This document shows, piece after piece, positions 1-39,374 of a stretch of 39,374 nt of DNA. This DNA comes from a virus. Each line of letters begins with the position of its first letter. Position 1 is the first letter of the stretch. The notes beneath the pieces were generated by a model. The model ran no database searches, was not told where the DNA came from, and was given only the letters and a program-made list of their open reading frames with translations. Location of the stretch: the UHGV virus genome UHGV-0391889; one strand, written 5' to 3'. The translations under genes and the position numbers were made by a program.

Positions 1-68
1 AACGTTTATGAAAATGCAGAAATAACGAGCAAATGGCATCATTCCTGCTTTTGTCAGGGAGATCTACC

Positions 69-623
69 ATGCTTATTGGCTATGTACGCGTATCAACAAA
101 TGACCAGAATACCGATCTACAACGTAATGCGTTGAACTGTGCAGGATGCGAGCTGATTTTTGAAGACAAGATAAGCGGTACAAAGTCCGAAAGGCCGGGA
201 CTGAAAAAACTGCTCAGGACATTATCGGCAGGTGACACTCTGGTTGTCTGGAAGCTGGATCGGCTGGGGCGTAGTATGCGGCATCTGGTCATTCTGGTTG
301 AGGAGTTGCGCGAACGTGGCGTTAATTTTCGCAGCCTGACGGATGCTATTGATACCAGCACACCGATGGGGCGTTTTTTCTTTCATGTGATGGGGGCCCT
401 GGCTGAAATGGAACGAGAACTGATTGTTGAACGAACAAAAGCTGGACTGGAAGCTGCTCGCGCACAGGGACGAATTGGTGGACGTCGTCCCAAACTTACA
501 CCAGAACAATGGGCGCAGGCCGGGCGACTAATTGCATCAGGAGTTCCTCGCCAGAAGGTGGCGATCATTTATGATGTTGGCGTATCGACTTTGTATAAGA
601 AGTTTCCGGTCGGAGATAAATGA
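69..623 (+). CDS. pin: Serine DNA invertase, Pin/Hin/Gin family
   Basis: Translation from the internal Met (MLIGYVRVSTNDQ...) has the resolvase N-terminal catalytic Ser motif and a C-terminal HTH; very close to my recollection of e14 PinE. Track ORF 33-623 trimmed to the conserved start. Confidence 0.9.
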   Translation: MLIGYVRVSTNDQNTDLQRNALNCAGCELIFEDKISGTKSERPGLKKLLRTLSAGDTLVVWKLDRLGRSMRHLVILVEELRERGVNFRSLTDAIDTSTPMGRFFFHVMGALAEMERELIVERTKAGLEAARAQGRIGGRRPKLTPEQWAQAGRLIASGVPRQKVAIIYDVGVSTLYKKFPVGDK

Positions 624-783
624 AACCGTAGCACGTCGTATGCAAGAACGTGCCACGGCTGGCTGATGGACGTTCGATAGCGCGAGTTTGAATGAAAATC
701 AGCCGGAGGTGATTTTACATAATTGTTGCGGAATCATTCAATATAGGGATTGCTTATTTCTGCCTGGATTGGTCTGAAATAGT

Positions 784-1018
784 CCCGAAATTTTCTCTAA
801 AAAACTCGAAAAAAATGGTAACTAATTGAATGCATTAATATGCAATGGTACGTGTTTGGGATTAAAAGATGAGCGTAATTTTGCTTAACAAATTAATTTA
901 AAAAGGGTTTCTTGTTTGTTGACGAAAACAGGAATCGTATTCGGTCTTTTTTTAATTGTATTTAAAATCAATTAGTTGCAAACGTCTCCCCGAAATTACT
1001 CGAAATTTACTCGAATTT
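784..1018. repeat. attP-like region with five arm-type direct repeats, consensus (A/C)nnCGAAAtT
   Basis: Copies at 784-794, 805-814, 988-997, 998-1007 and 1009-1018 in an AT-rich non-coding stretch just beyond the 3' end of int. Confidence 0.45.
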
Positions 1019-1084
1019 CTGTATTCCGGTCTTTTTTGGTTATATCACAACCAAAACACATTTAACAATCCATTTACGTTAAAA

Positions 1085-2161
1085 TCAGAGCAGTAAGTAC
1101 GTTTTTTCTCTCTCATCAAGATACATTTTTGTTGTCTTCTCCGATGTGTGGCCAAGTAGACGTTGAGCAAATTCTTCCCCACATGTTTCTTTGTACAATC
1201 GTCCAGCCAGGCTTCTGATCTCGTGAAAAGTTGGTGGGTTTTCACTGAACTGGATACCTGTTAATTTTCTGGCTGCGACAAATTTCTTTGTCAGGCCGTC
1301 CGGGTGAATGCTGCCGTCAGGGCTGTTTTTTCTAATCCCGGCACTGATTAGATAATCCCCCCTACTTACCATGCGGCACTGTTCAACTACTGTACCAAGT
1401 CGTAAACCAGCGACAGGAAGGCTGAGTGACAGGGGGATAGCAATCATCATTCCTGTCTTAATTTGCCTGATGTGGAGACGATCATCATAAATCTCACTGA
1501 ACCGCATATTTGTTATGTCTTCGCGACGTTGTCCTGTTACAAGGGCTAAGTCCATAGCTAATGGGAACCATGTCGGAAGTTGATCTGCTGCCTCCCTGAT
1601 GCAGTTGTATGTCTTTAGTTTCAGCCGTTCTCTTGTAACTACTATTTTCGGTGCTCTTGTTGGCGTTACTGGATTTTGAGATATACGTCCTTCAACAATG
1701 GCCTCGCGGAACATATCAGATAACACAGAACGCATTGATCCTGCCATCGTGTTTTTCCCTCCTTCAATCCACAAATCAAGAAACTCGGCAATATGGCGAG
1801 TGGTTATTTCTGTCAGTAAAACTCCTCCTAATTTTTCTTTTATTGTCTCCAGTTGATTTACCCGAATTTTATAAGTATTTCTGGACACTTTTCTCCTTAT
1901 AAGAATCGTTTTGTAACGTTCAATCCAGTCTGCCATAGTAAATGAGTCGAACCCTTTTAGTTTTTCAATTAAGGCAGCAGGAGAGTAGTTTTTGTATATA
2001 TAATGATTTGCTTCAATTGCCTGCGCTACTGCATCTCTTCTTGAAATTTTACCTAGTGTAAATTCTTCTTTCGTCAGAGGGTTGCGCCAGTAATATGCTT
2101 TGTCCCTCCTTCGATATGTTAAGTTTTTAGGCAAATTGGGATCGTATTTTTTCCGCTGCAT
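1085..2161 (-). CDS. int: Tyrosine integrase, lambda Int family
   Basis: 358 aa ORF; C-terminus carries the R...HxxR...Y catalytic signature ([16 protein letters not shown]); followed by xis and an attP-like region. Confidence 0.85.
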
Positions 2162-2408
2162 GTTTTAACTTCTCCAGTAACGGACTGTCTCTCCCTTGTC
2201 GCCCATTAGGCTGATGGTGTGTTATATCGGTATCAACCTTATTTGGGTTGATATAGAAAGCTTCCGGAACCACCCTGTAACTCCTCCCGTGTAGTTCAGG
2301 TGCAGGATAAATGTTTCCATTCCTTGCCCATCGTCTCAGCGTTGATATTGATGGTGGGTTATCCGGATATCTGAGTTTTCCCCACGTTTTGAGTGTCACA
2401 AGATTCAT
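2127..2408 (-). CDS. xis: Excisionase (Xis-like DNA-binding protein)
   Basis: Small basic protein overlapping the int start, with the lambda xis-int arrangement; start taken at the third codon, which has an AAGAGG RBS 7 nt upstream. Confidence 0.7.
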   Translation of the reverse strand: MNLVTLKTWGKLRYPDNPPSISTLRRWARNGNIYPAPELHGRSYRVVPEAFYINPNKVDTDITHHQPNGRQGRDSPLLEKLKHAAEKIRSQFA

Positions 2409-2514
2409 TGCCATACCTCTTACGATATGACCGCCAGTAAATATACAGAATACTGGCGGGTGTGGTTGATTTTTAATAATCAGCTATGAAGTTCTAATTT
2501 GTATATAATGCAAC

Positions 2515-2703
2515 TCACGAGGACAGAAGTTTCTCGCAATTAAAATTTATCAGCTTTACTTTCTGCTCTCTGGACACGCCTGCTTCTTTTTTCCCTGAGA
2601 GCATTTTTTCGCATTCTGATTTCGTTAATTTAGATTTTGAATATCTTGTCCAGTTAGTAGGAGTGCCACCTTCTTTTTCAATAGTGGCAGTTATTTTATA
2701 CAT
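2515..2703 (-). CDS. YdaC-like small protein of unknown function
   Basis: Start at MYKITAT with a GGAGG RBS 5 nt upstream; sits between xis and ralR as in Rac. Confidence 0.5.
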   Translation of the reverse strand: MYKITATIEKEGGTPTNWTRYSKSKLTKSECEKMLSGKKEAGVSREQKVKLINFNCEKLLSS

Positions 2704-2890
2704 GAACACCTCCATTATTATTTCCAGTAGTTCGTTTATTCCATCTTTCGAGTGCTTCTTTTTCACTTCCACCATAGCCAGTTCGGGATTCGCATCCGTT
2801 GCATTTTGCCCGGTAATATCCTGAAATTGCTTTCACCGTAACAGATGGACAACCACAAAACGGACATGGTTTAACATCGTCATATCTCAT
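2696..2890 (-). CDS. ralR: RalR (Lar) restriction-alleviation protein, also a type I toxin endonuclease
   Basis: 64 aa from MRYDDVKPCPFCGCPSVTVK..., matching recalled Rac RalR almost exactly; CxxC...CxxC zinc ribbon. Confidence 0.85.
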   Translation of the reverse strand: MRYDDVKPCPFCGCPSVTVKAISGYYRAKCNGCESRTGYGGSEKEALERWNKRTTGNNNGGVHV

Positions 2891-2946
2891 AATTTTTGTC
2901 ATAAAAACTGTCTCACGTTGGCGGTGCATTACACCGCCAGGCTGAA

Positions 2947-3756
2947 TTATTCTTCTGAATTATCGATTACACTGTATTCCCCGGTTAATACAGAGGAGTC
3001 TGCCGGATCGATTGTCAGTGGTTCCTTTTCATCCATTGATACTGCACGCTGGATTTCAATTGAGACAGGCAGGTATTTAAACAGGCGACGAATAGCCGTT
3101 TTTTTTGCCATTTCTTCCCAGTGAGTTACCCATGGCCCGTTATTACCAGCCTTACTCTGGCTGCGCACCAGTTCAATCTGTTTGCGCGTCATAACTTCAA
3201 ACTGAGTCCCTCCGTCTTTCAGTCTTGCGACAGCATAGACGTGGGTCACTGGTGCATCTTCGTTTTCTCCCGGGCGGTGTATTAACTTTTCATCAAGGCC
3301 AAATTCAAAACTAAACTCGTCACCTTCACGGACAACACGGGCTGACAGGCTGGCGATTTGACCAGAACGGCGAGCCAGATCAATCATGCCGCGATAACCA
3401 ATGATTAGCTGAACGTTCTTTTTACCGCTCTTTTCGTTTTTATTACCAAAAGGCAGTAAATATGCGTGGCCGAGGGCGCTACCTGGCTCAAGGCCGAGCT
3501 GTGAACACTGAACGATCGCACTGACAAAACTCATGGTGTCACAGTTTCCTAGCGCCGGAACCTTACGAATTTCTGTGGTGGCGATACGTATCATTCGTTC
3601 AGCCGTCATATGGCGTGGGAGAGCTGCTGCCAGTTGCTCTTTCATTGATGGCTGATTAATAAAGCTGATCACGTCGTTATTTTTTACTGCTGCTGGTGCA
3701 CGGTTTCCCTGGGTTTTTTGCAGATCGGCTTTTGCGATAGGTGGTTGCTTAGTCAT
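2947..3756 (-). CDS. recT: RecT single-strand annealing recombinase
   Basis: 269 aa from [16 protein letters not shown]..., matching recalled E. coli Rac RecT; AAGGAG RBS upstream; track ORF trimmed to this start. Confidence 0.95.
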
Positions 3757-6382
3757 TTGCATACTCCTTAGCCCAGCGGGGCAGTGATAACGTTTTAATA
3801 GCTGGCCATTCATCGGTATTCAGGCAGTCAGCCAGGGTCCTCAGATTGCGGTGATATTCCTGCTGGCCTGCCAGTTTTGCTTCTTCGCCCATCATGAAAA
3901 TCTCAACCGGGTAACGTCCGCATTCAACAGTTGTGCTGGCAACCAGAAAAACGAAAGTTGGCAGCACGCCAAACTGTGCTTCATAACCGTCACTGTAGAA
4001 TGCATCCTGAACGTGATAGCGGTAGTCGTAATAAGCCGTTTTGAATCGTTGAATATCCGCTGTGGTTTTCACGTCCATGATCCAGTGAAATTCAGGAATA
4101 ATTTTGTCCGGACGGCACCGACACAAAATTCCTGTTTCCGGATCTTCCCAGTAAATTGATGATTCAGCGTGTCCGGCGCTTTCAACAAGCCATTGCCCCA
4201 GCGGCAAAGCCATAACGCTTTGATACATGAGTTCAATTTTCCGGCCTTCTTCCGCAGTGATAACCGTTTTTCCTGTGCTTGCGCATTCCATCAGAAACGC
4301 TTTCTCTTCTTCTTTTCCGGCGTTTGTACGGCGGTTAAATTCAGGTGCTACGATAAAGCGGTTACTGAATTCTTCCGGTTCAAGTACCCGGCAGTGGAAA
4401 GCGGTTCCTAAATCGAGCGTTTTTGTCTTTGTAGTGTCCACGGGGGCATTTTTACGCCACAAATACAGTGCCGGAGTATCAGCAATGTCATCGAGCTGAG
4501 ACTTACTGACACCGGGACCCGCGTGGTAATTCTCATTCGAAATTCCGTAATAAATACCTGGCTCTATGTCTTCTACGATTACGGGATCTGCGACTTCGCC
4601 AGTTTCATCACTGCAATCGCGATGCGGATCGCTGCCAGCATTCTCATTGTGCGGATGTTCAGCGCCTTCCATTTCCTCCGGATCTTTTTCCTTAGCTTCA
4701 ACCTGATTCTCTTCACCGAATGTTTCCTGGTATGTTGCGTCGCCCATCACCGCACCACAGTCAGGGCAGTTATCCCCGCCAGTCTGACCGCAGGCATTGC
4801 AGACTATTTCCGGTTCCTGTTGCACTACTGGCTCAGGTTGTTTCGCATCCGGGCTGATTTTTTCCGTTTCTGGCTGGTTCTGGTACACAGAATCGCGAGT
4901 CTGGATCCCCTTAACCCATTTCGGATCGTTCGGGTCGCTAATCCCTTCAACAAATTCTCCGCGAGAGGCAGCCAGTAATTTGTCTGCATCGACAGGATTT
5001 TTGGGCGGAATGTTTTTCCGGGCTTCATGGAGTTCTGCCCGCAGTTTCTGATATTTCGCATCAACAGAATTTACCTGTGACTGAGCATCCAGCGACTGCG
5101 TGTCCTGATGATGTTCAGTTGCATCCGGTTCCACTGTTTCAGCCGTTGCCTGTTCATCTGCCATTGCGCAAGATGGTTGCAGTTTTTCTTCATCATCCTG
5201 TTTTTCTTCTTCTGTTACACGCTGCGGCATCGGGGCAGAGGAACGACCGCAGGCAATATCCACGATTTCTGGATCAGGGTTGGCATGATCAGTTTCAGTC
5301 AGTACTTTGTTCAGATATTCAGTGACGTGTGCGGGGATAACCTCGATCCCAATTGGTGCTTCTTTTACGGACGCAACCACGATGGCGCGGGAATAATCCA
5401 GCCCACCAGGCATGGTGATGAATTTGTCGCGGAAAACAGAAAAGGGTGGTTTATTTTCAGCGATAATTTCCTCGACACGTTTAGCGTGTGCCGGATGAAG
5501 GTTATAAATGTCCACGTCCATTGAACGAGCCAGTACGCCAGTGGCTACGTCGCGCGCCAGTGACGTCAGATCGTGAACGAAACCTTCGCCGCGATCGGTG
5601 AGGTTCCCGCCGCCAGCATTAGCGCCGGAAGCCGTGCGCGTGATGCGTGAAACACGATTTCCTTTCATCCACTCTTTTGTCAGCAGACCGCGATCGGTGT
5701 AGTCTGCGTCCAGGTATGCTTCGAAAAAAGCAGTCATCAGCCCCAGGCTTGAATTGCCTGGATTAGGGAAAACTCTGTCAGTATCACGCACCAGTTTGTG
5801 GAGATCGCGAATTTCCAGCGGGTCGAGCAGGCTGGTTTTGTGGGAAACAGCCAGGGCAGTAACAGCTGGTAGTTCTTCAGCTCGTGCAATGTGTAATGCC
5901 TGTAGTTCGTCGCGTGAAACGTGCGTTACCGGTTTTTCGCTGCCGTGTTGAGCAAGCCAGCGAATGGGCAGCTCCTGACCGGAAATCGGGAGTAGCATAT
6001 TCTCCTCAATCTCCGTCATGTCTTCGCCATTAACATTGGTATTGTCAGTGCTGGCTGGTTTGTCCTGCGCAGAGGATGAGGGCGCGATAAATACCATTGT
6101 GATGCCATCTTCCCCGCCTTTTTCGTAACGGTTGCAGAATTCCGTATCAAATACGCCTTCTGGTGGAAGGTCATCAACAACGGGCAAATTGACGCGAACA
6201 GGTTTTTTAAAGTCATCTTCATCGTAGCCAGCATCGTCAATCGCAACAGCACCACGGGAGATGGCAATGGATAATTTTTTCGCTTCAGCCCAGTAAAAAC
6301 CGCCTTTAATACCGAGACGTTTTCTTACTTTGTCATTTTTTGCTTCGTAATACAGTGGGTAAACTTGTTTATCGGTGCTCAT
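3749..6382 (-). CDS. recE: RecE exonuclease VIII
   Basis: 877 aa; the C-terminal ~750 aa match recalled Rac RecE ([27 protein letters not shown]...[10 protein letters not shown]); the N-terminal ~100 aa look divergent. Confidence 0.9.
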
Positions 6383-6482
6383 TGTTTTTTAACCTCAACT
6401 CAGATTAAAATTCGTTTGTTCAGTGAATAATCTTGCCGGATACACACTGTTCATAGCCTGCGCCATACGCAGGCTATTTCTT

Positions 6483-6758
6483 TCAGATTTCACCTTTTAA
6501 TTTCATTGCAATCAGAGTTGCCAGAAATTCGGCTTTTTTTTCTGCGGGCAGATTCTTTCCGATATGCACCAGGCACATTTTTTTGACGCCTTCGTTAAGT
6601 GTTTTAACGTTGCCTGATGGACCGTCGATATCAACCACAGTGAAAGGGGTTTCTTTATTTTCTGTTTTAATCACGTAGCCAATACGCTTTCCTTCCAGGC
6701 TGACTTCGTGAACAATGTCATCAGTAGTAACAACAGTGGCTTCATAACTGGTAATCAT
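6483..6758 (-). CDS. racC: RacC-like protein
   Basis: 91 aa from MITSYEATVVTTDDIVHEV..., matching recalled Rac RacC; track ORF trimmed. Confidence 0.8.
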   Translation of the reverse strand: MITSYEATVVTTDDIVHEVSLEGKRIGYVIKTENKETPFTVVDIDGPSGNVKTLNEGVKKMCLVHIGKNLPAEKKAEFLATLIAMKLKGEI

Positions 6759-6832
6759 GTTTTTCTCCTTAATTAAGGTTGAGCGAATCCCTGCCATTGC
6801 TGGCATAAATTCAGTTTCGGATAGTCAGTTAA

Positions 6833-7003
6833 TTAAAGTTCGTGTGCCATCTGGTCTTTTTCGGCACAATTTTCACTACAATATTTTTTCATTTCCGTCG
6901 TTGGGATAACTCCACGCATGAAATGAAGTGGTCTTTTAATGCTTTTGCTTTCTTCAATTCCTTTATTGCAAAGGTGGTAAGCACATTTTATTTTCTTAGT
7001 CAT
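6833..7003 (-). CDS. YdaE-like small zinc-ribbon protein (56 aa)
   Basis: Hand translation of the minus strand gives [56 protein letters not shown]; below the 60 aa cutoff so absent from the track; same position as ydaE in Rac. Confidence 0.55.
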   Translation of the reverse strand: MTKKIKCAYHLCNKGIEESKSIKRPLHFMRGVIPTTEMKKYCSENCAEKDQMAHEL

Positions 7004-7224
7004 CACCATGACTCCGCCTTTACAGGTAAACCATCACGACCGAGGAAGACTTTAATCATGCAGTCAGAAATGCATGTTTTTGTAGTCAGGTTACGAATAT
7101 AAAGTTTTCGCTTTTTAATATTGTTTGCCGAGGCGATATATGTCCGACCTTCATGAAGAACATAATCGCCAGGAGTCACACACTGACGTGGTATTTCATC
7201 AGTTCCGAAGTGATGAGCAATCAT
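7003..7224 (-). CDS. kilR: KilR-like FtsZ-targeting cell-division inhibitor
   Basis: 73 aa from [29 protein letters not shown]..., close to recalled Rac KilR. Confidence 0.85.
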
Positions 7225-7559
7225 AATTATCTCCATTTTTACAAATGAATTTTGTCGATGCGGTGCCTGGTGCCTCCAGGTGACGTTAACCAGTTAACAA
7301 TTAACGCCGGATACAGAGAATCCACCCATAACACTGTTTTTAGCTTTAACTGTTCCGCGTGCGCTTAGCCGCATTCACCGCATCACAAAATTCACTTTAA
7401 AAAGGGCGGACATCAGCCAAACTTCAAGAAAAAACTGATGCCGCCAGGACTACACACAGCAATGTCGTTATTTACAACCGGAGGCGCACTCCCACCATTT
7501 AAATTTAACAGACAAGACCGACTCTTTATGGATACCGGAAATGCGCCTTCGTGTTGTGC

Positions 7560-7600
7560 GCCTGTCTTTTTACCACTTCAGGCTCGGTGGTATACTGGAG
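7560..7600 (+). promoter_or_regulatory. Candidate promoter with extended -10 (TGGTATACT)
   Basis: TGG at 7588-7590 plus TATACT at 7591-7596, about 35 nt upstream of the ORF starting at 7631. Confidence 0.35.
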
Positions 7601-7630
7601 TTCTCACACAACCAGTAATAAGGTATTCCT

Positions 7631-7825
7631 ATGGATAATAAAGACAAAGCCTGGCTACTTGCTTTAGCTTTCAGCATCAGATCGCAGCGAGAAACAACTC
7701 ATCAAGAATTTTTCTCGGAAATCGAGAATGCTGAGAATGAGTTTTTGTCATTACTCAATGAACGTGATGCTAAAAAAAGCGCCGATTCACTTAAGGCTTG
7801 GGCGAAACTAGGCTCTTCAAAATAA
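7631..7825 (+). CDS. Hypothetical small protein (64 aa)
   Basis: ORF directly downstream of the extended -10 promoter; no recognisable family; weak RBS. Confidence 0.3.
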   Translation: MDNKDKAWLLALAFSIRSQRETTHQEFFSEIENAENEFLSLLNERDAKKSADSLKAWAKLGSSK

Positions 7826-8009
7826 TTGCTTCTGTAGCGGCATGAACAACTGTTTTTGCCGCCTCTTCAACTTCCTTGTCTGGACGACCAGCCTTTACTT
7901 TTTCTGCAATGACCTCCAGCACAGTTGGAAGAACCTTGCTAATAAGCATGGCTGCCACATCTTTGCTGCACAATTGACCGTTAATAACAACCAGATCTTC
8001 ACCAACCAT
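7791..8009 (-). CDS. Hypothetical protein (72 aa from MVGEDLVV...)
   Basis: Internal ATG with an AAGGGGA RBS 7 nt upstream; lies downstream of the repressor gene; no family assignment. Confidence 0.4.
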   Translation of the reverse strand: MVGEDLVVINGQLCSKDVAAMLISKVLPTVLEVIAEKVKAGRPDKEVEEAAKTVVHAATEAIILKSLVSPKP

Positions 8010-8254
8010 CTTTTTTCCCCTTAACGCCGGGTGGCGGAACGTTTTATCTACTGCGCTTTGTATCAATCAACAACTGCCGTCATGTTCGTATGCCTCAGGC
8101 TGGCTACTTAGCCCTGTTCAGTGGCTGGATAACTCGAGGTATTGTCCAGCCGTTCTCTGGTGGGGCGTTGTTTGGATATGGCAAATGCTCACATATCGTG
8201 AGTGATTTGTCAACTCAATATGTGAGCACTGTTGTTTTTGGATTTTTGATGGAC

Positions 8255-8288
8255 AAAAAAAGCCCTCGCTAATAGCGAGAGCTTTTTG
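8255..8288. terminator. Bidirectional rho-independent terminator
   Basis: Stem AGCCCTCGCT / AGCGAGAGCT with an A-run on one side and a T-run on the other, just downstream of the repressor stop. Confidence 0.5.
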
Positions 8289-8313
8289 ATTGGAATCGAG
8301 GGAGATTAAAGGT

Positions 8314-8703
8314 TTAGGAGGATTTTTTCTGTTGCCTGCTTCTTAGATATTTTTCCACATACTCATCAAGCTCTTGAAGACGGATTTCGAACAGATCAAT
8401 CATGCGTGCTTGTTCTGATCCCGGGAGCTGATTAAACAGCTCTAGCATTTTTTTCTGGTTATCATTTAACCATGAGTACGTGTTTTCCTGTTCACCGAAC
8501 ATTAATTCTGCGGGGGAAATGCCTAGTACTTGGCCGAGGATGATCGCATCCTCAGCCCCCACACTCCTGGTGCCAGCTTCGTAGTTAGCAATACGAGAAG
8601 AACCTGACCAACCACATAGTTTTGCCAGGTTTCCCATACTTAATCCTCGATTTAGGCGAGTGGCTTTTAGGCGCTCGCCTATTTGTTCTGCAATCGTTTT
8701 CAT
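8314..8703 (-). CDS. CI-like phage repressor, HTH XRE family
   Basis: 129 aa from MKTIAEQIGERLK...; HTH segment LSMGNLAKLCGWSGSSRIANYE; divergent from a Cro-like gene; the longer track ORF 8314-8808 would run across the operator region. Confidence 0.8.
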   Translation of the reverse strand: MKTIAEQIGERLKATRLNRGLSMGNLAKLCGWSGSSRIANYEAGTRSVGAEDAIILGQVLGISPAELMFGEQENTYSWLNDNQKKMLELFNQLPGSEQARMIDLFEIRLQELDEYVEKYLRSRQQKKSS

Positions 8704-8797
8704 AGTTCCGATTTTATCACGATGTGTGAAATTGGCGGTACTCACGTATCTGTAGTTGATCTCGCTCACGAAATGTGAATAATAGAGACAGGAGGTA
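8704..8797. promoter_or_regulatory. Divergent immunity-region promoters with three operator-like TCAC-N5-GTGA sites
   Basis: TCACgatgtGTGA at 8717-8729, TCACgtatcTGTA at 8742-8754, TCACgaaatGTGA at 8766-8778, spaced about 24-25 bp, between the repressor and cro-like starts. Confidence 0.55.
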
Positions 8798-9043
8798 ATG
8801 ATGAACAAAATTTCAACATATCGAAAACAGCTTGGGTTGTCTCAAAGACAACTTGCTGTTCAGTTAGGGTGGATACAAAGCCGACTGGCAAATTACGAAG
8901 CAAATTTTCGTACTCCTGGGCTAGAAGAGTGCAGAAAAATTGTTTCCACCCTTAATCGGCTTGGTGCTCATTGTGGACTTGACGATGTATTCCCCCCAGA
9001 CGGTAAGCATAGCGAAAACAGCATAGGAGCGGTTGATTCATGA
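8798..9043 (+). CDS. Cro/YdaS-like HTH regulator
   Basis: 81 aa with HTH (LGLSQRQLAVQLGWIQSRLANYE); GGAGG RBS; divergent from the repressor. Confidence 0.7.
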   Translation: MMNKISTYRKQLGLSQRQLAVQLGWIQSRLANYEANFRTPGLEECRKIVSTLNRLGAHCGLDDVFPPDGKHSENSIGAVDS

Positions 9044-9462
9044 AAATCAGGCATGAGCATATCGAATCAGTGTTGTTGGCCCTGGCAGCCGAAAAAGGGC
9101 AGGCGTGGGTCGCTAACGCAATTACTGAAGAATATCTGCGCCAGGGGGGCGGCGAATTGCCCCTTGTACCAGGCAAGGACTGGAACAATCAGCAGAATAT
9201 CTATCACCGTTGGTTGAAAGGTGAAACGAAAGCGCAAAGGGAAAAAATTCAGAAACTGATCCCTGCGGTTCTGGCAATTCTTCCGCGCGAGCTGCGTCAC
9301 CGACTCTGTATCTTCGATACCCTGGAACGCCGTGCATTACTGGCGGCGCAGGAAGCGTTGAGTACGGCAATTGATGCGCATGATGATGCAGTCCAGGCCG
9401 TTTACCGGAAAGCACATTTCAGCGGTGGTGGGTCGCCCGGCGATTCTGTCGTAGTGCATTGA
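9040..9462 (+). CDS. ydaT: YdaT-like protein (CII-like regulator / reported toxin)
   Basis: 140 aa, near-identical to recalled Rac YdaT (MKI.HEHIESVL.ALAAEKGQAWVANAITEEYLRQGGGELPLVPGKDW...). Confidence 0.8.
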   Translation: MKIRHEHIESVLLALAAEKGQAWVANAITEEYLRQGGGELPLVPGKDWNNQQNIYHRWLKGETKAQREKIQKLIPAVLAILPRELRHRLCIFDTLERRALLAAQEALSTAIDAHDDAVQAVYRKAHFSGGGSPGDSVVVH

Positions 9463-9507
9463 TTGAAATTAATCGTGCCGGATTGTTTTGTTCGGTATCA
9501 GTTAAAT

Positions 9508-9948
9508 GTAACGCTGCGAGCGTTACAAGGTGAAAACAAATGGCTTCAAACTGGATAAAGCTCGAGGTTATTACGCCGGATAAGCCGGAAATATTCAGGC
9601 TTGCTGAGATTCTGAATATTGATCCAGATGCCGCATTAGGGAAGGTTATTCGCTTCTGGGCATGGGCGGATCAACAAATGATAGACGGTAATGCAGATTG
9701 TAACGCTCGCGGCGTTACAAAAAGTGCAATAGATCGCATCACTTTTATGGCTGGTTTTGCTGATGCGTTAATTCAGGTTGGATGGCTGGTCGAAAATGAC
9801 GTTGGGCTTTCTCTACCTAACTTTGAACGCCATAACGGAAAAAGCTCTAAAAAACGGGCGGTTACAAACGAGCGAGTTACAAAAATACGTGAACTGAAAC
9901 GAAAAGGTAACGCTGCCGGCGTTACACAAACGGATCAAAAAGCGTTAC
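9508..9948. repeat. Iteron-like palindromes GTAACGC-N5-GCGTTAC (candidate replication origin)
   Basis: Near-perfect 19-bp palindromes at 9508-9526, 9700-9718 and 9907-9925, plus GTTAC half-sites at 9861, 9876 and 9944; mostly inside the initiator gene, as for lambda ori inside O. Confidence 0.55.
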
Positions 9949-10328
9949 CAGAGGAAGAGGAAGAGGAAGATCTAAATACTGATCTCCCCCTAAATCCCCC
10001 TCGCCAAAAACGAGCGTCTAAAAAATTCGAGCCGGAGGCTATTGAGCTGCCCGATTGGTTGCCGGAAACACTCTGGCATGAGTGGGTCCGGTTCAGACAG
10101 GCATTGCGAAAACCGATTCGAACGGAGCAGGGCGCTAACGGGGCGATACGGGAGCTGGAAAAATTCCGCCAGCAGGGTTTTTCACCTGAGCAGGTGATTC
10201 GACACAGCATCGCCAATGAATACCAGGGCCTGTTCGCGCCGAAAGGTGTTCGACCTGAGACGTTACTCCGACAGGTTAACACCGTCTCGTCACCGGATAG
10301 TGCGATCCCGCCAGGCTTCAGGGGGTAA
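9540..10328 (+). CDS. Replication initiator, YdaU-like (phage O-like, DUF1376-type)
   Basis: 262 aa with an acidic linker; precedes a DnaC-like loader; contains the iteron-like repeats. Confidence 0.75.
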   Translation: MASNWIKLEVITPDKPEIFRLAEILNIDPDAALGKVIRFWAWADQQMIDGNADCNARGVTKSAIDRITFMAGFADALIQVGWLVENDVGLSLPNFERHNGKSSKKRAVTNERVTKIRELKRKGNAAGVTQTDQKALPEEEEEEDLNTDLPLNPPRQKRASKKFEPEAIELPDWLPETLWHEWVRFRQALRKPIRTEQGANGAIRELEKFRQQGFSPEQVIRHSIANEYQGLFAPKGVRPETLLRQVNTVSSPDSAIPPGFRG

Positions 10329-10334
10329 CTGATC

Positions 10335-11081
10335 ATGAAAAATATTGCGACAGGCGGCGTTCTTGAACGTATCCGCAGGCTGGCTCCGCCACATGTAACC
10401 GCGCCATTCAGAACGGTAGCGGAGTGGCGCGAGTGGCAACTTGCTGAAGGCCAGAAACGTAGCGAGGAGATCAACCGCCTGAATCGCCAATTGCGGGTGG
10501 AAAAAATTCTGAATCGCTCAGGCATCCAGCCGTTGCACCGTAAATGCTCGTTTGCGAATTACCGGGTGCAGAACGACGGTCAGCGATACGCGTTGAGCCA
10601 GGCGAAATCTATCGCTGATGAACTGATGACCGGGTGTACAAATTTTGCGTTCAGCGGAAAACCTGGTACTGGAAAAAACCATCTGGCGGCGGCTATCGGG
10701 AATCGCCTGCTGAAAGATGGTCAGACAGTGATTGTGGTTACCGTGGCTGATGTCATGAGTGCTCTACACGCCAGCTATGACGACGGGCAATCAGGCGAAA
10801 AATTTTTGCGGGAACTGTGCCAAGTGGATCTGCTGGTTCTTGATGAAATTGGCATTCAGCGCGAGACAAAAAACGAGCAGGTGGTGCTGCACCAGATTGT
10901 TGATCGCCGGACAGCGTCGATGCGCAGCGTGGGGATGCTGACAAACCTGAACTATGAGGCCATGAAAACATTGCTCGGCGAGAGGATTATGGATCGCATG
11001 ACCATGAACGGCGGGCGATGGGTGAATTTTAACTGGGAGAGCTGGCGTCCGAATGTTGGTCAGCCAGGAATTGAGAAGTAA
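10335..11081 (+). CDS. DnaC/IstB-like AAA+ helicase loader
   Basis: Walker [16 protein letters not shown] and Walker B LLVLDEIG motifs. Confidence 0.85.
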
Positions 11082-11103
11082 TTTTTACCGGGAGGAAATT
11101 TTA

Positions 11104-11865
11104 ATGGAAACCGTTTTTGATGCACTGAAAGCAATGGGAAAAGCCACGTCGGTAGAACTGGCTGCGCGACTTGATATCAGTCGTGAAGAAGTTCTGAACG
11201 AGCTGTGGGAACTGAAAAAGGCTGGCTTCGTTGATAAAAGCGTATACACCTGGCGTGTGGCTGATAACAACGTTCAGCAGGAACAGCCAGCGCCAGAAGA
11301 ACAGCCGGAAGAAACCACCACGGCGACAGTAGCGAAAATCTCAGAGAGCGATTTAACCGCGACGATTGAACAACGCGGACCACAAACGGCTGATGAGTTG
11401 GCTACATTGTTCGGTACCACATCACGCAAAGTGGCTTCAACGCTGGCAATGGCAATCAGCAAAGGTCGTCTGATTCGCGTAAATCAGTGCGGTAAATTTC
11501 GTTACTGCATGCCGGGCGGTAATTTACCAGCAGAGCCGAAAGTTGAATCGGTAGCGGAAACCGATGGTAAAGCCTTTCCTCAGCCTGCAGGTGTTGCGTT
11601 ACCAGTACAGGAAGCTGCAACACAGGAAGAAATTAAAACAGAAACTGTGGCGGACATTGTGCAGTCGCTGCCATCGTTTACTGAAACGCGAGCGGATGAC
11701 CTGGTTTTACCATCGCTTCATATGGCAAACCGCGAACTGCGCCGGGCGAAAAATCATGTCCAGAGGTGGGAGCGAGTCTGCGCCGCGCTGCGGGAGCTGA
11801 ACAAGCACCGGGATATTGTTCGACAGATTTTCGATTCCTCCAGTCGTATTGTGTCGGAAAAGTGA
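11104..11865 (+). CDS. Hypothetical protein with N-terminal winged-helix-like domain
   Basis: Start at METVFDALK with a GGAGG RBS; N-terminal ~60 aa resemble a wHTH; acidic, Pro/Glu-rich linker. Confidence 0.5.
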
Positions 11866-11880
11866 TTGCCGGAGGCACCT

Positions 11881-12303
11881 ATGGCAAAAGTATTTACACC
11901 AGAAGAGCGGGAAAAAATTAAAGGGCAGGTTGTTGAACTTGTACGTCTGAGCGGTCGCGAGACGTTACGGGCTCTGGAGGCTAAAACCGGTGCATTAAGG
12001 TATTACATAAGCACTCTCGCCAGAGAATTGGTCGCCAGTGGTGATGTTTACAATTCAGGCTACGGATTATTCCCGTCTGAGCAGGCGCGTAAAGACTGGC
12101 AAAACGCCCGCAAAAAACTATCAAGGGCAAAGGTGAAGAAACCGGTTGTGGTTGATCCTGACCTTATCTGGTCATTACCAGACGGAGAAATACGTCGTTA
12201 CAACAGACGACAGAACATAATCTGTCGCGAGTGCCGGAATAGTGAGGTTATGCAGCGAGTGCTGGCGTTTTATCAGGGGAGTTTTCAGGAGGTGGCACAG
12301 TGA
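11881..12303 (+). CDS. Hypothetical protein
   Basis: ORF with a GGAGG RBS (start MAKVFTPEE); basic C-terminus with CxxC. Confidence 0.5.
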   Translation: MAKVFTPEEREKIKGQVVELVRLSGRETLRALEAKTGALRYYISTLARELVASGDVYNSGYGLFPSEQARKDWQNARKKLSRAKVKKPVVVDPDLIWSLPDGEIRRYNRRQNIICRECRNSEVMQRVLAFYQGSFQEVAQ

Positions 12304-12500
12304 GCGGGATTGACTACCAAGAATTGGCTGCTGCCAACGCTTTCCTGGCTGATGTACGGGCGGTGGCGTTTAACGAGCTTCGCGCGGCGTTTGTCAGGCA
12401 CGCAAAAGTTGCAGGACTGGATGATGCCGATACCGTAACGCTTAAGGAAGTGACAGAAGCATTGTTGCATTGTGCGGAACAGATTCGCGCGCCTGAATAA
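12300..12500 (+). CDS. Hypothetical small protein (GTG start)
   Basis: Start overlaps the upstream stop (GTGA), consistent with translational coupling. Confidence 0.4.
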   Translation: MSGIDYQELAAANAFLADVRAVAFNELRAAFVRHAKVAGLDDADTVTLKEVTEALLHCAEQIRAPE

Positions 12501-12595
12501 TTAAATTTAGTGTTGTAAATAAAATTTAATCCTTAACCGGAGGGATTTCTGCACCCTCAGAACATCAGGAGGCCGTCCGAAAGGGCGGTAGTGAA

Positions 12596-12778
12596 ATGCG
12601 AAAATTTAAAATAATTATTGAAACGGGAATAGCCGGTGGAGATTTCGAGGATGAATTCGAAGTGGATGATGATGCGACACCAGATGAAATACAGGATGAA
12701 GCTAAAGATATTTTCTTTAACTACTGCAATTACTCATACCACGAAATAAAAGACGAAGAGGAAGAACAAAATGGCTGA
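12596..12778 (+). CDS. Hypothetical small acidic protein
   Basis: 60 aa ORF, Asp/Glu-rich. Confidence 0.4.
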   Translation: MRKFKIIIETGIAGGDFEDEFEVDDDATPDEIQDEAKDIFFNYCNYSYHEIKDEEEEQNG

Positions 12779-12947
12779 TTTTGGTTCAACTAAATATAAC
12801 GCCAGTTTTGAAGAATGGCATGAACTGTTAATGGATTATGCAGAGTTACGCGGTGGAAGTGCCGCTGATGCTGAAGCATGGCGTGATGATTATGAAGCAG
12901 GGAAAACACCGGTCGAAGCATATTGTGATGAGTGGGGCGATGAATGA
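12771..12947 (+). CDS. Hypothetical small acidic Trp-rich protein (58 aa)
   Basis: Hand-translated: MADFGSTKYNASFEEWHELLMDYAELRGGSAADAEAWRDDYEAGKTPVEAYCDEWGDE; GAGGAAG RBS; overlaps both neighbours at start and stop; below the track cutoff. Confidence 0.35.
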   Translation: MADFGSTKYNASFEEWHELLMDYAELRGGSAADAEAWRDDYEAGKTPVEAYCDEWGDE

Positions 12948-13303
12948 GCGAGATTAATTATCAGGAAGGGCATGAAAAGGCAGGGCAGGCAAAACCAGTG
13001 GCATGGCGATATCGCTACGTGAAAAAAGGCGTTACAGACTTTCAGGGGAAGCAGTGGGCTGGTGACTGGAAATATGTCCCGACAAAAGAAGATTGTAACG
13101 ACAGACCAAACTATGAAATCCAGGCGTTATTCACGGCCCCGCCAGCCCCGGTGACATCAGAAGGACTGGTTAAAGCTGTGCGCTTTTATGAACAGGTACG
13201 GCGTGAGGATCCGCCAGTTGAAACCGGAGCATGGAAAGACGCTATTGACTGGGTACTCAAGGAGGCCTGTCTGGTTGTAAATACGGGCATCAAAGGAGGC
13301 TGA
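12944..13303 (+). CDS. Hypothetical protein
   Basis: 119 aa ORF, coupled to its neighbours. Confidence 0.5.
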   Translation: MSEINYQEGHEKAGQAKPVAWRYRYVKKGVTDFQGKQWAGDWKYVPTKEDCNDRPNYEIQALFTAPPAPVTSEGLVKAVRFYEQVRREDPPVETGAWKDAIDWVLKEACLVVNTGIKGG

Positions 13304-13519
13304 ATGGGTATTGCCGCAAGTTTCACTATGCATCTCTATTGTGATTGCCGCCAGTGTACGGATGGCAAATATCAGTCGCCAGATTTTGGTGAGTATATCG
13401 GTACGTCATGGGCTGGCTGTGCAAAAGAGGCACGTAAAGATGGGTGGCGAATAAGCGCCGACAAAACGCGTGCTTTTGCGCCAGGGCATAAAATTTTGCG
13501 GAGCATCAAAGGAGAGTGA
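13304..13519 (+). CDS. Hypothetical small Cys-rich protein
   Basis: 71 aa with CDCRQC...C; possible zinc-binding. Confidence 0.45.
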   Translation: MGIAASFTMHLYCDCRQCTDGKYQSPDFGEYIGTSWAGCAKEARKDGWRISADKTRAFAPGHKILRSIKGE

Positions 13520-13520
13520 T

Positions 13521-13739
13521 ATGCCTACATTATTCAGAAAAGAATATCCGCGAAGAAGTCGAATAACAGAACTCCTGTTTCTCATTCTGTTTATCGTGTT
13601 GATGATACCGATATCCCCGCTAATTTTTGTCTGGGCAATCGGGAAAATAATTGAGCCAGTTATTGAATTGTATAACGACGTGGTATGGGCGTCGTTCAAC
13701 ACACTGCACAATAAAATTAATCCATATAAGGAAAACTGA
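13521..13739 (+). CDS. Hypothetical small membrane protein
   Basis: Start MPTLFRK with a GGAGAG RBS; one strongly hydrophobic segment (LLFLILFIVLMIPISPLIFVWAIG). Confidence 0.45.
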   Translation: MPTLFRKEYPRRSRITELLFLILFIVLMIPISPLIFVWAIGKIIEPVIELYNDVVWASFNTLHNKINPYKEN

Positions 13740-13740
13740 A

Positions 13741-14106
13741 ATGGCACTGACGAAAAAACAACGTGCAGAGCTGCGCATGAAGTTCGGCGGTCGCTGTGCT
13801 TATTGTGGCTGCGAACTTGGCGAAAAGTGGCATGTAGACCATGTAAAACCGGTCATTCGTTTTGCTGGAAATATGCTTCACCAGGAACGTGACGATATAT
13901 CCAACATGGTTCCGGCATGCCACCCATGCAATCTGCACAAGCATTGCAGCAGCCTGGAAGATTATCGGCGAATTATCAGTGATGGTCGTCGTGAATTCCT
14001 TGCGTCCGGGAAAGGCAAGGCGCTGGTTCGTATGGGATTGGTTGAAATGAAATCTGACCCGGTTGTGTTCTGGTTTGAAAAATATCAAGAAGGGGCTACA
14101 GCATGA
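13741..14106 (+). CDS. HNH endonuclease
   Basis: 121 aa from MALTKKQRAELR...; HNH signature CAYCGCEL...HVDHVKP...N...ACHPCNLHK. Confidence 0.8.
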   Translation: MALTKKQRAELRMKFGGRCAYCGCELGEKWHVDHVKPVIRFAGNMLHQERDDISNMVPACHPCNLHKHCSSLEDYRRIISDGRREFLASGKGKALVRMGLVEMKSDPVVFWFEKYQEGATA

Positions 14107-14597
14107 CCACTTTTACCGACAAAGAACTGATTAAAGAAATCAAAGAGCGCATCAGCAGCCTGGACGTGCGAGACAATATTGAGCGCCGGGCTTATGAGAT
14201 TGCACAGGCATCTCTGGTAGCAGAGCCAGTGGCATATCAGTATCGCCAGTGGGATGCAGAATATGATGAATGGGGAGAATGGGAAGATTGCGGGGAAAGT
14301 GCTTTCGAAAGATTTGTTGAGGAAGAGAAATGCCTGGGGGCAGGTGTTCAGACCCGTAAGCTTTACACCGCCCCTCCAGTGCATCAACCCGGTGGATTTA
14401 CAATTGAGGAAACACAAGAACTTTACGAAGACTTGGTTCGAAGCCACATAAGCCAAGCTTTAAGTGGCGAAAAGATGAAAAAGAAAGATCGCGATGCTGA
14501 TTTACGCTGGATTCATGGCGTTATAGTTCAGGCTGCGTGGTTTGTGAAAGCATCACTGGAAGCGTTGCCTGAACCACCGCAGGAGGTGAATCAATGA
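14103..14597 (+). CDS. Hypothetical protein
   Basis: 164 aa ORF, coupled to the HNH gene; acidic, Trp-rich central region. Confidence 0.55.
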   Translation: MTTFTDKELIKEIKERISSLDVRDNIERRAYEIAQASLVAEPVAYQYRQWDAEYDEWGEWEDCGESAFERFVEEEKCLGAGVQTRKLYTAPPVHQPGGFTIEETQELYEDLVRSHISQALSGEKMKKKDRDADLRWIHGVIVQAAWFVKASLEALPEPPQEVNQ

Positions 14598-14677
14598 CCT
14601 GGCCTGAAGCATTCACAACGGTAGGAATTGCGATGGCGGTGGCGCTGGTGGTGTATTCGATTTTCCGATGGGGATAA
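14594..14677 (+). CDS. Candidate 27-aa hydrophobic peptide
   Basis: MTWPEAFTTVGIAMAVALVVYSIFRWG; AGGAGGTGA RBS 5 nt upstream; ATG overlaps the upstream stop. Confidence 0.35.
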   Translation: MTWPEAFTTVGIAMAVALVVYSIFRWG

Positions 14678-14769
14678 AAACGGTTTGCGGGAAAAGGAGA
14701 GTTAAGTAGAATTGCTGCGGGTGCTTGAGGCTATCTGCCTCGGGCATGAACACCAACGGCAGATAGAGA

Positions 14770-14838
14770 AAAGCCCCAGTTAACATTACGCGTCCGGCAA
14801 GACGCTTAACATTAATCTGAGGCCATATCTATGCGACA
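14770..14838 (-). ncRNA. Candidate Sok-like antisense RNA
   Basis: Minus-strand promoter-like TTGACC (14868-14873) and TAATCT (14844-14849) with 18 nt spacing, facing into the hok leader; minus-strand hairpin then T-run near 14770. Positions approximate. Confidence 0.3.
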
Positions 14839-14890
14839 CATAGAGATTAGCCTCTTACGGACCGAAAGGTCAAGGAGAAGCAGGCTATGA
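14831..14890 (+). CDS. Mok-like leader ORF (19 aa)
   Basis: Short ORF whose stop overlaps the hok start (ATGA). Confidence 0.4.
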   Translation: MRHIEISLLRTERSRRSRL

Positions 14891-15042
14891 AGCAGCAAAA
14901 GGCGATGTTAATCGCCCTGATCGTCATCTGTTTAACCGTCATAGTGACGGCACTGGTAACGAGGAAAGACCTCTGCGAGGTACGAATCCGAACCGGCCAG
15001 ACGGAGGTCGCTGTCTTCACAGCTTACGAACCTGAGGAGTAA
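14887..15042 (+). CDS. hok: Hok/Gef family type I toxin (HokD/RelF-like)
   Basis: 51 aa MKQQKAMLIALIVICLTVIVTALVTRKDLCEVRIRTGQTEVAVFTAYEPEE: N-terminal TM helix and conserved Cys, as recalled for E. coli HokD. Confidence 0.85.
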   Translation: MKQQKAMLIALIVICLTVIVTALVTRKDLCEVRIRTGQTEVAVFTAYEPEE

Positions 15043-15111
15043 GAGACCAGGCGAGGGAGAAATCCCTCGCCACCTCTGATGTGTCAGGCATCCTCAACGC
15101 ACCCGCACTTA

Positions 15112-15132
15112 ACCCGCTTCGGCGGGTTTTTT
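15112..15132 (+). terminator. Rho-independent terminator after hok
   Basis: CCCGC-ttcg-GCGGG followed by TTTTTT; a second hairpin (GGCGAGGGA/TCCCTCGCC, 15046-15070) lies directly after the stop. Confidence 0.6.
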
Positions 15133-15317
15133 GTTGCGCGCTGAATACGCAGGGTGAAAAATAACCATATATTTGATTATATACACAACAAAAAATAAAA
15201 GTCATTGTACCTGCACATTAAACAATCAAATATACGGCGTGAAATAAATATTTTTCAGATTAATATTTTTGTCTCTATGTGGATATAACCGTTTGTACTT
15301 ATAAACCTGGAGGCATC

Positions 15318-15530
15318 GTGGAAAAAATAAAGAAACTATTTAGTAGCAAATATGCAGTCATACGTCGTGATGACCTGTCAGTTATAGTCGAAATGGATTA
15401 CTTCCCTGAAACAAAAAAATCAATGATGTATCGTAATGGTCGAAAGGCAATTTTTTTACCGATGAGGGTAAGTGACATTATGGGAAATGATAAACTGCAG
15501 GATGAATTGCGAGTCAGAGCATCCTGTTAG
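15318..15530 (+). CDS. Hypothetical small protein in an AT-rich island (GTG start)
   Basis: GGAGG RBS 4 nt upstream of a GTG; sits in a markedly AT-rich segment (about 15140-15320). Confidence 0.35.
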   Translation: MEKIKKLFSSKYAVIRRDDLSVIVEMDYFPETKKSMMYRNGRKAIFLPMRVSDIMGNDKLQDELRVRASC

Positions 15531-15545
15531 TATTGGCATTAATTC

Positions 15546-15554
15546 TGGTATACT
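15546..15554 (+). promoter_or_regulatory. Extended -10 element TGGTATACT upstream of the nin-like operon
   Basis: Same TGGTATACT motif as at 7588-7596, about 48 nt upstream of the 15602 start. Confidence 0.3.
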
Positions 15555-15601
15555 ACATAACGGGCTGAACACCCATTCTACTGCGCCAGCGGAGAACTAC
15601 G

Positions 15602-16201
15602 ATGGCGCATATACAACTGGTCAAACAAACCTCTTCTGGATTACTTCTCCCGGCGACGCCGGAGAGTTGCGATTTTTTGCATCAAATCAAAATAGGTGAG
15701 TGGATACACGCGGACTTTAAGCGAGTACGTAACTACGCGTTCCACAAGCGTTTTTTCAAACTCCTGCAACTGGGATTCGATTACTGGACTCCGAACGGTG
15801 GGGCGATCACGCCTCGCGAACGAGAACTGGTGTCCGGTTTCGTTGATTTCCTGTGCGAATCAGTAGGTCGGGAACATACGCCAGCCCTGAGTGATGCCGC
15901 AGAGCAATACCTTAACACCGTTGCGACTTGCAGAACCCGGGATACGGCCTTACTCAAGTCCTTTGACGCTTTTCGCGAATGGGTAACCATTCAGGCCGGA
16001 TTTTACACCGAACATTTTTATCCGGACGGTAGTCGTGGGCGCAGGGCAAAATCTATCGCATTTGCGAACATGGACGAAACCGAGTTTCAGCAGGTTTATA
16101 AATCTGTACTTAATGTGCTGTGGAACTGGATCCTGTTCCGTAAATTTTCCTCTCCGGAGGAAGTCGAAAATGTGGCCGCGCAGTTACTGGAGTTTGCGTA
16201 A
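15602..16201 (+). CDS. Nin-region protein, YdfU-like (DUF1367-type)
   Basis: 199 aa ORF with a GGAGAA RBS; position and recalled family membership. Confidence 0.6.
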   Translation: MAHIQLVKQTSSGLLLPATPESCDFLHQIKIGEWIHADFKRVRNYAFHKRFFKLLQLGFDYWTPNGGAITPRERELVSGFVDFLCESVGREHTPALSDAAEQYLNTVATCRTRDTALLKSFDAFREWVTIQAGFYTEHFYPDGSRGRRAKSIAFANMDETEFQQVYKSVLNVLWNWILFRKFSSPEEVENVAAQLLEFA

Positions 16202-16491
16202 TGGTGGATTTACGTAAAGCGGCGCGGGGGCAGATGTGCACCGTCAGAATTCCTGGCTACTGCAATCACAATCCCGAAACTTCTGTGCTGGCGCATTACA
16301 GGCTGGCGGGGACGTGCGGAACAGCGACAAAACCACACGATATGCAGGCAGCGATTGCCTGTAGCTCATGCCACGATTTAATCGACGGGAGAGTAAAAAC
16401 CAGCGATTACACCAAAGAAGAATTACGCCTGATGCATGCAGAAGGTGTTTTTCGCACACAAGAAATCTGGAGAAAGGAGGGATATTTATGA
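16201..16491 (+). CDS. Small Cys/His-rich nin-region protein (DUF1364-like, putative zinc-binding)
   Basis: 96 aa with a C..C...H...C.C...C..CH pattern; coupled to both neighbours. Confidence 0.55.
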   Translation: MVDLRKAARGQMCTVRIPGYCNHNPETSVLAHYRLAGTCGTATKPHDMQAAIACSSCHDLIDGRVKTSDYTKEELRLMHAEGVFRTQEIWRKEGYL

Positions 16492-17042
16492 TTTACCCAA
16501 CGAATACAGGCAAAAGCGGGGAACACCTTCGTCTCACCACGCTGGAAAGTGTCTGGATTCAGGGAAAACTGCGCATGTGGGGGCGCTGGTCGTATATTGG
16601 CGGCGGTAAGACGGGAAATATGTTTAACCAGTTGCTGGCATCCAAAAAATTGACGAAAACAGCCGTCAATGAAGCCCTGCGCAGGATGAAAAAAGCGGGA
16701 ATAGAGAAACCTGAGCTGGAAGCGTTTTTGCGAGAGATGATCAATGGCAAGCAAAAGACCTGGCTGGCGCATTGTACTGATGCAGAGGCGTTATGTATTG
16801 ATAGAGTCATAAGTGAGGTGCTAGCAGAGCATCCTGGATTGATTAGTGTCCTCCGGCAACGGTATGAAGGGAGGGGGATGACTAAGCGAAAAATGGCTGA
16901 ATTGCTGAATGATTCACACCCTGAGTGGTGTTTTCGGACGTGCTGCAGTCGGGTAGATGTATGGCTAAATCTTGCTGAATATATGCTCTATCTACCGATG
17001 CGTGATGCATTCTCTTCCGGGGATCTAAAAACCGTCTGTTGA
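16488..17042 (+). CDS. Q-like late-gene antiterminator
   Basis: 184 aa from MIYPTNTG with an AGGAGGG RBS; last gene before a strong promoter plus terminator and the lysis cassette. Confidence 0.6.
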   Translation: MIYPTNTGKSGEHLRLTTLESVWIQGKLRMWGRWSYIGGGKTGNMFNQLLASKKLTKTAVNEALRRMKKAGIEKPELEAFLREMINGKQKTWLAHCTDAEALCIDRVISEVLAEHPGLISVLRQRYEGRGMTKRKMAELLNDSHPEWCFRTCCSRVDVWLNLAEYMLYLPMRDAFSSGDLKTVC

Positions 17043-17068
17043 CTCAATCTGTTATCCGGGGCTATATT
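17039..17068 (+). promoter_or_regulatory. pR'-like late promoter
   Basis: TTGACT at 17039-17044, 18-nt spacer, TATATT at 17063-17068; overlaps the Q stop codon. Confidence 0.5.
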
Positions 17069-17128
17069 CCTCACGCGCCAGCAAAATCTGGCGTCGGGAT
17101 TGGAACCCCGGATAGAGACCGCGACAGA

Positions 17129-17152
17129 CACACGCCGCGAGCGTGTTTTTTA
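17129..17152 (+). terminator. tR'-like rho-independent terminator
   Basis: ACACGC-cgcga-GCGTGT followed by TTTTTT, about 60 nt downstream of the candidate late promoter. Confidence 0.6.
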
Positions 17153-17312
17153 TTGTCGTATGCACGCGCACATCTGAATTATGGTGGGGCGCATGGGGGA
17201 GCTGAAAAGCTCGCCGGTCGGTTTCCCGGTAGTTCCAACCCTGTGCGTCTCACCACCCGATGATTGGAACCTGACGGTGGTGATAGTTTAGAAACCACCA
17301 GAGGGCGTCATT

Positions 17313-17870
17313 ATGACAACTCAAATTTCTGTTGAAACTCTCTCCCCGATCACCCATAACCGGATTCCTGTTATTACCACCGAACTTTTGGCGCAGCTTT
17401 ACGGCACTGAGCCGGTGCGTATTCGCCAGAATCATCATGAGAACAAAGTACGCTTCGTTGAAGGGAAACACTTTTTCAAAGTTGTTGGTAATGACCTTAA
17501 AGAATTGCGGGTAGCTTTAAACTACTCACAAAATCCCATCTCTCCCAAAGCCCGCTCCCTTATCCTCTGGACAGAACGCGGAGCAGCCCGCCACGCAAAA
17601 ATGCTCGAAACCGATCAGGCGTGGGATGTGTTCGAAAAACTGGAAGACTGCTATTTCAGTCAAAAGGATCCGTCAACGCCAGTTTCATGCCAGAAAAGTT
17701 ACGACACGCGAGTTCTCTGTTATCAGCGAGGCGGTGTCACTGTTTCCACAATTCAGTTACGGGATGATGATATTGTTATTTCCCTTGAGTCATGGCTGGA
17801 ACTGGCGAGAGCCAATGGTTGGTTTGTTGTTCGCAGAGATAAACTGGTGGAAAGGTTGATGCAGCTTTAA
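17313..17870 (+). CDS. ORF6N-domain protein (antirepressor-like / KilA-N-related)
   Basis: 185 aa; N-terminal region resembles the ORF6N fold as recalled; GAGGG RBS. Confidence 0.55.
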   Translation: MTTQISVETLSPITHNRIPVITTELLAQLYGTEPVRIRQNHHENKVRFVEGKHFFKVVGNDLKELRVALNYSQNPISPKARSLILWTERGAARHAKMLETDQAWDVFEKLEDCYFSQKDPSTPVSCQKSYDTRVLCYQRGGVTVSTIQLRDDDIVISLESWLELARANGWFVVRRDKLVERLMQL

Positions 17871-17966
17871 AAAAGTTCTTGCATTTTTGCACATAAACTG
17901 CTTCAATTCCGGTACGCTTCGCAAAGCTGTATCGCGAGGCGAATCAAGCGCATGAACTTTACCAGA

Positions 17967-17994
17967 ACCCGCCATTGAGCGGGTTTTGTTGTTT
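17967..17994 (+). terminator. Rho-independent terminator
   Basis: ACCCGC-cattga-GCGGGT followed by TTTGTTGTTT. Confidence 0.45.
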
Positions 17995-18217
17995 CTGACG
18001 GATAGAAAAATGAAATAGCTAAATAAAAAGAATGCATTGGATGCCATATATTGGCAACGTGACGACAGCGTTAATCTGGTCGGGCTCCCATGGCGACGTA
18101 GTGAGGGAGAGGAAGCGTAAAGCATCACTGAGTTACGGTTGGCACCCGGTTTAACGCGTAAGTGGCCTGATAAAGAGATAGTGCGCCGCGGCACTCACAG
18201 CGGCAACGATTAACTGA

Positions 18218-18241
18218 CCTCGGCATTTGCCGAGGTTTTTT
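18218..18241 (+). terminator. Rho-independent terminator
   Basis: CCTCGGC-attt-GCCGAGG followed by TTTTTT. Confidence 0.55.
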
Positions 18242-18341
18242 ATTTAAGGCCGCAGACAGGCCCATTTAGTGCAACGCCTTTCCCCGTTTCCGCTCCTGGA
18301 ATATTCGGGGATTTTTTATTCCCTCAATTTGCACCCGCGAT

Positions 18342-18701
18342 ATGTGCGAGGTGAGAGATGATGAAATGCCTCATAACCCAAATACCTGGCCGGACTGGCT
18401 GGAGTTGTTTCAGAGCTGGTGGCGTGGAGACACACCGCTGGGTGCAGTGATTATGTCGATCGTTATGGCTGGTTTGCGCATCGCCTATTTTGGCGGTGGT
18501 GGGGGCTGGAAACGAAAAACGCTTGAGATTTTGCTCTGTGGTGCCCTGACGCTGACCTTTGCATCCGCGCTTGAGTATGTCGGATGGCCTAAATCACTTT
18601 CTGTTGCCATTGGTGGTGGGGTGGGGCTGATTGGTGTTGATGCTATTCGTGGTGCGGCAATGAGGGTCATCGGTAACAAGTTCGGTGCCCATAAGGAGTA
18701 A
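18342..18701 (+). CDS. Holin, lambda S-like class I
   Basis: Three predicted TM segments, charged C-terminus, immediately upstream of the endolysin; start uncertain (ATG at 18342 or 18366). Confidence 0.7.
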   Translation: MCEVRDDEMPHNPNTWPDWLELFQSWWRGDTPLGAVIMSIVMAGLRIAYFGGGGGWKRKTLEILLCGALTLTFASALEYVGWPKSLSVAIGGGVGLIGVDAIRGAAMRVIGNKFGAHKE

Positions 18702-18704
18702 TTA

Positions 18705-19181
18705 ATGCAGACACTTAATTCCCAGCGTAAAGCTTTCCTTGATATGGTGGCATGGTCAGAAGGAACGGATAACGGGCGACAACCGACACGTAACCACGGT
18801 TATGATGTTATTGTTGGTGGCGAACTGTTCACTGATTACTCCGATCACCCTCGCAAACTTGTCACACTAAATCCGACACTCAAATCAACAGCCGCCGGAC
18901 GTTACCAGCTTCTTTCACGCTGGTGGGATGCCTACCGCAAGCAACTTGGTCTGAAAGATTTTTCTCCAGAAAGCCAGGATGCTGTAGCGCTGCAGCAGAT
19001 TAAAGAGCGTGGCGCTTTACCGATGATTGACCGCGGCGATATTCGTCAGGCAATCGACCGGTGCAGCAATATCTGGGCGTCGTTACCTGGTGCAGGTTAC
19101 GGTCAGTATGAACATAGAATCGGTGACCTGATTTCCCGATTTAAAGAAGCTGGTGGGGTGGTAAATGAAGCTGAGATATAA
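18705..19181 (+). CDS. Endolysin, lambda R-like lytic transglycosylase
   Basis: 158 aa, near-identical over most of its length to recalled lambda R (NSQRKAFLDMVAWSEGTDNGRQPTRNHGYDVIVGGELFTDYSDHPRKLVTLNP...). Confidence 0.9.
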   Translation: MQTLNSQRKAFLDMVAWSEGTDNGRQPTRNHGYDVIVGGELFTDYSDHPRKLVTLNPTLKSTAAGRYQLLSRWWDAYRKQLGLKDFSPESQDAVALQQIKERGALPMIDRGDIRQAIDRCSNIWASLPGAGYGQYEHRIGDLISRFKEAGGVVNEAEI

Positions 19182-19557
19182 GCTGGTTATTGTTGCCTTC
19201 TTTGTTACCGTCATCGGTTCTTTTATCTGGTCTGCCGGGCATTACTACAGCAAATATCAACACGAAAAGGAGCGTGCTGATGAGGCTGTACGAAATGCTG
19301 AATCTGCAACAGCCATTACCAGTAACGTCCTGCAATCACTGCAAATCATCAATACAGTTATAGAGGCTAACCAGCATGCAAAACAGCAGATCGCACTGGA
19401 GTCACAGAGAACCCAGGAAGATATCAAAGTGGCTGTTGCGGATGATGATTGTGCTGTTCGTATCGTTCCTTCTGGCGCAGTTAAGCGGTTGCACGAATAC
19501 GCGAACGGTATACGTGTCGGTGCCGGTCGTTCCGTTACCAGCCAGTCTGACGGATGA
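19165..19557 (+). CDS. Rz-like inner-membrane spanin
   Basis: N-terminal TM helix then a predicted coiled-coil periplasmic domain; directly after the endolysin. Confidence 0.7.
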   Translation: MKLRYKLVIVAFFVTVIGSFIWSAGHYYSKYQHEKERADEAVRNAESATAITSNVLQSLQIINTVIEANQHAKQQIALESQRTQEDIKVAVADDDCAVRIVPSGAVKRLHEYANGIRVGAGRSVTSQSDG

Positions 19558-19720
19558 AACACCCCAGCCAGATTTACCTGACCCGTTTACGTGGGGAGCC
19601 AGCATTAACCTGAATGTTGCGTTGTTGTCAGCGTTAGCACAGTGCAACAGGGATAAGGCTGATATCAGGACTTTTGAGAAAAACAGGGCAGCACAAACCA
19701 ATGGCACGATTAAACGTTGA
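19442..19720 (+). CDS. Rz1-like outer-membrane lipoprotein spanin (overlapped arrangement)
   Basis: Starts in the +1 frame inside Rz; signal peptide with lipobox LSGC; Pro-rich mature region; extends 163 nt beyond the Rz stop. Confidence 0.55.
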   Translation: MMIVLFVSFLLAQLSGCTNTRTVYVSVPVVPLPASLTDETPQPDLPDPFTWGASINLNVALLSALAQCNRDKADIRTFEKNRAAQTNGTIKR

Positions 19721-19886
19721 AGTTATCCCACCAGACAGCGAAACGATGAACGGGATTTTTGCAGAGATTGAACGTAAATATGCGCATCAGCCGATGACGC
19801 CAAAAGTTATCGATGAAATGCAACGCGAAGCGGCGCGCCTTGTACGGCGAGCGACAAACACGAAGGTTACGTTCGTTCGGGACTGA
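19701..19886 (+). CDS. Hypothetical small protein
   Basis: ORF between the spanins and the terminase small subunit; start uncertain. Confidence 0.3.
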   Translation: MARLNVEVIPPDSETMNGIFAEIERKYAHQPMTPKVIDEMQREAARLVRRATNTKVTFVRD

Positions 19887-19946
19887 CATTACAGAAGCTC
19901 CTTTGATAAGGGGCTTCGATAATGTTAACAACTTGTGGAAACCATC

Positions 19947-20564
19947 ATGGCATCGAAAAAGCTAACGGCAGAACAGCAGCGCCTTTTCGATGTGCTGACT
20001 CCGCTTCAGAAAAGATTCAGCTTAGCCATTATCAAGGGCAAGAATCAGACAGAGGCTTACCGCAAAGCCGGAGGGAAAGCGAAGGGCGACAACCTCCGCA
20101 AAGCTGCGCACGTAATTGCGACAAATTGCGACGTTCAGGCGTTCATTAAGTCTGTTCAGCGTGAAATCATCGATGAGGCCATCATGACCCGCGAAGAAGC
20201 TCTTAAGCGTTTGTCTAAAATAGGCCGTGCTTCAATCGCCGATATCGCCGAGTTTAGTAATAGCATCGTGGGGGAGGATGAAGACGGGAATCCTGTCTAT
20301 CAAGCCGTCTGGAGCTTCAAGGATTCTTCCCTTCAAGACCCTGACGCGATGAGCGCAGTATCAGAACTGACCTCAGGGAAAGATGGTATCAAATTGAAGA
20401 TGCACGACCCGAAAGCAGCAATAAAGCAGTTGGCTGAATTGCAGGGGTGGGAAGCACCTAAGAAAACCGAACTGACTGGCGCGGAGGGTGGACCGATCAA
20501 GGCCGAGACAACCAATCTCACCGCAGATCAGGCCGCAGAGATTTACCGCAAAATGATGGGGTGA
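19947..20564 (+). CDS. Terminase small subunit
   Basis: About 205 aa, immediately upstream of and overlapping the large terminase; N-terminal HTH-like region. Confidence 0.65.
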
Positions 20565-20566
20565 TC

Positions 20567-22189
20567 ATGCCTCTTCCGTTTAAATTCGATTTCAGAAACC
20601 CTGATTACCAGATGGTTTTTGAATGGCGGATGGAACGCCTACAGCGTATTCGCCAGAATCCTGAAATATTGCCTGCACTAAAACAGTTTTACCGAACCAA
20701 TCCGGCTCAGTTCATCATCGACTGGGGCATGACAACGGACCCGCGTAATATTGATTATGGCCTGCCGGTGACCATTCCGTTTTTACTCTTCCCTAAGCAG
20801 GAGGAGTGGATCCACTGGATTATGGAACGCTGGAGCAATCGGGAGAATGGTATTACCGAAAAATCCCGTGAAATGGGGCTCAGTTGGACCGCGATCGGAC
20901 TGGCCTGCTCGCTTTGTCTCTTCAACAAAGAAATGGTTATCGGTTTCGGCTCCCGTAAAGAGGAATACGTCGACAGCACTGGTGACCCGAAAGCATTGTT
21001 CTGGAAGGCACGCAAGTTCGTGGAAACGCTACCTGTAGAGTTTCGCGGTTCGTGGAGCGAGAAGAAGCACGCGCCATATATGCGTGTTGAGTTTCCTGAA
21101 ACTGGTGCCGTTATCAAAGGCGAGGCTGGCGATAATATTGGTCGTGGTGACCGTACCACGCTTTATCTGGTTGATGAGGCTGCATTCCTTCAGCGTCCTC
21201 TGCTGATTGATGCGGCGTTGTCACAAACGACGCGTTGCCGTATTGACCTGAGTTCAGTTAACGGCATGGCGAACCCGTTCGCTCAGAAGCGTCATGGCGG
21301 GAAGATACCGGTATTCACATTCCACTGGCGGGATGATCCTCGCAAGGATGAAGAGTGGTATCGCAGGGAATGCGAGAAAATCGATAATCCGGTGGTGGTG
21401 GCACAGGAACTTGATCTGAACTACAGCGCATCAGCGGAAGGCGTCCTGATTCCATCCGAATGGGTACAGGCTGCCGTTGATGCGCATATCAAACTGGGTA
21501 TCCAGCCAACAGGCAAACGACTTGGCGCGATGGATGTCGCCGACGAAGGCAGGGACAAAAATGCCTTTTCCACCCGTCATGGCTTCCTCCTGGAAAATGT
21601 GCGGGAATGGTCCGGTGTGGGCAGCGACATTTATCAGTCCGTCGAGAAGGTTTTCGGCTTTTGCGAACAGGACAACCTCGAAGAGTTTCGCTTTGACGAG
21701 GACGGGCTGGGCGCTGGCGTTCGCGGCGATGCACGCGCTATCAACGAACTGCGTAACGCTGCGCGTCGACCGTCAATACTTGCCACACCGTTTCGAGGTA
21801 GTGGCGCGGTATTTGATCCGGATGATGAAGCTGTTCGCGGGGACAACGGGCAAGCCGCACGTCTGAACAAGGACTTCTTCGCTAACGCCAAAGCCCAGAG
21901 CTGGTGGCGGTTACGTAAACTTTTTCAGAATACCTGGCGCGCCGTGGTTGAAGGTATGGCTTACAACCCGGACGAAATCATCTCAATCAGCAGTAGCATG
22001 GCACTCAAAGATAAACTCATCATCGAGCTTTCGCAGCCGACCTATTCCATTAATGGTGTGGGAAAAATAGTTATTGATAAACAGCCTGATGGAACCCGAT
22101 CGCCAAACCTTGCCGACTCGGTGATGATCAACTATGCCCCAATGAATTCAGCCCTGAACATCTGGGAGCTGCTAGGGAGACAGGCCTGA
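20567..22189 (+). CDS. Terminase large subunit
   Basis: About 540 aa with an ATPase N-terminal domain and a nuclease C-terminal domain with acidic residues; start could be the GTG at 20561. Confidence 0.85.
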
Positions 22190-23655
22190 TGGCACGAAAC
22201 AAACAAGCCCTGCGGCGAACTGCGCAGGCCACAGCTGATGGTTATGAGAATTTTATTGCCCGCGTAGGGATGCAGACACCTAACCAGCACTCAGCATCCA
22301 CCTACCGGGCTAATTTCACCAGTCGTAACCGCATGCTGGTGGAATGGTCCTATCGTTCATCCTGGATTATCGGCGAAGCAGTCGATGCTATCCCGGATGA
22401 TATGACCCGCAAAGGCATTCGCATCACGTCGGAAATTGATGCAAAAGATCGTGGCATTCTCGAATCACAACTGGATGAGTTGCAAATCTGGGATGCGCTG
22501 AATGACGTGCTGAAATGGTCGCGCCTCTACGGCGGCGCGGTGGGTTTCATCATGATTGAGGGGCAGGCACCAATGACCCCGCTGCGACCCGAAACCATCG
22601 GTAAGGGCAAGTTTAAGGGGATTCTCCCGCTCGACCGCTGGATGATCGACCCGGTACTGACCCGCCGCATTAAAGATATGGGGCCGGACCTGGGTAAACC
22701 TGAGTTTTACGATGTGGTGACCACAGCAACGGGAATTCCTGCCTGGCGCATTCATCACAGTCGCCTGATTCGCTTTGATGGCGTCACGCTGCCATTTCAG
22801 CAGAAGATGACCGAGAACGAATGGGGAATGTCGGTTGTAGAGCGTATCTGGGATCGTCTTACCGCGTTCGACAGCGCTACTGTCGGCGCGGCGCAGCTGG
22901 TCTACAAGGCGCATCTGCGCACCTACAGCGTGGAGAAGCTACGCGAGCTTATCGCACTTGGTGGTCCTGCGTATGAAGCGTTGCTGAAGAATATCGACCT
23001 GATTCGACAGTTCCAGAGCAATGAAGGTATGACGCTCATGGACTCGCGGGATAAGTTTGAAACGCATCAGTACAGCTTCAGTGGTCTGGATGACATCCTT
23101 TCGCAGTTTGCAGAACAGATTAGTGGCGCTGTTGGTATCCCACTGGTGCGGTTGTTCGGACAGTCCCCGAAAGGATTTTCTACCGGCGATGCAGACCTTG
23201 CCAACTATTACGACCGGGTAAGCTCGTTACAGGAGAGGCGTTTACGTCTTCCGGTGCGGCGGATACTGGACATCATGCATCGTTCGGAGCTTGGCAAGCC
23301 GCTGCCGGACGATTTCACGTTTGAGTTTAACCCGCTCTGGCAAATGTCTGATGTCGATCGCTCAACGGTGGCGTTAAACACTACCAACGCAATCAGTACG
23401 GCGCTGGGTGATGGTCTGATGACACTGAAAGCCGCTATGACTGATTTGCGCGAAAATTCTGACGTAACCGGCATCGGGGCATCCATTACCGACGAGGACA
23501 TCGAGAATGCCGAAGATGAAGCGCCGCCCGGCATCGGCGAATCTGATGACGAACCGCAGGAACCGTCAGGCGGAAATCCGCTATCGAACCAGCCTACGCA
23601 GGATAGCGCGGGCGGTCGGAGACATCGTAAATGGTCGCTACGATGGTTCAAATGA
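22189..23655 (+). CDS. Portal protein
   Basis: 488 aa; follows the large terminase with an ATGA overlap; acidic C-terminal tail. Confidence 0.8.
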   Translation: MARNKQALRRTAQATADGYENFIARVGMQTPNQHSASTYRANFTSRNRMLVEWSYRSSWIIGEAVDAIPDDMTRKGIRITSEIDAKDRGILESQLDELQIWDALNDVLKWSRLYGGAVGFIMIEGQAPMTPLRPETIGKGKFKGILPLDRWMIDPVLTRRIKDMGPDLGKPEFYDVVTTATGIPAWRIHHSRLIRFDGVTLPFQQKMTENEWGMSVVERIWDRLTAFDSATVGAAQLVYKAHLRTYSVEKLRELIALGGPAYEALLKNIDLIRQFQSNEGMTLMDSRDKFETHQYSFSGLDDILSQFAEQISGAVGIPLVRLFGQSPKGFSTGDADLANYYDRVSSLQERRLRLPVRRILDIMHRSELGKPLPDDFTFEFNPLWQMSDVDRSTVALNTTNAISTALGDGLMTLKAAMTDLRENSDVTGIGASITDEDIENAEDEAPPGIGESDDEPQEPSGGNPLSNQPTQDSAGGRRHRKWSLRWFK

Positions 23656-24280
23656 CAGTATCACGGAAATTATTGAGGCGCTGGAACGCTACAGTGAAAT
23701 CATCACCCCCTGGGCGACAAAGGTCGCGGAAAACTTTACTGCGGACCTAACCCGGCAGAACGAGAAAGTTTGGCGGCAACACAGCAAGAACATCAGTCGC
23801 GAGCTCCGCAATCTTGTGGAAAGCGCTCCTGTGGGCCAGGTGATGCAATCCATCATCGCCGAACAGGTCAAGTACATCAAATCGCTCCCCCTCGAGGCGG
23901 CTGACAGGGTGTACGACATCCAGAATCGGGCGACAGAAGCTGTTGTGACCGGTGGGAGAGCAGAATATTTTGCTAAAGAAATAGCCGCATCGGGTGATAT
24001 AGCAAAGTCCAGAGCTGACCTGATTGCCCGTACTGAACTTGGACGTGCAACCGGCGCGCTGGATCAGGCGCGTGCGCTGTCAATTGGTTCGAATGGTTAT
24101 ATCTGGCGTACAGCCGAAGATGGTGACGTCAGGCATTCTCATCGGGAAATGGAAGGTAAATTTGTCGAATGGGGCAAACCTCCAACGCTTGATGGCATGA
24201 CCGGTCACGCTGGCGAGCTCCCGAATTGTCGCTGTTATAAAGAAATAGTTTTTCCCACCTCCCATTCTTATCCCGCCTGA
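23507..24280 (+). CDS. Head morphogenesis protein (Mu F-like / SPP1 gp7 family)
   Basis: C-terminal domain typical of the family (…GKFVEWGKPPTLDGMTGHAGELPNCRCYKE…); start uncertain, the ORF overlaps the portal by 149 nt. Confidence 0.7.
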   Translation: MPKMKRRPASANLMTNRRNRQAEIRYRTSLRRIARAVGDIVNGRYDGSNDSITEIIEALERYSEIITPWATKVAENFTADLTRQNEKVWRQHSKNISRELRNLVESAPVGQVMQSIIAEQVKYIKSLPLEAADRVYDIQNRATEAVVTGGRAEYFAKEIAASGDIAKSRADLIARTELGRATGALDQARALSIGSNGYIWRTAEDGDVRHSHREMEGKFVEWGKPPTLDGMTGHAGELPNCRCYKEIVFPTSHSYPA

Positions 24281-24294
24281 ATCGCAGGTAACAC

Positions 24295-25515
24295 ATGAAA
24301 TATTTTTTCAATACCCGGCTGGGGGAAACCCGCTATCAGCTGGCTGACGGCTCGTTGCTGTGCAAAGACGTGCCGATAGGACGAACAGGTAAGCAGCTCT
24401 ATGGTGCTGATGACCTGCCAAAACTGAAACCCGATAAGTTCGGTGAAATAGTCGCCACGCGTTCTCCTGAGCAGGTATTCCATCCGGCCACGCTTGCCTC
24501 ATTCGAAGGGATGAGCATCACGATCCTGCATCCTGAAGATGAAAACGGGAATGTGCGGCTGGTAAATCCCGAGAACTGGAAAGAGCTTGCTGTCGGGCAC
24601 CTCCAGAATGTCCGGCGCGGGACGGGTGAGCAGTCTGATTTGATGCTGGCTGACCTTATCGTCAAAGACGAAAGCGCCATTCAGCTTATCGAAGATGGCC
24701 TGCGCGAAGTGTCGTGCGGCTATGACGCGGAGTATGAGCAGACCGAGCCAGGTAAAGCCGAGCAGGTCGATATTACCGGAAACCATGTGGCTCTTGTCCC
24801 CAAAGGCAGAGCCGGAAATCGTTGTGCAATTGGAGACAGAGACACAATGGCAAATCAAAAGAAAAACTGGTGGAACCGCATGCGTGCAGCCATCAAGACA
24901 GGAGATGCCGACACCATGAACGAACTGGTGGAGTCGGCTCCCGCATCGGTTACAGGAGATGAGGGGGATTTGCCGCAGGGCGTTAATCTCAACATCAACC
25001 TGTCCCCGCAGCAACCGCTACCGGACAAAGCACCAGAGATGGGCGGAGGTCCAACCGGCGACAGTGATGATGACCTCAAAACATTATTGAAAGCCCTGCT
25101 GGCTAAGCTGGAAGGACATGCGACGGGCGATAACGACAATAAGCCTGACGATAATCCGACCGGTGACGCCGAGGACGATGAAGAGGAAACCACGATTACT
25201 GGTGACTCAGCCTGGCGTGCCGAAGTTATCGTTCCGGGTATCGATCTGAGCCGTAAGATGAAACCGACCGCGTTCAAACGCGAGGTTCTGGCTTCTGCTG
25301 ACAAAACGCTGGTTCGCCAGATAGTCGGTGATGCGGATATCCGCAAATTACCGAAACAATCGGTCGACATGGCGTTTAATGCCGTGTCTGAGATTGCCAA
25401 AGGGCAAAACACCCGCGCCACCACCGGCGATGCACAGCGCCCAAACATGGGCATGACCAGTATCGCTTCCCTGAACAAACAAAACGCTGAATTCTGGGCA
25501 AACCGTAAAGGGTAA
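24295..25515 (+). CDS. Putative scaffolding protein / prohead protease (DUF2213-like)
   Basis: 406 aa between the morphogenesis and capsid genes; highly acidic low-complexity middle region. Confidence 0.5.
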   Translation: MKYFFNTRLGETRYQLADGSLLCKDVPIGRTGKQLYGADDLPKLKPDKFGEIVATRSPEQVFHPATLASFEGMSITILHPEDENGNVRLVNPENWKELAVGHLQNVRRGTGEQSDLMLADLIVKDESAIQLIEDGLREVSCGYDAEYEQTEPGKAEQVDITGNHVALVPKGRAGNRCAIGDRDTMANQKKNWWNRMRAAIKTGDADTMNELVESAPASVTGDEGDLPQGVNLNINLSPQQPLPDKAPEMGGGPTGDSDDDLKTLLKALLAKLEGHATGDNDNKPDDNPTGDAEDDEEETTITGDSAWRAEVIVPGIDLSRKMKPTAFKREVLASADKTLVRQIVGDADIRKLPKQSVDMAFNAVSEIAKGQNTRATTGDAQRPNMGMTSIASLNKQNAEFWANRKG

Positions 25516-25518
25516 AAA

Positions 25519-26025
25519 ATGAATAATGTATTTCTGTACCGGATGCCTGTTGGCATTGCCGGGGCTGTCTCTCGCCCGCAGGACTTAACCGTCGAACCGG
25601 TGGTCCTTAAATCCGATAACGCCTTCGCTGCCTATGGGCTGGCTGGTAAATACGATGATGACGGTTTTTTCGTGCCGCTGGCAGATGGTGATACCGCAGA
25701 CAAGGTGAAGGGGATCTACGTGCGCCCTTATCCGACCACTTCGCAGCCGGACATGGTTCGCCAGGTGGGAACAGGCAAGAACTTCCCTGGCGACGCCATG
25801 AAGCGTGGCTACGTGACTGTTAATCTCGGTTCTGATTTTGATGCCAGCACCATCAAAAAAGGCGACCCGGTATACGTTGTCGTCTCCACTGATGAATCCA
25901 TCAAAGTGCCGCTGGGTGGATTCATGTCCACGTCAGTCAGTGGCAAAAATGTGGTGCTGACCAACGCTGAATTCACAGGTGCCGGTGATGCTGACGGCAA
26001 TGCAGAAATTTCCTGGAAGATTTAA
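25519..26025 (+). CDS. Putative head structural or decoration protein
   Basis: 168 aa ORF immediately upstream of the major capsid gene. Confidence 0.45.
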   Translation: MNNVFLYRMPVGIAGAVSRPQDLTVEPVVLKSDNAFAAYGLAGKYDDDGFFVPLADGDTADKVKGIYVRPYPTTSQPDMVRQVGTGKNFPGDAMKRGYVTVNLGSDFDASTIKKGDPVYVVVSTDESIKVPLGGFMSTSVSGKNVVLTNAEFTGAGDADGNAEISWKI

Positions 26026-26036
26026 GGAACAGACGA

Positions 26037-26978
26037 ATGATTACTTTTGATCAGGCAACCGTTGACAGCTCTGGTGCCTTTCTCATCGGGGAGCTGGAGC
26101 GACTCGACCAGACGCTGAACCTGCCACTGGTGGGGTACACCTGGACCCGCGATATTCAGTTGCGTGAAGATGTCTCTATCGCAGATGACATTTCCAGCTG
26201 GACGAATACCAGCTTCGCCGCTGCGGGTACTGGTGCAAATCCGAATGGCAAAAACTGGGTAGGCAAAGACTCAACCGCTATTGCTGGCGTGAACGTGGAT
26301 ATCGGCAAATCCGGTAACCCGCTGAACCTGTGGGGGATGGAACTTGGCTGGACGGTCATAGAATTGCAGGCTGCTCAGCAGGTCGGCCGCCCGATTGATA
26401 CGCAGAAGTATGACGGTATGCAACTGAAATGGCAGATGGATAACGATGAACAGGTATATGTTGGCGATTCCGCATTAAACCTGAAAGGCCTTGTTACCCT
26501 GGACGGCGTGCCTGTCAACAACGCTGCTAAAACGTGGGCAACCTCAACACCGGACGAAATCCGCGCAAGCATTAACCAGGTGCTGTCTGATGCGTGGGCC
26601 GCTTCCGGTTACTCTGTGGTTCCGCGTGATTTGCTGATCCCGCCTGAGCAGTTTGCTCTGTTGTCCAGCATCATCGTTTCATCTGCGGGTAACCAGTCCC
26701 TGTTGACGTATCTTCAGACCAACACCATCAGCTATCACCAGAACGGTGTTCCGCTGAATATCCGCGCGGTTAAATGGCTGAAAGGCCGTGGTGTGGGGAA
26801 AAAGGATCGCATGGTTGCGTACACCAACGATAAAAAATACGTCCGCTACCCGCTGGTTCCGCTTCAGAGCGTGCCGGTGCAGTATCGCGGTCTGTATCAG
26901 ATCGTCACTTACTACGGCAAGCTGGGTGCAGTCGAGCCAGTGTACAAAGAAACCATTTCGTACGTTGATGGCATTTAA
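26037..26978 (+). CDS. Major capsid protein (DUF2184-like)
   Basis: 313 aa, AAGGAAC RBS, position in the head module, a strong stem-loop directly downstream. Confidence 0.75.
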   Translation: MITFDQATVDSSGAFLIGELERLDQTLNLPLVGYTWTRDIQLREDVSIADDISSWTNTSFAAAGTGANPNGKNWVGKDSTAIAGVNVDIGKSGNPLNLWGMELGWTVIELQAAQQVGRPIDTQKYDGMQLKWQMDNDEQVYVGDSALNLKGLVTLDGVPVNNAAKTWATSTPDEIRASINQVLSDAWAASGYSVVPRDLLIPPEQFALLSSIIVSSAGNQSLLTYLQTNTISYHQNGVPLNIRAVKWLKGRGVGKKDRMVAYTNDKKYVRYPLVPLQSVPVQYRGLYQIVTYYGKLGAVEPVYKETISYVDGI

Positions 26979-27019
26979 CAGCCATATGGCCCCCTGGCGG
27001 GGCCATTAAGGATGACCCG

Positions 27020-27241
27020 ATGGCAAAAAATAATGCAGTAATACACGTACATACCCCGTTTGTGCTCACGCTTCCCGACGGTTCGCGGCGCGAGTTTGTT
27101 AAAGGCCGTCATGCTGTGGAGGAAGACGTTGCCACGCACTGGTTCACTCGTGCGCACGCGGAAGTATCCGTTGGCAAAGCCACAGACGCGCGTAACGAGG
27201 TAAAAAATGCCAAAGAATCAAAGTCTGCCAGCGGTAAGTGA
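27020..27241 (+). CDS. Hypothetical small head-module protein
   Basis: 73 aa ORF after the capsid gene. Confidence 0.4.
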
Positions 27242-27614
27242 TTTTCGCCGCGACTTCCCGCAGTTTGCTGACCCTGCCAAATATCCCGAAGCGCAAATCC
27301 AGTTTCGTCTGAATCTGGCCGATGAACTGCTGAGCGAAAACGTCACCGGAAAAAAGTTGTTTCCGTACTTTGCCGGGTTGTTCGTTGCGCACTACATGAC
27401 GCTCTGGGCGGCAGACAGCTGGGCGATGCTGGCTGGTGGTCCGGGCGGTTCAACCAATGGTGTTCAGTCCTCAAAGTCCGTGGATAAGGTAAGCGTCAGT
27501 TATGACACCAGCGCGACGCTGAATCCTGATGCAGGTTTCTGGAATAACACCCGATATGGCGCTGAATTTTATCAGTTGATCACGATGTTCGGTGCAGGCG
27601 GTCGCCAGCTATGA
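27207..27614 (+). CDS. Putative head-tail connector protein (DUF4054-like)
   Basis: Position and size in the head-tail joining block. Confidence 0.45.
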
Positions 27615-28165
27615 GTTTCAAAAGCGGTGTAACAACGAGGGTGGATAACGCTCAGGCCATTCTGGATGCGCTCAGGTCGTTAACCAAAAAAGATGTGCTG
27701 GTCGGCATCCCTTCGGAAGACAGCGAGCGGGATGATGTTCCGTTTGGTAATGCGGGCATCGGTTACCTCAACGAATACGGCTCACCGGCGCAAAACATCC
27801 CGCCACGACCTCACCTGGTCCCCGGCGTTAAATCGGTAGAAGAACAGACAGTGCCGCAGCTCAAAGCAGCGGCGCAGGCTGCGCTTGATGGTAATGCGGC
27901 GGGTGCGGAAAGAGCGCTCAACCGTGCCGGAACGCTGGCCGCTAATGGCGTCAGGCGTTACATGACCATTACCGGCTTTACGCCGCTTGCTGACAGTACT
28001 GTTGAAGCCCGGGCTCGTCGGGGGCGCAAGGGGGCAACACTGGAACTTACCCGGCGTGCTGCTGGCGAATCCCCGGGAACCGAACTGGCGAAACCATTAA
28101 TTGACACCGGGCAATATCGCAGAGCGATTACCCATGTAGTGAGGGATAAAGATGCCGACTCTTGA
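27611..28165 (+). CDS. Putative head completion / neck protein
   Basis: Overlaps both neighbours; position between capsid and sheath genes. Confidence 0.45.
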
Positions 28166-38359: not shown

Positions 38360-39036
38360 GCAAATACACCGAACTAATCACGAACTACCACGCCACCAAA
38401 CCTAAATTTCTTGCGCATGTTGATCTGATGACCCGGCCACTTATTGATGTTGCGGCTGCCACCAGAGGGCTGATTACTGCATTTGATATTGACTCTGCGG
38501 TTGGTGTGCAACTTGACATTCTGGGATTGTGGATCGGACGTAGCCGTGTTGTCAGCCAGCCTATCTCAGGTGTCTATTTCAGCTGGGATACCGACGGGCT
38601 TGGATATGATCAGGGGGTATGGCAGGGACCATACGATCCTGATTCAGGATACATGTATCTCAGCGATGAAACTTATCGTGTCATTCTTAAAGCGAAGATT
38701 GCGATTAATAACTGGGACGGACGGAATGATTCGCTTCCGGCAATTCTTGACGCGGCAACAGCAGGATCCGGGCTGCGAATGCAGATAGTCGATAACCAGG
38801 ACATGACGATATCGGTCTGGGTCTTTCCTGATACTGATATTTCAGATGTATCGCGTGAGTTAATTGCGGCAATTAAACAGGGGTATCTAACAGTAAAAGC
38901 CGCCGGGGTATGGGCGGGGGGCATTGAAACACCTTCGGTGGAAACTCCATCGGAAGGCTCTAAATTTTTTGGTTTTGACATGGATAACGAATTCATCAGT
39001 GGTTTTGATGTAGGGGCATGGGGAGTATTACTCTGA
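38356..39036 (+). CDS. Baseplate / tail protein I-like (DUF2313-type)
   Basis: 226 aa immediately upstream of the tail fibre gene. Confidence 0.7.
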   Translation: MSKYTELITNYHATKPKFLAHVDLMTRPLIDVAAATRGLITAFDIDSAVGVQLDILGLWIGRSRVVSQPISGVYFSWDTDGLGYDQGVWQGPYDPDSGYMYLSDETYRVILKAKIAINNWDGRNDSLPAILDAATAGSGLRMQIVDNQDMTISVWVFPDTDISDVSRELIAAIKQGYLTVKAAGVWAGGIETPSVETPSEGSKFFGFDMDNEFISGFDVGAWGVLL

Positions 39037-39374
39037 TGGCGAAAAATGACTTTAAAGCGTTTGCAACTGATCGAAATGCCAATGTTATGTCGCAGGAGGA
39101 ATGGGAAGCGTTGCCTGCGCTTATATCCGGATTTACAGCAGGGAAAGCATCCAGTGCGCAAGTCAATAAGGTTATTCGGCAGGCCAGCTTTATTGCTGCA
39201 GCTCTGGCCCAGTTTGTAAGTGATAAAACGCAACGGGATGTGCTTGATAATGGTGATCTGCCCGGTTTTGTTGAATTGCTGGGATCGGGGTTTGCTGTTG
39301 AATACCTGAGCCGCAAGAATCCGTTTGGTGATATCAAATCGGATGGCACGGTGAAAACGGCTCTCGAAAACCTT
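39036..39374 (+). CDS. Tail fibre protein, N-terminal part (runs off the window)
   Basis: ATG overlaps the upstream stop; MAKNDFKAFATDRNANVMSQEEWEALPALISGFTAGKASSAQVNK resembles the conserved N-terminus of side tail fibre proteins. Confidence 0.7.
   Translation, partial: MAKNDFKAFATDRNANVMSQEEWEALPALISGFTAGKASSAQVNKVIRQASFIAAALAQFVSDKTQRDVLDNGDLPGFVELLGSGFAVEYLSRKNPFGDIKSDGTVKTALENL

What the first reader, a model, noticed from the sequence alone, without database searches (positions are those of the whole stretch)
17313..18341. Q-to-lysis moron slot holds an ORF6N-type gene and about 470 bp of structured non-coding DNA with two more terminators
In lambdoid phages the interval between the Q-dependent late promoter and the holin is a classic cargo site (Stx toxins and tRNAs sit here). 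This window has an ORF6N-domain gene there, then terminators at 17967-17994 and 18218-18241 flanking a roughly 220-bp segment with no convincing ORF. The only track ORF across it (17790-18194, minus strand) looks spurious. The segment could encode a small RNA or cis-regulatory element.
Basis: partly seen in the sequence, partly recalled or inferred. Interest (0 to 1): 0.5.

Follow-up and report, generated by a model that had tools for sequence, protein, structure and literature searches.

The report
Antirepressor cassette plus new leader RNA
The stretch between the prophage's late-gene activator Q and its lysis genes holds a known RNA-controlled antirepressor cassette, the usual late promoter and terminators, and a conserved, folded RNA with a tiny reading frame that I found in no RNA catalogue or paper.

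Summary
The ORF6N gene, about 470 bp with no conserved ORF, and two strong intrinsic terminators are all present.

The interpretation needs changes:
- **ORF6N gene.** It is not a free-standing moron. It is the AnrP-type antirepressor of an IsrK/C4 (P1 immI-like, Gifsy-1 isrK-like) cassette. Its RNA regulators lie at 17039-17260, left of the finding.
- **Cassette position.** It sits between the Q-like gene and the unit that follows Q directly in cassette-free relatives. That unit is a promoter-like element, an ~80-nt leader and terminator 1, which is probably tR'.
- **The "ORF-less 220 bp" plus terminator 2.** This occupies the true cargo slot. It is one copy of a conserved structured RNA with no Rfam 15 match.

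The RNA has a Shine-Dalgarno site with a 1-4-codon mini-ORF, a ~125-nt five-helix core with compensatory changes, and a variable 3' domain. About 97 distinct copies exist, all in Enterobacterales prophages. They lie behind three unrelated Q families, or between nutL (boxA) and N-like genes.

The most likely role is a cis-acting leader element that tunes what reaches downstream genes. That mechanism is inferred, not shown.

The parts
16488..17042 (+). Q-like late antiterminator gene (context; DUF1133 family)
   Evidence: Pfam DUF1133 E 4e-108, plus a weak Phage_antitermQ match. Homologues are annotated as antitermination protein Q in Rac-SA53 and Klebsiella phages. Identity to the cassette-free relative L001 breaks at 16943/16944, so the last ~33 codons differ.
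17039..17068 (+). Promoter of the IsrK/C4/antirepressor cassette (TTGACT-18-TATATT)
   Evidence: The only sigma-70-like site the scan called in 16000-20000 (10 of 12 matches). Conserved with the Gifsy-1 isrK promoter region.
17062..17151 (+). IsrK sRNA / C4 target sites a1-b1, ending in an intrinsic terminator (17130-17146)
   Evidence: Rfam isrK 77.5 bits (gathering score 50) at 17075-17151. Rfam c4-a1b1 50.1 bits (gathering score 46.7) at 17062-17114. Terminator found.
17177..17260 (+). C4-type antisense RNA
   Evidence: Rfam C4 71 bits (gathering score 45). Its GUUCCAA (17232-17238) is complementary to UUGGAAC at 17100 and at 17264. All three sites change together in Gifsy-1 (ACGCCAA with UUGGCGU).
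17313..17870 (+). ORF6N-domain antirepressor (AnrP homologue)
   Evidence: Pfam ORF6N E 5.8e-20. 56% identity over the full length to Gifsy-1 STM2616/AnrP, E 6e-65. The N-terminal ~120 aa are 62-83% identical to annotated Ant proteins of Stx phages.
17879..17907 (+). Candidate late promoter (-35 TTGCAT 17879-17884; TG 17899-17900; -10-like TTCAAT 17902-17907)
   Evidence: Lies directly after the Q stop codon in cassette-free L001. TTG...(17)...CTTnAnT is conserved after DUF1133 Q genes down to 63% protein identity. The -10 is non-canonical (no A at position 2), so the scan did not call it.
17914..17998 (+). Short (~80 nt) leader RNA ending in terminator 1 (stem 17963-17988), probable tR'; positional analogue of Gifsy-1 IsrJ
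   Evidence: Terminator dG -16.1, z -4.3. The 90-nt leader folds with z -3.0. Gifsy-1 shows the same order: anrP, then promoter, then the 75-nt IsrJ with its terminator. There is no sequence homology to IsrJ. The start coordinate is inferred from the promoter.
18000..18018 (+). Weak SD-like ACGGA plus mini-ORF ATG AAA TAG (18010-18018) of the leader RNA element
   Evidence: 96 of ~97 distinct family members have an ATG followed by a stop within 3 codons at the same place. By a separate motif-based test, 95 also carry a recognisable SD. Family median SD dG is -8.7 kcal/mol, against -1.9 for control ATGs. The window copy is weak at -3.3.
18048..18171 (+). Conserved five-helix core of the leader RNA element
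   Evidence: Covariance model R1: 144.3 bits, E 1.8e-36, the only credible copy in the window. Covariation: 94.1% of cells paired against 33-47% with slid partners; 12 of 27 pairs show compensatory changes; 0 of 500 shuffles reach the observed values. Repeated on a set of hits not used to build the model (a few may repeat seed sequences): 93.0% against 31-42%, 7 compensatory pairs. No Rfam match.
18172..18247 (+). Variable 3' domain (hairpin GCCGC 18185-18189 with GCGGC 18200-18204) and terminator 2 (stem 18216-18237 plus U-tract)
   Evidence: Terminator dG -16.3, z -5.2. 19 of 55 distinct copies have a terminator at this distance (+110 to +135). Other subtypes carry different hairpins followed at once by the next gene's start.
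18294..18310 (+). Weak hairpin plus T-run upstream of the holin
   Evidence: Called by the scan, but dG is -6.8 and z -0.7. It lies in the holin-proximal part of the intergenic region, which is nearly invariant among the relatives aligned.
18366..18701 (+). Lambda-family holin (context); the ORF is open from 18342
   Evidence: Pfam Phage_holin_3_1 E 3.3e-27. The start at the equivalent of 18366 is the one annotated in near-identical E. coli prophages. SD dG -6.9.

Best explanation
The interval is a mosaic of units rather than one cargo gene plus spacer.

1. **17313-17870** encodes an ORF6N antirepressor. It is the AnrP homologue of a P1-immI / Gifsy-1 isrK-type cassette. Its promoter, the IsrK (a1-b1) RNA and the C4 antisense RNA lie at 17039-17260. 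C4 pairs with matching sites before and after itself, and so gates antirepressor expression.
2. **The cassette sits between the Q-like gene and the unit that follows Q directly in cassette-free relatives.** That unit is a conserved promoter-like element (17879-17907), an ~80-nt leader and a strong terminator (17963-17998). It is probably the late promoter with tR', and also the 3' end of the ~0.9-kb isrK-ant transcript.
3. **18000-18247**, in the true cargo slot, is one copy of a structured RNA that I found in no catalogue.

I infer that the RNA acts in cis as a leader element. It would be transcribed only by polymerase that has passed tR'. It would engage a ribosome through the mini-ORF. Through its conserved core and its context-specific 3' platform (a terminator here), it would set how much transcription or translation reaches the lysis genes.

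**Shown:** family membership, covariation, mini-ORF conservation, genomic contexts, cassette identity. **Inferred:** cis action, ribosome involvement, the effect on terminator 2 and the holin, and the Q-dependence of the promoter.
For: **Cassette**
- Rfam isrK, c4-a1b1 and C4 all score above their gathering scores.
- The RNA region is 90% identical to the Gifsy-1 isrK locus, and the C4 recognition heptamer and both of its targets change together.
- The ORF6N protein is 56% identical to AnrP, while the two Q proteins are unrelated.
- The Gifsy-1 paper shows the order antQ-isrK-orf45-anrP-isrJ and a ~900-nt read-through transcript (PMC4825925). In the window, 17075 to ~17990 is ~915 nt.

**Late unit**
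- L001 lacks window positions 16944-17868 and joins Q directly to the equivalent of 17869.
- The promoter-like motif and terminator are conserved after divergent DUF1133 Q genes.
- Cargo after tR' differs between relatives.

**RNA element**
- The core 17-mer occurs in 65 viral contigs, the gapped core pattern in 13 Enterobacterales genomes, and a looser pattern adds ~40 more viral contigs.
- There is one copy per locus.
- Covariation is reported.
- The core is an island of conservation: 0.83 pairwise identity against ~0.6 in all flanks.
- SD plus mini-ORF is present in 95 of ~97 distinct copies. 89% have SD dG of -6 kcal/mol or stronger, against 8.5% of control ATGs.
- It is always co-oriented with the flanking genes.
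- Contexts are two: behind DUF1133, lambda-type and 82-type Q genes, or after cI-like repressors. In the second context it lies downstream of an operator-bearing promoter and a perfect boxA (51 of 120 loci), and directly upstream of N-like genes.
- The 3' domain varies with context: terminators in late leaders, hairpins abutting the next start codon in early leaders.
Against: - There are no expression data of any kind.
- The window's copy has a weakened SD (dG -3.3 against a family median of -8.7). It has also lost the small hairpin that follows the mini-ORF in most members, so its 5' module may be partly decayed.
- I found no convincing alternative pairing between the core and terminator 2, which a classical riboswitch would need.
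- Two competing folds exist: P1+P2, or GCGUUAA paired with UUAACGC. Covariation does not decide between them.
- Single-sequence folding is not significant (z -1.38).
- The genes downstream are very diverse, so no specific signal suggests itself.
- The candidate late promoter has a non-canonical -10, and its Q-dependence is untested.
- In Q or N contexts the polymerase is already termination-resistant. A terminator-based platform would therefore act mainly on unmodified, leaky transcription.
Confidence: 0.55

Rival explanations
1. The 18000-18247 element is a cargo gene for a trans-acting small RNA. It would be made by read-through of tR', ended at terminator 2 or trimmed out of longer transcripts, and would act on host or competing-phage targets, as other sRNAs in this slot do.
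For: - sRNA genes occupy the same slot in Gifsy-1 (IsrI, with IsrJ upstream).
- The window subtype is bracketed by two strong terminators.
- The core has about 45 invariant positions, which suggests a conserved macromolecular partner.
- There is one copy per prophage.
Against: - In the window there is no promoter between tR' and the element; the SD starts ~10 nt after the U-tract.
- Most family members have no 3' terminator, and the next gene starts 12-25 nt after the element.
- A conserved SD with a mini-ORF is unusual for a base-pairing sRNA.
- No extended complementarity to any target was identified, and I did not search for one systematically.
Confidence: 0.2
2. The element is a put-like or nut-like RNA. 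It would modify RNA polymerase in cis so that it reads through the downstream terminators of the long early-left or late operons.
For: - It always lies in the promoter-proximal leader of the two operons that need processive antitermination in lambdoid phages.
- 17 of 29 cI-type loci have intrinsic terminators within 3.4 kb downstream.
- HK022 put RNAs are precedents for protein-independent antiterminator RNAs placed just after pL and ~270 nt after pR (PMC9378689).
Against: - The early-left copies already have a canonical boxA with a small hairpin upstream, and some have N-like genes downstream.
- The late copies sit behind Q genes, so an RNA antiterminator would be redundant.
- In a lysogen it would let leaky read-through of tR' pass terminator 2 into the holin, which selection should oppose.
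- It is larger than put (~125-nt five-helix core, 240 nt in all, against ~70 nt and two stems).
- No core match was found in 50,697 phage records. I assume, but did not check, that these include HK022-type phages.
Confidence: 0.08
3. The segment has no function of its own. It is spacer or decayed remnant DNA between tandem late-leader terminators, which keep leaky late transcription away from the lysis genes.
For: - Tandem terminators in the lambda late leader are an established feature (recalled from memory: Luk and Szybalski 1983; not checked here).
- The window copy has a weak SD and has lost one hairpin.
- Single-sequence folding is not significant.
Against: - The core is 0.83 identical across copies whose flanks are at background (~0.6).
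- Compensatory changes occur in five helices.
- It recurs in unrelated contexts and in at least nine genera of Enterobacterales.
- The window's core scores near the top of the family (144 bits).
Confidence: 0.07
4. The region is protein-coding: either the minus-strand ORF 17790-18194 or a small plus-strand ORF (18032-18154).
For: - PGAP annotates short hypothetical proteins here in a few E. coli genomes.
- The minus-strand ORF is open for 134 codons in the window.
Against: - No Pfam match.
- The minus frame is closed in 34 of 54 distinct copies, and all other frames are closed in 48 or more of the 54.
- It overlaps the ORF6N 3' end, the promoter, tR' and the RNA core.
- The plus-strand ATG at 18032 is not conserved in close relatives.
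- The substitution pattern follows base pairs, not codons.
Confidence: 0.02

Closest known systems
Gifsy-1 isrK locus (antQ - isrK - orf45 - anrP - isrJ; Hershko-Shalev et al. 2016, PMC4825925)
   Same: - Same gene order, directly after a Q gene.
- 90% nucleotide identity over the promoter, IsrK and C4 region.
- Antirepressor 56% identical.
- A short terminated RNA follows the antirepressor, then cargo, then the holin.
   Different: - The Q proteins are unrelated.
- The C4 recognition heptamer and both of its targets differ in step, giving a different specificity.
- The small upstream ORF ends 21 nt before the antirepressor start instead of overlapping it as AUGA.
- The short RNA after the antirepressor is not homologous to IsrJ.
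- Gifsy-1 lacks the new leader RNA.
Phage P1/P7 immI region (c4 antisense RNA, a1-b1 / a2-b2 targets, icd, ant)
   Same: - The Rfam C4 and c4-a1b1 models match above their gathering scores.
- The antisense site is complementary to one target upstream of C4 and one downstream.
- An antirepressor gene follows.
   Different: - IsrK ends in a terminator.
- There is no icd homologue.
- The antirepressor is of the ORF6N type.
- The module is embedded between Q and the late promoter of a lambdoid prophage rather than in a P1 plasmid prophage. This comparison with P1 rests on my knowledge of that system, not on a sequence test here.
Lambdoid late-operon leader (pR' - 6S RNA - tR', tandem terminators; StxS in Stx phages)
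   Same: - A constitutive-looking promoter lies just after Q.
- It gives a short terminated leader RNA.
- Further terminators precede the lysis genes.
- The cargo slot lies after tR'.
   Different: - The Q family is different (DUF1133).
- The -10 is non-canonical.
- The promoter is separated from Q by the 0.8-kb cassette.
- There is no sequence similarity to known leaders.
- Q-dependence is untested.
Lambda nutL-to-N leader (structured, RNase III-processed leader that tunes N translation)
   Same: In early-left operons the new element occupies exactly this position, between boxA with its small hairpin and an N-like gene. It is a structured, untranslated leader in front of the first cistron.
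   Different: - There is no demonstrated relation. I did not compare it with the lambda leader sequence.
- The new element has an obligatory SD with a mini-ORF and a five-helix core.
- It also occurs in late leaders with no N gene or boxA nearby.
- RNase III involvement is untested.
Riboswitch-type cis-regulators
   Same: - A conserved multi-helix core is joined to a variable 3' expression platform: intrinsic terminator in some copies, hairpins next to the next ribosome-binding site in others.
- It is always in 5' leaders.
   Different: - No ligand is known.
- The downstream genes share no function.
- No terminator/antiterminator alternative was found.
- It has a conserved translated mini-ORF.
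Lambda bar minigenes
   Same: A strong SD followed by AUG, one or a few sense codons and a stop, within phage early transcripts.
   Different: - 11 of 96 copies are AUG-stop with no sense codon, and the sense codons vary. Sequestration of peptidyl-tRNA therefore cannot be the general mechanism.
- bar has no attached structured RNA.
- This comparison rests on recalled knowledge of bar.

Membership tests
IsrK / C4 (immI-type) antisense-controlled antirepressor cassette | C4 antisense RNA matching the curated covariance model | tested here: met
   Rfam RF01695, 71 bits against a gathering score of 45, at 17177-17260.
IsrK / C4 (immI-type) antisense-controlled antirepressor cassette | Upstream a1-b1 target region / IsrK sRNA with its own terminator | tested here: met
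   RF03163, 50.1 bits against 46.7. RF01394, 77.5 bits against 50. Terminator at 17130-17146.
IsrK / C4 (immI-type) antisense-controlled antirepressor cassette | The C4 recognition sequence is complementary to one site upstream and one downstream, near the regulated gene | tested here: met
   GUUCCAA at 17232 pairs with UUGGAAC at 17100 and 17264. All three change together in Gifsy-1 (ACGCCAA with UUGGCGU).
IsrK / C4 (immI-type) antisense-controlled antirepressor cassette | Downstream antirepressor gene homologous to AnrP/Ant | tested here: met
   56% identity to Gifsy-1 STM2616, E 6e-65. ORF6N domain. Ant annotations in Stx phages.
IsrK / C4 (immI-type) antisense-controlled antirepressor cassette | Upstream small ORF translationally coupled to the antirepressor (stop overlapping the start, AUGA, as in Gifsy-1 orf45) | tested here: not met
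   The 36-codon ORF 17181-17291 stops 21 nt before the ATG at 17313. The frame ending in the AUGA has a stop at 17284. Coupling, if it exists, must work differently.
IsrK / C4 (immI-type) antisense-controlled antirepressor cassette | The antirepressor inactivates the prophage repressor, and the RNAs control its translation | not testable with these tools
   Needs genetics or biochemistry.
Lambdoid late promoter / leader / tR' unit | Lies immediately downstream of the Q gene | tested here: met
   In cassette-free L001, L003, Rac-SA53 and Klebsiella LV-2017 it follows or overlaps the Q stop codon. In the window the cassette is interposed.
Lambdoid late promoter / leader / tR' unit | Promoter followed by a short leader and a strong intrinsic terminator | tested here: inconclusive
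   The terminator is clear. The promoter-like motif is conserved, but its -10 (TTCAAT) lacks the canonical A and failed the scan.
Lambdoid late promoter / leader / tR' unit | Q-dependent read-through of the terminator | not testable with these tools
   Needs transcription assays.
Any curated RNA family (Rfam 15) for 18000-18215 | Covariance-model match | tested here: not met
   No family matches the core at E up to 10. The only hits near it are terminator-driven and below threshold. The same holds for a second family member, L006.
HK022 put-type antiterminator RNA | ~70-nt, two-stem RNA just downstream of early promoters in phages that lack N | tested here: not met
   The element has a ~125-nt five-helix core. 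It co-occurs with boxA and N-like genes or with Q genes. No similar sequence was found in 50,697 phage records. Function was not tested.
Riboswitch | Conserved sensor core plus variable expression platform in a 5' leader | tested here: met
   Core identity 0.83 against 0.62 for the 3' domain. Platforms are terminators or hairpins next to a ribosome-binding site.
Riboswitch | Ligand binding with mutually exclusive terminator and antiterminator structures | tested here: inconclusive
   Two competing core folds exist, but I found no pairing between the core and terminator 2. A ligand cannot be tested here.
bar-type minigene | SD plus AUG plus sense codon(s) plus stop, whose effect depends on peptidyl-tRNA drop-off | tested here: not met
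   The form is present, but 11 of 96 copies are AUG-stop and the sense codons vary.

The most novel reading that the evidence does not exclude
The element is a new class of ribosome-engaging regulatory RNA of temperate phages. A ribosome is loaded on a 1-4-codon mini-ORF and released at the foot of a conserved five-helix fold. The fold reads some state of the cell: translational capacity, a small molecule, or a host protein or RNase. It then decides whether the first genes of the early-left operon (N-like genes, morons) or the late operon (lysis genes) are expressed. Possible routes are termination, processing, or handing the ribosome across the fold to the next start codon.
Probability: 0.3. 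Interest if true: 0.8.

Novelty: new variant of a known kind. Interest (0 to 1): 0.6.

Why it matters
**Known parts, placed correctly.** The ORF6N gene belongs to an RNA-gated antirepressor switch already studied in Salmonella Gifsy-1. Its antisense specificity here is different. It recurs right behind unrelated Q genes.

**The new part.** The RNA sits in the promoter-proximal leaders of the two operons that decide a lambdoid phage's fate. One is the nutL-to-N leader of the early-left operon. The other is the leader in front of the lysis genes. Lambda is known to sense host physiology through its N leader.

A conserved fold with an obligatory mini-ORF at these positions would be a new control point for induction and lysis timing. 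It is a compact module of ~240 nt, so it can be tested directly with reporters. It is also a candidate for a new Rfam family.

Tried and rejected
- **tRNA or tmRNA cargo:** none in the window.
- **Known RNA family for the 220-bp segment:** none at E up to 10.
- **Protein coding on either strand:** rejected.
- **Homology of the 17914-17998 leader to IsrJ:** none. Only a positional analogy holds.
- **The element in known relatives:** absent from Gifsy-1, pPE4, Rac-SA53 and Klebsiella LV-2017.
- **The element in deposited phage records:** no core match in 50,697 records.
- **boxA or an N-like gene near the window's copy, or in its early region:** none convincing.
- **put-like antiterminator:** disfavoured (see rivals).
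- **bar-like minigene:** disfavoured.
- **T-box-like UGGN loop in P5:** not conserved across subtypes.
- **Single-sequence folding as evidence of structure:** not significant.
- **MAFFT plus RNAalifold on raw sequences:** recovered only part of the fold, because P1 and P5 were misaligned. I therefore supplied the structure by hand from local RNAalifold and inspection, and refitted with a covariance model. Those alignments lean towards that structure.
- **Literature:** no paper prints the core sequence. Keyword searches found nothing relevant. King 2011, on HK639 antiterminator RNAs, could not be read.
- **Metagenome scan:** added only 14 loci.
Full report
**1. Observation**

- ORF 17313-17870 carries an ORF6N domain (E 5.8e-20).
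- Between its stop codon and the lambda-family holin there is no conserved ORF. The holin is open from 18342, and relatives annotate its start at the equivalent of 18366.
- Two strong intrinsic terminators lie at 17963-17998 and 18216-18247. Their energies are -16.1 and -16.3 kcal/mol, with z -4.3 and -5.2, and no shuffle folds as well.
- A third hairpin with a T-run (18294-18310) is not better than chance.
- The window has no tRNA.
- The minus-strand ORF 17790-18194 has no family match. It is closed by stops in 34 of 54 distinct relatives.

**2. The ORF6N gene belongs to a known RNA-controlled cassette that starts outside the finding**

Rfam places three elements just left of the gene, all above their gathering scores:
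- c4-a1b1 at 17062-17114
- isrK at 17075-17151, ending in a terminator
- C4 antisense RNA at 17177-17260

They lie behind the only sigma-70-like site in the region (17039-17068).

The region 17030-17320 is 90% identical to the isrK locus of Salmonella prophage Gifsy-1. The protein is 56% identical to its antirepressor-like AnrP. The two Q proteins are unrelated.

The C4 heptamer GUUCCAA is complementary to UUGGAAC at 17100 and at 17264. In Gifsy-1 all three sites read ACGCCAA and UUGGCGU. This three-way co-variation argues that the antisense logic is intact and has its own specificity.

The published Gifsy-1 work shows the order antQ-isrK-orf45-anrP-isrJ. It also shows a ~900-nt transcript that reads through the IsrK terminator, and activation of anrP translation by IsrK (PMC4825925).

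One feature differs. The small upstream ORF (17181-17291) ends 21 nt before the antirepressor start, rather than overlapping it.

**3. The cassette lies upstream of the probable late promoter, not downstream of it**

An E. coli prophage, L001, is 98% identical on both sides but lacks window positions 16944-17868. There the Q gene runs straight into the equivalent of 17869.

After DUF1133-type Q genes as divergent as 63% identity (Rac-SA53, Klebsiella LV-2017, strain 44) the same layout recurs: TTG, 17 nt, (TG)CTTnAnT, about 60-75 nt, then an intrinsic terminator.

In the window this corresponds to:
- TTGCAT at 17879-17884
- TGc-TTCAAT at 17899-17907
- an ~80-nt leader that folds well (z -3.0)
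- terminator 1

I read this as the late promoter, leader and tR'. The -10 is non-canonical and Q-dependence is untested.

Gifsy-1 has the same arrangement. A promoter (TTGCAA-17-TATATT) overlaps the anrP stop codon and drives the 75-nt IsrJ. tRNA-Arg, IsrI, gogA and the holin follow. The window's leader is not homologous to IsrJ.

From the IsrK start to terminator 1 is ~915 nt, which matches the long Gifsy-1 transcript.

What follows tR' differs between relatives: pertussis-like toxin genes, TciA, or TerB-like genes. That interval is therefore the true cargo slot.

**4. The ORF-less segment is a conserved structured RNA**

*Distribution*
- The segment 17995-18245 is rare in E. coli (37 of 5426 genomes). 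It occurs there in unrelated contexts.
- Its invariant 17-mer occurs in 65 IMG/VR contigs.
- A gapped version of the core pattern occurs in 13 GTDB species, all Enterobacterales apart from one probably misassigned record, and in 14 metagenome contigs.
- A looser pattern adds about 40 more contigs.
- This gives about 97 distinct copies, one per locus.
- No copy of the core appears in 50,697 deposited phage records.

*Conservation*
- The ~130-nt core is an island of conservation: 0.83 mean pairwise identity, against about 0.6 in every flank. That flank value is close to what I would expect for unrelated sequence under this scoring, though I ran no random-sequence control.

*Structure*
- A covariance model was built on a five-helix structure that I specified.
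- The structure gives 94.1% of cells paired, against 33-47% when partners are slid. 12 of 27 pairs show compensatory changes, and 0 of 500 shuffles reach the observed values.
- On a second set of hits that were not used to build the model (a few may repeat seed sequences) the figures are 93.0% against 31-42%, with 7 compensatory pairs.
- Both alignments are fitted to the model and so lean towards it. The slid-partner control keeps relatedness.
- Clear switches include C-G to A-U in P2, U-A to C-G in P3 (34 against 24 sequences), and CGG/CCG to GGG/CCC in P5.
- A competing pairing (GCGUUAA in the P2 loop with UUAACGC) is also possible. Covariation does not resolve it.
- The window's core (18048-18171) scores 144 bits.

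*Not catalogued*
- No Rfam family matches.
- No paper in the searchable library prints the core sequence.

**5. A mini-ORF is part of the element**

- In 96 of ~97 distinct copies, an ATG is followed by 0-2 sense codons and a stop, about 80-90 nt upstream of the core anchor (counts 11, 45 and 40 for 0, 1 and 2 sense codons). A motif-based pass also counts a few longer nested forms (ATG ATT ATG ...).
- By a motif test, 95 of these also carry a recognisable SD.
- The stop is TAG or TAA in nearly equal numbers. Only 3 use TGA.
- The codons vary, and 11 copies are ATG-stop.
- The SD is strong: median -8.7 kcal/mol, and 89% are at or below -6, against 8.5% of control ATGs.
- In one subtype the intervening hairpins are missing and the mini-ORF abuts the core directly.
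- The window has ATG AAA TAG at 18010-18018. Its SD is weak (-3.3 kcal/mol), and the hairpin after the mini-ORF is lost. Its 5' module may therefore be partly decayed, while the core is intact.

**6. Contexts**

The element is always co-oriented with its neighbours. There are two main settings.

*(a) Late leaders*
- It lies directly behind tR' of three unrelated Q families: DUF1133, lambda-type PF03589 and 82-type PF06530.
- In 28 of 55 distinct copies, a terminator ends 17-21 nt before the mini-ORF ATG.
- In 19 of 55, a second terminator follows at +110 to +135, as in the window.

*(b) Early-left leaders*
- It lies downstream of cI-like S24 repressors in about 57 loci.
- In the locus examined in detail (L006), a terminator and then a near-consensus promoter follow the repressor gene. 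The promoter carries the same GTAC-type palindromes as the cro-cI intergenic region.
- In 51 of 120 distinct loci, a perfect or near-perfect boxA (GCTCTTTAACAA) follows, with a small hairpin after it in the six leaders I inspected. Together these look like a nutL site.
- In several loci the gene that starts 12-25 nt after the element is an N-like antiterminator (phrog_271, E 2.7e-12 and 2.4e-10).
- Elsewhere it precedes diverse small genes or a RelA/SpoT-domain protein.

The 3' domain comes in at least four hairpin types that go with context.

**7. Mechanism**

The following features point to a cis-acting leader element in which a ribosome takes part:
- A conserved core with a variable, context-matched 3' platform.
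- Constant placement in 5' leaders, immediately before the first cistron or before a terminator.
- An obligatory ribosome-loading mini-ORF.

In the window it would be transcribed only by polymerase that has passed tR'. With terminator 2, it would limit or tune what reaches the holin.

This is an inference, and I could not identify the signal or the switch. Alternatives are scored as rivals:
- **Trans-acting cargo sRNA.** It has precedents in the same slot. The absence of a promoter or a terminator in most copies fits it poorly.
- **put-like antiterminator.** It would be redundant with N/boxA or Q, and hazardous in a lysogen.
- **Inert spacer.** This is contradicted by conservation and covariation.
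- **Coding region.** This is contradicted by stops in all frames.

**8. Comparison and novelty**

The cassette is a member of the IsrK/C4 antirepressor family, with one defining feature (overlapping uORF coupling) not met. The promoter-leader-terminator unit and the tandem terminators are ordinary lambdoid late-leader features.

The RNA element is the new item. In position it resembles the lambda N leader, and in architecture a riboswitch. It matches no curated family, it has a mini-ORF that those lack, and it occurs in both early and late leaders.

I rate the whole finding as a new variant of a known kind.

**9. Limits**

- There are no transcript data.
- Family members were collected by exact-pattern anchors, so divergent relatives are probably missed.
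- The structure was specified partly by hand.
- The statement about tandem terminators in lambda and the details of P1 immI and bar minigenes rest on my own knowledge, not on tests here.

Noticed in passing
window 17062-17260: IsrK, c4-a1b1 and C4 antisense RNA (all above their Rfam gathering scores) lie just left of the finding and control the ORF6N gene. The C4 recognition heptamer and both of its targets differ in step from Gifsy-1, which suggests a hetero-immune specificity variant.
   Followed up: yes
window 16943/16944: There is a mosaic breakpoint inside the Q-like gene. The last ~33 codons differ from the otherwise 98%-identical cassette-free relative L001, so this Q variant and the cassette may travel together.
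   Followed up: partly
window 2519-2697: RalA, the antitoxin sRNA of the RalR/RalA type I system (Rfam 219 bits). Together with an 877-aa RecE-like ORF at 3749-6382 (-), this marks the window as a Rac-like lambdoid prophage.
   Followed up: no
window 14719-14889: A sok antitoxin RNA (Rfam 101 bits), that is, a hok/sok locus in the nin region. Relatives annotate hokD or mok/hok at the same place.
   Followed up: no
L153 (Gifsy-1) 33406-33515, minus strand: IsrJ starts just downstream of a TTGCAA-17-TATATT promoter that overlaps the anrP stop codon, and it ends in a terminator. It sits where a late promoter and tR' leader would be. IsrJ may be the Gifsy-1 counterpart of lambda 6S RNA or StxS.
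   Followed up: partly
L006 2287-2298 and 50 other loci, 140-320 nt upstream of the element: A perfect rrn-type boxA (GCTCTTTAACAA) lies in the early-left leaders of many uncharacterised Enterobacterales prophages. In the six leaders inspected a small hairpin follows it. In cI-type loci such as L006 there is a further ~170-nt conserved leader segment between boxA and the mini-ORF, which I did not analyse.
   Followed up: partly
L006 2806-3879; L061: A RelA/SpoT-domain protein (378-406 aa, possibly a CapRel-like toxSAS defence gene) is the first gene after the element in some early-left operons.
   Followed up: no
L004 (E. coli plasmid pMB9272_3, 48.9 kb) 2400-2710: The element also occurs on phage-plasmid-like replicons, between an MT-A70 methyltransferase region and ParB genes, with its own 3' terminator.
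   Followed up: no
window 18244-18365: The ~120 bp just upstream of the holin is nearly invariant among the four prophages aligned. It is probably what gave the 486-bp query hits in 1185 E. coli genomes, since the central segment alone hits only 37. It is likely a holin leader shared by many lambdoid prophages.
   Followed up: no
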